DNA from: a virus
Virus record (IMG/VR): IMGVR_UViG_3300002916_000001
Location: 1-64,000 of that record
Length of the DNA: 64,000 nucleotides
Reading direction: 5' to 3' (one strand)
Shown here one piece after another: positions 1 through 64,000 of this stretch. The notes beneath the pieces were generated by a model that ran no database searches, was not told where the DNA came from, and saw nothing but the letters and a program-made list of their open reading frames with translations. Position 1 is the first letter of the stretch. Each line of letters begins with the position of its first letter. A program made the translations under genes and the position numbers.

Positions 1-76
1 CTGCACTGCATGGTCTGCACTGCATGGTCTGCACTGCATGGTCTGCACTGCATGGTCTGCACTGCATGGTCTGCAC
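1..76. repeat. 14-bp tandem repeat (CTGCACTGCATGGT) x5.4, runs off the window edge
   Basis: Exact units at 1, 15, 29, 43, 57 and a partial unit at 71. Confidence 0.97.
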
Positions 77-395
77 GGAACATCTGAGTTGCAGGGAATG
101 GCAGTGAAGTCACTGGTGAATCTTTGAAGTCAGGGAGCACACCGAAGACTCGACGCGTGCCAGGGGAGACAATGCGGTTTTCGATGACACGTACACGGTA
201 GACGGCGTGGGAGCAGAAGGGATCGAGCCAACGGCCTAGGATGTGGACGGTCTCGCCAGGTCGCACGTCGGTGAGCATCTTGATGTTCACCTTATCGCTT
301 CGATACTTGCCGTGCTTCTCAACAGGTGCGACGTAGCCCGTGCGTTTACTGTGCCTCTCGATGCGCTCTTCAGCGGTTTTACATTGGATGCACAT
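1..395 (-). CDS. Hypothetical protein (MCIQCKTAEERIERH...), 3' end runs into the 14-bp repeat and off the window
   Basis: ATG overlaps the TAA of the upstream gene (TAATG) with a GGAGG RBS; frame stays open to position 1. Confidence 0.55.
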   Translation of the reverse strand, partial: MCIQCKTAEERIERHSKRTGYVAPVEKHGKYRSDKVNIKMLTDVRPGETVHILGRWLDPFCSHAVYRVRVIENRIVSPGTRRVFGVLPDFKDSPVTSLPFPATQMFRADHAVQTMQCRPCSADHAVQTMQC

Positions 396-715
396 TAGTG
401 TGTTTCCTCCCTTCCAAGCGGCGGATTGCCAAGCCTGTTCTGTGCAATCGCGTCATTCTCGATTGCCCAGATGGCACGGCAAACATCATGGAGCGTCCTT
501 GCTTGTCCATGACCTTGCACTGCAACTCTGTGCACACTCATCGCATCATCAACGTTGCCATTGATGAGTCGCTGCACGTTGTCCAGGAAAACCGGCATTG
601 ACAATCGCAGCTGCTCAATGGCTTGCAGTGTTGCAATGCGTTGATGGTCAGTGAGAGGTCCGTGAATGGCAGTGCGATCTGCGACTGCCATGACTACAGG
701 GAGATCATCGGTCAT
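395..715 (-). CDS. Hypothetical phage protein
   Basis: 106-aa ORF coupled to both neighbours. Confidence 0.6.
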   Translation of the reverse strand: MTDDLPVVMAVADRTAIHGPLTDHQRIATLQAIEQLRLSMPVFLDNVQRLINGNVDDAMSVHRVAVQGHGQARTLHDVCRAIWAIENDAIAQNRLGNPPLGREETH

Positions 716-984
716 ACGTGTCCCTCAAGTTTCTCAGCAGGGTCGGCGTAGAAGCTCATGCTAACAAGGCTACCACGCATGTACTGCTCATTCAGGTCTC
801 TCACGTCCTCTTCATGCGCTGGCAGAGAGGCAAATTTGAACATGAGCCTATCCGCATAGATCACAGGGACTTCTCCTTGGCGACACTGAGATTGCAAAGC
901 AGTCAAGGAGATATCACCGGGGGACAACGGTAAACGTCTTCCGATCAATGGGATATCAGTTGGGGGATTATAATATGTTGCCAT
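712..984 (-). CDS. Hypothetical phage protein (likely start MATYYNPP)
   Basis: ORF downstream of a consensus promoter at 1079-1107. Confidence 0.6.
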   Translation of the reverse strand: MATYYNPPTDIPLIGRRLPLSPGDISLTALQSQCRQGEVPVIYADRLMFKFASLPAHEEDVRDLNEQYMRGSLVSMSFYADPAEKLEGHV

Positions 985-1078
985 AATAGTTATTAGCCTT
1001 TCTACGCTATTCGACGCTCTGCATAGTTCTTCTTTGCGGTCTCCTTTCAAAATTGCTTACACAATATATGTTGAGATC

Positions 1079-1126
1079 ATTGTACCACTGAGATGATAAA
1101 GTGTCAAGAGTTGTTCCTGTTGAAAG
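1079..1126 (-). promoter_or_regulatory. Sigma70-type promoter with upstream regulon motif
   Basis: CTTTCA-acag-GAACAA-ctc-TTGACA-17nt-TACAAT on the minus strand. Confidence 0.8.
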
Positions 1127-1328
1127 GCGATGGCATTGCTATCATGGAGTCTTCAATGAAAATCGGTGCAGCCCGTAGGAAGTCGTTGCCAGCGAAAGGA
1201 TAGTGCAGTGTTGTTCAGAGGGTCGTCAGGGCATCGCTGTGAGGTTTTTCGTAGGATGGGGTGCCTCTAAAAAATGGAGCATTCTAGCGCGTTATTCTTG
1301 AGTGTAGCAGTCAACAATTCGCAGGGCA

Positions 1329-1374
1329 GAAACCAAAGAGTGTGCACCGATTGCAGTGCACACTCTTTGGTTTC
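1329..1374. terminator. 19-bp perfect stem hairpin, probable terminator
   Basis: GAAACCAAAGAGTGTGCAC...GTGCACACTCTTTGGTTTC downstream of ORF 1414-1605(-). Confidence 0.65.
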
Positions 1375-1699
1375 CCTTGGAATTTATCGCCACGCAGAGA
1401 ATATCACAGCCTTTCAAGGCTTGTCAACGGGCTTTCCTTGTGTAACATCCTTGCCTTTGCGTCGCCTCTCCATGAATAGCCTTGCCTTCGCTGACTCTTC
1501 GAAGTCACGTTCATTGATCACGCCGTGAGCCACGGGGACTTCATTGAGCGCCCTGGCACGGTTAGAACTAAAGAACATCGGTCCCTTGAATAGTCGTTGT
1601 TTCATCGCTTCCTCCTTGCCTTTCCATGATTATACCATGCTCTTCAGTGACATCCCCTGCTCTCAGTGCAAGACGGGGAGGGCAGGGGATGCTGTGGGG

Positions 1700-2461
1700 T
1701 TAGGACTTCTTGCGCTTAAGATAGCCAGCGCGGGTAAGCCGGATCATAATCATAAGAACATCTTCAACGTGTAACCACTTGATACCATCTGCATGGAACT
1801 TTTCTAGAATGTCCTCAGGCAACCGATCACTCTGTGGCAGGGATGATGCCACAGCAATAAATCCCCGTGCCATGTCATCCAAGTACGAATTGAGGCAGGA
1901 ACGACCCAGGTTTTTCTCAATCCATCCACTAGCGCCTAACGCACCTCTCATCAAATCAGAAAGCTCTGTGGGAGGATCTATCTTGTTACGGAAACGTTCA
2001 AGAATCTTAACCAGTTCTTTAGCAGATTGTATTGCACTTTCAAGTTGGTTTGGATCTTGCAGGGCATTTAAAACCTCTTGCTCATCTTCCAACTCATACT
2101 TATAGGGAGTGTGTTGAGGGAATTTTGAATGAATCCCTTGGAAGTTTGTGAGACTTAGACCATGGTGTCGAATAAGAAAGCTCTCATATGCTCTCACCTC
2201 ATCTCTACTATTACTTGAAAGCACGACTTTTTGTTTAATTTCACGCCCTTCGTCCCAAATCTCTCGTATTCTTTTGCACTTTTCGTTCGTGATAGCATCA
2301 GGTCCAGTAACCCTAGCCTCTTCTATTGTTGAACGCAATCGGGCAGTGGACCCAGAGCCGACATAAAACACACCATATACAGAGTCAACGAGCAGGTAGA
2401 CATGAAAGTCTTTTTTCGCTATACTTCTTTTCATGATAATGGGTGAACTCCTTGTCATCAT
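1700..2461 (-). CDS. GIY-YIG nuclease family protein (LEM-3-like)
   Basis: FHVYLL...VFYVGSG..R, RAYESFLI, LTN motifs. Confidence 0.75.
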   Translation of the reverse strand: MMTRSSPIIMKRSIAKKDFHVYLLVDSVYGVFYVGSGSTARLRSTIEEARVTGPDAITNEKCKRIREIWDEGREIKQKVVLSSNSRDEVRAYESFLIRHHGLSLTNFQGIHSKFPQHTPYKYELEDEQEVLNALQDPNQLESAIQSAKELVKILERFRNKIDPPTELSDLMRGALGASGWIEKNLGRSCLNSYLDDMARGFIAVASSLPQSDRLPEDILEKFHADGIKWLHVEDVLMIMIRLTRAGYLKRKKS

Positions 2462-2653
2462 ACCCTGGGGTGTTCAATGCACCGCCAGGGTAAACCATTG
2501 TAGTGGCAGAGATATCGATGTATAGCTCTGCCTTTTGTTTTGTCATTATCGCACACTTGCGGTATTTTGTCAAGAGTTGGAACAATAGAAAGAGGTATCG
2601 CAGGGATAAGCAGAAGATGTAACTGGCATTGTTGTTCTTGCCAGCACTCACCC

Positions 2654-3027
2654 AAGTGTAAAAATGTAGCAGGAAAATGTTGCAACTTGAGAAGGCATGT
2701 AAGCCTAGTCTGCAAGCAGGGTTATAATGTGCATGTTGCGTGTTGCGAGTGTAGCACCCTCCCCTATACCTACCCACAGGGATACGTACATCTTGCTCAA
2801 ATCTTCCTAATTATCTCTCCCATATATCATCATCATCATATATCATCATCAGTATAAGTTCTTGTTTATAGGCTATAGCCCTGTCTAGACATCCTGCACC
2901 CTGCCAAGACTTATAAGGGGGGGTGCTACACTTCGCAACACGCAACATTGACCGCCTCGCAATGCTCTGCAAGCAGGATCGGCAGACTATGCGCATCGCA
3001 ACATTTTCCTGCTACATTTTTACACTT
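2654..3027. repeat. Nested inverted repeats in a long non-coding region (candidate origin)
   Basis: Perfect 30-bp IR at 2654-2683/2998-3027; near-perfect ~36-bp IR at 2733-2768/2912-2948. Confidence 0.9.
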
Positions 3028-3600
3028 CGCCATCCATCGATCCCACTGCCATCACCGACTTCTCACTGCCATCCCTGCAACACTTCGCCTGCCCTGCCTT
3101 TCCTTGGGAACAACTATTGACAGCTCGACAATGACGTGCTACAATCTGCTCGAGTCCCACTTCTAGTTTTCCCTTTTGCGGGGATAACATATAGGGCCGG
3201 TTTCCCGGTCCTATCACGTTTTATAGAGTCATCTTCATTCACGCTCTGCAACCACTGCCATCCCTGCAACACTTCGCCATCACCGATCCGCCTTGCCATT
3301 TCACAACTCCTGTTTCAAACAAGAGTTGTGACCATCGACCTTCACCGTTCATCCCTGCCTTCACTGCTAATCGCTGCGCATCCATGAATGCCACGACTTG
3401 CATTGAATGCAATGTGTTGCATTGTGATGCACTGCAAGTCCTTGAAAACGGTGAAGGATCGGTGAAGGATCGGCGCAGTGCGTTGCATATAGTCAATGGC
3501 TCTACTCTGCCAATCATTGCAGGTCGTTGCCAGTCGGCGAGGGCTGTGGTAAAGTTGGTGAGAGAAAGTGTCAAGAGTTGTTCTAGTTGAAAGGACCAGT

Positions 3601-3867
3601 ATGAGTATCATTCATTCAAACGGATTTATCACTCTGCCCAATGGAAAGACCTTGCCCTGCACTGACTTCAAGGTTGACATTGAGGAATCGGTGCCACCTG
3701 TCAGTGAAGAAGAGCGAAGACAGGTCAATGAAGCACTCAGGAGAACGCGAGGGATGCAAGGAGTACGCATTGACTTTGCGACGAACTACGAGGATGGCGG
3801 TGCATACCAGCCGACGGGTCCCGTGGTGGATTCAACGCTGGCAGGGAAAGGCGAGGAAGAGCGATGA
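3601..3867 (+). CDS. Hypothetical phage protein
   Basis: AAAGGA RBS then ATG at 3601; coupled to the next ORF. Confidence 0.6.
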   Translation: MSIIHSNGFITLPNGKTLPCTDFKVDIEESVPPVSEEERRQVNEALRRTRGMQGVRIDFATNYEDGGAYQPTGPVVDSTLAGKGEEER

Positions 3868-4145
3868 CCACACTTCGAAACTCCCTGCTTGCAACGACCT
3901 GCATTGTCGGCTTTGTGGGAGCCGTGTATTATACGTTGCCAGGGTATGACAAGCTGTTCTTAGGTGGCACGGGACCACAGCCCACGGGGATATTCCTCTG
4001 CGCAACACTGTTCTTCATTGGGTTTACCATTGCCGTCATTGTCAGTCCTGGGAAGGCGCAATTCTGCCCACAATGTGGGTGCAACATTGTAAAGAAGCGG
4101 GAGCAGTTGAAACAGGCAATGAAAGGCAAGGAGGAGAAGCAATAA
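3864..4145 (+). CDS. Two-TM membrane protein with C-terminal CxxC
   Basis: Two hydrophobic segments, FCPQCG. Confidence 0.65.
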   Translation: MTTLRNSLLATTCIVGFVGAVYYTLPGYDKLFLGGTGPQPTGIFLCATLFFIGFTIAVIVSPGKAQFCPQCGCNIVKKREQLKQAMKGKEEKQ

Positions 4146-4590
4146 GCAAGCAACGAAAACATCAACGACAGAGTGCAACGGCACCAAGGCAGGTCAAGGC
4201 ACAAGCGACTATGCCTATGAAGAACCTGTGGCGTGCTACCCGATAGAAATGGAGATAGAATGACTAAAACAATTATTTGGTATCAGACGCCCAACGAAAC
4301 CTTCGAAGAGCGCGTCAAGCGCATCAATGAAACCCTTCATCGCATTTTCTTTGACAGCAGTGACGACGTGTGCCCTGTGAGCTTCCCACTTCAAAAAGAG
4401 GACAGATCTATCTGTACGGTATGCGGTGCAGAGGGTCGATACTGGCTCTCACTCAAGCACAACGCGCCGCGCTTCCTGCAATCACTGGATGCAATGCAGC
4501 TCATTGTAACGTCAAGGAAGCTCTTGGAAGTCAAAGAAACATTCCTTGCATGGGCATTCAGAAGTCCATATGAGTGCAGTGTCCTTGTAC

Positions 4591-5846
4591 GTCATGAACC
4601 CCATGCTTGAAAGCAGGGGCTTGTTCCTAGCCCGCAAGAGCCGAAACAATAGGCACCATGACTTGTGCCCTAGAGATATTCACAGCAGCGTTAAAGTCTG
4701 CGAGTGCAGCATACCCACATGCCTTACAGACAAATTCAGCTTGACTCCTGCGATTGGCTTTCTCGCAATGCTGACATACAGCACACGTGCGAGAGGTGTT
4801 CCTTGGATCAACCGTATGCAACGGGACACCTGCAAGAGCAGCTTTGTATGAGAGGAAGAAACGGAGTTGATTAAAAGACCAACTGCTATGGCGATTGCGC
4901 TGCGAGCGTCTAACCGTGCTATCGGTACGTTTCCGAATGTGCCTAAGCTCTTCAATCGCTATAGCCTGCCTATGTGTCTTGGCCTTTTGAACAATCCGCT
5001 TGGAGATGACATGGTTAGTGTTGCGCTTGAAACGAGCCTCTTTACCAGAAAGCTTTTTGAGATGTCTTTTTGCCGACTTGGTACCTCGTTTTTGAAGTCG
5101 CTGACGAAGGGAGTGCATTCGCTGTCTGTTTTTCTCGACAGCTTCTCCGCTGAATGTTTCCCCTTCCGAGTCTGTGGCAAGGTTCACTATGCCAAGGTCG
5201 ACTCCGAGCGTACCACCTTCCGGTTCATCGGGGGTTGGAGCGGGAACGTCAAGAGTCACTGCGAGGTAGAAGGTCCCTTGGCGATAGAGCAAATCGGCTT
5301 GCCCTTTGATCGAGTCCATACGGGACTGTTGATAGCCTCCGATACGGAAGGGGACAATGACACGCCCTTGCAGGGTCAAGAGGGAGACTTCATTCAATCC
5401 TTTGAATGCCATCAGGCGTTCATCGTAGGTTATAGCCCCTTCAGATCTGAAGGATGGTTTGATGCTCCTATCCCGCTTGTAGTTATCGACTACCTTGCTG
5501 ATAGCCCTGATAGCCATTTGAGACGACAAATTGAAGCGTTTGCGGATATCGCCATAGACAATCTTCTGAAGCTCAAATTTGTTTGCAAGCTTCTCATCAA
5601 AGGCTGTCTGAGCAATATCGTTACATGCAGCGTTAAATGCATGCATCGTCTCAAGAAGAGCGGTATGTTGTTCTGGCGATGGTGCCAATTTCAAGAGCAT
5701 CGTTTGTTTCATACAAGGATTATAGCATACTTAGAACGATGTTGTCAATACATTTCTAACAATTGGCTAGGATTGAATCCAGCCTTGCGAGGCTGTCATT
5801 TATTCCTCCCCATATCTAAAGAAAGGGGCTTCCTAAATGGGACGTG
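4591..5846 (-). mobile_element. IS200/IS605-family element, tnpB only (IS1341-type)
   Basis: Subterminal hairpins at both ends, right end ...GGGGTTCATGAC, target TTCAC next to the left end, no TSD. Confidence 0.9.
4627..5712 (-). CDS. tnpB: RNA-guided endonuclease TnpB
   Basis: GVDLG / IAIEEL / ADFNAA RuvC triad and CxxC..CxxC zinc finger. Confidence 0.95.
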   Translation of the reverse strand: MKQTMLLKLAPSPEQHTALLETMHAFNAACNDIAQTAFDEKLANKFELQKIVYGDIRKRFNLSSQMAIRAISKVVDNYKRDRSIKPSFRSEGAITYDERLMAFKGLNEVSLLTLQGRVIVPFRIGGYQQSRMDSIKGQADLLYRQGTFYLAVTLDVPAPTPDEPEGGTLGVDLGIVNLATDSEGETFSGEAVEKNRQRMHSLRQRLQKRGTKSAKRHLKKLSGKEARFKRNTNHVISKRIVQKAKTHRQAIAIEELRHIRKRTDSTVRRSQRNRHSSWSFNQLRFFLSYKAALAGVPLHTVDPRNTSRTCAVCQHCEKANRRSQAEFVCKACGYAALADFNAAVNISRAQVMVPIVSALAG

Positions 5847-5958
5847 GTGAAAGCAAATGGTACAAGCATGAAGGCCGCACACGGCAAGACGCTTTTTATT
5901 TAGCAGCACTAAAGGCATTGGGCTACACTGTCATCACTGAAGAGCAGGGAGAGAGTCA

Positions 5959-6360
5959 ATGAAGCTCAAGGCAATCTATCACGGAGATGAGCTTTGCCTT
6001 GCAACGGAGGCAGGGGAGATCATTGAAAGCGTTGAGACTTGCCGTGTATTTTCTACAGGGATGGGCGCAATGGTAGGGCAGCGCATTCCATGCCACTTCT
6101 CAATCATCGTCAACCTTGCAGTGTCTGAGAAAATCATTGACGCCGATGAGAGAGCACTGCCCACACGGACACACATTGAACGCACTGAAGAAGAATTCGA
6201 TGACCGTCTGGATGAGCTGAGAAGACCACCGTTCGTGGAATACGACTACGATCCCGACGAGGGGCCGTTCTTCTACAACGATGCATTCGAGGAGGGAGAT
6301 ATAATGGAAGGACTCGGGGTTTGCCCACAGTTGGAACAGAAAGTTGGAATAGGAAAGTAG
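5959..6360 (+). CDS. Hypothetical acidic phage protein
   Basis: 133-aa ORF with ATGA coupling. Confidence 0.6.
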   Translation: MKLKAIYHGDELCLATEAGEIIESVETCRVFSTGMGAMVGQRIPCHFSIIVNLAVSEKIIDADERALPTRTHIERTEEEFDDRLDELRRPPFVEYDYDPDEGPFFYNDAFEEGDIMEGLGVCPQLEQKVGIGK

Positions 6361-6441
6361 CCCTTCTGGGCTAAAAGAAAGACTGAACGGGGCTTTTTCA
6401 CCTGATCAGCCAGACGTTGAGAGAGCAGAAAGAGGGATTCA

Positions 6442-6593
6442 CATCTACTAAGTCGTATTAGCAGACATGGCCTCTTGCCGAACAAGCACAAATCGGAAGC
6501 CTGATGTCTGCTAACCCAGTGCAAAAAGCCTCAAAATCGATGTCTGCTAACCCAGTGCAAAAAGCCTCAAAATTGATGTCTGCTAAGGTTTGC
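6442..6593. repeat. 36-bp tandem repeat (2.3 copies) with core ATGTCTGCTAA plus an inverted copy
   Basis: Core at 6504, 6540, 6576; inverted at 6459-6469. Confidence 0.9.
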
Positions 6594-7225
6594 ATGTCCC
6601 AGATGACCCTTTCGTCCTATTCGCTATTCCAACTTTCTGTTCTTACCGTGCTCAACCCCCGACTCTGCCCCGATTGCTGCCAAGACCTCTGCCTTCAATG
6701 CGAGCAGTGCTGCACGCCAGCATGCGAGGCAGAGAACTGCGATTGCCCCTAGCGTGCCATCCTCTCGATAGCTATCCCCATCGCGTACACAATCGCCCCT
6801 GCATGAGAGATTGCACACACTGCCACCGGTGCCACAACGACTGCAAAGACAAGCAGCGGCACCCATGTAAAGCCATGCTCTTCCTGGCAACGCATCGCAT
6901 GTCCTCGCAGCACGCCGGTTTCACTGCGCTTGCCACGCCTCGCCGTTGCAAGGAGAACGCGCCGCTTGTTCATGATCGCAGGGAGCTCAAGGGTATCATC
7001 GGGATCATGGAATGTTGCTGGGGAAGGAAGTCTCATCGTCGCTGCCACCATCGCTTATCACAGGGCTTCGTTGGCTGGTCGATGTCTAATCCTTGCGCAT
7101 CCTGGAAAGGCATGGCCCTCCATGAGAAGCCTATGGCAAGGATACGCTTGTCACGGTACATGACATACGATACCCCACATCTCTTGCAGAACATGATGGG
7201 AGTGTCATTCGTGTCAGTGTAGATA

Positions 7226-7804
7226 TCAACCCTGTGCACCACTTTTCCCTGCCTCTTCCATGTGCGCCGCTGCCATTTCCTTGAGTCTTTCCAGGCAAGC
7301 AATGCAGTCCCCGATGGCTCGATGACCACCATTGAGCGGCACCCATGTGTAGGACCCGTACCGTGTTGACCAGTTGCCTTTGAACTGCGAGTACAGCTGC
7401 ATGGCACAGCCCCACTTCTGCGTAAGGTGTGGCAGGTTATAGCGTTGTGCACTCTGTGCAAGCCTTGCCTTGTCAAAGTCAGCATTGAATGCCACAAGGA
7501 CATCCCTGCCCTTCAATGCATTCCGCAGATCGTCCCAGATACCAGGGAGACGCGGTGCAACGCTTAGCTCTTCATCGGTTATTCCATGCTTCTCCCTGGC
7601 TTCAGGGGACACAGGGCATTCAGGGTTGACCAACGAATAGAACAATGTGTTTCCTTGAGGGTCAATGACCCCGACCTCGACAACAACGCCATACAATGAG
7701 GTCGTTTCAACGTCGATAATGGCCCAACTCTCCGAGGGACGATTGTGCAGAAGACCATGTGCACGCCTGGCAGCGTCTTTGCGATCTGCTTCAATATTTG
7801 GCAT
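7226..7804 (-). CDS. DEDDh 3'-5' exonuclease (DNA pol III epsilon-like)
   Basis: IIDVETT, AFNADFD, HRAIGDC. Confidence 0.92.
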   Translation of the reverse strand: MPNIEADRKDAARRAHGLLHNRPSESWAIIDVETTSLYGVVVEVGVIDPQGNTLFYSLVNPECPVSPEAREKHGITDEELSVAPRLPGIWDDLRNALKGRDVLVAFNADFDKARLAQSAQRYNLPHLTQKWGCAMQLYSQFKGNWSTRYGSYTWVPLNGGHRAIGDCIACLERLKEMAAAHMEEAGKSGAQG

Positions 7805-7899
7805 TAGATAAATTCTCTTTCTATTGGAACGTGTTTAGATCAATGATGTGGCTATGATAGCAGAGATGGCAGGGCTTGACAATGCTGGTATGCTGAGCA

Positions 7900-8075
7900 T
7901 GCGAAACTCGTCGCAAGACGGGAAAGATACCTGAGGCCTCGCACGCGGCCTCCGCAGCTAAATTCGTGCCGATGAGGGAACTGTATCGTAAAATACGTCT
8001 CAAATGGCCTCTCTCAAGAATGAGCTGCCCGAAAGGGTAACACAACAGGGAGAGGCTTTTGCACCTCCCCCGCTA
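7900..8075 (+). ncRNA. Candidate structured non-coding RNA
   Basis: Two GNRA-capped hairpins, an H-type pseudoknot, a 3' hairpin, and an extended -10 (TGgTATGCT) at 7886-7894. Confidence 0.4.
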
Positions 8076-8081
8076 GATCAG

Positions 8082-8723
8082 TTAGAGCAACCTCCCTCCC
8101 TCTGGAAACTCCCAAGGGAACTTGTTGCCTTTGCTCAGGTTGCAAGTAGGACATGTCATCACGAGGTAGTCAATACTATTGGCAGGTATATCAGTCCCCA
8201 CTACTCTACTCAGCGGGAAAGTGTGATCGATGTGATAGATATACGTGCCTTTGGTCTTCTGGAAACGCTTCTGGCAGTAGTAACACTTGTGCTTCTGCCG
8301 CTTTAGTTGTTCTTGAAGCTGTTCAGAGGCATAGGTTCCCTTGACGGACTTTTCGTGGGCACGTCGATTGTGTCTATAGGTGCTGTATTTTGCTCGTACT
8401 TCTGGCTGGCTTCGGTAGATGCGAACATGTTTTCGTGCTTCTGGACTGCCTTGATAAGCAAGAATGTGTTTTCGTATCTCTGGACGTTTGTAGTATTCTT
8501 TGGCTTTTGTGAGTATGCAGGCTTTGCACCGAGGGCGTAACCCGTCTTTTTTGTATCGGTAAAAGAATTCGGTGGTAGCAGGTAAAGTACGACCGCACGG
8601 ACCTGCACAGGTTTTCTCTAAGGGGTTGCCATTTTGATCATGAGGGTATAAAGTGTCCACGACATATCTCCTTAACAGATGTGTCCGCGGCCTCGGATGT
8701 TCCACCATCGCGAGGTCAAACAA
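8082..8723 (-). CDS. HNH endonuclease with N-terminal zinc-binding domain
   Basis: CYYC...HIDHTFPLSR...N..CPTCNLSKG. Confidence 0.9.
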   Translation of the reverse strand: MFDLAMVEHPRPRTHLLRRYVVDTLYPHDQNGNPLEKTCAGPCGRTLPATTEFFYRYKKDGLRPRCKACILTKAKEYYKRPEIRKHILAYQGSPEARKHVRIYRSQPEVRAKYSTYRHNRRAHEKSVKGTYASEQLQEQLKRQKHKCYYCQKRFQKTKGTYIYHIDHTFPLSRVVGTDIPANSIDYLVMTCPTCNLSKGNKFPWEFPEGGRLL

Positions 8724-8893
8724 TATTAATTTATACTCATCATTATAGCATAGATCCGCCTCTAGAGCAAGTTTATAGATATTTCATTTGCTGTGCATTT
8801 TCATTGAAGAGCTTAGCATGTCCAGGCAACCCAAGGACAGCAGCGGGAAGCGTGGAATTGACAGTGATGGCAAGGCTGGGGTAAAATATAGCT

Positions 8894-8926
8894 ACCGATA
8901 CTTTAACTATATAGGCAACTATCGGT
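8894..8926. promoter_or_regulatory. Imperfect 33-bp palindrome, candidate recombination/operator site of the adjacent recombinase
   Basis: ACCGATACTT...AACTATCGGT, ending 37 bp before the start codon. Confidence 0.5.
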
Positions 8927-8963
8927 CGTTATCCACATTTTGCATCAAGGAAGGATAGAGTCA

Positions 8964-9959
8964 ATGGACATCGTATCTGCAATACCACAGACTATCTCAG
9001 TAGGGCAACTTGCAAACGAATATGCAGCATCTAACGCATTCAGTGACTATCAGTCAAGGATGGCAGCGAATACATTGAAACGCCAAAGAGATGACATTGC
9101 GCTCTTCTCTGCCTTTCTCAAGAACATAGGCATGAATAAGGATAACTTGATGGATGATCCCACAGAATGGCATGGTATCACCTTTGGGCTGATAGAAGCG
9201 TTCAAGAGGTGGCAATTAGAACAAGGTTATGCAATTGCATCTATCAATGCACATCTCTCAACGGTCAAAGTGTATGCAAAGCTGGCAGCAAAGTCAGGCG
9301 TGCTCTCACCAGAGGAATATGCAATGATCAAGATGGTGAGCGGCTATCGGCACAAAGAGGGCAGGAACGTAGACGCGAAACGTGTCCAGACACGGCGAGA
9401 GGGTGCGAAGAAAGCTGAGGCAGTGCCCATTTCACCAGAGCAGGTCAGGGCATTGAAAGAACAGAGTGATACTCCGCAAGGCCGGCGTGATGCCTTGCTT
9501 ATGTGCCTGCTCCTGGATCATGGGCTACGATGTGGTGAAGTAGCGGGATTGCCAGTTGAGTCGATAAATCTCTCGACAGGACTCTTTACTTTCTATCGGC
9601 AGAAAGTTGATAAAGTTCAGACTCACCAGTTAACCCGCGATACCCTGCTCTCTGCTATGAGATATCTTGAAGTTGCCAAGCCTAGAGGTAAGCTACTCAT
9701 GGGTAGCAGGAAGAACGGCAACCTCGAGGGTGCAATGAGTGAACGGGCCATCACTGATCGTGTCCGAGAGCTGGGGGAAAGAATAGGCATCAGTGGTCTG
9801 TCTGCACATGACTGCCGACATGACTGGGCAAAGGACGCGATCAAGCAGACGGACATCAAGAGCCTGCAGCAGGCCGGCGGATGGTCATCGTCTGCGATGC
9901 CACTTCGATATGCAGACGACGCAAGGATAGCCAACGAAGGCGTGAAACTATCAAGGTGA
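8964..9959 (+). CDS. Tyrosine recombinase (Cre/XerC-like)
   Basis: HGLRCGE, AHDCRH, GGW, RY catalytic motifs; SAM-like N-terminus. Confidence 0.92.
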   Translation: MDIVSAIPQTISVGQLANEYAASNAFSDYQSRMAANTLKRQRDDIALFSAFLKNIGMNKDNLMDDPTEWHGITFGLIEAFKRWQLEQGYAIASINAHLSTVKVYAKLAAKSGVLSPEEYAMIKMVSGYRHKEGRNVDAKRVQTRREGAKKAEAVPISPEQVRALKEQSDTPQGRRDALLMCLLLDHGLRCGEVAGLPVESINLSTGLFTFYRQKVDKVQTHQLTRDTLLSAMRYLEVAKPRGKLLMGSRKNGNLEGAMSERAITDRVRELGERIGISGLSAHDCRHDWAKDAIKQTDIKSLQQAGGWSSSAMPLRYADDARIANEGVKLSR

Positions 9960-10497
9960 TATCACCACGCACTCTCATCGCCTTCATCGCCATTTTCACC
10001 GCCACTCAGTGCCTCTGCAATGGATGCAACGAGGAAGAGCAGTACCCACTTGCCTGCGATGATCGTTATTAATACCGCTATAGTTAATAGAAATACCGTC
10101 ATGTTGTTTCATGCCTCCATTCTTGCCTTGCTTGTTCAAAGAAACCAATGAGCCCTCGCAGCGTCATACCTCGAATGTCAGTGATAGCACCGATCGTTGT
10201 CAGCCTACCTTGGAGCAGGATGCTCACCTCCGAGCCATGCTCTGCAAAGCCAACAACGATCTTGCAATGGTATTCCCGTGCAAGGGCAAAGATGACAGAG
10301 AGGATCACTGTCTCTTGTCTGTTGTAACGGGGCATAGGTTTCTTTCATGTGGAACAGGTTTTGATGACTTTAGTTAAAAGCTCTTGAACATAGATCTACT
10401 CTTCTGCTATCATAGCAGATACAGAACAGCTCTTCAAACAAGGAAGGGCTTTCTTTCAGCAGGAACAACTCTCGACACTTTTATCATTGGAGGCAAT

Positions 10498-10746
10498 GTG
10501 CAAATTTTGGCAATACAAGGAAAATCAGGGAAAAAGCGTGGAAAAGGACAGGGATTCGCAGCGCTTCCCCCGGAGAGGCGCAAGGAAATATCGGCGATGG
10601 GAGGCAGGGAAGCTCATCGGCTAGGCACTGCCCACAAATGGGACCACGATGCCGCCGTGTCGGCTGGCCGCAAAGGGGGCCTGGTTAGTCGTCGCAGGGC
10701 AAAGCTTAACGTTGGTAGCACTGAAAAGACAGTGAAAGATCGATAG
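10498..10746 (+). CDS. KGG-repeat (general stress-like) small protein
   Basis: GFAALPPERRKEISAMGG...AGRKGG; GGAGG RBS before GTG. Confidence 0.8.
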   Translation: MQILAIQGKSGKKRGKGQGFAALPPERRKEISAMGGREAHRLGTAHKWDHDAAVSAGRKGGLVSRRRAKLNVGSTEKTVKDR

Positions 10747-10754
10747 AAAGGAAA

Positions 10755-11723
10755 GTGAATATGTTAGACATCGTATCCATGCTACCTAGCAATGACATGA
10801 TTGAGGATTATCGAGAGGAAGAGTTGGATTTGCAGCTTCAAGTGATTGATTGCATATGGATACCTTCAATGGAGGGTAGACTTGCAAGGCTTGATCAACC
10901 TAGCGAAATCCTAGCTCCGACTACAAAAAAGGCAGTTATAGATGGCAAAAGGGTGGACGTGCCATATTATGAAAAAATATCGGCGATAGGCGTTTCAAGG
11001 CAGTGGTCCATAGAATCGTCAGAAAAGAAATCTGCTGAGACAGGATTTGTACAGAGCAATCCATCTGTACGGGAAAGATTAAACCAATACCGGTACTACC
11101 CCTACACAGAGCAGTTCACTAATGAATTCAGTGCGATGCTGCGAACAAAAAGGGACAGTAAAAACAGACTCACAAAATATGCACTGGTAGACAATGACCC
11201 TGTCCTCCTTAAGTGGTTCAACCTTGTTTGCAGATTGAGAGCCATGCAAGGCCAAACGGAGCATTTCTTTGGGAACGGGCGGCGTGCATTTTTGCGAGAC
11301 ACAAGGGCAACGTTTATGGCTATGAGAGCTCATTGGGAAACCCCACGTGAAGAGGCACGTGTCACCAATAGAGCACAGAATAACCTTGGAATCGGGGCTG
11401 AAGCAAGAGCAAAGGCAATAGCAAAGCTTGGGGATGTAAACACTGTCTCACTTATAGCACAAATCAATGAAAGCAAGGACTTAGATCCAGAGAAGCGAAT
11501 CGAGCTTATGGAGAGAGTGCTGCAATTTGAACAGGGAAAAGCCGCTATTGCCAGTGAATATGCCGCTATTGCCAAGGAAAACACTGAGATTGTCAAAGAA
11601 CTCCGCGCCCCTGTCACTGAAAAGTTCCGTGAGTCGATGAGGGAAGGGGAACAATTCGCAAGAGAGGACTTGCTTAGAGGCATAGAAGTACAGCGAAAAC
11701 TTAAGGAGGCAACAAATGAATAA
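10755..11723 (+). CDS. Hypothetical protein, C-terminal coiled coil
   Basis: 322-aa ORF with RBS, in operon. Confidence 0.75.
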   Translation: MNMLDIVSMLPSNDMIEDYREEELDLQLQVIDCIWIPSMEGRLARLDQPSEILAPTTKKAVIDGKRVDVPYYEKISAIGVSRQWSIESSEKKSAETGFVQSNPSVRERLNQYRYYPYTEQFTNEFSAMLRTKRDSKNRLTKYALVDNDPVLLKWFNLVCRLRAMQGQTEHFFGNGRRAFLRDTRATFMAMRAHWETPREEARVTNRAQNNLGIGAEARAKAIAKLGDVNTVSLIAQINESKDLDPEKRIELMERVLQFEQGKAAIASEYAAIAKENTEIVKELRAPVTEKFRESMREGEQFAREDLLRGIEVQRKLKEATNE

Positions 11724-12942
11724 CGAGATGCTACCGACACTTTTTGATCAAGAAGCTTCAATAGAGACACAAGATGTTGATGAATTTCACTATGAGGTTC
11801 TTGACCTTGAAGACCGCGAATTTGTCCAAGAAAAGGAGTATGAGATACGTACTCACTGGACAAGGGCGGCTAGCGAGATTTTAGCATCAGGGGAAAAGCT
11901 TCTGCTAGTACAAGACAGGTTAAAAAGAGCTAATGGGGGAATACACGGAAATTTTGAAGGATGGCTAAAAAGGGTTGGATTAAGCAAGGGAAACGCTTTT
12001 TTTGCCATGAAAGCCTATAACAGATTTGGGAATGAGAAAAAGTCTGTAATACAGACTTTTTCTTCTGAGGTGGTTAGAGAATTGACCTATGCTTCCGATG
12101 AAATTGTTGATCAAGTAGTTTCGGGTGATGTGCATCCCACAGTCAAAGCCATACGAGAGGCAAAGAAAGCAGAGAAAGAGGCAAAGGAAGAAGCAGAGGA
12201 AGCCAGGAAAGCAGTAACTAAGGCTAAGGCGGATGCCAGAGCAGCACAACAACAACTTACTCTCAAAGAGGCATCTTTTCAGTCAGAATTTGAGGCACTG
12301 AAAGGGCAGTTTGAAGCAAAGATCCAAAAGCTAGAAGCGCTCACGACTCCTCAGATTGAAATTAGGGAAATCGAAAAGGAAGTCCTACCTGAGTCTGTCA
12401 AAAACAACATAGCAGAGATGCAAGGCAAAATAGACGAATTACAGGCAGATCTTGACAAGACAAAGGGGACGGTCCCACAAGAGACATTAGATCAAATGGA
12501 AATGCTTCAAACCCAGCTTGCAACATACAAAACGCTTGTTGATGCAAAAGAGAAAAGCCTTAACGAGATACGTGGGCACAACGCAAAGATAGCAGAGATG
12601 AACAAAAAGCTCTCTGAAGAGGCACGACTGATGTCCGCTGAAACACAAGCAGTGGTAGGCCGTGCTCGCATCCGGCAGAAATGGAGAGAAGACACAAAAG
12701 ACCTCCACGTAGCCATAGCCAAGTTTGTTTCTGAGATCCCTTCCCTGATCGACCAGGAGTCCCTAGAAGGCGATGATTGGGCAAGGCAAGGGCAATGCAT
12801 CGAGATCCTGCAAAGAGCACTATCAGCTCTAGGACAGATGAGGAATAGCCAATCTGATCCGTTTGTCAATGCTTCTGTCGTTGATACAGCATTGAGCGTC
12901 AATGGGCATGACATAGTAGATGCAGAGGTGGTTCAGCGATGA
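11716..12942 (+). CDS. DUF3102-like coiled-coil phage protein
   Basis: ILASGEKLLLVQDRL...HGNFEGWLKRVGLS..A..M motif. Confidence 0.7.
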   Translation: MNNEMLPTLFDQEASIETQDVDEFHYEVLDLEDREFVQEKEYEIRTHWTRAASEILASGEKLLLVQDRLKRANGGIHGNFEGWLKRVGLSKGNAFFAMKAYNRFGNEKKSVIQTFSSEVVRELTYASDEIVDQVVSGDVHPTVKAIREAKKAEKEAKEEAEEARKAVTKAKADARAAQQQLTLKEASFQSEFEALKGQFEAKIQKLEALTTPQIEIREIEKEVLPESVKNNIAEMQGKIDELQADLDKTKGTVPQETLDQMEMLQTQLATYKTLVDAKEKSLNEIRGHNAKIAEMNKKLSEEARLMSAETQAVVGRARIRQKWREDTKDLHVAIAKFVSEIPSLIDQESLEGDDWARQGQCIEILQRALSALGQMRNSQSDPFVNASVVDTALSVNGHDIVDAEVVQR

Positions 12943-13153
12943 TGCAAGGCAAAGACCCGATCGACACTTTTGACAAGATGAAGGAAGAATACATCAAAAT
13001 ACAAGATAGGAGGATCAAAGGCCTTAAGCGAACAATTGCGGCACTTGAGGAGACAATCGAATGCCACAAGGAAGAGATTAAACACCAGAATGATTTTATG
13101 AATCTTTTAAGGCAGGAACTTGCCAAAAGTCGTCAACAACCGGAGGTTACCCA

Positions 13154-13648
13154 GTGATCAAAAATGGTAAGCAATGGTATGCCGACAATTTCCATGAACG
13201 CGCCCTTACCCATAAAGATGCTGTAGGATGGGCCTGTGAATGGTGTGGACGCAAGCACGGGGAAGAGTATAAACCCGATGCCATTCAGCTCCCTCTTCTA
13301 AAGAGTCGCAAGAAAAGGCCCAAAAGAAAGGTAGTGGTCGTGGCACACCACCCCAACTACGATACAGAAAACCCAGATGCCGAATTGATTATACTCTGCA
13401 AGGCGTGTCACGGAAAAGCACAGAGACAGCATAACCGCGAAGCAAATCAAAAAAATGCCGATGACAAGAGGAAAGAAAAGCTGCTAGGTGAGACACGGGA
13501 TGCAATGGATAATGGTCAATTAGAATTGGCATTTGGAGAGTATGAATACCCTATCCTGCAGATTGACTTCCCTATCACGCCTTTCCTGCAATCCGTACCA
13601 TTGGAGAATGACTTATCCACATCTCATCCACATGTTCACAACTCATAG
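13154..13648 (+). CDS. HNH-like zinc-binding endonuclease
   Basis: CEWCG...VAHHPNYD..N....LIILCKACH. Confidence 0.75.
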   Translation: MIKNGKQWYADNFHERALTHKDAVGWACEWCGRKHGEEYKPDAIQLPLLKSRKKRPKRKVVVVAHHPNYDTENPDAELIILCKACHGKAQRQHNREANQKNADDKRKEKLLGETRDAMDNGQLELAFGEYEYPILQIDFPITPFLQSVPLENDLSTSHPHVHNS

Positions 13649-13663
13649 AAAGCGAGGATATCA

Positions 13664-14065
13664 ATGAGTACGGACAGACCAGTAGTAACAGGCACTGAGT
13701 CGCAACTAAAAGATATTGCAGAGGCCCGTCTAACAAGGGAATATGGAGAAGCGCGCAACAACATAAGCCCTGGATTGCGTTGGTTAACCGGTGATCCCCA
13801 TCACATTCCACTCTATCTTGATCATCCAGAATACCGCATCAAGGACGGGGAAAGAACGGTAAATGCCAATCCATACGGCCTAGACCTAGAAGACTTGGAG
13901 TCTCTTGTAAAGCTAGCAAAAAGCAAAAAGTTGTATCTTTACATAGAACCGATATCAAACTACAACACGGGCACAGTGCTTGTTGTTCTTACAGAGACAA
14001 GTTCGTCAGTGCAGAATCAGCGCGCTGCAAGGCTTAGATCACAGGAAAGCGAGGCCCCGCAATGA
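13664..14065 (+). CDS. Hypothetical phage protein
   Basis: 133-aa ORF with RBS. Confidence 0.65.
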   Translation: MSTDRPVVTGTESQLKDIAEARLTREYGEARNNISPGLRWLTGDPHHIPLYLDHPEYRIKDGERTVNANPYGLDLEDLESLVKLAKSKKLYLYIEPISNYNTGTVLVVLTETSSSVQNQRAARLRSQESEAPQ

Positions 14066-14224
14066 CCAACACCGACAACCCCGATCACATCGACTTCACC
14101 GAATCACTCTTGCAGGAGCAATTCATCCGCTCTGCGATGGAGCCTGCAGCTGAGAACCTCACTGCCATCCGCGAGGATATCCAGGACTTCACGGCATCAT
14201 TCGACGAGAACGCTAAGGCGTGCG

Positions 14225-14500
14225 ATGAGGAAGCAGCGAAAAGGGAGGAGATCAGCCATAAAAGCGTTAACACCTTCTGAGATATATATCTTAAAGCTTC
14301 TCGCAATTGGAAAATCAGGGTATGAAATCGAGAAGGAATTACATATTACCAAGAATACGCTCTATGCCCATATATATGGAATCAAGAATAAAACGGGCAT
14401 TAGAAACCGGATACTCCTCGCATTCTATGCGTATGGAAACGGATATATCACAAGCGACGAGATTAAAGCAGCGATAAGAAAAGAAAGAGGTATCACGTGA
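14225..14500 (+). CDS. Stand-alone LuxR-family HTH regulator
   Basis: LTPSE..ILKLLAIGKS..EIEKELHITKNTL..H...I..K. Confidence 0.85.
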   Translation: MRKQRKGRRSAIKALTPSEIYILKLLAIGKSGYEIEKELHITKNTLYAHIYGIKNKTGIRNRILLAFYAYGNGYITSDEIKAAIRKERGIT

Positions 14501-14525
14501 GCAGCGATAGGCTCTCTATCCTTCC

Positions 14526-14617
14526 GGATACTGTTGGCGAAATCAAAAATCGAACTCGCGATGGAAGATAACCTATTCCTGCTTTGAGCTTGGGAAACCA
14601 ATTCGCCAACAGTATCC
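14526..14617. mobile_element. ~92-bp MITE-like insertion in a 39-codon ORF (14497-14712)
   Basis: Perfect 16-bp IR GGATACTGTTGGCGAA, flanking direct repeat (TATCCTTCCGG overlaps the ends), excision of 96 bp restores the ORF. Confidence 0.65.
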
Positions 14618-14761
14618 TTCCGGGTGAATTTGGCTGTAAAATCGTAGCATCAGAGCATAGCTATGCCTCTCATTGGGTGCGAAGATGGCAGCGCAGGGCA
14701 TTTGTAAAATAAACAACATCTGCTCAAAATTGCAAATAAAAAAACTGCCCTCCCTGGCAGT

Positions 14762-15436
14762 TCAGTCATCTAGGCAATCTGGGTCCCATTCCACAGGAGG
14801 ACTGTCATCATCTGCCCACCACTCGCACGGCGGCAACTTTTGTGGCATGTTTGGGAAATCATCGAGAAACTTATCTGCACGGCAACACAACATCACATCT
14901 CTGCGATCTATCAATGTGCGCTTGATCAATGTTCCCCCGATGCTATGGCACGCGGGGCAGCACGCTTTGCTGTCCCAGCGCATCTCAGCAGCGAGTTCCC
15001 TGCAACCCATTGGCGGCGCAAGGAAAAACTTTGCTGCACTGCCCTCCCCTGTCCGGGAGAGGCAGAGCCTGCCACGATCAAGCAGCGTATTCACGGCGTC
15101 ACGGCGCATCATGGCAGACACGGTAGGCTCATTGTAGTCGTGGGTATCATAGCCATGATCTTCGAGAAAGAGAGAGAACTCAGCGAGGGAGGCGGATTCG
15201 ATGGTGCGTTTGTAGCCATTGATGCCAAAGAAAGTCCTTGGCTGGTCGACGATCTTGCAATGCTGCACGAGGCATTCCGTTGCATTGGCAGGGGGACACC
15301 ATGTGCCCGTGGATTTTTTTGCGAGAGGCTTGAATTGCTGTAGTGCAGGAAATTGCATTGTCGGAAATTCGGACAAGATAATCGCTGCATATTCATCAGT
15401 CGGAATCAATTGACCGGAGGGAGTGAGTACAGGCAT
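14762..15436 (-). CDS. Hypothetical protein with C-terminal Cys-rich domain
   Basis: AAGGAG RBS; CCPACH...LCC motif shared with 45274-45684. Confidence 0.7.
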   Translation of the reverse strand: MPVLTPSGQLIPTDEYAAIILSEFPTMQFPALQQFKPLAKKSTGTWCPPANATECLVQHCKIVDQPRTFFGINGYKRTIESASLAEFSLFLEDHGYDTHDYNEPTVSAMMRRDAVNTLLDRGRLCLSRTGEGSAAKFFLAPPMGCRELAAEMRWDSKACCPACHSIGGTLIKRTLIDRRDVMLCCRADKFLDDFPNMPQKLPPCEWWADDDSPPVEWDPDCLDD

Positions 15437-15710
15437 GGGAATTCTCCTTCGGCCACATCCTTGTGGATTATTCCGCGCCACCCTTGCCACAACTTAGCAA
15501 AAATATTTTTTGAGTATACACCTTTTATGTAACGTTAGGCAAGATCCGATAGGCTATACATCGTACGGCAGACAGACACAGCGTGCTATGAAAAATTGCA
15601 CTTTTAAAGTATTGCGCATTCCACATATTGCATAGATACATTCAAATATTGCACAAAAAAGCGAGGATGTTCCTTGATCTCAGAGCATCCTCGCTGCACT
15701 TCGTGGATGG

Positions 15711-16817
15711 TCAATGCCTTACTTGGGCTGCCTGGATGGCCCTCCCTGCCTCTTCCCTGGAAAGCCCTGCCTTCTGTGCAAGTCCAAGCTGTCCAAGGCG
15801 TTGCAGTGCGCGTCGCTGCGGCATGTTTGCCGTGCCAACGATATTGCCTAGCTCTGCGTCTGGCAGTGGCTTCAAGGAATTCGATGGTTGGGGCTTCGCT
15901 GCAGGCTTGGCAACGGACTCCTCGCTATCGAAGGGATGATCAAAGTTCTCCCCGAAGTCACTGGCATCCATTGAAGCCTCAGTGAAATTCTCTGGCTCTT
16001 CAGTGCTGCCATTGACGCCTGCGTAGATGTCATTGGTGACTTGGAGGCTCCAAGCAACGGAGTCCTCAATTTCCCCCTTGATCAAAGGGAGATACTCCCC
16101 GACGTGATGGGCATCCAGGTAGTCATCGTCGACCTGGGCAGGGATTTCACTGACGATCGGGGAGACGGGGCTTCCCTGATCTCCCTTTACCTGCATACGC
16201 TTTATACGTTTGCCGGGAACAAGCAAGAGGGAGAAGCCCCAGTACGGCGTCTTCGTGGCTTTGCCGTGCTTTTCCTGGAAGAGCTCATTGTTGGCACGGA
16301 GCACACGGTACTGACCGTCGCGTCCCAGGATCGGAAGCATGTCGCTTGCGAACTGGTTTTTTGCCACAACGATCACAGGGCGAGGGGGATTGGACTCATC
16401 AAAGAATGGCAGCAGTTCTGCCACGAAGGCACGGAATTTCAATGTCTTGACATTTTTTACCTTACCCTTGCCGTCGTCTTCCTTGTGCCATCCAAAGGCA
16501 ACCCCCGCGCGCTTGGACTTATCATTCATTTCCTGCTCGGAGTGGCACCCTTTCGCTAGAATGAAGAGGGAAGCACCAGCTTTTCCACCGATCTGCCAGT
16601 ACGTATTGAGCTTCGACTGCTCAATTTTGACCTGGGGCAGATTTGCAGCTGCGCACACTTTGTCGAGATAGGGATACTTCCCTGCTTCGATATGCCACCC
16701 GACCGTGGTATCTTCAGCGCCCTCACAGTCCCTCTGCGAAAACCACTGTAAGACGCCTTCTTCAATGCCAGACTCAACAACATCATTGTCTTCACCGAAA
16801 TCGTAACCGCTTGACAT
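15711..16817 (-). CDS. Hypothetical protein, possibly ssDNA-binding/recombination
   Basis: 368-aa ORF with acidic linker, consensus promoter upstream; function from context only. Confidence 0.7.
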   Translation of the reverse strand: MSSGYDFGEDNDVVESGIEEGVLQWFSQRDCEGAEDTTVGWHIEAGKYPYLDKVCAAANLPQVKIEQSKLNTYWQIGGKAGASLFILAKGCHSEQEMNDKSKRAGVAFGWHKEDDGKGKVKNVKTLKFRAFVAELLPFFDESNPPRPVIVVAKNQFASDMLPILGRDGQYRVLRANNELFQEKHGKATKTPYWGFSLLLVPGKRIKRMQVKGDQGSPVSPIVSEIPAQVDDDYLDAHHVGEYLPLIKGEIEDSVAWSLQVTNDIYAGVNGSTEEPENFTEASMDASDFGENFDHPFDSEESVAKPAAKPQPSNSLKPLPDAELGNIVGTANMPQRRALQRLGQLGLAQKAGLSREEAGRAIQAAQVRH

Positions 16818-16855
16818 GATAATTTCCCTTTCAATAAAAAAACTTAACTAAGAAG

Positions 16856-16903
16856 ATTATATCACTTCTATCACAAAGTGTCAAGAGTTGGTTCAAATGA
16901 AAG
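16856..16903 (-). promoter_or_regulatory. Perfect sigma70 promoter with regulon motif
   Basis: CTTTCA-tttg-AACCAA-ctc-TTGACA-17nt-TATAAT. Confidence 0.88.
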
Positions 16904-17439
16904 ACAATTCTCTTGAGACAAGGATAGAAGCCATGTTAGCAGGGAGCAGGAGCAATTTGAAGAAGCTCAAGAGGCTGGGATGCTCCCACTCTCGAAAAGC
17001 AAAGGGCGGCAAGAACCGCAAGAAAGCCGCTCGTAAATTGGCACGTCAGCATGCAAGAATAGCACATATCAGATCCGATGCATTGCACAAAGCAACTGCT
17101 CAAATCGTGGCGAAAACCAAGCTCGATAGCGAACGACCTAAGAGCATTGTGATAGAGGATCTGAATGTGTCTGGCATGCTCAAAAATCGGAAATTGAGCA
17201 GGGCAATAGCTGATGTGGGACTCTACGAGTTCAGGCAGCAATTGACCTACAAAGCTGAGCAAGCCGGTTCTGCTGTCCATGTCATGAGCAGGTGGTATCC
17301 ATCCTCTAAAACATGCTCTGGCTGTGGCTGGATAGATCATGACCAAACTCTTTCCGATCGGACATTCATCTGTCATGAATGCGGAATCGTCCTTGATCGA
17401 GACTTGAATGCTGCTTTGAATTTGGCAGCGTCGGCATAA
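16888..17439 (+). pseudogene. tnpB: 5'-truncated TnpB (IS607-like), C-terminal half only
   Basis: IVIEDLNV, PSSKTCSGCG, DRDLNAALN present; RuvC-I and N-terminal domains absent. Confidence 0.88.
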
Positions 17440-17589
17440 CTTTTTGTACCGTGAGTTACACGGGAACATAACGCCTCTGGAGAGAGTAGCTCTGGCTTGG
17501 ATGAAAGTCCAAGTGAAACTACTCTCAGGGAAGGAGGAACCAGACATCGGATATGGCGTGTCCATATTTGTCTAAGTTCTGGATAACGG
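17440..17589 (+). ncRNA. omegaRNA scaffold / IS607-like right end
   Basis: Hairpin-rich 3' region after tnpB ending ...TAAGTTCTGGATAACGG. Confidence 0.65.
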
Positions 17590-17661
17590 ATTGGCAGGCA
17601 GGGCAAAAAGTGTCGAGAGTTGTTCCTGGCAAAAGAAAGAGGATGGTCAAAGAGGCCATCC

Positions 17662-18546
17662 TCAATCCAGATCGATCTCCTCTTTGGGCTTGCGACGCTG
17701 CTTCAGCGGAATGTATTGGACGGGGAACAGAATGTTATTCCCAAGGTTGGCAACAGGATAGACCTTGCGGCCTTTCTTGGATATCGCATGCAGGGAAAGT
17801 ATGCCACCTTGCTGCACTCCCCTTTTCGTTACTAGCTCACCACCCCATTGCGCTTCGATTTCAGGGATCTGCTTTGTCGACACCACGTCAACGACTTCTT
17901 CGACCTCTGGCATCTCTGGTGCCACATTGAATATCGGTGCTTTGAGCAGCGATTCCTCGCTGAAACGCCAGGATTGGAAGATGCCGTTCTTGCCGGGCAC
18001 TTTGCGGTCAATCGGAATCTTGCCGTTGTTGGGATCTGCCCAGTGGTAAAACAATCTTATATCAATGCGCTCTTCACGTCCTTCCGCTGCCAGGCGTGCG
18101 TTGATCCAATTCCATGCTTCCTTTGATGTCATCAGGCTATCTGCAGCGAGGCGTGTCTTCTCCTCTTCGATAAGCAGGGGGACCAATTCATCGACATCTC
18201 TGGGTTCAAAGAGATGATCTCCATTGGCATCTGGTGAAGGTTTGATCCGCCCGCTATCGATAATCCGTGTGATCTGCGAGCTGTATTGGAACGATGGCAA
18301 GTGTTCCCTGATGCGGGCAAGGACCTGCTTCGGGGTAAGCAGCCTTGCAAGCTTCTTTTTCTGCTCAATGAGCTCAATGATGTCAGCGCGGGCAAAGCGC
18401 TTCAGTGGTCCCTTTGAGTTGGCGGGGACAATGTGCCCTCTGGTGACATAGTTATCCCATTCATAGTCCTTGATGGGACTTCCCAGTTCCCTGAAGAGTT
18501 CAATGGCTTGTCCCCGTGTCAGGGTTTCTTGCTTAATTTCTATCAT
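17662..18546 (-). CDS. Protein with three tandem MerR/excisionase-like HTH domains
   Basis: Repeated LT..QA/EA....Y/I...G.I.P....F...D pattern. Confidence 0.65.
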   Translation of the reverse strand: MIEIKQETLTRGQAIELFRELGSPIKDYEWDNYVTRGHIVPANSKGPLKRFARADIIELIEQKKKLARLLTPKQVLARIREHLPSFQYSSQITRIIDSGRIKPSPDANGDHLFEPRDVDELVPLLIEEEKTRLAADSLMTSKEAWNWINARLAAEGREERIDIRLFYHWADPNNGKIPIDRKVPGKNGIFQSWRFSEESLLKAPIFNVAPEMPEVEEVVDVVSTKQIPEIEAQWGGELVTKRGVQQGGILSLHAISKKGRKVYPVANLGNNILFPVQYIPLKQRRKPKEEIDLD

Positions 18547-18713
18547 GAATGTTCCTCCTTGTGCTTGCACGTGATTTAATGATAACATAATCGACGCAAA
18601 CCATCAACTATTGTTCCTAGTGAAAGACCACTGCCTTTCAACAGGAACAACTCTTGACACTTTGTCTATCTATGGAATATGCTAAATCTCTATCCATCTC
18701 GGAGGCAACTACT

Positions 18714-19334
18714 ATGCACATCCAAATTCCTGCCAACCAACTCGTACTCATGGCACGGATGCCGATGCCACCATCGATAAACCATGCCAAACGCGCGGGT
18801 GTCCGTGAGCGCAAGGACTACAGCGCAGCTGACTACCTTGCGGGCAAGAAGCCGTACTATGGCACCACCTACACGGACCCCAAGGCAGATCTCTATAAGC
18901 AAGAGGCGCTGTGGATGCTTCGCTGTCCGTGCCCGCCCCAGTGGCAATCATGGCAAGAGCCTATGGCTGTCCGTGCACTCCGAGAAAATACAACGATCTG
19001 CCTGGATTTTGAGCTATGGGAGTTTTTTGCAGATAACAAGAGCGATGCAGACAACCGCGTCAAAGGATTCCAAGATATCCTTGCAGAGCATCTTGATATC
19101 GATGACAAAAGGATCATCGAGGGAAAGCAGCACAAGCGCGTCATTCCAGGATGTACGCCGTATGCCGTCGCGAAGCTTCGTGTCGCTGAAGTCACTGATG
19201 CCAAGGCAGAACAAGCAGAATTAGATGATATGTTAGTAAGTTTAACGGAGGAAAAGAACTATGGCAGTTTTACGGAAATACGAGCTTTCGCATCTTCCCC
19301 AACCATCGCCGACGCCGGAGCAGCGCGTCGCTGA
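18714..19334 (+). CDS. rusA: RusA-like Holliday junction resolvase
   Basis: PPSINH, DADNRVKGFQDIL, IDDKRI. Confidence 0.75.
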   Translation: MHIQIPANQLVLMARMPMPPSINHAKRAGVRERKDYSAADYLAGKKPYYGTTYTDPKADLYKQEALWMLRCPCPPQWQSWQEPMAVRALRENTTICLDFELWEFFADNKSDADNRVKGFQDILAEHLDIDDKRIIEGKQHKRVIPGCTPYAVAKLRVAEVTDAKAEQAELDDMLVSLTEEKNYGSFTEIRAFASSPTIADAGAARR

Positions 19335-19750
19335 TTCGTGGCTCAATGCAATGCCACGCCCTGTTCCTCAGCGATCTTCAGAGATCGAGGAGATGGTGCA
19401 CCGCGAAATATCCCTGCATTTCATGGCAACCCATGAACCCCCTGTGCAGCTTCGAATGAACCCCCTTGCTATTTTTCAGATGGAAGGTGAGCGATGGTAC
19501 TCCTTCCCCTTCCTCGCCGAAACCCACGCCATCATTGGCATCCCTGTAGTCCCCGATCCCCATGTAGGCTTTAATGAAATACGCTGTATTGGCAGGGAAG
19601 ATACCATGATGGCAGTGAAGTCAGTGGGGAAGCAGTGCTAGGCACTGCCCTTGCCAATTTTTCTTTCATTTGAACCAACTCTTGACACTTTGTGATAGAT
19701 GTGTTACTGTAGGAGTAGCATTTTCACATTTCGAAAGAAGGTTAAAAACA

Positions 19751-22177
19751 ATGATCGAAGTAAATCATCAAGAGTTGGTTTCGCTGAAAGATCGGTATCT
19801 TTCCGCTGAAGAGCAAGGATATCCAGAGGCAGAGCAGCAGATCCTGCAAGCGTTGAGGTATCTCGCCGCATGCTGTGATGGCGCTGGTGACAAGGATCAC
19901 ACTGGCTTCAACAAGATCGATGCCCAGTTCGGAGCCGATCTTGCCAACAAACAGTACCCCCTGACATCGCGGCAGCTCATGGCGGCTCGCAGGATGCTCA
20001 ACAAATATCAACCCAGACAGCTCACCCCCGCAGGCCTCCTGCTCCCCGATGAGACATCAGTGCAAACCCTGGCAAGACGCAAGGAAGAGGCATGGACACG
20101 TTCGCAGCAAAGCCGTGAGAACATTGCAGAGATGCGGCAGCCCACGCAATCCCAGGCTCGCGTGATAGGCCTGAAAGACGGACTGCTGGGCGTGATGTTC
20201 CCCGCTGGTGTCAGTGACTTCCAGGAAAATCTTCGCAAGATCCGTGCCATCAAGGAGGAGGTCGAAGGCATCCGTGTGATCAACTCCGCGATGGCCCGTG
20301 TGCAGTTCGTTGAAGACACGAAAGATGGCAAGGTCTTCAAATACTGGCAGGTTCCATTAGAGTACGCAAAGCGTGTCATTGCGGACTTCCCTGACTTCAA
20401 GGTAGTCCCCGAAGTCCTTGAAATGATCAATGTAGAGCGACGACGGATCGAGGAAGAGCAGCGCATTGCAGAGGAGAAAGCAAGGATTGCCAGGGAGCGC
20501 GTTGAGAAGCTACTTGCATGCCTTGGAGATCTGAGTCAGTCCATTGGGGGCCGTGTGCTCTATGAGCATCAACGAGAGGCAGTGAGGACAATGCTGATGT
20601 GGGGCAGTGGTATCGTCGCATTTGATCAAGGTACGGGTAAAACGTTAATGGGTGCACTTATAGGACTTGCCTATAAGAAAGCGGAGAATTGCAAGGTCAT
20701 CATTGCAGGGCCAAAGACAATGAAGGCGTCATGGATTGAAGAGGCGGAACGCGTTGAATGTCCCATTGAATATTATTCTCACGACAGCATACCGGAAGAT
20801 ATCCCAGGCAAATACATCCTTATCGTAGATGAATGCGATTCCTATCAGAACATGCGGGCTGCCAGGACGAAGAAATTCATTGATCTCGCAATGAAGGCCG
20901 TGGCAGTCTTCCCCATGAGTGGGACCCCTGCTAGAAATGGGCGTCCTTCAGGGATATATCCCGCCCTCCTAGCTGTCAAAAACCCACATGTCTATGCAGA
21001 GCTTTCTGATGGGTCTCTTGCTCCTGATCAGATCAAAGCCTTAAAGCGCAGATACGAAGGACGATATTGTGCAGCTGGGGCTACTCGCTTTAGTCAGTGG
21101 GATACAACGGGTGCGTCGCATCTCGAAGAGTTTCATCGCAAGTTCGTTGGAACTCCACGCGGCATTCTGCGAAAACTCATTGACGACTGCATTGACCTCC
21201 CTGAGAAGGTCAGGGAATTAATCCCTGTGGATTTGAATGCTGAAGAGATTCGGACATTTGAAGCTGAGATTGCCCAGATGAGGGAAGATCACGAAAAGCG
21301 CGTTGCAGAGAAAATGGAAGCATTCAAGGCTGAGAGGCTTCCCATCCTGATTGAAGAGGAGATTAGGGCATGGCTACGTCGCAAGTTCGATAAGCAGAGA
21401 ATTGTCGATCTAGGTGAGATGCTCAAACGCGTTTCAGCTGAGGAGATTGAGAAATTCAAGTCCAGGACAATAAGAACCCTCCTTGGAGAGGAGCAAGAGA
21501 GACTCAGACAAGCCGATGCTTTGGTTGCCATGGGCCAATATCGCCATGCAGGGAGTCGTGCAAAATCCAGATCTGCAATCCAGATGATCAGGGGCATCTT
21601 TGCAGAGGATAAAGAGGCGTCTTTAGATGCCAGTCAAGAGGGAAGGGAGCACGCACCTGCCGCCGTGGTAGTCTTCTGCGAATTCAAGGACGTTGCGGCG
21701 CAGGTCGCAGAAGCCTTTGATGTTCCTGTGCTGTCAGGGGATACCCCTGATAAAAAACGCAAACCAATGATCGATGCTTTCCAGAATGGAGAGCGGCGCG
21801 TCTTTGTATCGATCTACGGGGCGGGCGGCGTTGGTATTACCTTGACTGCTGCCGCGCATATCATCCTCATTGGACGCCCTTGGACACCGGGCGCGGCTTT
21901 CCAGGCAGAGGCAAGGATTAGAAGGATAGGCCAAACAAGGACATGTCTCTGCCAGTGGTTACAGATCCCCGCTCATATCAACCATGTCGATGGTCGAATT
22001 GACCAGATCTTGCAGAGCAAGCAGAAGAACATCTCAATGATGCTCGATGGTGCCAAAGAGCACTATGATCCCAATGCACTAGCCTTTGATGCCAAAGAGG
22101 CCCTTGACCTCTTCTACGAAGCGACGCACTTCAAGGCAGGCCAGGAAGTCGAGGCGGAGGTCGTACCTAACATTTAA
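19751..22177 (+). CDS. SNF2/HARP-like SF2 helicase
   Basis: DQGTGKT, DECD, SGTP, GGVGITL, QAEARIRRIGQ. Confidence 0.9.
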   Translation: MIEVNHQELVSLKDRYLSAEEQGYPEAEQQILQALRYLAACCDGAGDKDHTGFNKIDAQFGADLANKQYPLTSRQLMAARRMLNKYQPRQLTPAGLLLPDETSVQTLARRKEEAWTRSQQSRENIAEMRQPTQSQARVIGLKDGLLGVMFPAGVSDFQENLRKIRAIKEEVEGIRVINSAMARVQFVEDTKDGKVFKYWQVPLEYAKRVIADFPDFKVVPEVLEMINVERRRIEEEQRIAEEKARIARERVEKLLACLGDLSQSIGGRVLYEHQREAVRTMLMWGSGIVAFDQGTGKTLMGALIGLAYKKAENCKVIIAGPKTMKASWIEEAERVECPIEYYSHDSIPEDIPGKYILIVDECDSYQNMRAARTKKFIDLAMKAVAVFPMSGTPARNGRPSGIYPALLAVKNPHVYAELSDGSLAPDQIKALKRRYEGRYCAAGATRFSQWDTTGASHLEEFHRKFVGTPRGILRKLIDDCIDLPEKVRELIPVDLNAEEIRTFEAEIAQMREDHEKRVAEKMEAFKAERLPILIEEEIRAWLRRKFDKQRIVDLGEMLKRVSAEEIEKFKSRTIRTLLGEEQERLRQADALVAMGQYRHAGSRAKSRSAIQMIRGIFAEDKEASLDASQEGREHAPAAVVVFCEFKDVAAQVAEAFDVPVLSGDTPDKKRKPMIDAFQNGERRVFVSIYGAGGVGITLTAAAHIILIGRPWTPGAAFQAEARIRRIGQTRTCLCQWLQIPAHINHVDGRIDQILQSKQKNISMMLDGAKEHYDPNALAFDAKEALDLFYEATHFKAGQEVEAEVVPNI

Positions 22178-22247
22178 CTTTCATGTATGCACCTCAAATG
22201 GTAAGAGGTGCATCCATTTTCATCTATAGATATTTTGAGGTCACCCT

Positions 22248-23900
22248 ATGACCGATGACAATACACTCAACCTGGCACGGACCTACATTGCCTCCCTCGC
22301 GGAGGGCATTGACCCCGGCGCTCCCCCCGCACTCAATGGCTTCAGTGAGCAAATCACTGTGCTCAGGGAAGCCTTCGATGACGGTGGCAGTGATGCCATT
22401 GCACGTGCCTTTGAGTCTCTCTCTCGACACAACCCCAAGTACGAACTGCTTCGACCGGCCCTGCTGGCAAAGAAGGCGGGGAAGGCAGCGTATATCTCTG
22501 GTGTTATGCAGCCATTGCCAGAGTCTGCACAACTTCCCGCAGGGCTCAGCAAGGGCGCGTGCTTGTGGCTTGAACGCTATATCAAGTTCTCGAAACGTCT
22601 CTCACCCAGTGGCTATGAAGGCTTCCATGAGGCCGTGGGACTCTGGCTACTGTCCACGATTGCAGCGAGACGCATTGGGTTGCCATTGGGCAGTTCAACA
22701 CAGTACACGATGTTGTATATCACTCTTTGCGCACGAAGCGGCCTCTTCGCAAAGAGTGAAACAACAAGCGTGGGCACAAAGACCTTGAAGCAGGCTGGGA
22801 TGGGGTACTTGTTGATGGGGAACAATCACACACCGCAAAGCTTTATCCGAACGATGACGGGCGTGGTGCCTTCGAACTTTGCTAAGCTTGACGGCATCGA
22901 GCGTGCCAAGGCAGAGAGAAGCATTGCATTTTCAGGGCAAAGATCATGGTTTCTCGATGAGTTCGAGCAATTCATTAGTGGCATGAAGAAGAAGAACGGG
23001 CATATGCATGAGTACTCTGGGATGATGAGAGAGCTGGACAGAGGAGAGGACGAATACACATTGACGACCATTGGACGCGGTGAGGACAAGGTTGACAAGC
23101 CATATCTATCCCTGCTTGCCAATGTGACTCCGTCGGATCTCAAGACTGCCGCAAAGAAAGGCAGCGAAGAGTGGGGGAACGGATTTTGGGCCAGGGTAGC
23201 GGTGATCGGTCCCAACGCTGAGGAGCCCCTGCGGAAGGGCAGGATGCCCAATGAGAAATTCCAGGCCCCCACTGACATCCTTGAACCTCTCATCCGATGG
23301 AATGAGCGTCTTCGTATTCCACCGATCCTCATTGAGGATGACCCTGATGAGCCTGGAAAGTTCAAGGTAGCGCGGGGAGAGTTCCCTGAGAACGAGGTCT
23401 ATTTCGGTGATGGCGTGGTAGACGCATTCTATGCGTACCGTGATGCACTACTTGATATGATACACGGATCTTCAAATACAGACTTAGACGGGAATTATGC
23501 CCGCTTCGCTGCCAAGGCACTGCGCATCTCTATGCTGGCAGCAAGCCTTGAGAACAACAATATCATCGAGATGCGGCATTGGGCACTAGGGCAGGAGATT
23601 GCGGAGCGTTGGCGTGCAAATCTGCACAGCGTGTTCCTTGAAATCAATGAGCCCTCACAGACTGTCAATGAGGCCATCGAGGAGAGGATCATTGCTGGCG
23701 TCAAGAGTTTCACTGAAACGCATGGCAGGCCGCCGACGAAACGTGAGATCTCACAGAGGGCAGGGCGCGGCGCTGATAGCAAGGAACTCGTCAAGATCAT
23801 CGCAGGGATGATCGAAGTCGGGGCACTCGAGGAGATCAATGTAGATGGTAGGAAAACGAAGTGGTATCGGGTGCCGATTGGTGAGAGTGGGGAGGGATGA
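22248..23900 (+). CDS. DUF3987/YfjI-like replicative helicase-associated protein
   Basis: LYITLCARSGLFAKSE, FLDEF, PYLSLLANVTP, GNGFWAR; C-terminal wHTH. Confidence 0.75.
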   Translation: MTDDNTLNLARTYIASLAEGIDPGAPPALNGFSEQITVLREAFDDGGSDAIARAFESLSRHNPKYELLRPALLAKKAGKAAYISGVMQPLPESAQLPAGLSKGACLWLERYIKFSKRLSPSGYEGFHEAVGLWLLSTIAARRIGLPLGSSTQYTMLYITLCARSGLFAKSETTSVGTKTLKQAGMGYLLMGNNHTPQSFIRTMTGVVPSNFAKLDGIERAKAERSIAFSGQRSWFLDEFEQFISGMKKKNGHMHEYSGMMRELDRGEDEYTLTTIGRGEDKVDKPYLSLLANVTPSDLKTAAKKGSEEWGNGFWARVAVIGPNAEEPLRKGRMPNEKFQAPTDILEPLIRWNERLRIPPILIEDDPDEPGKFKVARGEFPENEVYFGDGVVDAFYAYRDALLDMIHGSSNTDLDGNYARFAAKALRISMLAASLENNNIIEMRHWALGQEIAERWRANLHSVFLEINEPSQTVNEAIEERIIAGVKSFTETHGRPPTKREISQRAGRGADSKELVKIIAGMIEVGALEEINVDGRKTKWYRVPIGESGEG

Positions 23901-24151
23901 GCAAGCTTAGCCCAACCCCAGATGAGAGAGCCATTTACACGCATATCGGCAGTCGTATCCAAGAAGAGCGCAAGTCGCTTGGCTTTAGCCAGATGGATCT
24001 TGCGCAAGAGGTAGGATTAGCAAGAGTGTCCATCAGCAATATTGAAGTAGGCAGGTATTGTACATCAATATCAATGCTTTACAAAATTGCAAGAGCGTTA
24101 GGAATATCGGTCATGGCACTGTTGCCAGGAGAGGAGTTCCATCTTGATTAA
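23897..24151 (+). CDS. XRE-family HTH regulator
   Basis: SQMDLAQEVGLARVSISNIEVG. Confidence 0.9.
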   Translation: MSKLSPTPDERAIYTHIGSRIQEERKSLGFSQMDLAQEVGLARVSISNIEVGRYCTSISMLYKIARALGISVMALLPGEEFHLD

Positions 24152-24283
24152 TCTGTTATGGGCAATACCAGCACTTATTATACTGTTTTTCTTGATAGCT
24201 ATTGCAACGATATACATAAAACATAAGCATACTGAAACACCTGAACTAGATAGAGCACTATTCAGAAAATGGAGAAGACAGCC

Positions 24284-25006
24284 ATGACAGAAAGCACACG
24301 TGAAGATAAGCCACTGAGGGCAAAGGCATATGGGCACATCCCTCACCTGCCAGGAAGTCGCATAGGACCCGGTGACCATCACTGCCATCCAGGGCAATCG
24401 CTGATGTGCACTGTCAAGCGCAAGGAAAAGCACGATGAGGTCATTGTGCAAGAAAAGCTTGACGGATCTTGCTGTGCAGTGGCCCTCATTGATGGAGCGC
24501 TGATTCCATTGACACGCCCTGGCAACCTTGCTAGTCAATCTCGCTATAGGCAGCACCATCTCTTTGCCGCGTGGGTTTATTCTCAGCAGGATCGATTTCT
24601 GGGGGTTCTGCAAGAGGGTGAAAGGATTGTAGGTGAGTGGCTAGCACAAGCCCATGGTACGCGCTACAACCTGCCGCATGATCCCTTTGCAGTCTTCGAC
24701 ATCATGACTCTCCATGAACGCACTGCCTACGATGTGCTCATTGAAAGAGTCAAGGCAGGAGGCTTTGTCACCCCAAGGCTTATTCATCGGGGAGGTCCGA
24801 TTAGCATAGAAGCCGTGTTAGCAAGGTTAGAGCCAAGTGGACACGGTGCCCTTGACCTCGTCGAGGGTGCAGTGTGGCGCGTAGAGCGACGCGATAAAGT
24901 GCACTTCCTCGCAAAATACGTGAGACCTGACAAAGTTGACGGTATCTATCTGAGCGAAGATGACCCTGTATGGAACTGGCAACCGGATTGGAGGACGCAG
25001 CCATGA
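24284..25006 (+). CDS. ATP-dependent RNA ligase family protein
   Basis: QEKLDGS (motif I), GEWL, FDI, EGAVWR, AKYVRPD. Confidence 0.85.
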   Translation: MTESTREDKPLRAKAYGHIPHLPGSRIGPGDHHCHPGQSLMCTVKRKEKHDEVIVQEKLDGSCCAVALIDGALIPLTRPGNLASQSRYRQHHLFAAWVYSQQDRFLGVLQEGERIVGEWLAQAHGTRYNLPHDPFAVFDIMTLHERTAYDVLIERVKAGGFVTPRLIHRGGPISIEAVLARLEPSGHGALDLVEGAVWRVERRDKVHFLAKYVRPDKVDGIYLSEDDPVWNWQPDWRTQP

Positions 25007-26661
25007 CTCTTGCACTCTTGGATACCGTGGAACGCTATGCCACTCCTCAGCGCAAAACATCGAAAGAGCACTGCTCTCCATGTCCCTTCTGTGGCGGCAA
25101 TGACAGATTTATCATCCTACCTTATGAGTCCTCGCACAAGGGCAAGGACATGCCCCCGCACGCATTCTGCAGGCAGTGCCAGTGGTGGGGAACAGCAGAG
25201 ATGCTGCTTCAGCAAAAAGAACACATCAGCTATGCCGACGCCAAGGCGATCATTGACGGCTCAAAGACTATCAGTGAGGTATCCACTGGCACTCATCGAC
25301 CTGCGGGGAGGACAAAGAAGACAACCCCTGCTAGTGTTGAGGGAGCGCCCTGCGTGGAATGGCAAAGTCTTCTTGCCTTCTGCAAGGTTGCCAAGGCAGC
25401 TCTTTGGAGTGAGGCAGGGGCAAAGGCGTTGCAGTGGCTGCGAGGTCGAGGACTTCTCGATGAGCTCATTGACTCCCATCAGTTTGGGTATAATCCCCGC
25501 GATTGGTACATGGAACGCCCCGAAGAGCTAGGCCTCGCACGCGGTGAGAAGCTATGGCTGCCACGCGGCATTGTCATCCCCTACCTTGGGCAAGATCAAC
25601 TATGGAAGATCGAGATCCGACGGGCAACCAATCAAAAGAAAGACCGCTATTGGAACGTCAAGGGCAGCGCCAACACCCTGTACAACTATGCCAGCCTTGA
25701 ATTTCGCGGCAAGGCAGTAGTGTGCGAGGGTGTCTTCGATGCAGTCATCATGAAGCAAGCAATGCAAGAGGCAGGGGCATCAGGGACTGCCGTGGTCGCC
25801 ACGGGGTCAACCAATGGGTCCTATGAAGACCGCTGGATCATGAAGCTCTCACTCTGCGATAGCGTGGCCTTTGCGTTCGATGCCGACGACGGGGGCAACA
25901 AGGCATTTCAGTGGTGGCAGTCAAGGATATCCAATGCAAAGCGATGGGTGCCCAGCAATGGCGATGTCAATGAAATGTACGTCCAGGACAAAGCGGGCTT
26001 GATCGATGCCATTGCCTGCGGGTTCGTCTTGAGAGACCCATGCAAGGTCTGTGATAAGGCATCGACTGCCATGGACATCTATGAGAGGCAGTGGTGTGCA
26101 GAGCACTTTCCCAAGCCCGTAGAACGATTTGAGGGGCTAGAGGAGTATTGCTATGAATGCGGTGATGACCTTGATAGCTATGATGTCTACGGGCGAGCAT
26201 GGTGTGCAGTGCATAAGCCTGTAGAAATGCAAGTGACATGGCCAGTGGTAAATGAGCCTGTAGAGCCAATTCAAGATATCCCTGCACCAGAAAAAGAGGC
26301 GGTTGAATGGCCAGTCATTGAGCCAGTCCATGAAGTCATTGCAGAGCCGGTGATAGTCCCTGCCAAGTCATCGCAGCGCAAGGAGAAGGCAAAGACGGCA
26401 TCGATGTGCAATACCGATGGGTGCTATGGATTGATCCAATGCCACGACATGGCAGGCGGGCAGTGGTGCAGTAACTGCCAACTCAGACAGCGCTTCGTAG
26501 ATGATATGTTTGCCATCGGCTTTCCACGGATCGAATACTCACCGACGCACTTCGTTGAGGCCGGTGAGAGTCAGTGCACAATCTTTGCAAAGTCGATGAG
26601 TATGACAGCGGTGTCATTGGCATGCAGAGAGGTCAACCGTCTTGCCCTTGTTGCTCAATGA
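25003..26661 (+). CDS. DNA primase (zinc finger + TOPRIM) with Cys-rich tail
   Basis: CPFCGG.DRF..CRQC, CEGVFDA, FDADDGG. Confidence 0.88.
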   Translation: MTLALLDTVERYATPQRKTSKEHCSPCPFCGGNDRFIILPYESSHKGKDMPPHAFCRQCQWWGTAEMLLQQKEHISYADAKAIIDGSKTISEVSTGTHRPAGRTKKTTPASVEGAPCVEWQSLLAFCKVAKAALWSEAGAKALQWLRGRGLLDELIDSHQFGYNPRDWYMERPEELGLARGEKLWLPRGIVIPYLGQDQLWKIEIRRATNQKKDRYWNVKGSANTLYNYASLEFRGKAVVCEGVFDAVIMKQAMQEAGASGTAVVATGSTNGSYEDRWIMKLSLCDSVAFAFDADDGGNKAFQWWQSRISNAKRWVPSNGDVNEMYVQDKAGLIDAIACGFVLRDPCKVCDKASTAMDIYERQWCAEHFPKPVERFEGLEEYCYECGDDLDSYDVYGRAWCAVHKPVEMQVTWPVVNEPVEPIQDIPAPEKEAVEWPVIEPVHEVIAEPVIVPAKSSQRKEKAKTASMCNTDGCYGLIQCHDMAGGQWCSNCQLRQRFVDDMFAIGFPRIEYSPTHFVEAGESQCTIFAKSMSMTAVSLACREVNRLALVAQ

Positions 26662-27089
26662 GACCCTGAATGCCCTTGTTGAGGATATCCACTGCTATCT
26701 CCATGCATGCTTCGTCACCCATTGATACGCCTTGAGCAGCAGAGCATGCTACAACGAACTTTCTCCATGTATCCTGTGAGATCATTGCTCGCAATTCAAT
26801 GTCAGGCGTTGGGTCCTCGACGTATTTCCTTGCAAGTTCGTGGGCTTCCAGGGCAAGTTGCGCTGCATGCTGTGGATATTGCATGACCCATCCACATAAG
26901 AATGCCAATTCTCTAATTGCGGTTTTTGCCGCGTCTTGCTCTCGTTGCCAGCTGCGTTTTTGTAGATCCATGTTCCCCACCTTTCTTGTGCACAAAAATA
27001 TTTCGATATACCTCTACAGTGTACCACAATCCCAAGATCCAATCTTGTGGGCTTCGAAGCTCTTCCGTGATATTTTGGTGTAAACATGC

Positions 27090-27347
27090 ATGAGAATAGC
27101 AATGGAACCATTAAAGGTACTATTCGGCAGGCGTCTTCAGCAAATACGCAGTAAGCAGGGTTGCAGTCAGGAGAAGCTTGCAGAAGCCATCCATTGCACT
27201 CCACAGCATCTCAGTGAAATTGAGCGAGGCATCAGTGGCACGCACTTTGACCGCGTTGATAAGATAGCAGAATTTTTGAATGTTCCCGTGGAAGATCTCT
27301 TTCGTTTCTCTGAACTTCCCAAAGATCTCATCGAAAATGATCAATAG
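27090..27347 (+). CDS. XRE-family HTH regulator
   Basis: SQEKLAEAIHCTPQHLSEIERG. Confidence 0.9.
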   Translation: MRIAMEPLKVLFGRRLQQIRSKQGCSQEKLAEAIHCTPQHLSEIERGISGTHFDRVDKIAEFLNVPVEDLFRFSELPKDLIENDQ

Positions 27348-27685
27348 AAAGTTGTCCCTCTATCCCCCTAGCAATAGGTCGAATATGTTTATATCATAGG
27401 TGCCAATTGATGAGCCTCCTTGACAGAATTGTCGAAACTTGTTATATTCCAAAGAAGAGGTTTAAATGCAAAAACACCAACCTTCGAAATAATGTGAAAA
27501 ACCTCTTATGCGGGTATTCTAGTGAATACCCATTTTTCTTGGAATCAGAGATTAGTACGATTCCCGTATCTTTTCAACAGGACCAACGACTGTATTAGTG
27601 TAGACCACTGTAGATTGTTCCTTGAGATATAATGGAGTTGACTACTATTTCTGAAGACTAACTAACCCAAGAGGAGCGCCACCGA

Positions 27686-28456
27686 ATGCGATTAGCCTAT
27701 GTTACCTACGGGATGGGTCACGCCCGTCTCGTTGCTTACAAGCCAGAGAAAGAGAAGACCTTTTTCATTGCCCGCTTTGCCGACTCTACAAACAAAGAAT
27801 CCACTGCCATCTTCCACGCCTTCGCCCCAATGATTCACCTTGGACCTGCCATGCTTGCCCATGATTTTGCGTTGGAAGCATGGGATGGCGAAGTGATCGT
27901 CGGGCAGTGCAAGGGTTCGTTCGTGGATGGGTTGCAGTTGACGGAGAAGTCGGGCTATTTCGAGAAGGTGAATCCCCTGCCATTCGCGGGGGAGGACCAT
28001 GAGACGATAAAAGCATCGCGATCGGCAGATGGTCCCGGTCTTTCATCGACAGACATCATTGTACTCTCTCGCAAGTGGGAGAGGACTCACCAGTCCACGA
28101 TTCACATTGCAGTCGGTGAAAGCAGGATCAAGTGGTGGAACAATCACGGCCTCGTGGAGGCAGAAGGCGGTGGCGACACACGGATCACCGGGTGGTCATC
28201 GTCGCGGCAGAGTACCCTCGTTGATCTCCATTGCGCCCTGGTGGCGGTGCTTTCGGGGCCACGTCAGGGAGAAGCGGGGTATTTGCTGTGGGGCGATGAC
28301 GGTGGAATCAGAGTTGGCGGTGGTGAAGGCGGGCGAATAAAGGGCGCAGCGCTGGCTCCATCGCTGGATAATCTGCCCAAGAGGATGCACGAACCGCTCA
28401 AGTTGCCTCCCGTGAGCGTGACGCAAGGCAGTGGGAAGGCGTTGAGTGCACTATAA
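27686..28456 (+). CDS. Moron-like hypothetical protein
   Basis: 256-aa ORF, GAGGAG RBS, AT-rich upstream region, hairpin at 28458-28486. Confidence 0.65.
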   Translation: MRLAYVTYGMGHARLVAYKPEKEKTFFIARFADSTNKESTAIFHAFAPMIHLGPAMLAHDFALEAWDGEVIVGQCKGSFVDGLQLTEKSGYFEKVNPLPFAGEDHETIKASRSADGPGLSSTDIIVLSRKWERTHQSTIHIAVGESRIKWWNNHGLVEAEGGGDTRITGWSSSRQSTLVDLHCALVAVLSGPRQGEAGYLLWGDDGGIRVGGGEGGRIKGAALAPSLDNLPKRMHEPLKLPPVSVTQGSGKALSAL

Positions 28457-28505
28457 TGCCCCTGGAATCAATGGATTCCAGGGGCTTGCTCTTTGAGGAT
28501 CGGGG

Positions 28506-29048
28506 CTAGACGATGATAGGGCCGTCCTTAAAATAGTCCCAGGCAAAAATGAAATCGCATCCGCAATTCTCGGCGGCATCCTTGTCCTCTTGGCGATCAC
28601 CTATCATAATCGTGTCGTGTCGATCAATTCCAAAGTGATCCATAGCTTCTATAAGCATGCCTGGACCTGGCTTCCTACGGTCCCACTCTTTGTAGTACTC
28701 GGGCACGGTCAAAGCCTTGATAGTCTTGTCTGAAGCTTTGGCCTTTTCGCCAGTATCCCGATAACAGACGAAGAATGCATCGATAGCGAATGTCTCACAA
28801 AAGCTATCTAACCAAGCATTCATTTCCGCCATATCCAGAAATCCCCAAGCAGCGCCACCCTGATTGGTAATAACAGCCATCTTTTTATCTTGCTTATGCA
28901 GGTCTTCCAGTCGCTCTTTTCGCCTTAGTGCTAGTGCCCTATCTCCTGCTGTTTGAGGAAAGGTTTTTCCTAGCACTGGCTTTGTTAATGTATCGTCCAA
29001 ATCAAAAAGGTAAAGTTGGTACTCCCTGATTTCAATGCTTTGCATCAA
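28506..29048 (-). CDS. HAD-IIIA phosphatase (Pnkp 3'-phosphatase/GmhB-like)
   Basis: FDLDDTL, ITNQGG, RKPGPGM, IGDRQED. Confidence 0.9.
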   Translation of the reverse strand: MMQSIEIREYQLYLFDLDDTLTKPVLGKTFPQTAGDRALALRRKERLEDLHKQDKKMAVITNQGGAAWGFLDMAEMNAWLDSFCETFAIDAFFVCYRDTGEKAKASDKTIKALTVPEYYKEWDRRKPGPGMLIEAMDHFGIDRHDTIMIGDRQEDKDAAENCGCDFIFAWDYFKDGPIIV

Positions 29049-29692
29049 TTTCTCCTTTGCGCCTCTTCAGCACGCAACTCTAAAATACGTTCTCTCACCA
29101 GTTTTAGCCCGCCCTTCACCGTCTTGGAATAAAGCACACCAAGCTCTTCCAGTTCAGGCACACTGATCCGGTAGCCAGTCCCATCCTCATGCGGATAGAA
29201 ACGAACATCATAGCCCCAGACCTTGCCTTCCCTGACAAAGTGCTTTGCCTTGGGTGGTCGTTCGCAGTTGTTCTTTGTTACCGCTGCAGATCGTTCATTA
29301 TGGTTGTGGACCTGTCCGTGTTTTTCACGGTATTCCTTGGCTGTCACCTTGCCTTTCTTGGACATTTCCTTGTACTGCCCGGACTGGCGGTGATAAGCAA
29401 CGGCACAAATCTCATCACAGAAATGCTGCTCTGATTTCTGCCACACAGCAGGATTGGAGCGCATGGTGTCCAGAGGCTTTGAGCAGAACGCGCATAGAAC
29501 CTGCTTAGGTCGACGTTCGATTGCTTGGATGCGCCGATGCTCGTAGAGGCACACTTTATCGCAGTACTTGTATCCCTCCCGTGCTTTCTCCTTGAGTAGC
29601 TTTGCACCACATTGTGGGTTCTCGCAGAACTTCACTGCTGTCTCCCTGCTTGCCTTGCGGGGATGTGGCTTCTTCTTTGGCTTGATGGTCAT
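29045..29692 (-). CDS. Zinc-finger protein with HicB-like C-terminal domain
   Basis: Two CxxC...FC/YCxxxC clusters; YDVRFYPHEDGTGYRISVPEL. Confidence 0.6.
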   Translation of the reverse strand: MTIKPKKKPHPRKASRETAVKFCENPQCGAKLLKEKAREGYKYCDKVCLYEHRRIQAIERRPKQVLCAFCSKPLDTMRSNPAVWQKSEQHFCDEICAVAYHRQSGQYKEMSKKGKVTAKEYREKHGQVHNHNERSAAVTKNNCERPPKAKHFVREGKVWGYDVRFYPHEDGTGYRISVPELEELGVLYSKTVKGGLKLVRERILELRAEEAQRRN

Positions 29693-29868
29693 TGCAATCT
29701 CCTTTCATTGGTACGTCGCAGTATAGCAGGGACTGCAAAGAAAGGCAAGGATAGGCTTTGGCTTTCAGTGAAAACAACTCTTGACAGTTCTTCCATGGAT
29801 GGGCTAAGATATAACCATACCAATCGGGCATTTCCGATATATGTAACACAAGAAGGAGAGAGATTTTA

Positions 29869-30081
29869 ATGGCAAGAATGACTACATTGCAAACCAATTC
29901 CGAGCTTCTGACTGTACACGAGATAGCGCAAATTTTACGGTGTGATGATACAACAGTGCGCCGCTGGGTGAAGCAGGGCACACTCGATGCCATTTCACTG
30001 CCCCATCGAGGCATTCGCACAGCTTATCGCATTCGTCGATCCACACTGCAATCGCTGCTTGCCACGACTGTGCAAAGGTAG
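29869..30081 (+). CDS. Excisionase-like HTH_17 protein
   Basis: LLTVHEIAQILRCDDTTVRRWVKQG. Confidence 0.88.
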   Translation: MARMTTLQTNSELLTVHEIAQILRCDDTTVRRWVKQGTLDAISLPHRGIRTAYRIRRSTLQSLLATTVQR

Positions 30082-30120
30082 ACAACGATCTTCCAGGAAA
30101 AGGCAGAGCCCCGTCACCGA

Positions 30121-31590
30121 GTCAGATGCCCCTGTCTAAAGACAGGGGCTTGTGTCTGGACTCCACCTCAATCCAGCATACCTCAAGAGGCGTGCTGCCT
30201 TGGCTTCACGATCCGACACATCAGGGCGTTCTGACAATACGCCCGTGCTCATCCAGTCCTGCCGAACGAGCAACGTTCTTAACGCTATATTCCTAGCTCC
30301 GACCAAATCGCTATGGAGATGATAGTGGCAGCTTTGACAGTCGAACAATAACCCGTGGTTAGGCCGATTCTTGTCATCGGTATAGCCGCATTTAGGGCAA
30401 GCTTTACTTGTGTAGTTGGCATCAACCTTGATGGTCATACACCCGTTCAATGCTGCCTTATAGGCAATCATACCCTGCAATTCCGCAAAGGACCATTTGG
30501 AGTACGCCGTGTTGGCTTTCCTCTGCTTGGTACTTACTTTTTTGCCGTTTTTTGTTCGCTTGCGTCGTGTTGTTCGCTCTCTGATATCTGTCAACTGCTC
30601 CAATCCGATAATGGAGTGCGGATTTCTTTGGATAATGCGTTTTGCTATGACATGGTTTGCATCAGCTTTCAACCGTCTCTCTCGCCCGCTTATCACTACC
30701 AAACGTCTGGTAGCCGAACGAGTGCCTTTTTGCTGAAGTCGTTTTCTCAATCGAGCATAATGGTTTGCTTTTGCTCGAATCTGTTTACCTGGAAAGAATT
30801 GGCTTTCTTCTCTTGTGGTCGCTGCCACTGCTAAATATCTCAATCCTACGTCAACACCAACGACACTTTTATGGTCCTCTGGTGTTTGATCCGGTTTCTC
30901 AATCTCAAGGGAAACCAGCAAGTAAAATTGTTTCTTCGCCTTGTTGTACCAGAGCTTTGCAGCTCCAATATCAGCACCTTTCTGGATCAAGGCGACATGC
31001 TTGTCATATCCTGTGTAGGGGATAGTCAAGCGCCCATCAACGGTCAAAAAGCCGATATGCCGATCTTTTTTGAAGTTATAGTCATGCTTATAGTTGACAG
31101 TGACGGTAGGAGAAACGTACTTTGGTGCTTGATCCAAACCCTTATAACGTTTCTTGGTTCTACCAGAAGCACGATCCGCAGCATTCTTCTTGGCCTTTGT
31201 CCAAAGCCCTCTATAGGTAGCTCCAACTTGCCTTGGCACATTACATGCCATCTGGGAAGGAAGACCATACAAGGCACGGATTTCACCGTAACAATCACTC
31301 TGCAATTTACGTGTGTTGCTCGTCTTACCGTGTTCAAATGCGTGCTTCGACACATGGTTTAAAGCATCTCTATATGCCAGTTGTGTCTTGCGTAATGCAT
31401 TGAACTGCTCAGGTGTCGTATTTAATTTAAGTTTTGCAGAAATGATTTGTTTCATAGATATAGTATAGCATATCTTCACGCACTTGTCAAGATATTTTTT
31501 ACCTTGCAGAAGTTGAAAGATTAAACCCAGACTGCGGTCTGCCATTTTTCCACCCCATATCTAAAGAAAGGGGACACCAAATGGGGCTTT
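30121..31590 (-). mobile_element. IS200/IS605-family element, tnpB only (left end +/- 3 bp)
   Basis: Left-end hairpin nearly identical to that of 4591-5846; right end ...GGGGCATCTGAC. Confidence 0.88.
30136..31455 (-). CDS. tnpB: RNA-guided endonuclease TnpB
   Basis: GVDVG / IGLEQL / SDLVGA triad and zinc finger; start MKQIISAKL. Confidence 0.95.
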   Translation of the reverse strand: MKQIISAKLKLNTTPEQFNALRKTQLAYRDALNHVSKHAFEHGKTSNTRKLQSDCYGEIRALYGLPSQMACNVPRQVGATYRGLWTKAKKNAADRASGRTKKRYKGLDQAPKYVSPTVTVNYKHDYNFKKDRHIGFLTVDGRLTIPYTGYDKHVALIQKGADIGAAKLWYNKAKKQFYLLVSLEIEKPDQTPEDHKSVVGVDVGLRYLAVAATTREESQFFPGKQIRAKANHYARLRKRLQQKGTRSATRRLVVISGRERRLKADANHVIAKRIIQRNPHSIIGLEQLTDIRERTTRRKRTKNGKKVSTKQRKANTAYSKWSFAELQGMIAYKAALNGCMTIKVDANYTSKACPKCGYTDDKNRPNHGLLFDCQSCHYHLHSDLVGARNIALRTLLVRQDWMSTGVLSERPDVSDREAKAARLLRYAGLRWSPDTSPCL

Positions 31591-32030
31591 TGTTGCAGGG
31601 ATGACGGGGCTCTGCTATGCCCACCAAGTCTCAACACTTCGATGCCCCTATTTGGCTCTACAATGCGATTCTGGAAGAGGTCATATCACCCTATAAAAAA
31701 TACCATCATTGCCACTTCTCATCAATTTGAGCCTCAAGAAACCCACATTGCAGAGGCTTACCATTCTCGCCACGCATCGTCCTTGACCTCCTCGCCTTTC
31801 CCTGCCACTTCACTGATGTCCCCCGAGAGCAATGCTTTCACTGAGCACTCGAAGATTTCAGCGCACCTGAGCAACGTGTGCACCCTGCATACGTGCCCGC
31901 CCGTGCTCAATATCGCTGATCGATGATACCCGTGCGAATCCAAGGAGGTCGGCGAGTGTGCGTTGATCCATTCCACGATTGCGACGATAGGCACTGATGG
32001 CAGTGCCTATCGTGGGGTAGCAAGGTTCGA

Positions 32031-32399
32031 TCATAGCAACTCCATCGCCATCTGCCCTGCCATCATTGCACCCTCACGGCGTTTGCGTTGCCTTGTCTCC
32101 TTGGCGTGCGCAATGTGTTCATCGAGGTCAAGGCGGAGATGGCAAGCTTGGCACGCAGCTTTCAGGTTCTCACGCCTGACATCATGTTTATCGTGCTTGT
32201 CTCCCTTCATGCCCGATGGATAATCGACCCCTAAATGGGCAACGGTGAGCACGACGCGCCCTGCTCTCCCTGACTTCAATGGAGAGCCGTTGTGGGCTCC
32301 ACAAAACTCGCAGCGATTCAGCGCAATGCGACGGATGGTCCTTGAGATCTTGGGCCAAGCAGTGGGATAGCGATGTTTATCCATTGGCATGGGTGTCAC
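32031..32399 (-). CDS. HNH-like zinc-binding protein
   Basis: CEFCG...LTVAHL...ENLKAACQACH. Confidence 0.75.
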   Translation of the reverse strand: MTPMPMDKHRYPTAWPKISRTIRRIALNRCEFCGAHNGSPLKSGRAGRVVLTVAHLGVDYPSGMKGDKHDKHDVRRENLKAACQACHLRLDLDEHIAHAKETRQRKRREGAMMAGQMAMELL

Positions 32400-32757
32400 C
32401 TCCTAGTGAAACCTGAGCGATGTCTGCTCAATTCCAGGCCACGTGTCGTCTACAGGTTGATAGAACCATTCTGGCTCGAACATGTCAGCGCAGTACTCTT
32501 CCAATTGCCGTTCATTCGGCACACTTCAAGTCGGTTATAGCCGTATTCACAACGCTGTTTCTTTGCTCGTTCAATCAATCGACCTATACGCGGCTCTAGA
32601 TGTATTGCTGCCTGTACATACATGTTGCTATTTATCCGTTCAAGCAGTCTCTTCTTGGAAATTGGCCTTTCATCCTGATAATACATCTGAGGATAGATCC
32701 ACTCACCTTGACTGTTTTGATATGCTGATTTAACCATTATTCTGCCTCCATTAACTA

Positions 32758-34371
32758 TTATGCAGTTACTAACTTTTTCTCTCTACGTTCATTCTTCCTA
32801 CGAATATACTCATCCCGTGCTTCTCGTTGATGTTGCTTTGCTTCATCTTGGAGATCCTTGACTCTTTGCTCCAAGGAATATCCAGGCTCTTGCCGTGTCA
32901 CCATTGCGCACCCACCAGGAATAAGATCAATGACTGCTTGGACACGGGCATTGAATTGGTCTTCGGAGCTAGAGCGATGATCCAGATAGTGCTCATTGCA
33001 ATACATAGTGCCATCGATTTCATGCGTTGCCGGTGTTTCCTTTTTGATATCTAGGCAGTCGCTGCACCAATCAGGGCCATCTTCAAAGAGGTCTGATCTA
33101 CAGTTTTTACAATAAAGATTGCCATTTATGAAATCATGCCTCAATTCAGAGGCACCCTGGGGGATCTTGTCAGAGTCCCAACCCTCAAAGGATGGAATAC
33201 GTTGCTGGCAGGAGTAGCACTGCTCATCAAAAGTCTGAATCTGACTTGGCTCTATTTCAATTGCCTCTGCCCCCACAGTCTTACCCATTCCCTGCTCTAT
33301 CCATGCACGGATATCCCAGTTGTCCAGGAGCATATCATTGATATCGGGTAGGAAGGGGCGTAGCCGTCTTGCATTGGGCAGCCGTTCTAGCCACCACTTT
33401 GACTCTTTATCGCCAGCTGCATCGGCATCAAGGGCAACCAAGACTAACGGCATGAGTGCAAGCCTTGCCAGGTTGGCTACATTCTGCCCACACTGCACGC
33501 CAGTCGTTGCCACAACATTGACTATATCGCTGCATTCCTGGACTACTGACAAGGCATCCAGGGGGCCTTCAGTGAGCACTGTGGGTCTTTTCATTCTCAG
33601 GCAATCTGCCATATAAAGTTCGTCAGTGGAACTGCCTTTAGCATTCTTCCATCGTTCGTCCTTTGGACAATCGGGGCGCAAGTCACGACGAAAGATTGTG
33701 AAGTACCAACCAGACTCATAATCATGAAAGTAGAAGTTTTGCAGGGGGATAATCATGCGTGGGACACCTCCTTGTGCAGAGTAGCCTAAGCGGGCTTTTC
33801 TGATTGTCTCATCCTGCAGCCCGCGTCCTCTTGCATACTCAAGCCCTGGCAGTCCCTCGGCAGTCCAGATGCTTTCGCGGTAGTCCTCCATAGCTCTATG
33901 GACTTCCTCTTGCCAGGTAATCGAGCGATAGTCAGAATGTGCATGTCTTTGCCGTTGCGTGGGCTTTCTAGTGGCTTGTTGCTCTCTCTCAGCTCCCAAG
34001 TCCAGGAGATGTTTCTCTGCCCGTTCGTATCGCCATCGTTTTTCGTAGGCGTACCGTTTGTAGGCGTTTTCAAATGAGAGCATGCCATCATCTATAGCCT
34101 TCAGAATAGCATCATCTAGGGAGATATGCCGGTAGTGCATAAGATAGCTGACTTCGTCTCCCCATCCACGTTTCCTATCCCTGCCAGAAATCACCTCTGC
34201 AGAGTCCCAGCATCCACGGCACATAAACACCCAGGAGTATCCATTCCATCTCACACTAAATCCGTCCCTCTGACACCCACAATTTGGATCAGGGCAAGGT
34301 CCAGAGTATTCTTTTGCTGCTTTCTTCTTTAGTCGTGTATCTTCTTGTGCTAAACCCAGAATGTTCAACAT
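32758..34371 (-). CDS. Second DNA primase (zinc finger + TOPRIM)
   Basis: EYSGPCP..CG..D.F..CRGC, TEGPLDA, LDADAAG. Confidence 0.88.
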   Translation of the reverse strand: MLNILGLAQEDTRLKKKAAKEYSGPCPDPNCGCQRDGFSVRWNGYSWVFMCRGCWDSAEVISGRDRKRGWGDEVSYLMHYRHISLDDAILKAIDDGMLSFENAYKRYAYEKRWRYERAEKHLLDLGAEREQQATRKPTQRQRHAHSDYRSITWQEEVHRAMEDYRESIWTAEGLPGLEYARGRGLQDETIRKARLGYSAQGGVPRMIIPLQNFYFHDYESGWYFTIFRRDLRPDCPKDERWKNAKGSSTDELYMADCLRMKRPTVLTEGPLDALSVVQECSDIVNVVATTGVQCGQNVANLARLALMPLVLVALDADAAGDKESKWWLERLPNARRLRPFLPDINDMLLDNWDIRAWIEQGMGKTVGAEAIEIEPSQIQTFDEQCYSCQQRIPSFEGWDSDKIPQGASELRHDFINGNLYCKNCRSDLFEDGPDWCSDCLDIKKETPATHEIDGTMYCNEHYLDHRSSSEDQFNARVQAVIDLIPGGCAMVTRQEPGYSLEQRVKDLQDEAKQHQREARDEYIRRKNERREKKLVTA

Positions 34372-34398
34372 TTTCTTTCCCCCAAATCTTTGCGTCGC

Positions 34399-34503
34399 AA
34401 CTTTACGACATTACGACACTCCTAAAGGAGTGTGTCGTAATGTCGTAAAGTTTTGGGCCATGTGCAGTGCGCAATGTCGCGAAATTGTCGTAATGTCGTA
34501 AAG
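34399..34503. repeat. Iteron-like palindrome (TGTCGTAA repeats), candidate origin
   Basis: IR at 34399-34423/34426-34452 plus a third copy at 34486-34503. Confidence 0.8.
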
Positions 34504-34515
34504 TGAAAGTATGTT

Positions 34516-35859
34516 CTATATAGCATATTCATCGTCATTCTCTCCAACCGTGCTAAAACCCGATTTCTTAATGTAGGTATCATGTTTACCCTGATTCTCT
34601 TTCCTCTCAATCAGTCCCTTTTCCTCGAACAAGTCCCTAAATCGCTCCAAGGTCCTGCGTGAGACACCGACATTGGCATCTTCCACAAACTTGCACCATT
34701 CACCTAATGTCAATCCACTAACAAGCAAATCTAAGCACTGACGTTGTTTGGGATTAAGGTCATTTTTTAATGGAGCATCTGAAGGAACTACCACGCAAGA
34801 GGTAATTGTTTCCCCCGTTTCTGGATGTGCATAAAGCGGAATGACCTTGAGTTCAAGGTGGATATCAGCGAATTGCTCTGCATCTCTTTGCTTGTTGCAA
34901 CTGAGAACAATCGGGCTTTCTTTGCTGGGATGAGTTAGGTCTATCATGGTGTCTACGTGATTTCTGAATGCAGCACTCCCATTCACTTTTCCTGTCCAGT
35001 TTGCATGGTGAACGATCATGCAGTGGCATCCATACCTCTGGCTTATTTCATGAAGCACCATGAGTGCCTGCGTGACTTCCATTTGATCGTTCTGATTGGT
35101 CCCCACAGCGCACATGCTATAGTTATCTACAATCAGAAGCGATGGTTTCTCATCAGCCTCTTCGAGAGTATCAAGCAGTTCTCGATAGTGATCCTTTAAC
35201 TGGACGGGCCATGTGATGAACTCGATATTGGGGGTTTTTCCCCTACCGCATTCTTTTCTCCATGCGGCAGTGCGAAGTTTTAGCCCATGACCTCCCTCTG
35301 TGTTGATGTACCAAACCTTGCCTTGTTTAACAGGACGCCCAAACCAGTGAATACCATGAGCTATGCAGTATGCTATGTTGAGTGCATTGAACGTTTTTCC
35401 TGTACCGCTTGGCCCGAAAATCATGCTAACGCCACATGCTTGCAGAGTGTTCCCGATCAAGTATTCAATATCTGGCAGTGCATCAATATCATCCTCTGTA
35501 TACCGAATGATAACCTTTTTGCCATTCTTGCCAATCTTGAAACGATGGTCATTTTGCTCCCCCGCAGGCGCTGGAACTCCGACAACAGAGCGCCAGTCAT
35601 TAAGCAGTGGATGGTCCGTTTCTGCATAGACATCGTATGCCTTCCAGAAATCTTCTTCGTCGCCATCTATGCGTATCCTGCGCAATGCAGTGGCTATATC
35701 ACGGTAAATACTAGAGAGCTTGTTGATTTCCTCCAAGGTTGGCGTTGGATCGTTAATTCGTATGCGGCTTGCGATATCAATAAAAGCCTGCTGACGTTCA
35801 TTGGGAGGCTGCTTGGATTGTTTCTTGCGGTCTCTGTATTCTTCAATACCTACAACCAT
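34516..35859 (-). CDS. AAA_25 / RepA-like SF4 helicase
   Basis: GPSGTGKT, YINTEG, LIVDN, IVHH, KQRD. Confidence 0.9.
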   Translation of the reverse strand: MVVGIEEYRDRKKQSKQPPNERQQAFIDIASRIRINDPTPTLEEINKLSSIYRDIATALRRIRIDGDEEDFWKAYDVYAETDHPLLNDWRSVVGVPAPAGEQNDHRFKIGKNGKKVIIRYTEDDIDALPDIEYLIGNTLQACGVSMIFGPSGTGKTFNALNIAYCIAHGIHWFGRPVKQGKVWYINTEGGHGLKLRTAAWRKECGRGKTPNIEFITWPVQLKDHYRELLDTLEEADEKPSLLIVDNYSMCAVGTNQNDQMEVTQALMVLHEISQRYGCHCMIVHHANWTGKVNGSAAFRNHVDTMIDLTHPSKESPIVLSCNKQRDAEQFADIHLELKVIPLYAHPETGETITSCVVVPSDAPLKNDLNPKQRQCLDLLVSGLTLGEWCKFVEDANVGVSRRTLERFRDLFEEKGLIERKENQGKHDTYIKKSGFSTVGENDDEYAI

Positions 35860-36080
35860 CTCTTTAAGTCTCCGCTTCCTACGAAATTAGTTTTACTATT
35901 TTAAACTGTCAAGACCCGTTCCCAGTGAAAGAGCACTGATTTTACAACGAACTGCTCTGCTTTTTCAATGGTAGCCCTTGACATTCACTGTAGAGGTTGC
36001 GTATACTAACAATCAGAATTTGAAATTGCCATATGGCAGGATACCCAGTTGATGATTGATGCCCATCGGCTGGGTTATTT

Positions 36081-36332
36081 TTATGCCACACTTTTGCTTT
36101 GCTGGCTCCTGCCTTCTGCATCATTGACAGAGGCTTGTCTCTTCTCCTCAAGTATTCTTGCCGACTCTTTGCGCTGTTCGTCAATATATGCATCCAAGTC
36201 AGACTCTTCGAACTTCCAAGACTTGCCTATTTTGACTGGATGAAGTTTGTCTTGGTCCATCAATCTATATATGGTTCGTTCACTGACTCCCAGCGACTTG
36301 GCTGTGTCGGTTATGCTTAACCACCGGCTCAT
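36081..36332 (-). CDS. Excisionase-like HTH_17 protein
   Basis: LSITDTAKSLGVSERTIYRL...KIGKSWKF. Confidence 0.9.
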   Translation of the reverse strand: MSRWLSITDTAKSLGVSERTIYRLMDQDKLHPVKIGKSWKFEESDLDAYIDEQRKESARILEEKRQASVNDAEGRSQQSKSVA

Positions 36333-36728
36333 ATTGTTGGTCTCCTTTCTGCTATCCTAGAATACCATGCTTGGCAGGGTTTGTCAAGGATTGGCAGGGA
36401 TTGCATAGTACTTCTCTGTTATTTCATCACGCCCCTACGCCGCGCTTTTCCCTGATCTTCCCTGATCTTCCCTGCCATCAGTGAAGGATCAACGAGAGAC
36501 GGTACATTTCTGCGCAACGTACTCTGCGCCTACCTTGTCGATATGGACTTTGTCGTGCCCGTCTTCGATGTAAAATAGCCGTGCGAGCTTGCCCTCAACT
36601 TTGACGCCTGTAACTAGCATATCCTTGCTGCGTCCCCTGATAGAGTCGCCTTCCTTGAAATCCTCGATTGCACGCCATTCGTGCGTCTCAGATATACTCT
36701 TGCCCATTGTGAAATCCTTTCTGCTATG

Positions 36729-37094
36729 TTATTCCTCGCCTTTCTTTGGTAGCCGTGCAAGGATCTCTTGCAGCGTTGCATCAATGCCATCGAAGCGCTT
36801 GCCATGCTCTTGTTGCCTATCCCTGAAATCAGCCTGGCTTTCCTTGATGGCAATGATGTCTGCCTTGACGCCTTGTATATCGGTTCCCATGACTTCCATC
36901 TTTTGCTGAAGCACGCCAATGTTCGTGTTTGCCTGCCCTACCTCTTTGAATGTCTTCATGAGCAGTTCCCCCTGGGCTTTCTGCTCATCCGACAAATCTT
37001 TCAACGTTTCTGTGTGCTTCTCAAGTGTTCGCTCAGTCTCTATTTGCTGCTCTTCAATCGCTTTGAAACGACGTTCAACGAGCTTGTCTTCCAT
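36729..37094 (-). CDS. Coiled-coil hypothetical protein
   Basis: Heptad repeats; start MEDKLV. Confidence 0.65.
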   Translation of the reverse strand: MEDKLVERRFKAIEEQQIETERTLEKHTETLKDLSDEQKAQGELLMKTFKEVGQANTNIGVLQQKMEVMGTDIQGVKADIIAIKESQADFRDRQQEHGKRFDGIDATLQEILARLPKKGEE

Positions 37095-37290
37095 TGGCAA
37101 TCCCCCTTCCCTGTATGCTATGCTTTCATTGGTTTTCTCATTGCATTTCCATGGCCCTCTACGACGCCTCTCGGCACGGGTGGGATCTCTGAAGCTCATG
37201 GAAGTGCACTGCCATCCTCGCCTTGCGCTGACATTCGTAGAATGCAGTGAGCGCAAGGCAAGGGCTAGGCGGCACCTCACGCGAATTGTT

Positions 37291-37785
37291 TCATGCCTCT
37301 ATGTCCCTTGGAAGGTGGTCTCTTGTGAGATAATGCCAAGGGTCAGGGCAGCATTGACTTCCCTCCGTATCTATAACCAATCGAATAGCGGTCATGGATA
37401 CGTTGAAAAGCGCTGCATACTCTTTTCTTGAAAGGTTATAAGCATTAAAGCGAACAATCGCAGCTTGCTCATCTGTTAACCTCCTTGTGGCAACGTTGTA
37501 CCCTTTAGGGGCAATGCTTGGAATTTTTCTGATCCAATATCTTTCGCATTCTCTCATCAGCTTTTCATCAGAGATTAGCTCTATGCATTCAACAGAAAAC
37601 TTCTCTACCCCAATTTTCCACATTGCCCTATGAAGGGAATTGCAGTCATATCCTGGATGTTCCTCAGAGTACCATTTTGCTTTGCTGATGTGGGTTTTCC
37701 ACCGCTGTTCGATGTGAACAGATGATCCAATGTAAATCAAGCCATTCACGCTGTTTGTGATCTTGTAAACACCACTTGTAGGCAT
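37291..37785 (-). CDS. GIY-YIG endonuclease
   Basis: SGVYKITN...IYIGSS...R..H, ERYWI, GYN. Confidence 0.9.
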   Translation of the reverse strand: MPTSGVYKITNSVNGLIYIGSSVHIEQRWKTHISKAKWYSEEHPGYDCNSLHRAMWKIGVEKFSVECIELISDEKLMRECERYWIRKIPSIAPKGYNVATRRLTDEQAAIVRFNAYNLSRKEYAALFNVSMTAIRLVIDTEGSQCCPDPWHYLTRDHLPRDIEA

Positions 37786-37879
37786 TAGTCCAACTTCCCT
37801 GTGCTATAATAGCACTATCGATTTCAAAGGTATGCAGCGATTGCAAAGATTCGCCCCTGAGTTTCACTGCATACCTGGA

Positions 37880-38128
37880 TCACGCCACACCTTCTAAGGA
37901 TTGGCTTTTCTCCTCTTCAAACACTATTAGATCTCCAGGTTCAACACCGAGTGCTTTTGCGATCTTTCCAAGTTCTGCCAAGTCGACAGTACCTGTTTTG
38001 TTGTTCCAATAGCGATTAAGCAATGGCGGTGTAACCTTTGCTTCTATTTGCAGATGCGATTGCCTGATTCCTCTAGCTTCTGCAACTTCTTTGATTCGTA
38101 ACTTTACCATAAGCATGACCTCCGGCAT
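37880..38128 (-). CDS. Cro/CI-type HTH repressor
   Basis: LRIKEVAEARGI...KIAKALGVEPGDLI; divergent from the accessory operon. Confidence 0.85.
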   Translation of the reverse strand: MPEVMLMVKLRIKEVAEARGIRQSHLQIEAKVTPPLLNRYWNNKTGTVDLAELGKIAKALGVEPGDLIVFEEEKSQSLEGVA

Positions 38129-38222
38129 GCGCCATTAATCTTGTAATTAGGATACCATTTTTTAACATTGGTGTCAATATCACTGAGTATTCATTCCCAT
38201 GTAAAAATTGGTCTAAAATATA

Positions 38223-38251
38223 TTGACATTAATACGCTAGTGTGTTATTAT
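38223..38251 (+). promoter_or_regulatory. Promoter of the accessory/early operon
   Basis: TTGACA-17nt-TATTAT. Confidence 0.8.
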
Positions 38252-38417
38252 TCGATTGTGAGGTTGAGGAAGTGAGGAGAGCACACTGAAAAATTAAATA
38301 CCGCGACTTCGAAGAGCAGGCTCCTCTGCAATGGTTCCCCTTGTTGGACTTGTCCAAGGGTGCAAACGGGAGGAAGCGAGGCAAGCTCAAGACTACAGGC
38401 AGAAGTCGGGAATACAC

Positions 38418-38502
38418 GAGAGCGATGGCCCCAGCTACAACATCGGAGTTATGGTATCCGGTCCCTTGCGCTGGTGAGAGGATTCGATTTCCTCTGCTCT
38501 CA
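38418..38502 (+). ncRNA. tRNA-like structure (acceptor stem + T arm, no canonical D or anticodon arm)
   Basis: GAGAGCG/TGCTCTC-A stem contiguous with GAGGA-TTCGATT-TCCTC. Confidence 0.6.
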
Positions 38503-39763
38503 TTGACCTGCCCCGCGAGGCATTGAAACGTCAACGAATAACAAGGAGTAAACCAATGACCAAACACGGAACGCCAGTGGTTTTCAAGGATGAGACCACG
38601 AACACCTTCGAAGTCATCGGAATACGGTGACATCTCAAGGAAGATTGCCTCTGACTTCAAGGACATCAATGAAGTTAGTGAGTGGGTACGGGCGCAGGAT
38701 GGTGCAATGAGGGCAAGGGGCAATCATTTCCTACTTGGTGATTATAGGGAGATATATCTCCCATAATCAAAAAGGGCGATAGGTACAGCCTCTGACGGTC
38801 ATGCGTCAATCGCCCTTTGCCTGCCCCGCGTGGCAGGGAGATCATCGATAATCAAGGAGGAGCCCTATGTGGTTCTTTGTGGCATCCCTGTGCGCAGCCT
38901 ATGTCTTTGTCGGCATTGCCCTCTTTTGTGGGGCATGCTATACAGGCAACTGGATATTGATAGCACTATCCATTGATGGATATGTGCTGAATCTCTTTAT
39001 ACTGGAATACGCAAAAGGCAAGGATTGGTAAAAGGAGTAAGTATGTTCACCGAAATCACCGTATTCTTCGCAACTACAGCGAATAACATTGCAGCGTTCT
39101 TTGCCAACAATGCACTTTTCGTTGCAGGCAATGTGGCAGCGTTGCTACTCACCGTTTCAATCATCGTGGCTTGGGAGATTGCCAAGCAGAGGAGATAAGC
39201 CATGTCCGACGAAACCACCGATCCATTCGCAGAGCCCTGCTATGCATGCGATGCGCTCACATCGACTAACCGCGTATGCACTGCATGCAGTGATCCGTGC
39301 TGCGAGGAGCACTTTGTCAGCGTTGAAGGCATTGTGTACTGCGTTGAATGCAATGCAGAAGACGCACGGTACTTCAGTGAGGAGGAGAACTAGCCAATGA
39401 AAGACACCATCGCCATCGCTGCCTCATCCCTGGCATCACTGCCACACGACGCCCTCATTGCACTCTACAATGCAGAGTCCCGCCGCCTCTCTCACGGAGC
39501 AGAGCCTCACTTGGTAGACAACTCCTGCAAGCCGGACTATATAATCGGTCTCTTCGGCACCCTTGCAATCCGTGCCAGACAAGCCGCTGAGCAGCGAAGC
39601 AATGAGCTTGCAGCGATGTCCCCGGTCTCCAATGAGCCGACAAGGCAGAGCAAAGAGGATTCACTGATGTCGGTGCCTCTCAATGTGGCTCAAGAGTTTC
39701 GGCTAATGAGATAGTTACTGTAGATTGTGTCAAGAGTTGTTCTTAATGAAAGGAAAATTTTCT

Positions 39764-40066
39764 ATGTCAAGTAAAGTTACGATCGCTGCAGGGTATGTCT
39801 CTGATGAGGCACTGAAGTTTCTGCGAAGTCACGGTGCAATCATTGACAGTGCCCTTGGCATCACGATGATTGAGTTGCCAGAGAATGCAGAGATCTGCGA
39901 GCCAGGATATCAAAGCCCGCAAAGCGAATATGCCATTCAATGGACTGACAAGGATGGCAGCGATCCCCTGGAATGGATCGAGGTACAGCTGTGCTTCGAT
40001 ATCAATAAGACAACGGTTTATCTCAGAAAGCATGTAGAAGAGGTACAAAGGTATGTTCGCTTTTAA
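39764..40066 (+). CDS. Hypothetical phage protein
   Basis: AAAGGA RBS, within the small-gene operon. Confidence 0.6.
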   Translation: MSSKVTIAAGYVSDEALKFLRSHGAIIDSALGITMIELPENAEICEPGYQSPQSEYAIQWTDKDGSDPLEWIEVQLCFDINKTTVYLRKHVEEVQRYVRF

Positions 40067-40410
40067 TCTCCCATCCGGGGTCACCCTGCAATCCATCGAC
40101 ACCTTGTTTGAAGAGGCCGATGAAGACCAGTGTCAAGACACCGAGTCCGAGGAAAAGACAGAGAGGGCATTGACACCCGCTGAGATGGCAGAGATTGCAG
40201 AGTTGTTGAACAGTCCTGAAGTCTTGGCATGTCGAGTCGCCACAAGGGAAAGCACTTCTAGAATGGCTGCAAGGTCAATCTGAAGTCTTGGTGCCCTATG
40301 AGGCCTCCGCAATCGAAGAAGAGGAGGACCCCAACCCGTTCACTGCATCCACTGCGGAGTCAATGATTGCAGAGGCACAAGACAACGAGTCCATTGATTT
40401 TCCCTATTAG
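40053..40410 (+). pseudogene. Highly acidic small protein, frameshifted near 40250
   Basis: Deleting one A in AGGGAAAGCA joins ...VATRE to ALLEWLQGQSEVLVPYE...DFPY*. Confidence 0.6.
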
Positions 40411-41082
40411 TGCGTCAAGGCTCTCTGCCTGCCTCCCACAGCTTTGCAGAGAGCCCAAGTCTAGAAAGACACCCTTATTACCCTCCGTTCGCTAGTTCCT
40501 TATGAAGCCAACGCGACATTCCAGTTTGTTCATGTGAAAATGGCGAATACGAGAGCCTTGGCACTCGGCTTCACAAGCGGATTTGACCAAAAAATGAGCG
40601 AACCGTGGGGTATTATGTTAGATTTTGCGTCAATGCGCAACCCTGCCACCGAAGTCCCCGGTACACCAGTGACCGTCTCTGCCTCTCGCTGCCAGTCCGC
40701 TGGCATCTCATTGGCATTCGCAGGCCTTGCAGGCACGGTGGTCAAAGCAGAGAGCGGCGAAGTCCTTGTCCATCTCAACGAGGCATCACAGACGCGCCAC
40801 GCTGCCATTGAGAGCACTGCGTTCTCAGATGCGTTCAGGGATATCGGTGAAATGCAGTGGTTCTGCTCAGGTGTTTTAGAAGTAGTTCAAGAAAGCGAGG
40901 AGAGCAGTGAACTTGTTTCTAGAGCATAAGGACGGTCATTTCCGTCTCTGTCAGATTGGAGATGACAACGGACCGTGCGACAACGAGGCAACATGGAAGC
41001 TGCACCCGCAGGGCTATCTGCAAACGAGCATCGATATATGCAGTGAGCACAAAGAAGAAGCTCAGAAGGAAGAGCAGGAAAG

Positions 41083-41442
41083 ATGTCAATCATGATCCAG
41101 TCACCCGCCCGTAGTCTCACCGACCTCCATGCCTTCTCACAGACTTGCCCCGATGCCACTGAAGTCAAGGCTTTCATGGCAGCGCTGGGCTTCGACCTGG
41201 AGTTCGAACTTCCTGCCTACAAGGGCAGCGAGCATGTTCGTCCATTGCCACCGCAGTATCACTTCAAGGATGGCAGTGGCACAGTAGTGATCTTCCTGGC
41301 AGGCTACGATTGCACCGAAGATCGATGGGTAGCACAACACAAGTCTCGTTGGTGGCTCTATCCTGGCTCTAGCCAGTTTGCCTACAACGTGGCAATGAAT
41401 GCATTGAGTAGTCGATGGGGCTTGCCCTGGAAGTCAGTGTAG
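41083..41442 (+). CDS. Hypothetical phage protein
   Basis: 119-aa ORF in operon. Confidence 0.65.
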   Translation: MSIMIQSPARSLTDLHAFSQTCPDATEVKAFMAALGFDLEFELPAYKGSEHVRPLPPQYHFKDGSGTVVIFLAGYDCTEDRWVAQHKSRWWLYPGSSQFAYNVAMNALSSRWGLPWKSV

Positions 41443-41566
41443 TCTCTTTGTCAGTCTCGGCATTTCTCGGATCATCGGGGAATGTCGGTGCAGGCCAAGG
41501 GGCCGATGGGTATCGCAGCGATACCCTGGAGTGTTTCAATTTATCTCGAAAAGGAGAATTTCTATC

Positions 41567-42059
41567 ATGTCAAGCATCAACATTCAATTCGAGTCTGATC
41601 AATCCATCCTTCGCACGGCATTCGGCGATCCTGCCACGAATGCCCAGATTGTCAAGGATGCCGATGCGCGTCTCGCTGAGATCAAGGCAAGCGGTGGTCT
41701 GCAGGGTGGATCATTGCTGAAGATCAATGGCCCGTTGTCCTTACCTACAGCTTTCACGGTGGGGCATGCCGTGTTTCATGCCTACGGTGCTATAGCGGTG
41801 TGGGACCCAAAATTGCAATCTTATTGATAAACGACAATTATTCTTGCCGCTGATGTCTAATAACTACAGGACCATCATAGGCTTGACCCGACTGGTTAGG
41901 AAGCCCCGCTAGAAGTGTCCGCAGGGAACGAAGGCGACACAGGGGGGGGTAACTGCTTTTTAATTGACATTGAGCAGTAATAATAATTGTCGTTCATCAT
42001 CTGATATTGTCTCGGTTTCACATTCGCCTGATTACAAGATAGGTCAATTGATCGACTAG
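41567..42059 (+). pseudogene. csx3: Csx3/Crn3 cyclic-oligoadenylate ring nuclease gene interrupted by a MITE
   Basis: LLKINGPLSLP.AF.VGH..FH.YGAIAVWDPKL + IVSVSHSPDYKIGQLID; 103 aa after reconstruction. Confidence 0.85.
41825..41999. mobile_element. 175-bp MITE with TG...CA ends
   Basis: 18-bp TIR TGAT(A/G)AACGACAATTATT, 6-bp TSD TCTTAT/TCTGAT. Confidence 0.85.
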
Positions 42060-42117
42060 TCCATGCAGTCCATGCCTTCCCCGACTTGCAGGGAAGGCAT
42101 GGAGAGAGGATTCTCAA

Positions 42118-42513
42118 ATGGGTCTCGATAACTACTTTAAGCGCACAGTGCCCAGCCCCGATCAAATCAGCTTTCCTGAAGATCTTCATCTTTGCGGAGG
42201 CATATTCTCAGGGCATGGCAGTGATGGTAGCTTCCGTGGCAAGGTCTATGTGCAATTCTTTGAGCAGAATCTAGATACCAATCTCTATTCTGGGTCCAAC
42301 CGTGATGAGGTTGCGCAAATTGCAGAAAAGCTGTCTGCCCTGGTGCAAGCGCATCCCGATCAGGCATGGAACGGGAACGCGCAATGTTGGCAGCAGGATG
42401 CTCCATCTGAGGACTTGGGCTACTACGGTGTGACTGCCCGTGAAGTGCGCGATCTTGCATCTCTTTTTCAGTCTGCTGCAGAGCAGGAGCTTCAGTTAGT
42501 TGCATATTATTAG
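42118..42513 (+). CDS. Hypothetical phage protein (MGLD-start family)
   Basis: 131 aa, RBS, MGLD...SFRGKVY. Confidence 0.7.
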   Translation: MGLDNYFKRTVPSPDQISFPEDLHLCGGIFSGHGSDGSFRGKVYVQFFEQNLDTNLYSGSNRDEVAQIAEKLSALVQAHPDQAWNGNAQCWQQDAPSEDLGYYGVTAREVRDLASLFQSAAEQELQLVAYY

Positions 42514-42533
42514 ATAGAAAAAGGAGCAATCAT

Positions 42534-43187
42534 TTGACAACACTAGTAGAACGCGCATTCACCCTTGCCCTTGAGCTTCACGGCAAGCAAAGTCGCAAGG
42601 CATCCATTGTGCCCGATGCAGCATACATGAGTCACCTCATGGAAGTCGCAGGGATGGGCTGGGGATGCTTTGCCGTTGATGACCCTGCGGCGGAGACCGT
42701 CGTTGCGTCTGCACTGCTACACGATGCAATCGAGGACCAATCAGAGAAGTTTCCATGGGGTCGCATTGTCGTTGAATGTAGTCCCGAAGTTCTGAATCTA
42801 GTTGAGTCCCTGACAGAGGAGGGCACTGGTGACCCCGGAAAAGAGAAGGCACCCTGGCAGGGGCGCAAGATGGACTATCTCGATCACATCAGTGAAATGT
42901 CCACGCATGCACTGCTCATCAGTGTGTGCGACAAATTGCAGAGTGCAAGGGAGCTGAAGCGGCAAGTACGACGCTTAGGGGTTGGGGCTTATTATGGCTT
43001 TGTCAAGGAGGTCCCTGAGTCGGAGCGCAAAGGCTTGGTACTCTGGTTCCATTTTGAGCTTGTCAATTCCTATCGCACACGTATCAAGCAGATCAACGAA
43101 AGTCTTCAAGGACCCATCAATGAAGCGATCAATGCTCTCATTGAAGACTTCGCAGAAGTCGTTGAATGGCTCGATGCTCATCCCTGA
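42534..43187 (+). CDS. HD_4 hydrolase, Mesh1/SpoT-like small alarmone hydrolase
   Basis: H.KQ.RK...Y.SH..EV, LLHDAIED, CDKL. Confidence 0.85.
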   Translation: MTTLVERAFTLALELHGKQSRKASIVPDAAYMSHLMEVAGMGWGCFAVDDPAAETVVASALLHDAIEDQSEKFPWGRIVVECSPEVLNLVESLTEEGTGDPGKEKAPWQGRKMDYLDHISEMSTHALLISVCDKLQSARELKRQVRRLGVGAYYGFVKEVPESERKGLVLWFHFELVNSYRTRIKQINESLQGPINEAINALIEDFAEVVEWLDAHP

Positions 43188-43537
43188 AAATGTTTTGCCC
43201 CTGCACTGCCGGGCGAGGGAAGTGCAGGGGCATACCGAATGCGTTAAACTACCCTCAGTATAGCACCGATCACACTGCAAAGCAAGGTGCTGCACTGAAG
43301 ACAAAGCAAGCCAAAGGAGTGGCACAATGTTTGATATACTCCGATTGCCCTCCCAGGACTCCCACGTGCAAGAGTTCGAATCCCTGCAAGCCCAATCTGT
43401 CCAGGAAGGCAATGAACGCGACGCAGATCACTGGCAATCCATGGCTACCATGGAGCGCCGCATTGCTGGCAATGACTGCACTGAGCAGGACACTGAAGAC
43501 GATCTTCAGTGGTAAACCTTGACTATCCAAGAATCAC

Positions 43538-43578
43538 ACAGCCCTTCTCCCTGTCAATTAGGGAGAAGGGCTGTTTTT
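43538..43578. terminator. Bidirectional intrinsic terminator
   Basis: ACAGCCCTTCTCCCT...AGGGAGAAGGGCTGT-TTTT between convergent genes. Confidence 0.8.
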
Positions 43579-43594
43579 GTTGCCCAGAAATAGG

Positions 43595-43828
43595 CTAACT
43601 AACGACCACCGGTGCCGTCACACGGCACCTCGGTGCAATACTCACGGGCACCGACGCCTGCACGGTATTGCCTTGAAGCGCCTGCGAGACGACAATATTG
43701 GCAATGTCAACGCCGCCGATGTCAACGCCACCAACGACATCAGCCAGCTGCTCATCGTTTAGTTCTTCAAAAGTATGTTCTTCAGTCAATGTGTCCTCCT
43801 CATGATGATATGTATCAATGTGCTCCAT
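43595..43828 (-). CDS. Double-glycine leader peptide precursor (bacteriocin/RiPP-like)
   Basis: FEELNDEQLADVVGG then a 43-aa Val/Ile-rich core. Confidence 0.7.
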   Translation of the reverse strand: MEHIDTYHHEEDTLTEEHTFEELNDEQLADVVGGVDIGGVDIANIVVSQALQGNTVQASVPVSIAPRCRVTAPVVVS

Positions 43829-43937
43829 TGTAAATCAGGGATAGCAGGGCTGTCAAGGCACTAGAACGCAAATTCGTTGACAGGCAAGGAAGAGCTTGTG
43901 GTATTTTGGGATGGACATCAATAGGCAGGAGTGGTCA

Positions 43938-44552
43938 ATGCGCTACTATAATGCTACCAACGCGGCCCAAGAGATAGGCATCTCATATAAAACTATCCTG
44001 CGTAGAATTGAAGAGAATAAGATCATCGCCACCAAGGGAGAGGATAACCAATTTATCATACCTGAATCAGAGGTCGAGAAACACAAACGCAAACGTCTCC
44101 AATTTGTCCAGTCAGCACCAGTCAAGACCACTACTCCCGACCATGACCAGTCAGAACTTCTCGGCAGGGTAGCAGATCTTGAGAATAGAGTAGCAGAGTT
44201 GGAAGAGACGATGAGAATGCTGACCAGTCATCACCAGACAACGTCAGAACCCACTCAGCAGGGAAAGACAGAAGTAGACAAGTCCACACATTCAATCCCC
44301 CAGAATCGCATTGTAGAGACAAAGAGTCCCACCGATCTCCCCGCAGGTACTCTGCATTCCACCGATTTCGCTGCCTCCCTTGGCATATCCAAGACGGTCT
44401 TTGAAGGCATGCTCAAGAATGGCATACGTGGCGAACAACTTGAACGAACCAAGATCCCAACGGCCCCAGGACGATTCTCGAACTGGTTCACCCCGCCACA
44501 GCAACGATCAGCCATCGACCTTCTGCGACGGCATGGAAAACTCAAGGGATAA
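43938..44552 (+). CDS. HTH_17 DNA-binding protein with coiled coil and a second HTH
   Basis: YNATNAAQEIGISYKTILRRIEE. Confidence 0.75.
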   Translation: MRYYNATNAAQEIGISYKTILRRIEENKIIATKGEDNQFIIPESEVEKHKRKRLQFVQSAPVKTTTPDHDQSELLGRVADLENRVAELEETMRMLTSHHQTTSEPTQQGKTEVDKSTHSIPQNRIVETKSPTDLPAGTLHSTDFAASLGISKTVFEGMLKNGIRGEQLERTKIPTAPGRFSNWFTPPQQRSAIDLLRRHGKLKG

Positions 44553-44666
44553 CCTTGTGTAACGCATTGAACGCATGTTCTTGTTATCCCCATCCCTCTC
44601 AACTCGTTCTGCAATAGATGTACATATTTGCATCTATGTATCTTGTGTAACGAGAAAGGAATATTT

Positions 44667-45206
44667 GTGAAATATCTATTTATAGCCCTGCCCCTGCTGT
44701 GCATCCTTGCCAGCTGCGCCAGCCCTGACAACACTGAACGTCCTGCACCCACTGCTCCTGCAAAGCCTTCACCGACAGCAGTGACCTTCCACAAAGTCGG
44801 TGAGACCGTCAAGGCAGAGCCCTGGGAAGTCACCTTGAAGTCAGCGACCATCATTGACCCCGCCAAGTATTCGCAGAGTGCAGAGATGTTCCCTGATCTA
44901 AAGGATGGGGACCGCTTTCTAGTGCTGGATGAACATGTCAAGAACATCTCATCAGAGGTGCAGAATATCGCGGGCATGCAGTTCGTCTTGCAGGATAAGC
45001 AGGGGAATAGCAACTTTGTGAAACAGCTAGGAATCCCTGACGTTCCTGGACCGGCCCTTGGTGGCGATGTCTCTCCATCGATGGATCTGTCAGGGCAGGA
45101 GGCCTATGTTATCCCGTCCAATGTGCACTTACTCTATTGGATCTATAATCCGCTGAGTAACACCGATGGCAAGGCTATCCAGGAAATCTGGGAAATCAAT
45201 ATATAG
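44667..45206 (+). CDS. DUF4352-like lipoprotein (possible superinfection exclusion)
   Basis: Lipobox LASC, HKVGETV, VKNIS, FVLQDKQG. Confidence 0.75.
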   Translation: MKYLFIALPLLCILASCASPDNTERPAPTAPAKPSPTAVTFHKVGETVKAEPWEVTLKSATIIDPAKYSQSAEMFPDLKDGDRFLVLDEHVKNISSEVQNIAGMQFVLQDKQGNSNFVKQLGIPDVPGPALGGDVSPSMDLSGQEAYVIPSNVHLLYWIYNPLSNTDGKAIQEIWEINI

Positions 45207-45273
45207 ACATAGTGTCTAGACAGAGAAGCAGCGCACTGCAGTCATTGCAAGTCGCTGCTTCTCTTTGAATTGG

Positions 45274-45684
45274 CTATTGAACTACTTCGGAATCATCGAG
45301 GTCGCTGCCATCGAAGCCATCTTCATCGGCAAAAGCATAATCCACCCCGTGTTGCGGCGTTCCTCCCTCGAGCATCAAGGAAGCCTTGCAGCACAGAATC
45401 ACTGGACATCTGAGATAGCCATCATGAATTCTTGCTCCCCTCGCATGACATTGTTGACAGCACAGACTGCCAAGCCATGCACCGTCTTCAATGAGATCTT
45501 CGCAGTGAAGCATTGGACGCCTCTCTGCCACTTCCCTGACTTCAGTGCGTTCAAAGTGCTCTCGCACATAGTGCATGGCATTGCGGATGTTTTTTCTTGC
45601 CTCCCTTGCTGCTTCAATAGCAGGACCTTGCATTGCGATGTAGTCCTGGACTTCGTTCAATGATGGATGCTGTGCGTAGTTCAT
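45274..45684 (-). CDS. Hypothetical protein with Cys-rich domain
   Basis: AAGGAGG RBS; CCQQCH...LCC motif. Confidence 0.65.
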   Translation of the reverse strand: MNYAQHPSLNEVQDYIAMQGPAIEAAREARKNIRNAMHYVREHFERTEVREVAERRPMLHCEDLIEDGAWLGSLCCQQCHARGARIHDGYLRCPVILCCKASLMLEGGTPQHGVDYAFADEDGFDGSDLDDSEVVQ

Positions 45685-45955
45685 GGGTGCCTCCTTACCA
45701 TGCATACTGTGAACATCGAGGGGTGCCGCAGCTGTATCGGGGATTTCTAGCCAAGTGCCCACAGGTCCCGTAGATGACGGGTTGTGCGATGTTCAAGCGT
45801 ACATTGTGGGTAGGTTTCTGCTGGGTGAGGTTGTTAGTAGAGGGTTGCAATTTTGTAGCAGGTTGTGTCATGATTAATCTGCTTTCTTAACTTAGGGGCT
45901 TGAGGGCTCCGAACTAGCCCCTGACATGTTCGAGATGTCAGGGGCTTTTACTGGT

Positions 45956-46435
45956 CTATATGGGTAAACTACATGGAACGCAATAAAAGCAGAGTTTATC
46001 TGCACGCTGAATCTCGTCTAAGCCAAGAAGTATCTCACATCCACACTGTAGGCATTTACGCTTAACAACTTCCATGCCATCTAACAACATCCTATCTGTT
46101 TTCTCTTCACTCTTCCTTTGTTTACGCGGGATGCTAGGCATTAACAGGATATTTAGCAATTGGCATCCTCGATCAAGGTAGTGCTGTATCCAGTACTTCT
46201 CTCTCTCAAATGCTGCCTCTTTGCCATCGTAGATAACCTCTACGATGGCAAAGAGAGGTTTAAGCCCCAATTCGTTTAATTCTCGTATCCAGTCGTGCTT
46301 CTCTCGGTTGCTCCCGTAGCAACCTATATGCTGTTCAAACCTCTCATTGGGATTGTCTGTTGTCCCAATGTATCTAGTGGCAAGATCCGTATCAGGGTAA
46401 CGCGGGTCATCTCCCTTGTAGATGAAATGCAGCAT
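45956..46435 (-). CDS. GIY-YIG nuclease
   Basis: FIY...RYIGTT....RFEQH, EKYWI, LLN. Confidence 0.85.
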   Translation of the reverse strand: MLHFIYKGDDPRYPDTDLATRYIGTTDNPNERFEQHIGCYGSNREKHDWIRELNELGLKPLFAIVEVIYDGKEAAFEREKYWIQHYLDRGCQLLNILLMPSIPRKQRKSEEKTDRMLLDGMEVVKRKCLQCGCEILLGLDEIQRADKLCFYCVPCSLPI

Positions 46436-46557
46436 GCTGTCTCCTTAATCTGATTATTGTGTTCACAGTGTTGCCTGTGTTCGTTGTGTAAATTGTATCA
46501 TATAGATGAGAGGGAGTCAAGAGGGCAATAAAAAACCCGCCGTTGGGCGGGCTGGGA

Positions 46558-47445
46558 TTAGTGTGACTCTTTCCATTTCTGGAATGCTTTCTTGTATCGA
46601 TGTAACAGTACCAGGTCAGATGCATCGATATCCATGTGATACATAGGTCTATCTGACATCACTTCAGGCTTGCCGATGGCTGGTATCTTATAGGTTCCCG
46701 TGTGCTGAAACCCAGCGTTCTCAAGTATTTTTCTGCCTTCCAAGGTGCCACCACATGCATCGATGCTCTTGATGCCAATGCCTTTGTTTCCCCACCCCGC
46801 AAATTGAATTGCAAGTCTACGTAGCAGGATGCTTGCGTACCATTCCCGTTTTTCTGGGGGTGCATTGGTGATGGTTGCAAGATCGATAATAATGCATTCG
46901 AGCATGTGGTCGCTTGGCTCAAATTGCTCTATCATCTCATCTTTGAACATCCATCCGCGCTTGCCTTGTCGAAATTCAAGGATGGCCTCGTGTTTCAAAG
47001 GAACAAGATTGACAAGCGCAACAAGCGTACTGGAATTATAAAGATGAAAAGAGGTATAGGGATTTACCTCTAGGTATCTACGGCGCGAGGCATTCCGCTC
47101 TGGCGAGATAGAACCAGCACCAAAGTTCAAGTATGCCATGTGGTCTTCTGCTTCCAAGTCCTCCATGCGTGCAGGGCGAAATTCAAAAGTGCTACTCTCC
47201 GCAGCCATAATAAGAGCCTCAAATCTTTCTTTCATGGCGTCAATTTTATCTCTTCTATAGTAACCATAGGAGCCGAAAAAAGTGACACGTCCGAACTCAT
47301 CAGGATTGCGTCTCACATAGTTGTTGAATGCATCCCTTGTTAATCCTAGGTGCTCGTAGGCTTCCTGAGCTGTATAGTGCGCCTTCTTTATTCGATCCAC
47401 GGTTGACGTGTCGGTCTCTTTTAGCTGTTTCTTTGGTCTTGGCAT
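46558..47445 (-). CDS. HTH + GNAT-like fusion regulator
   Basis: YTAQEAYEHLGLTRDAFNNYVR; C-terminal GRKILENAGF. Confidence 0.7.
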   Translation of the reverse strand: MPRPKKQLKETDTSTVDRIKKAHYTAQEAYEHLGLTRDAFNNYVRRNPDEFGRVTFFGSYGYYRRDKIDAMKERFEALIMAAESSTFEFRPARMEDLEAEDHMAYLNFGAGSISPERNASRRRYLEVNPYTSFHLYNSSTLVALVNLVPLKHEAILEFRQGKRGWMFKDEMIEQFEPSDHMLECIIIDLATITNAPPEKREWYASILLRRLAIQFAGWGNKGIGIKSIDACGGTLEGRKILENAGFQHTGTYKIPAIGKPEVMSDRPMYHMDIDASDLVLLHRYKKAFQKWKESH

Positions 47446-47614
47446 GTTAATGAATCCTCTCTTCTTCCAATAATTATTTATTATAACATAGCCAACGCAA
47501 AAAACAATTTCAACACAATAGACACAAGAGTAAGAGCGTTGACATAACTGTGTCCGTTGTGTATACTATGTTTGTATCGTAAATAGTGTTCGTTGTAGAT
47601 AGAAAGGAGGGAGC

Positions 47615-47806
47615 ATGCTGAGAGTAGGGCAGGAGACATACCACAACGCCAAGAGTGCATCTGCATATCTGGGAATTACGCGAGGCATGTTTTACCGAAA
47701 CGTCAAGCCCTTGCTGAAAAAACACCAAACAAAAGTGAGTAAAAGATTGCTATACAGGCAATCAGAGTTAGAGAAGTTTAGAGGTGTTGAGACAGTCGCC
47801 TACTAG
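47615..47806 (+). CDS. Small excisionase-like HTH protein
   Basis: SASAYLGITRGMFY; promoter TTGACA-17-TATACT at 47539-47567. Confidence 0.75.
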   Translation: MLRVGQETYHNAKSASAYLGITRGMFYRNVKPLLKKHQTKVSKRLLYRQSELEKFRGVETVAY

Positions 47807-48253
47807 CTAACGCGAACCAGTAACTAGCAGGCTAACCCACAGGCTAACCCACAGAGTAAGTGCAGGTTGGGATGAATCTTACCATACCTGACCTAGATAC
47901 AAAGGAGATTTTATGGCAGATCAAACAAGGGAGAATTTAAAATGGAATTAGTGCCATACGAACCAATGACGAACAATGCACCTCAGCGATTGTCGCAGGG
48001 TGTTTCTTGCGGAGTGTATATCACTGCCGACCTTGAGGACATCGACTGGATGATCGCGCGATTTGAACGATGGTTTGCAGAGCGCAATGAGGTTGTGCAG
48101 GTCGATGAAGGATCGACGGACAAGCTCGGACATGGTTTCGTAATCCTGGAATGGGAAGGGTGCATGATTGATCCACTCTTCATTGCCATCCTGCGAGATG
48201 AGGAAAAAGTTATCGACTATACCATGTATCAGAGAACAGAGGAGGGCTAAATC

Positions 48254-48841
48254 ATGGCTGGTAGAAGATATGGCGGAGGCGGTGCAACTATTGTTGACAG
48301 CACTGCCAGTGTTACGCCGCGCTACATGATACCGCCTCTCCTGGTCGCTATTGTTGGCATACTTACGGTCTTGTTTGGAGTTGTCATTGCCATCACCATC
48401 CAGGTCCAGACAACTGAGGCGAATCTAGCGGGCCTCAGTTCTATCGATGCATTCAAACCAAACTTGTATGTCTTATGGCAACCAGTCGATCTGCTGACAA
48501 GTGCTAACCTGACATTCGCTGAGCGCATGGCCTACACCATTGCCTGGATTATCCAGATTGCCTCTTTCATATTCATCGTTGGGTATAGCGATGCATTAGA
48601 GGTTGCAGGCTCAAGTGGATGGGTTATGCAAAGGTTCTGGTTTCTCTTGAGCTGGGCATTGTTCGCCTTTAACTTCTTGTCGGACTACAAGTATGGAAGC
48701 GTGCCTGGTGCTCAATACGGTTGGCTTGGGCATCTTGAATTTGCAGTTGGTATCACTGCTGCCGCGATGTTCTTCCCGCTTATCGGACTTCACTTGATAC
48801 GAAAAGCCAGCTTCATGGCGAAAATGCAGCGAGGAGGATAA
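48254..48841 (+). CDS. Four-TM membrane protein
   Basis: Four hydrophobic helices, GGAGG RBS. Confidence 0.8.
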   Translation: MAGRRYGGGGATIVDSTASVTPRYMIPPLLVAIVGILTVLFGVVIAITIQVQTTEANLAGLSSIDAFKPNLYVLWQPVDLLTSANLTFAERMAYTIAWIIQIASFIFIVGYSDALEVAGSSGWVMQRFWFLLSWALFAFNFLSDYKYGSVPGAQYGWLGHLEFAVGITAAAMFFPLIGLHLIRKASFMAKMQRGG

Positions 48842-48851
48842 AGAGATTATT

Positions 48852-50471
48852 ATGGGCAAGGATTTAGTGAAGAGGGAGAGTAGCGCAATTGAGAAGGTAG
48901 GGGAGAAGCATCGCGTCTTCCCCCGGACTCGATCAGGATGGATTGCCACAGGTGCGACGGGAGCAGTGAGCTTCATTGTTTGCGCTGCCAGCCACTTTGA
49001 TGGCGGCGCAGTCCTGGGGGGACTCTTTGTCTCCCTGGGCGTCAGCACATTTTCCGATGATGCCATCCACGCCCTGCTCTATGGTCGGCGGCTCCCTGAG
49101 CAACTGGCAATGAGCAGCAATTCGGCAGGCGAGTGGTTCAAAGATGCGAGTGCTGACTTTGCAGAGCGATGGCTTGGATTTGAGCGCGATCCCGATGCCA
49201 AGGGTGAGAGCTTCAAGTCCAAGGCAGCCCGATGGCTTGGCATGCCAGTGTATGAGGATGATGATCCCGACGGGCAGCCAAAGAACGAGCCGATGAAGGA
49301 TGCACCAGACTCTGGTCCTGCTACAGAGCAGAAAAGGCAACCAGTGCTCAGCGGCTATGAGCTAGTCGTCAATGGGCGCGTCGGCAACGATGATATCCTG
49401 CTGGGTCATGACAGCAAGGGGGAAGAGATACGGCGTACCTGGAAGCAATTGAAAGCTATTCTTATCCTGGGGCTCCAGGGCGGCGGTAAAACGACAAGCG
49501 CCTGCTGGTTGATGATTCAGGCACTCATGCAAGGTGCAAGGCTAGCAGTCATCGACAAGCATGCCAAGTCCGAAGAGGACTCTCTCATGCAGAAGATTGA
49601 TTCTTTTTCGCCTTTCTTCGACTGCTCACCAGGCGTTGACCCAGCCTCAGCGCTACCAGCCGTCAAGCATGTCTCTCAGGTATTCAAGGCACGTTTGAAG
49701 GGTGCACCGTGCGCATATCCCTTGCTTCTAGTGATCGATGAATTTACAGCGATCATGGGCAAGCTGAGCAAAGAAAAAGATGAGTGGCATGAGGTTGCCA
49801 AGGAACTGGCAGACCTTATTGAGGACTTGAACCAGGAGGGGCGCAAGCACAAAGTCTATGCAATCTGCATAGGGCAGGCTACCAACGCAACGAAGACCGG
49901 AGGAACTGAGATTAGGGACCTCTTCAACACGCGCCTAGTGCATGGTATGCGTGTCAAACAAGCACAGATGCTTTCGCTCAATGAATATTCCAAGGATATC
50001 AGGGCATTAGACCAAGGACAAGTCATTGTAGACATGGAAGGGAGAGATGAGCCGTTCTTTGTGCAGGTGCCATACGTGTCTGATGAGGACATACGAGCTA
50101 TCGCGGAGTGGCTAGAGCATGAGCAGTCCATACCAGCACCTAAGACTCAGCGACTGCCGGAACTAGGCGATTTGCCTATGAAGCAAACGGCTCAGAGCAA
50201 AATGACACTCAATCTTGATACGGTCCTTGCATTGGCTGGGAAGGTCAGTGATGAAACACTGCTAGCTCTCATTGATAAGTTGCCTGATGTAGGGAGTGAT
50301 GAGACAGAAGAGGATGATGAGCAAGAGGGTCCCACTCTTCTAGAGCGTGGGATACAGGCATACACGGAAGGCCATACGACACTTGATAGTTTGGCGGTGG
50401 CTTTATCCATCACATCATGGGATGCAAGAAAGCTGATGCCTCAGATAAAATTGGCACTCAAAACCAAATGA
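48852..50471 (+). CDS. Membrane-anchored FtsK/HerA-superfamily ATPase (TraB-like)
   Basis: N-terminal TMs, GLQGGGKT, LVIDEF, EGRK....CIGQ, C-terminal HTH-like end. Confidence 0.8.
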   Translation: MGKDLVKRESSAIEKVGEKHRVFPRTRSGWIATGATGAVSFIVCAASHFDGGAVLGGLFVSLGVSTFSDDAIHALLYGRRLPEQLAMSSNSAGEWFKDASADFAERWLGFERDPDAKGESFKSKAARWLGMPVYEDDDPDGQPKNEPMKDAPDSGPATEQKRQPVLSGYELVVNGRVGNDDILLGHDSKGEEIRRTWKQLKAILILGLQGGGKTTSACWLMIQALMQGARLAVIDKHAKSEEDSLMQKIDSFSPFFDCSPGVDPASALPAVKHVSQVFKARLKGAPCAYPLLLVIDEFTAIMGKLSKEKDEWHEVAKELADLIEDLNQEGRKHKVYAICIGQATNATKTGGTEIRDLFNTRLVHGMRVKQAQMLSLNEYSKDIRALDQGQVIVDMEGRDEPFFVQVPYVSDEDIRAIAEWLEHEQSIPAPKTQRLPELGDLPMKQTAQSKMTLNLDTVLALAGKVSDETLLALIDKLPDVGSDETEEDDEQEGPTLLERGIQAYTEGHTTLDSLAVALSITSWDARKLMPQIKLALKTK

Positions 50472-50550
50472 GGGTGACACATTAAGCTCAATCCGAAGTG
50501 AGTCACCCTCACACACGCACACACACACAAAAAAATGAAGGAGGTGAACC

Positions 50551-52074
50551 ATGAAAAAAATGCTTGATTGGTTGACACACCTGCTCTGGATATCAGAGGG
50601 GATCTTCCTAGCAGCGTCAACCCCGCATATCGCAACGTACTTTGCCCATTTTGATAATCCCACCGACTTCTGGGGAACGATCTATGCCTGGGGCGTCGGC
50701 TATGGGCTTGCACTGACGATCGATGGAGTCTCGTTTGTTGTTCTCATGAGTTTGATAGTCGCGATTAAATACAAAAGATCAGGATTGCTGGTCACGTTTC
50801 TGGTGTGCGCTCTCCTTCTTATATCGGGGCTCTCATGGTTTATTAACTGGCAGTATAACATCGTTTTCGCGTCGTCTATGTTTGCCAAAGCAGATGGCAT
50901 TATCACTTTTAACGGATTGTCAATCGGCACGCTTAATCCGATTATAGGCGGGGCATTCCCATTGTTAAGCGTCCTTTATGCGCTCGTTGCTAAAGCGATA
51001 GAAGTAGATGAAGGAGCACTTATAAAGACGGCAATGACGCCTGAACAATTTGAGAATGAAAAGTTACGATTGGCTCAAGAGCAGGAATTGAAATCGTTAA
51101 AAGCCAGTCAAGGGAGCGGCAAGGGCTTGCTATCCTTGGCTCAAGAGACAGTTATGGGCAAGTCAAGAGACGCCGATGAATTGCTCAATCTCACGTTAAG
51201 CTATCTTCGGGACGCCCGTGAATTGCTCCTTATTGAATCTGAAGAACGCGCTCTAGAAGCTCTTTCAAGGCACCTTAAAATCAATGCAAAAACAACGCTT
51301 CCATTGCTTATCCAGGCCCGGTCAATCATCGATAAAGAGGATCATGAGGAGCGAATGAGACGGGATAAAGCCGATCGTGAGGAGAGATTAAGGCAAGAGA
51401 AAGTCGAAGAAGAGCGAAGATTGGAGCAATCAAGACGCGAGGAAGAAGAGCGATTGAACCGAGAGAAAGCAGAGCATGAAGCAGGGATGGAACGCTTAAG
51501 ACTTGAGCAAGAGGCAACCATAGAGCAAGCAAGACTTGAACATGAGCGAACCATGGCACGTTTACAAGTTGATCGTGAAGAGAGAGAAAGGCTCGCAAAA
51601 GAATCTGAAGATGCCAGAGTAAGACGGGATAAAGCCGATCGTGAAGAGAGGTTAAGACTTGCAAGAGAGGCTGAAGAACTGCGATTGAAACGTGAAAGGG
51701 CAGTGCAAGAGGAGCGAAGATTGGAGCAAACAAAATCTGAGATTGAGGAAGTCAATCCACAATCAAAAGAGACGCAGGTTGACCTTCTAGAAGGCTTGCA
51801 GGGTAACGACACTGTACCCCTTGAAACCGTCGCTGAGATCCTTGGCTACGACGCACGCTATGTTACACGACTACGCAATGAAGGCAAATTGAAACATACC
51901 TCAAAGCGCCCTGACCGTATCACGGTTGCGTCCTTGCGTGTATATCAGGCCAATCACAAACGCCGCGCTTCAAGTGCCAGTCGACCGGAAAGAGATGCCG
52001 ATCCCTTGACAGTAACAAATGGACACAAAAGAGTTACCCAGCCCTTGGATAACTTAGTAAGAATGGAGGTTTAG
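50551..52074 (+). CDS. Membrane + coiled-coil + HTH protein (Spd/DUF2637-like)
   Basis: Four N-terminal TMs, ER-rich coiled coil, VAEILGYDARYVTRL. Confidence 0.7.
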   Translation: MKKMLDWLTHLLWISEGIFLAASTPHIATYFAHFDNPTDFWGTIYAWGVGYGLALTIDGVSFVVLMSLIVAIKYKRSGLLVTFLVCALLLISGLSWFINWQYNIVFASSMFAKADGIITFNGLSIGTLNPIIGGAFPLLSVLYALVAKAIEVDEGALIKTAMTPEQFENEKLRLAQEQELKSLKASQGSGKGLLSLAQETVMGKSRDADELLNLTLSYLRDARELLLIESEERALEALSRHLKINAKTTLPLLIQARSIIDKEDHEERMRRDKADREERLRQEKVEEERRLEQSRREEEERLNREKAEHEAGMERLRLEQEATIEQARLEHERTMARLQVDREERERLAKESEDARVRRDKADREERLRLAREAEELRLKRERAVQEERRLEQTKSEIEEVNPQSKETQVDLLEGLQGNDTVPLETVAEILGYDARYVTRLRNEGKLKHTSKRPDRITVASLRVYQANHKRRASSASRPERDADPLTVTNGHKRVTQPLDNLVRMEV

Positions 52075-53190
52075 ATGACCCAAGCATTCATAGCGGCTCG
52101 CTGTCAGCCAATGCCAGCTTTGAGATATCATTGATTATGGACAACGAACAACTCACCGCGCTCTATGGACCATCAACGAAATTCGCTGACCACAAGGAAG
52201 GCACTGAGATCAAATTCAAGGACATCACCGATGGCAGTGTGAAGCAGGGGACCATCCTGCATGTCAGGGCACCTGGCAAGGCAATCAGTGGCGGCAGTGA
52301 CCATCCAGTGCTTTACATTGTCGATTGCAATGAGGGCATGCCGATCCCTGTGGCACCCTCACAGATCGTCATCGGGGAGGCACCGAAGGCAGAGCCTTTC
52401 ACTGCCATCCTGGGAACCTATGGGCACGCTGACTCTCAGCTGCAAGGCAGGGGGCAGGCAGAAGATATGGTATGGCACTTGGACACCCGTGGAAACTATT
52501 GCATCGACACGGACCACGGCAAGCTCCGTGTGCTCAGTGCTCGCATTGAAGGCGATGATGAGCAGGGGAAAGTCATTGCAGAGGTCGAGGCAGTCGAGGA
52601 GAGTCACTGAAGTTCTGTGAGACGCAAAGGAGAGGGCAGGGACCGCATGGTATCCCTGCCCTTTTTGTTCTACTTCTTTATTTTCCACGCAAAGCTCTCG
52701 CACTGCCAAGGGTACTCAGGTAGATCCTTTGCCACGATGACCTTGCCAATACCTGGAATTGTGGCTGTACAGCCATCCTCACTACGATACACGGTAACCT
52801 TGTAGTAGGCATCCTTGTCATCAGGACACTCTACTAGCTCGTTTGGAAGCTTCTCTCTAGCCATTTCATTATCTCCTCTTGTTAGCTAACAGGATTGTCC
52901 GCAGACAACAATTTCATCCTTAACCACTTCATCCCTCAGCAGGCCTAAAAGTCCCTTGTTCCCTTCATCGATCATGTCTTGCAACTCTTCCTGTTTCCTT
53001 GCCCAAAAGATCGGGGCTCTCGATCCATCTGCCCACACGTCCCAAGCAATGAGTCCGTTGACTGCAATGGCCTGATAGGTGTAGGGACTGCCATGAAACA
53101 TGAATGTGCAAGGTTTCACTGAAAAGACTGAAAAGTCAGATTTGTTCATGATATTCTCCCTTTCGGGGAGGTTTCCCTCCCCTGCTATTC

Positions 53191-53634
53191 CTATAATTCC
53201 CGTGGGCTGTGCTTCATATGAGGTGCAACCGGTGCCCTCAGCATCCACACTGGGATGTTCCATCGCACTTCAATGGGTTCCACTGACTTCCCTGCCTGCT
53301 CCTCGATCTGTCGGCGATCCTCATTGGCTCTCAGCGCAAGAGCCTTGCGGTCCTCGATCGAGGATGCAATACTTGCACGCACATGCCAACATACCCCACT
53401 GCCGTGTTTTACGTTGTGCCATTTGTACTTGGCGCTTTTGCAGGTACATCCGAAGCCATGCTCTTTATCGTAGGTGACCTTGTGCTCAGTGGCGTCGTCG
53501 GTCTTTGAGAGCACCATGTAGAAGTACTCTTTAGTCTGATAATCCCAAACTTTGGAACATCGGGCTACCTCGTCGGCAGTGATGTCGGTGATATTCGTTG
53601 CCACCCAGGCGAGCGTTGCTGAAGCTTTGATCAT
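53191..53634 (-). CDS. SWIM zinc-finger protein
   Basis: CTC...CWH. Confidence 0.75.
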   Translation of the reverse strand: MIKASATLAWVATNITDITADEVARCSKVWDYQTKEYFYMVLSKTDDATEHKVTYDKEHGFGCTCKSAKYKWHNVKHGSGVCWHVRASIASSIEDRKALALRANEDRRQIEEQAGKSVEPIEVRWNIPVWMLRAPVAPHMKHSPREL

Positions 53635-53671
53635 TTTCGTGACTCCTTGAATGAATGTGTTTGTCTATGTA

Positions 53672-53773
53672 TTAATAATACACCATATAGTGCACTGTTG
53701 TCAATGCTTTTGAAGCCAATTTAAGCCCAATTTTGAAGACTTGACAGGAGTGACCTATATGGTGTATTATTAG
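53672..53773. promoter_or_regulatory. Mirror-image divergent promoters sharing an 18-bp operator-like sequence
   Basis: TTGACA-18-TATTAT on both strands, both containing CTATATGGTGTATTATTA. Confidence 0.8.
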
Positions 53774-53800
53774 CTTAGATCAAAGAAAGGATGAGGACCA

Positions 53801-54046
53801 GTGAAAAGTCATAACCTCAACAATTGGTACACCGCAGCTCAGGCAGCAATGCGGTTATCTAAAAATAGCGGAAGACCTATTGACCCTGCCTACGTTCGCA
53901 AGCTTGCACAGAAGGGCCTCATTGAAACATTGCCAATGGGAGCACGGTCAACACTGTATAGCAAGAAAGTCATCGATAACTATGTTGTCGAGGAACGCGG
54001 AGCAAAATTAGCAAGGGCAATGCAGCAGAAGAGGGAAAGTAAATAA
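53801..54046 (+). CDS. Small HTH DNA-binding protein
   Basis: YTAAQAAMRL....YVRKLAQKGLI. Confidence 0.75.
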   Translation: MKSHNLNNWYTAAQAAMRLSKNSGRPIDPAYVRKLAQKGLIETLPMGARSTLYSKKVIDNYVVEERGAKLARAMQQKRESK

Positions 54047-54130
54047 ATTACCCAAGAGTTTACCCAAGAAGAAGCCCCGCGTCTCACTGCCTGCGGGGCA
54101 TTTCTTTGCCCTCAATGTTACACAAGGCCT

Positions 54131-54871
54131 TCAATGAGCCACCTTGCTCAGATCCTGCTGCAATGCGTCCCAATTCAGGGCATTAGGGGCAATACCACCA
54201 TTAATGAAATCTTGTGAAAGAACTGCATAGCTCTCATCCATGTATCGGTCAGCAAATCGCCAGGTCATACGCTGTAAGGCTCCCCATGTGACCACAGTTA
54301 GATAGTGCGAGTCAAAGGCCACGACACTGCAAGCGTGTCCTCCCCAACTGCCAGGTGCGCCGCTCCCATGCAATCCCCACGACGGCACTGACCACACTGC
54401 CTGATTTTGCGCGGACAGTGGCAATGCGAGGCCGATGTAGCATCCACCAAACAGATACACTGCCGCCTTCACATGGGCGTGATTTCGCGGCTCACAGGCT
54501 GTGTAGGCGTCGATCTTATGCCCTGCTACTCCTGTCTTTCTCCAATAATTCAAGACGTCAAGTTCTACCGCCCCATCATCGTTCTCGCCGGTGATCGGAT
54601 TGTAGCCACTGACCGCGCTGTATGCAGCAATGATGTCATCGTCAGACGGCGTGATTTCAATGGAGGCATTGGATGTCCATGCCTGGACCATGTGACCAGC
54701 GCTGGCGCAGGTACAGTCTCCTATGGTCAGATTTCCCATAGCTCCCCACACAGGTACCTTCTTGCCCCAATCGTACTGCACTGGAATCGGAGGCAATTTG
54801 CCAATATCCAAATAGTTCGCCAGTTGCAATGTGCGCACGTCGTGTTTCGGTGCCAATTTCCCCAGTTTCAA
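54131..54871 (-). CDS. Papain-like cysteine peptidase family protein
   Basis: GDCTCA, GGHA, VVTWG motifs; probable TTG start. Confidence 0.6.
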   Translation of the reverse strand: MKLGKLAPKHDVRTLQLANYLDIGKLPPIPVQYDWGKKVPVWGAMGNLTIGDCTCASAGHMVQAWTSNASIEITPSDDDIIAAYSAVSGYNPITGENDDGAVELDVLNYWRKTGVAGHKIDAYTACEPRNHAHVKAAVYLFGGCYIGLALPLSAQNQAVWSVPSWGLHGSGAPGSWGGHACSVVAFDSHYLTVVTWGALQRMTWRFADRYMDESYAVLSQDFINGGIAPNALNWDALQQDLSKVAH

Positions 54872-55555
54872 AGCTCTCTTTCCTTCCACTCCCGCAGCGC
54901 CTCGTAGCTTTCCCTGACTCGCCAGGCATCCGCAAGGAGCAAGCCAATGAATACCCCGATAATGCTGAGAATAGCAATGACCACCCCAATAAGAAGCCCT
55001 GCAAGTGCAATGATTGCAGTCAACCCTGCCTCCATCGTGCCGCCCTGATCTCCATGGTCTCATCGCTCATCGGCGCTTTCCGATGCTTGTCGTGATACCA
55101 GCGCACTAGATCCCCTGTGCGCCTCAACTTCTTCAGATCGACGTCCAGTGCCCCGCATTGCACTGCCTCGACCTTCTCGGTTGTCGGCGTCTTTCCCTGA
55201 TTTTTCAATGCGGAGTCAATGGCACTCTCACTGATGCCATCGGTGTGCCGTTCCCTGGATACCATTGGATCATTGAGGTAAGTGCAGAGGATGTCCTGCA
55301 AGCGATCATCTGGCAATTGGGCGAGGAGCACGGGTAAGGAAGTAGGGGAAGAAGGCTCATCCTCGAATAAAAACGTGCGCATGCGTCGAAATAAACGACG
55401 AAATCCAAGCATTTCTTTGACCCTCCTAGAAATTCGAAGAATAGGCGAGGCCACTTCCGTGGAAGGCATGGTAAGGATTAGGAACCACGGAAGTGCTTGG
55501 ATGTCATCGTAGCACTGCACACAAGAAAATGTCAAGACTTGTTCTCAGTGAAAGG

Positions 55556-55921
55556 TCATCGCCCTGACTTCGATATTCCAGGACTGGCAGGGCCATCCGT
55601 CGCGTTCTTCACTGACCAAACGGTGCTCTCAAGGATTGTCCTCACAACGATAGGGTTAGGTGCAGGGAGCTCAAAGAAATCAGCAGCAGCATAGATGGCG
55701 TGCTCTGCTTCCTTGCGCTTCTCCTCTGGCGTGTAGTTCGCATATCTTTGTTCCACCATCTGCACGCCATGTTGCACAATGCCTTCAAGGATTGCCCGTT
55801 GCTTCTCAGGGAGGTTTTGCTCAAAGCGTTGCACGGTTTTCTGTTTCAGTGTCGCTGCCCAGTGCCATAGAAACGGGAATACGACGCCAATGACGCCAAG
55901 GATAAGTTCTTGAGTACTCAT
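55556..55921 (-). CDS. Phage holin (LL-H-like)
   Basis: Single N-terminal TM, VQMVEQ..EEKRKEA..ILESTV. Confidence 0.75.
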   Translation of the reverse strand: MSTQELILGVIGVVFPFLWHWAATLKQKTVQRFEQNLPEKQRAILEGIVQHGVQMVEQRYANYTPEEKRKEAEHAIYAAADFFELPAPNPIVVRTILESTVWSVKNATDGPASPGISKSGR

Positions 55922-56535
55922 GATGGTCTCTCTTTCTTCTGCTCTGCTTTCCTCTCCTGCCTATGCAGAAAGATCAGCAGAACCCAAAACGATATAAGTA
56001 AAAGGCCGATAGTAAGTTTGATCGTAAAAAACACCTGTGAGACAGCTTGCACACGATCTTGCCATAAATCAGCAACGCTTGCCATGGTCAGGTAGTATTG
56101 CTGGTTATGCTCCATGATGATCGATAATTGCGTTTCGTCGGGGTGCGCAAGGATATTCTTTGCAGCTGCATCGATTGCGCTGAAGTCGCCGCGCACCTGC
56201 AAGAGCAGCAATCGTACATCATCCGGTACACGATCCGGTAGTCCCAAGCTCGGGTCACCACTGAGCAGTCCTCGCTGTATCCGTTCCCAGCCTGGCAGTG
56301 TCACTTGCATCTCATTGACTGCCTGGCTATGCAACGAGGCATCGCCGCGCACAAGGATAATCGCGTTCTTGGCAATGCGCTCACTGAGTCCTCGCTGCTG
56401 AGAAGCGCGGCGCACCACATTGAGCGCATTATTCGGCATGAGTGGCAGTGAATCCGATACAATGCTGAGCAAGAGGAGGACAATGCCGCATACCGTGATA
56501 ACGCGGATAAGTGCAGATCGAAGTCTTTGCGACAT
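55918..56535 (-). CDS. Two-TM protein with PilJ/NarX-like extracellular sensor domain
   Basis: QQRGLSERIAK P-box-like motif between two TMs. Confidence 0.7.
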   Translation of the reverse strand: MSQRLRSALIRVITVCGIVLLLLSIVSDSLPLMPNNALNVVRRASQQRGLSERIAKNAIILVRGDASLHSQAVNEMQVTLPGWERIQRGLLSGDPSLGLPDRVPDDVRLLLLQVRGDFSAIDAAAKNILAHPDETQLSIIMEHNQQYYLTMASVADLWQDRVQAVSQVFFTIKLTIGLLLISFWVLLIFLHRQERKAEQKKERPS

Positions 56536-56536
56536 A

Positions 56537-56881
56537 CTACCCTCCCGGATGCGTGATGAAGTAGATGGCAACCGCAGTAACGATACTAATGACCGTGGCT
56601 ACAATGCCCCACAGCACCTTGATGATCAGTTTGTCCTGGCTTTCCTTCTGCTCTGTGAGCTTCTCTGTGAGCCTCGTATTGAGTCCAGTCACCTCCTTCT
56701 TCGTGTCTTGCAAGTCCCGCTCAATCCGTTCCACTGTTGAGCGAATTGACGCCAGCTGCAATTCACTCTCACGGGCAGGGACATACGATGCAAGCTGTGT
56801 TTGCAGATGTTGAATATCCCTCTCCAAGGCATTGATCCGGTACGCGATTGCCGTGGCGTCCATCGGCTGCTGTGATTGCAT
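56537..56881 (-). CDS. XhlA-like coiled-coil + TM lysis protein
   Basis: Coiled coil then C-terminal TM, next to the endolysin. Confidence 0.65.
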   Translation of the reverse strand: MQSQQPMDATAIAYRINALERDIQHLQTQLASYVPARESELQLASIRSTVERIERDLQDTKKEVTGLNTRLTEKLTEQKESQDKLIIKVLWGIVATVISIVTAVAIYFITHPGG

Positions 56882-56884
56882 GAC

Positions 56885-57979
56885 CTATCCCTGCAAATCT
56901 TTGACTGCCTGGACAATCTTTGCCTTCAGTACTGTGTTCTCTGAAGCCAGTGCGTTTTGTTGGAGTGCGGCGATTTGCTTCTTGAGCACATCGATCTGTC
57001 CTTGCTGATCGGAGACGCGAGGGTCTTGCCCAATGCCTTGGTCAATGTGACCAAGGTAGAATTGTCCCGTAGCACCGGGTGGATGGTCATTTGCGCGCGT
57101 TTCATCAAAAACGAGCACGACTCGTTCGAACCTTTGATAGACTACTCCAGGATTGCCGGGAACTCCAATAGGTCCGCTTATGGGCAATCCCATGTAACTG
57201 AGCCCACACAGCCCGCTATTGCCAAATGTCCGGTAGAATGTGAGTCCCCCGTGGTCTATCGTGTAGCCTGTTTGCTTACATCGCCACGCAGTATCATCGC
57301 CTTCGAAAAACTGCGAGATTACTGGATTATCCAATCCAATCATCATAGGTTGTTCCTCCTGTGGTTGTTGTGGCTTGACGCCTAAGAAAACATTGGCATC
57401 GACGGTTCCTGCAATTCCAGGGATATTTGTAGCTTTATCCGTGTATTGCAGTAATTCGTATTTTGTCCAAGGTGGCGGACAAGCCGGTCGTGCATCCGGT
57501 GTGAAATGCCAATCGGCTAGCCAGAGCGGATACTTTGCGAGGCGTGGATCTTGCAATCTCTGCTGGGCGTAGTAGCTAGATGCGTAGATACCCGGAAGCT
57601 TCCCACCATAATTGGCTTCCTGCTGAGCAAGCCAAGCGTACGCCCATCCGCTTGTAGATTGACTTACGCTCTCTTCAAGATCTAGGAGAAGCAGGTCTTG
57701 TGGTCTAACATTGCCTACTACCTGCCTTTGCCAATTGGCTTCTGCAACGCCGCTATTGTACTGCGGATACGAATAATGGTAGTACAGTATGCAGTCAATA
57801 CCAGCACTTAACGCGCCTGCTCTATACGCGTCAAAATGACCATCCTTATAGCCGTTGCCGTAGCTTGATCGCAGCGCAACACGACTTACACCGTCACTGC
57901 TAGCTGACCATGCCTTATACGCACGCCAATCTACATTTAATGGTTGATGTTCTGATATATCGATAAATTGCGGTGCCAC
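56885..57979 (-). CDS. GH25 muramidase endolysin
   Basis: IDISEHQ, YYHY, LDLEE, LWLADW, QYT, VDAN. Confidence 0.93.
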   Translation of the reverse strand: MAPQFIDISEHQPLNVDWRAYKAWSASSDGVSRVALRSSYGNGYKDGHFDAYRAGALSAGIDCILYYHYSYPQYNSGVAEANWQRQVVGNVRPQDLLLLDLEESVSQSTSGWAYAWLAQQEANYGGKLPGIYASSYYAQQRLQDPRLAKYPLWLADWHFTPDARPACPPPWTKYELLQYTDKATNIPGIAGTVDANVFLGVKPQQPQEEQPMMIGLDNPVISQFFEGDDTAWRCKQTGYTIDHGGLTFYRTFGNSGLCGLSYMGLPISGPIGVPGNPGVVYQRFERVVLVFDETRANDHPPGATGQFYLGHIDQGIGQDPRVSDQQGQIDVLKKQIAALQQNALASENTVLKAKIVQAVKDLQG

Positions 57980-58185
57980 TACTCGCCTCCCTCTAATGCA
58001 CTAATTTCAGCACAATGAACACAACGTCCGCCACGATTGCAATGACTGCCAGGATAAGCACAATGACCCCAAGGGCATTGTGACGATCAGCAGAGTACGG
58101 ACTCCCTGCCAACCAAAGCAGGATGACAAACAGATTAAGAATAGAAAGGAAATCGAATGTTATGAAAATGCTCATAGCGCCCTCC

Positions 58186-58527
58186 TCAAATCTTGCGGAT
58201 GCCGATGGTTACCGGCGCTGCATCGTCGTAGACCAGCGATCCAATCGTTGTACCTACAAAGATCTCAAAGATCTCGGTGCCTGGCTCATTGGATGCCAAT
58301 GCATAGGCCGTGGCTAGATCATTGGCGTGCAGGGTGTACACAACTTGCCCCGTGGCCGCATTGCCTGCCCCGAATGATCCTTGCCCCGTTGCCTTGAGCA
58401 GCGTTGTTACACTGCGAAAGATCAAGGTAAACGTCGCGCCCGCAAAGCCTGGCGGCACATTTCCCTGCTTGTCCTTGATCGTGAATGTCCACGGTGGTCC
58501 CGTCGTCGTTGTAAGAAAAGTCTGCAC
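58186..58527 (-). CDS. BppU N-terminal-like baseplate protein
   Basis: FTIKD...ATGQVVYTL..NDL..pattern. Confidence 0.55.
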   Translation of the reverse strand: MQTFLTTTTGPPWTFTIKDKQGNVPPGFAGATFTLIFRSVTTLLKATGQGSFGAGNAATGQVVYTLHANDLATAYALASNEPGTEIFEIFVGTTIGSLVYDDAAPVTIGIRKI

Positions 58528-58536
58528 ATGTCCTCC

Positions 58537-58905
58537 TCAGGATGTTTTTACGTTGAATCCAGTGCTCTGCACAGTTACGTTGAAATCACCGATTGGAATG
58601 GATAGATTAAATGAGACAGATGGTACCAATGCGCCGCCACTAAGACTGGCAAGAAGCGTGCTATATGCTGCAAATGTGACAGAGAGTGCAGTCTGCAAGG
58701 AAAACACACCGGATATCGATGCGTTGCCAGTGAGTGTCGCTGCAAGCGCAGTGGATATGCTCACGGTCCCTACTAGCGTTCCTTGCCCCGCCACGGTCAC
58801 TGCAAGAGAGACTTGTCCTGAGCTTTTGCTTACAGCATTCCCAAAAGCCATGTACAAAGTAGCTATAAATGGTTAACCCGTCTGAGTTGTAAAATATGTG
58901 TCCAT
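58537..58905 (-). pseudogene. Tail-associated gene with an in-frame TAA at codon 11
   Basis: GGAGG-ATG at 58905, MDTYFTTQTG*PFIATLYM..., N-terminus resembles that of 58186-58527. Confidence 0.6.
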
Positions 58906-58912
58906 AACCCTC

Positions 58913-61462
58913 CTATGCGATAATTTCAGTAAAATGTCCGTCTGGAATGATTGCAGAAAACTGACCGTCTGGGATAATTGCAGCAAAGGGTACAGTAAGG
59001 CCTTGTACAGGACTCACGACAACGACACGCAGTACAATTGTTCTAACTCGCTGTGTGTGTATCGGTGTCCTGAGTAGAGTAGAGCGGTTTTGCTGCGTGC
59101 GAGTGCGTGCGCGGACGGACACGGATAGCGTGCGCGAAGTCCGCACTGGAAGCCTCGTGACCACACTCTTGCCCTCTTGCGTTGAGATCTGCGTCCTCAT
59201 GGCAGTAGAGTGCGTTCGCAGAGTTTTAACAGGGAGCCTGAGAACGACCATACGTGTGGCAAGCGTACGCGTCGCAATACGAATTTGGGTAGAGAGTGTG
59301 TGTTGAGTCCCGAGCAAGAGCCTCACCGGCGTGCTTTTGGCGGCGTGAGATGCTACTCTCACGCGAATAGGAGCCGTCTTGCTCTGCACCGTCCTAACTA
59401 CAGTCCTAAGCTGCGTCGAAGCAGTCTTGAGCGTCCTTGTGGCAATCCTGATTACCGTAGAGCGGCTTTGCAACGTGCGAACCGCCGCTCGTATCTTGAG
59501 CGAGACACTTACTGTCGTACCAGTCGTTGTGGTGATGACACGTAAAACAACAGTTCTCGTGGTAAGTGTGCGAACTACCGTTCGTGTTTGCGTGCTTTTC
59601 GTGGTTTGTGTTGCAATGGCTGCTCTGATTGGAGTCGATTTATTTACGAGCGTCCTGACTACAGCTCTTAGCTGAGCAGCTTTCGTTACGCCTCTCACAA
59701 CTGCCCTCAGAACTGTAGACCTCGTAGCTAGTGTGCGAACTACTGCTCTCAGAACTGTAGACCTCGTAGCTAGTGTGCGAACTACTGCTCTCAGCATGGT
59801 TGACTTTGTGATGCGCGTCCGCACAAGCGCTCTAATCTGGGTGACGAGCGTCACGCCACGAACCACTATCCTCAGGGGAGTTGACTTGGTTACCTGAGTG
59901 CGAACAGGCACGCGGGTAACGAGGCTCTTTGTAGCAGGAGTTCTGACTACCGTTCTGAGTTGAGCCGAGCGCGTTGCCAGACTTGCGACCACAGCACGCA
60001 ATGAGGCCGACTTTGTGGCAAGTGTTCGTACAACGGTCCTTAGAGGAGTAGATAGCGTTCTGAGTGTTCTGACAACGGTCCTGAGCACGGTAGATCGTGT
60101 AGCCAGCGTGCGGATGACGGCTCTCAGTTTTGAGACGAACGTAATACCACGTATCACAGCACGCAACACGGTAGATTTAGTAACTTTTGTTCTAACTGGT
60201 GTGCGTACACTGGTAGAGCGCGTGGTCTTCGTGGCGACAACGTTTCTGATCGAAGTGGATTTAGTGACTTGCGTCCTGACAGGAGTTCTCAGTTTGGTAG
60301 AGACGGTACTAAGAGTGCGAACAACTGTACGCAATTTTGTAGATACAGTACTGAGTGTACGGACAACTGAGCGTATAGCAGTAGATTTGGTAACTTTTGT
60401 GGCTATACGTGTGCGTATAGCAGTAGATTTTGTGTTTAGGGTTATAATTGACCCGACAGAATAGAACGTGCTGGGGGATGATTGATTGTTGTATGAGGTC
60501 GTATCCCAACCCGCAGAACGCGCTGTATTCGAGATCCGTACTTCATCGATAGAGCCTTTAAAGAAGATCGACGAAATAAGATCATCACGGGCACCAATCT
60601 TTGCGGCATTGGTACTCGTTGCAATCGTCGTCGAGAGCGTACCTGAGCCATTTGCAGCGCCATCAAGATAGTGTGTCACGGTTGTGCCACTCATCACAAC
60701 CGTGACTTTGTGCCATGCACCTGTTCCTGGTGCCGTTGTTCCTGCGACATTTGCAAATGTTGAACCATTACCACGTATGAGCTGCATTTTCCCTGTTGTT
60801 TGCTCAACATAAAATTCGTACTCATTGCCAACGCCGTTGGTCGTTTTTGCTAGAATCATATTATAGTTGGTATAATCTGTAGCCTTAATCCATGCCTCTA
60901 TTGTTATATCTCCTGTGATTTGCAAATTAGATGCATTTGGGATATTCACATATTGACTTGATCCACTGAAAGCAGCAGCTCCATCTATTTCCCCTGTTGT
61001 TGCTGTTGTTCCATTATTTGTCCCATTATTTGCATTTGAGGTTGAATCTGCAACAGAAAGTGTTGTTCCATTTCCAAGATGCCACACGCCCTTATAATTA
61101 CTATCCCACACACCTGTCTTATTCTCTTGAGATGTAGATATTGATGCATTGTTGAAATACATATAAATAGTAGTATCTGCGGTATGGGAAGCTGTAGGAA
61201 TACGAACATGCATCTCAATTTCGCCAGTTGTCGCGACGTAGTTCTCTATTTCATGGTCAAGCTTTGTTGTTTCTGTGCTGTCCACAAATACGATATCGAA
61301 TCCACTACTGTTCTGAACCTTCCCGCCGTTAGCTACCGTCTTGAGATTGGCATCAGTGCGCGAAACGAGCAGAGGGAAGTTGGATTGGTCTGCTGTGCTT
61401 ATTTTAGTGTGGTCGATCTGGATTTGCTTCTTACAGAGATAGCTCTGGTTCCACCAGCTCAT
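58913..61462 (-). CDS. DUF2341 + LamG tail/adhesin protein with long R/T/V-rich repeat tail
   Basis: WWN..Y..K.I.ID, DIVF..KLDHEIE, ITIEAWIK, GSIDEVRISN; ~14-aa repeats. Confidence 0.85.
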   Translation of the reverse strand: MSWWNQSYLCKKQIQIDHTKISTADQSNFPLLVSRTDANLKTVANGGKVQNSSGFDIVFVDSTETTKLDHEIENYVATTGEIEMHVRIPTASHTADTTIYMYFNNASISTSQENKTGVWDSNYKGVWHLGNGTTLSVADSTSNANNGTNNGTTATTGEIDGAAAFSGSSQYVNIPNASNLQITGDITIEAWIKATDYTNYNMILAKTTNGVGNEYEFYVEQTTGKMQLIRGNGSTFANVAGTTAPGTGAWHKVTVVMSGTTVTHYLDGAANGSGTLSTTIATSTNAAKIGARDDLISSIFFKGSIDEVRISNTARSAGWDTTSYNNQSSPSTFYSVGSIITLNTKSTAIRTRIATKVTKSTAIRSVVRTLSTVSTKLRTVVRTLSTVSTKLRTPVRTQVTKSTSIRNVVATKTTRSTSVRTPVRTKVTKSTVLRAVIRGITFVSKLRAVIRTLATRSTVLRTVVRTLRTLSTPLRTVVRTLATKSASLRAVVASLATRSAQLRTVVRTPATKSLVTRVPVRTQVTKSTPLRIVVRGVTLVTQIRALVRTRITKSTMLRAVVRTLATRSTVLRAVVRTLATRSTVLRAVVRGVTKAAQLRAVVRTLVNKSTPIRAAIATQTTKSTQTRTVVRTLTTRTVVLRVITTTTGTTVSVSLKIRAAVRTLQSRSTVIRIATRTLKTASTQLRTVVRTVQSKTAPIRVRVASHAAKSTPVRLLLGTQHTLSTQIRIATRTLATRMVVLRLPVKTLRTHSTAMRTQISTQEGKSVVTRLPVRTSRTLSVSVRARTRTQQNRSTLLRTPIHTQRVRTIVLRVVVVSPVQGLTVPFAAIIPDGQFSAIIPDGHFTEIIA

Positions 61463-61493
61463 AAAGCCGCCTCTCTTGCGTATTTTGCTTGTG

Positions 61494-62045
61494 TTATATC
61501 CTCACATCCATGGCTTTCAAATTCAAAGGTCCGATTGGAATAACACCTTCTCTCCAAGCACGAAAGTCCCGTACTGAGTTGTGTCCTCTGATCACAGCTT
61601 TCTTCTCAGCATCCCACAGCATATCTACATACAGGTTCTGGTCTTGATAGTCCCACAGCGCGAATGTGCATGCTCCAGAGTCCTTATCTACCACAGCACC
61701 GATCGCCTGTAAGTTCTTGAGCTTCTCTCCTGTCAGGAGTGCCGATGTGCCACGTGAGAACTGAAAGCCTGTATACGGCTCGCCAACGTGTGTGCGTGCT
61801 ATGCCTTGTGGTGTGTGCAGGTGGATCTCTTTAACTCTTGCAATGTCTCCTGAGTCTATCAAGTCCTCTTTCCACTCAAGTCTTCTCACAAGGTATTGTT
61901 TGTTAGGGCCTCGCAAGGTGGGGATTTCAATAGACTTCTCATCAAGCTCAGACCAGACCTTACCCGATGACATACGAACCGACCAGTACGATTCTCCTGC
62001 CATCATGACTCGGAGTCCTGTGAGTTTCTCTTTGATTGCGTTCAT
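61494..62045 (-). CDS. Hypothetical late protein
   Basis: 183-aa ORF with AGGAG RBS. Confidence 0.7.
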   Translation of the reverse strand: MNAIKEKLTGLRVMMAGESYWSVRMSSGKVWSELDEKSIEIPTLRGPNKQYLVRRLEWKEDLIDSGDIARVKEIHLHTPQGIARTHVGEPYTGFQFSRGTSALLTGEKLKNLQAIGAVVDKDSGACTFALWDYQDQNLYVDMLWDAEKKAVIRGHNSVRDFRAWREGVIPIGPLNLKAMDVRI

Positions 62046-62154
62046 TTAGTGCTCCTATTATACTATAATTGATCTAAAATCGACTTGAGGGTACATCGGC
62101 ATTTGACAGGCGTGGAGTAGAATAACCACTCAATGCCTGCCATGCCTGCACTGT

Positions 62155-63165
62155 CTAAATCCACGTGTACTGCCAGCCAAGTACGGGAAGCAGAGTGCCG
62201 CCCGTTAATCCGGCAGGTATATATAAAACCATCAGGAAATACCACAAACCCGCTGTTACTGCTTGAGGAATGCCTCCATTCTGTATATATTGTGTGGCTG
62301 CCTGAAGTGACTGCCATGTAGAAAGCCATGCGGCTGACCCAGGAGATACAGCACCTGCTGTTCCTGATGTGGCAGCAAGTGTACCAGCAGCATTCGCGCT
62401 AGGCGTCTGTTGTACGCCACCCGATGTGAGCCCTTGCCCATAGGCATTGGCTTTTAGCGCACTTGTGCTAGAGGTTTCTCCACTTGTCCCATTGATGATC
62501 GATGATCCGTCACCGCCTACCGTTGCGCTGTTTTGAGTCCCAGGACTAGCCGCTGGTAAAGTGTTGTCCTTCCAGGCTGAGATAATCGGAGCCGAATTGT
62601 ACGTGCCTGTGTTATCCCAGTTGATACGAAATTGCAGGTAGTGAGCTGTGGTCCCGTCATAGTTGGTGACAACTAATCCTGTAGTATCCGCACTAAAGGC
62701 ATACATTTTGTCGATAAGTGTTGTGCCACTAGCAGGTTTCAGGATGCTTGGCCATGAGGCACTAGCTGTACTGGTAGTCTGCGAGCCACTTGAAAGAGCA
62801 GCACGAAGTTCATATCCAGCAGACCCGAAAAGCACATCAGTCCAGGTAGCAGTGCCTGATCCCTCCCCTGCTGGCGATGTGCCTGTATTTGCTTGCAATT
62901 TACATTTTGTTACTCACCTTAAAGGTGGGATTGGTCATTTCTGCCAATCTCCTTACATTCCTGCAAGGACCAGACTGTAGCCTCATCCTATCGTCACTGA
63001 TAGGAGCCTCTCACTCAGTCGTTACGCGTGCCTCTCACATCTTTGTGTAGCTTCGCTCGGGGTTACCCACTTATCTCAGTTGGGGCTTTCCCCGACTCCA
63101 GAGAGGTTATTCGACAGGAATTACTTCCTGAAGCCCCTAACGTCAAGGGTAGTAAAATCTGACAA
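62155..63165 (-). CDS. Virion structural protein, intron-split (exon 1 63165-63146, exon 2 62902-62155)
   Basis: AAGGAG + TTG; splicing gives MSDFTTLKLQANTG...; unspliced frame stops after 14 codons. Confidence 0.8.
62903..63145 (-). ncRNA. Group I self-splicing intron, 243 nt, ORF-less
   Basis: P1 with U.G, P3 CCTCTC/GAGAGG, P4 TCGGGG/CCCCGA, P7 GACTG/CAGTC, P8, P9 hairpins, terminal G. Confidence 0.9.
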
Positions 63166-63288
63166 TTTTTACTCCTTTTGCATGTAATAATTATTGACGC
63201 TTTACGAGGTTCATGTTATAATCAAGGAGTTGTCTAGCATCCGCTCTCTATCTTCTGATAGGGAGCATTTATTATTCCCTGTTGCTCC

Positions 63289-63501
63289 CTATTCAACATG
63301 TTGCCATGTATGTGCAGTGCGGTCTGCACTATAGGGAACTTTCTCAAAATGCTCAGACGTGCCATCAATGGACACTTCAAGATCAGCATCCTCGTCATCC
63401 AAGCCTCTGATAGCCGCTGTGTGCGTACGTCCATCTTCAGCTGTATACCGAACTTGTGAATTAAGGAATGTCTTTTCCCCGTTAATAATGGAATCTGCCA
63501 T
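63289..63501 (-). CDS. Small hypothetical late protein
   Basis: AAGGAGGT RBS, 70 aa. Confidence 0.7.
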   Translation of the reverse strand: MADSIINGEKTFLNSQVRYTAEDGRTHTAAIRGLDDEDADLEVSIDGTSEHFEKVPYSADRTAHTWQHVE

Positions 63502-64000
63502 GTGATACCTCCTTTTATGTTATTGCCAGCCTAGAAGCTATTACTGTTGAAAGGCTGTATTAAGACTTGATGAAAATGATTCGTTGCATTCTCAATCTGT
63601 TCCGGTTACCACGTGAGACCTTGGACGCGGAATCTGTACACGCACAAATCCATACGTGGTAAAGTAAACAGCTTGCTGAATAAGCCATTTGAGCTCAAAG
63701 AGCCTCGGATTTCCAGCTCAAAAAAATTATTGGACAAGACGTCTAGTGTTCTCCCTGCCTTGCCTCTGCGTCTTCTTTGTTTGCCAGTGCTATTTGCAAT
63801 GCTTGCCCTGCCGCATCCTTGTCTGCACGGATAGCATCGAGGGCAGCATCCGCGTCTGCCTTGACCTCAGTGCCCGTGGCGATGACAGCGCGTATACGTT
63901 GCCTCCCTTCGAGTCTCCTTGCCTCCTGCAATGACTTCTCAGCCTGACCATGCACCTCATTGGCTTGCCGTGCTTGTGCAAGGATACTGCTTTGCTTTGC

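Follow-up and report, generated by a model that had tools for sequence, protein, structure and literature searches.

A putative Csx3-fold ring nuclease gene of a temperate soil phage, very probably inactivated by a 175-bp IS21-type element

The window analysed here, a stretch of 64,000 nucleotides from an IMG/VR virus contig of 75.5 kb, contains a short open reading frame that ends at the first triplet of an inserted element and is resumed directly behind it. We consider it probable that both pieces belong to a single gene for a 103-aa cA4 ring nuclease with the Csx3 fold, placed in an operon of a temperate phage, and that this gene has been inactivated by a 175-bp element of the IS21 type. 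Viral ring nucleases are a known counter to type III signalling, and Csx3/Crn3 has so far been treated as a cellular off-switch. The parts of the gene and of the insert are as follows.

41551-41556, plus strand: ribosome-binding site AAGGAG of csx3, 10 nt before the ATG (read directly)
41567-41824, plus strand: 5' part of csx3/crn3, codons 1-86, holding H67, H71, D80 and K82 (sequence and alignment)
41819-41824, no strand: left copy, TCTTAT, of a putative target-site duplication (5/6 match to the right copy)
41825-41999, no strand: putative non-autonomous IS21-type (MITE-like) insertion of 175 bp, beginning with the TGA that ends the ORF (repeats, comparison and DNA alignment)
41825-41851, plus strand: left terminal inverted repeat (repeat search)
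41973-41999, minus strand: right terminal inverted repeat, with a degenerate second copy of the end motif at 41961-41976 (repeat search)
42000-42005, no strand: right copy, TCTGAT, of the putative target-site duplication (read directly)
42006-42059, plus strand: 3' part of csx3/crn3, codons 87-103 and the stop (sequence, alignment and model)

The break in the reading frame can be read directly from the sequence. The gene starts with the ATG at 41567 and runs through 86 sense codons to 41824, followed by a TGA at 41825-41827 which is the first triplet of the insert. Excision of 41825-42005 (181 bp) fuses ...WDPKLQSY to IVSVSHSPDYKIGQLID and a stop, giving a product of 103 aa. When aligned as protein to eleven homologues, nine of which have 103 aa, the two pieces abut without gap or overlap, and in a DNA alignment with four uninterrupted alleles the insert forms a single block that is missing in all four. 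The element is inserted between codons 86 and 87 and brings an immediate stop with it. With the 86-aa stub as query, 20 relatives were obtained from 5.8 billion proteins, mostly of exactly 103 aa and with 66-90% identity. All of this bears out the sequence-only reading, which had described an ORF from 41567 stopped by the element's first TGA and a 103-aa protein after its removal, and had added that the standard ORF track hides the gene. Indeed, the fragment of 86 aa alone has no Pfam match, as it lacks the C-terminal half on which the score depends, and standard annotation would therefore leave the gene unnamed. Interrupted genes of this kind are missed by ordinary annotation with ORFs and Pfam.

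The assignment to Csx3/Crn3, likewise proposed from the sequence alone, is supported by the intact homologues, for which Pfam, PADLOC, a profile-to-PDB search and the fold agree. Ten homologues, including intact ones of 66-90% identity, score 23-36 bits on PF09620 (Cas_csx3), which has a gathering score of 21, and three intact alleles match the Csx3 models of PADLOC with E values of 7e-20, 3.5e-16 and 2e-7. PF09620 was the only family listed in the Pfam scan of the ten homologues at E<=1, DUF1874 being absent. Nothing was matched in a first sequence search of the PDB with an 18-sequence profile; with the family profile, built from 86 sequences drawn from 353 clusters (E<=1e-3) among 1.8 billion representatives, the AfCsx3 chains were the sole matches (E 3e-5). 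For the closest intact relative an AlphaFold (AF2) model was obtained with a pLDDT of 88.7, and the top 11 matches to it in a Foldseek search of the PDB are all AfCsx3/Crn3. Alignment of this model to AfCsx3 with VIA-align gave Z scores of 8.1-8.3 and an rmsd of 2.5-2.6 Å over 86-88 of the 103 residues, the next family reaching a Z of 7.2. The subfamily can nevertheless be regarded as divergent, because a relative from a cas locus (L140, the only sequence scored) reaches 24.8 bits against the NCBIfam equivalog TIGR02579, below its cut-off of 55.4. RefSeq names the Nostoc orthologue Csx3 and the source databases already label some of the relatives as Csx3, so that the family name itself is not new.

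In a set of 18 sequences H67, H71 and D80 never vary, and K82 and H92 hardly do. In the profile alignment to 6YUD/3WZG these residues (H67, H71, D80, K82, H92) pair with H57, H60/H61, D69, R71 and H80, respectively, and the spacing between H71 and D80 is that between H60 and D69 of AfCsx3, 9 residues. AfCsx3 has two catalytic faces, with H57/H60/H80 on one and D69/R71 on the other, and its Arg71 has been called absolutely conserved [PMC7371418]; the phage family has a Lys in this place. This exchange would fit a Csx3-fold protein that acts on another ligand, be it other cyclic oligoadenylates or other defence signals, or that serves as a non-catalytic sponge, as would the sequence identity of only about 20% to AfCsx3, the score of L140 below the equivalog cut-off and the fact that the related CARF/SAVED folds, found among the lower-ranked structural matches, bind many nucleotides. 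However, the phage family has retained the three histidines and the aspartate that make up the composite active site, and the sister clade (43-59% identity) is located in type III-A loci with CARF-type partners, and we therefore hold such a different ligand to be quite improbable.

Within the window H67, H71, D80 and K82 precede the break and H92 lies beyond it. The 3' part, codons 87-103, carries this H92, the equivalent of H80 in AfCsx3, together with the last beta-strand and helix. According to the model, a stop at the TGA would leave only residues 85-86 of the last beta-strand (85-91), with the C-terminal helix and H92 lost, and on this structural ground the allele in the window is very probably inactive. 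It shows no lesion besides the insertion, suggesting that the insertion is recent and that the allele looks like a recent pseudogene, a candidate anti-defence gene lost to an insertion sequence.

The insert has inverted arms of 27 nt which are 85% complementary and match at 17 of their outer 18 nt, so that the 18-bp terminal inverted repeats noticed in the sequence-only reading are present and extend further inwards. Its flanks, TCTTAT and TCTGAT, are situated exactly at the borders of these repeats, and removal of the element with one flank copy restores the csx3 frame. The two copies of the putative 6-bp target-site duplication agree at 5 of 6 positions, which makes the proposed duplication an imperfect one. 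A 2-bp TA duplication of the IS630/mariner type was considered and rejected, as removal of 183 bp fails to restore the frame. The core of the terminal repeat occurs at just two sites in the 64-kb window, in inverted orientation, with 0.23 expected by chance. With a longest ORF of <=31 aa the insert is non-coding, and it folds into a long stem (z -3.6) which is the pairing of its own inverted ends.

The exact restoration of the frame upon excision and the long stem (z -3.6) could also be expected if the 181-bp insert were removed at the RNA level in an intron-like manner, or were bypassed, with full-length protein still being made. To this we assign hardly any probability, as the insert is bounded by inverted repeats of the transposon type, which are identical to termini of the IS21 family and whose pairing accounts for the stem, and as 175 bp is too small for known self-splicing introns. 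A scan of 41300-42400 against Rfam at E<=1 matched no family, and the reading as an intron or ribozyme was rejected on this result. An RNA anti-CRISPR mimic was also considered and rejected, the element being unlike the CRISPR repeats of related type III loci.

We read the insert instead as a non-autonomous IS21-type element that would be mobilised in trans, because its terminus matches IstB-linked repeats; the 5'-TG...CA-3' ends also fit, as does the degenerate repetition of the end motif in the right arm. The terminus TGAT(A/G)AACGACAATTATTCTT stands at the start of over 20 copies of a repeat in JAVCDD01 contigs, at the very point where their flanks diverge. These repeats belong to the MAG Ca. 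Hatepunaea meridiana, and their terminus is identical to that of the insert over 18-21 nt. It often lies about 126 nt from the contig end, and in one repeat (L099) an IstB_IS21 gene (PF01695, 82 bits) stops about 137 nt before it; a full istA-istB copy with this terminus is not assembled in the Ca. Hatepunaea MAG. Another MAG has three copies that begin with this terminus, and a Vicinamibacterales and a Methylovulum genome have one each; in all, the 18-nt end was scanned in 185,579 species genomes, in which at least 80 stretches were found. Seven mini-elements of 49-66 bp in Ca. Hatepunaea share the ends of the insert and lack a flanking repeat. IS21-family elements have several transposase-binding repeats per end, and their target-site duplications are catalogued at 4-8 bp, a range in which the 6-bp flank fits. 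Being short, non-coding, bounded by terminal inverted repeats and equipped with a terminus shared with IS21-family elements, the insert is MITE-like, in keeping with its first description as a 175-bp MITE.

No second copy of the element is present on the whole 75.5-kb record, which is also devoid of IS21 genes or a transposase. A scan of IMG/VR with a 17-mer of the terminal repeat gave 43 single unpaired matches, which were taken as chance, and two 20-mers from the interior of the element had no match there. Neither did the pattern of two terminal repeats match in the GTDB species representatives, nor did blastn of the element match plasmids and phages. A short contig in a soil run (X8) overlaps part of the element's interior. 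As the record is without IS21 genes, the host of the phage may reasonably be taken as the donor of the element, in which case the IS21 IstA/IstB pair of a host cell would have mobilised it in trans.

The virus contig has a CheckV completeness of 78% and encodes a helicase, several primases, a tyrosine integrase and a GH25 endolysin. The part of the record outside the window adds a tape measure protein of 1530 aa (phrog_167, E 4.5e-86) and a protein resembling Dit. By its gene content the record can be identified as a temperate tailed phage, and the presence of tape measure, Dit, endolysin and integrase on the same record confirms that csx3 is phage-borne. The gene is located between the replication and the lysis/tail modules, in a group of about ten small rightward genes. 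No tRNA genes were found in the window. The following features delimit the operon and mark the two genes behind csx3.

38223-38251, plus strand: sigma-70-like promoter match, 11/12, with extended -10, at the start of the csx3 operon (consensus match only)
42118-42513, plus strand: 131-aa ORF without assigned function that separates csx3 from the HD gene and is conserved in L129, the closest relative
42534-43187, plus strand: HD_4 (SpoT-like) hydrolase gene, homologous to the HD genes flanking csx3 in type III CRISPR loci
43538-43574, plus strand: terminator-like hairpin, 16-bp stem and T run, at the operon end (consensus match only)

From the consensus matches of promoter and terminator the operon may be an early one. 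A PADLOC scan of 150 ORFs, comprising the whole record and five related loci, found no Cas10, RAMP or CARF effector among the 25 listed of 71 matched PADLOC families, and a search of the phage record in six frames found no Cas10/Csm1. Among the families listed, the cas-type matches besides Csx3 were two TnpB genes appearing as Cas12f look-alikes, and within this scope the claim of no cas genes nearby holds for the entire record. Matches to 'Csx1' in the same scan were discarded, since they are two TnpB proteins on a profile flagged 'found elsewhere'. With regard to the host, two source names offer hints, a Chloroflexi MAG for the protein P0017 and Ktedonobacteraceae for a relative of the endolysin.

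Uninterrupted alleles do occur in related phages. These phage-context relatives, referred to as group A, are 68-99% identical to the closest intact relative, P0002, which served as the query. L129 has an intact csx3 and, behind it, the 131-aa ORF and the HD gene known from the window, and L132 (a 57.8-kb contig) and L134 have their gene order in common with the window over 39-44.5 kb. A further intact csx3 is encoded in a 60-kb viral genome which is 99% complete (L004/L137, G001) and has an endolysin of the same family. No cas10 or other cas genes were found on this genome, nor among the PADLOC families listed for the five related loci. The long contigs that carry a group A csx3 measure 30-80 kb and in many of them the protein is kept at exactly 103 aa; five short contigs were assigned to phage by sequence kinship only. 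Comparisons between pairs of group A alleles give dN/dS values of 0.08-0.22, dS being near saturation, so that csx3 is maintained by purifying selection in these phages.

The interrupted allele was not created by the assembly of this record, since independent Logan assemblies of soil runs also carry it: run X1 has an identical contig of 13.7 kb at depth 38, and in run X6 the right junction of the insert is spanned by a contig of 974 nt. In the contigs of the two runs examined the broken allele is the sole form, and the phage apparently does well without a functional csx3. An empty-site joint was not found in the contigs examined, although contigs drop rare variants and minor alleles would escape. 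Proteins identical to the 86-aa stub and to the endolysin are also encoded on longer contigs, of 97,966 and 195,973 bp.

A gene that is broken in a phage population without visible harm, next to an HD gene that also has counterparts in type III loci, might suggest that csx3, perhaps together with the HD gene, was acquired from a host type III locus as neutral cargo without adaptive value to phages, the insertion marking its decay. We regard this as very unlikely, however. The group A genes form a coherent phage-context clade, in which the protein is exactly 103 aa long in many contigs of 30-80 kb and dN/dS is 0.08-0.22, and they occupy the same operon position in diverged phages.

A second set of relatives (group B), with 43-59% identity, is found on contigs of up to 605 kb and in type III loci. 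In L140, the one locus annotated, csx3 is directly upstream of a longer csx3 fusion gene, which is followed by cas10/csm1, csm2, csm3, csm4, csm5 and cas6; ORFs that agree in size and order are present in several further loci of group B, and CRISPR arrays lie close to csx3 in this group. Plasmid pNsp_a of Nostoc sp. ATCC 53789 is organised in a similar way and includes a CARF gene and RAMP genes. An unrooted maximum-likelihood tree places groups A and B on separate branches with SH-aLRT values of 94 and 98, the value of 94 belonging to the group A branch. Association with type III CRISPR-Cas is thus confined to the sister clade and absent for the phage clade, which is a feature of the gene context and not of the protein. 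The placement of the phage clade as sister to genes of type III-A loci means that the Csx3 family, too, moves between defence and counter-defence.

By analogy with AfCsx3, the intact phage protein would form dimers that surround cA4 in a head-to-tail stack and cleave it in the presence of Mn2+. Removal of cA4 would mean the loss of the signal made by Cas10, and the type III CARF effectors of the host (Csx1/Csm6-type) would stay silent; such removal of the signal by a phage would amount to an anti-CRISPR role. In E. coli, Csx3 of M. mazei partly relieves type III immunity mediated by Csx1 [PMC7371418]. In the same eLife assay Csx3 was a weaker suppressor of immunity than AcrIII-1, and the authors favoured a cellular role, not that of an Acr [PMC7371418].

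It is conceivable, if unlikely, that the phage protein is an aid to lysogeny, expressed from the prophage and damping the cA4 of the host so that type III self-targeting spares the lysogen. The phage carries an integrase, the closest relatives from cells belong to type III-A loci as off-switch genes, and the cooperative kinetics of Csx3 together with its weaker suppression in vivo have been read as those of a cellular 'off-switch' [PMC7371418]. On the other hand, the operon starts at a divergent promoter region with small accessory genes, which is more typical of early lytic genes. Lysogeny aid and lytic anti-CRISPR are both forms of counter-defence.

In this phage and in its closest relative csx3 travels with the HD_4 hydrolase, and HD homologues adjoin csx3 in Nostoc and in metagenomic type III loci. 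This could be taken further, although we do so with little confidence: the phage Csx3 clade might represent an unrecognised viral family of anti-type III ring nucleases which, with the HD_4 hydrolase, forms a module of two enzymes erasing the cOA signal or its products, and defence loci and phages might have exchanged this module as a whole. The recurrent pairing of csx3 and HD genes may provide a lead on further players in cOA turnover.

A 2025 survey of 28,114 phage genomes reported AcrIII-1, Csx16 and Csx20, and no Crn3 [PMC12409355]. Our tblastn search of 50,697 deposited phage records, with an intact allele as query, gave no match, and a full-text search of the literature found no report of a viral Csx3. 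What is new, in our view, is the setting, namely a putative virus-encoded ring nuclease from a family so far unseen in viruses. Its intact orthologues are ready candidates for a new protein of the AcrIII type.

Of the known systems, AfCsx3 (A. fulgidus AF_1864; PDB 6YUD, 3WZG and 6VJG) is similar to the phage protein in its length of about 100 aa, in its fold and in the retained set of His-His...Asp-x-basic...His of the composite active site. It differs in sequence, with about 20% identity, by one-residue indels between the two histidines and before the last His, and in that its gene adjoins a type III-B operon, whereas the gene described here is phage-encoded and broken. The bacterial csx3 and csx3' (Csx3-fusion) genes of pNsp_a and L140-L148 share the length and the conserved residues, and their type III loci also have an HD_4 hydrolase nearby, which is 33% identical to that of the phage (E 3e-21). 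These genes, however, are directly upstream of cas10/csm or RAMP operons and are accompanied by CRISPR arrays, a TIGR03985 protein and CARF genes, whereas the phage clade is without those neighbours and has a branch of its own.

AcrIII-1 (DUF1874; cellular form Crn2) resembles the phage protein in the proposed role, that of a small virus-encoded enzyme which destroys cA4 and so blinds type III effectors. It has an unrelated fold and a metal-independent chemistry, the fold found here matching Csx3 and not AcrIII-1, and it is the ring nuclease that is commonly present in phage genomes. The insert, finally, is like members of the IS21 family in its TG...CA ends, its 27-nt inverted repeats and the internal second copy of the end motif, and unlike them in that it has one known copy, no transposase on the record and an imperfect flanking repeat.

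The 86-aa csx3 stub, in an identical copy, was found on a contig of 195,973 bp, and a 97,966-bp contig carries an endolysin identical to that of the phage record. As the former length is almost exactly twice the latter, both would fit a phage genome of about 98 kb, of which one assembly would represent a two-unit concatemer; the record itself comprises 75.5 kb at an estimated completeness of 78%.

Downstream of the split csx3 gene, 10 nt past its stop codon, lies a perfect inverted repeat which is not followed by a T run and is absent from the intact csx3 allele of L129, the closest phage relative.

42069-42103 of the window, 13-bp inverted repeat, TCCATGCCTTCCC / GGGAAGGCATGGA

In the Candidatus Hatepunaea meridiana MAG, more than 20 JAVCDD01 contigs (L048-L127, e.g. 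L099:865-1406) carry an IS21-family element with the terminus TGATGAACGACAATTATTCTTCCC, often at contig ends, where it constitutes an assembly break point. The same MAG also contains mini-elements of 49-66 bp consisting of the two ends of this element alone, none of which shows a flanking duplication. In addition, the soil run X8 lacks the csx3 of this phage and contains a related phage with an intact csx3 allele. One X8 contig (depth 1.65) matches an internal portion of the 175-bp element (window 41888-41961) with at least 85% likeness, and it may represent a second copy located elsewhere.

The phage encodes two TnpB proteins (IS605 OrfB / Cas12f-like):

4627-5712 of the window, minus strand, TnpB gene
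30136-31545 of the window, minus strand, TnpB gene

A PADLOC profile wrongly labelled 'Csx1 (found elsewhere)' likewise hits both genes, and automated defence annotation could be misdirected by this.

Among type III CRISPR loci, csx3 stands in tandem with a longer gene (about 305 aa), the N-terminus of which is a second Csx3 domain ('Csx3-prime' fusion), and several database representatives contain two Csx3 domains within one chain.

Tandems of csx3 and Csx3-prime fusion:
L140:9989-11261
L141:10001-11259
L143:5655-6918
L148
L153 9001-10286

Two genes downstream of the phage csx3 an HD_4 (SpoT-like) hydrolase is encoded, and HD genes were likewise located in type III loci.

42534-43187 of the window, plus strand, phage HD_4 hydrolase gene
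L140:7878-8459, minus strand, HD gene
L141:7921-8547, minus strand, HD gene
L143:3324-3893, minus strand, HD gene
L144:3317-3850, minus strand, HD gene
L148:3906-4496, minus strand, HD gene
L153 6918-7496, minus strand, HD gene

In five of the nine type III loci examined, HD proteins adjoining csx3 or the TIGR03985 protein show 31-33% identity to the phage hydrolase (E about 1e-19 to 1e-21). On the Nostoc plasmid pNsp_a an 'HD domain-containing protein' is annotated in a similar place. The recurrence of the csx3-HD pairing in defence loci as well as in the phage suggests that both proteins act in a shared pathway.
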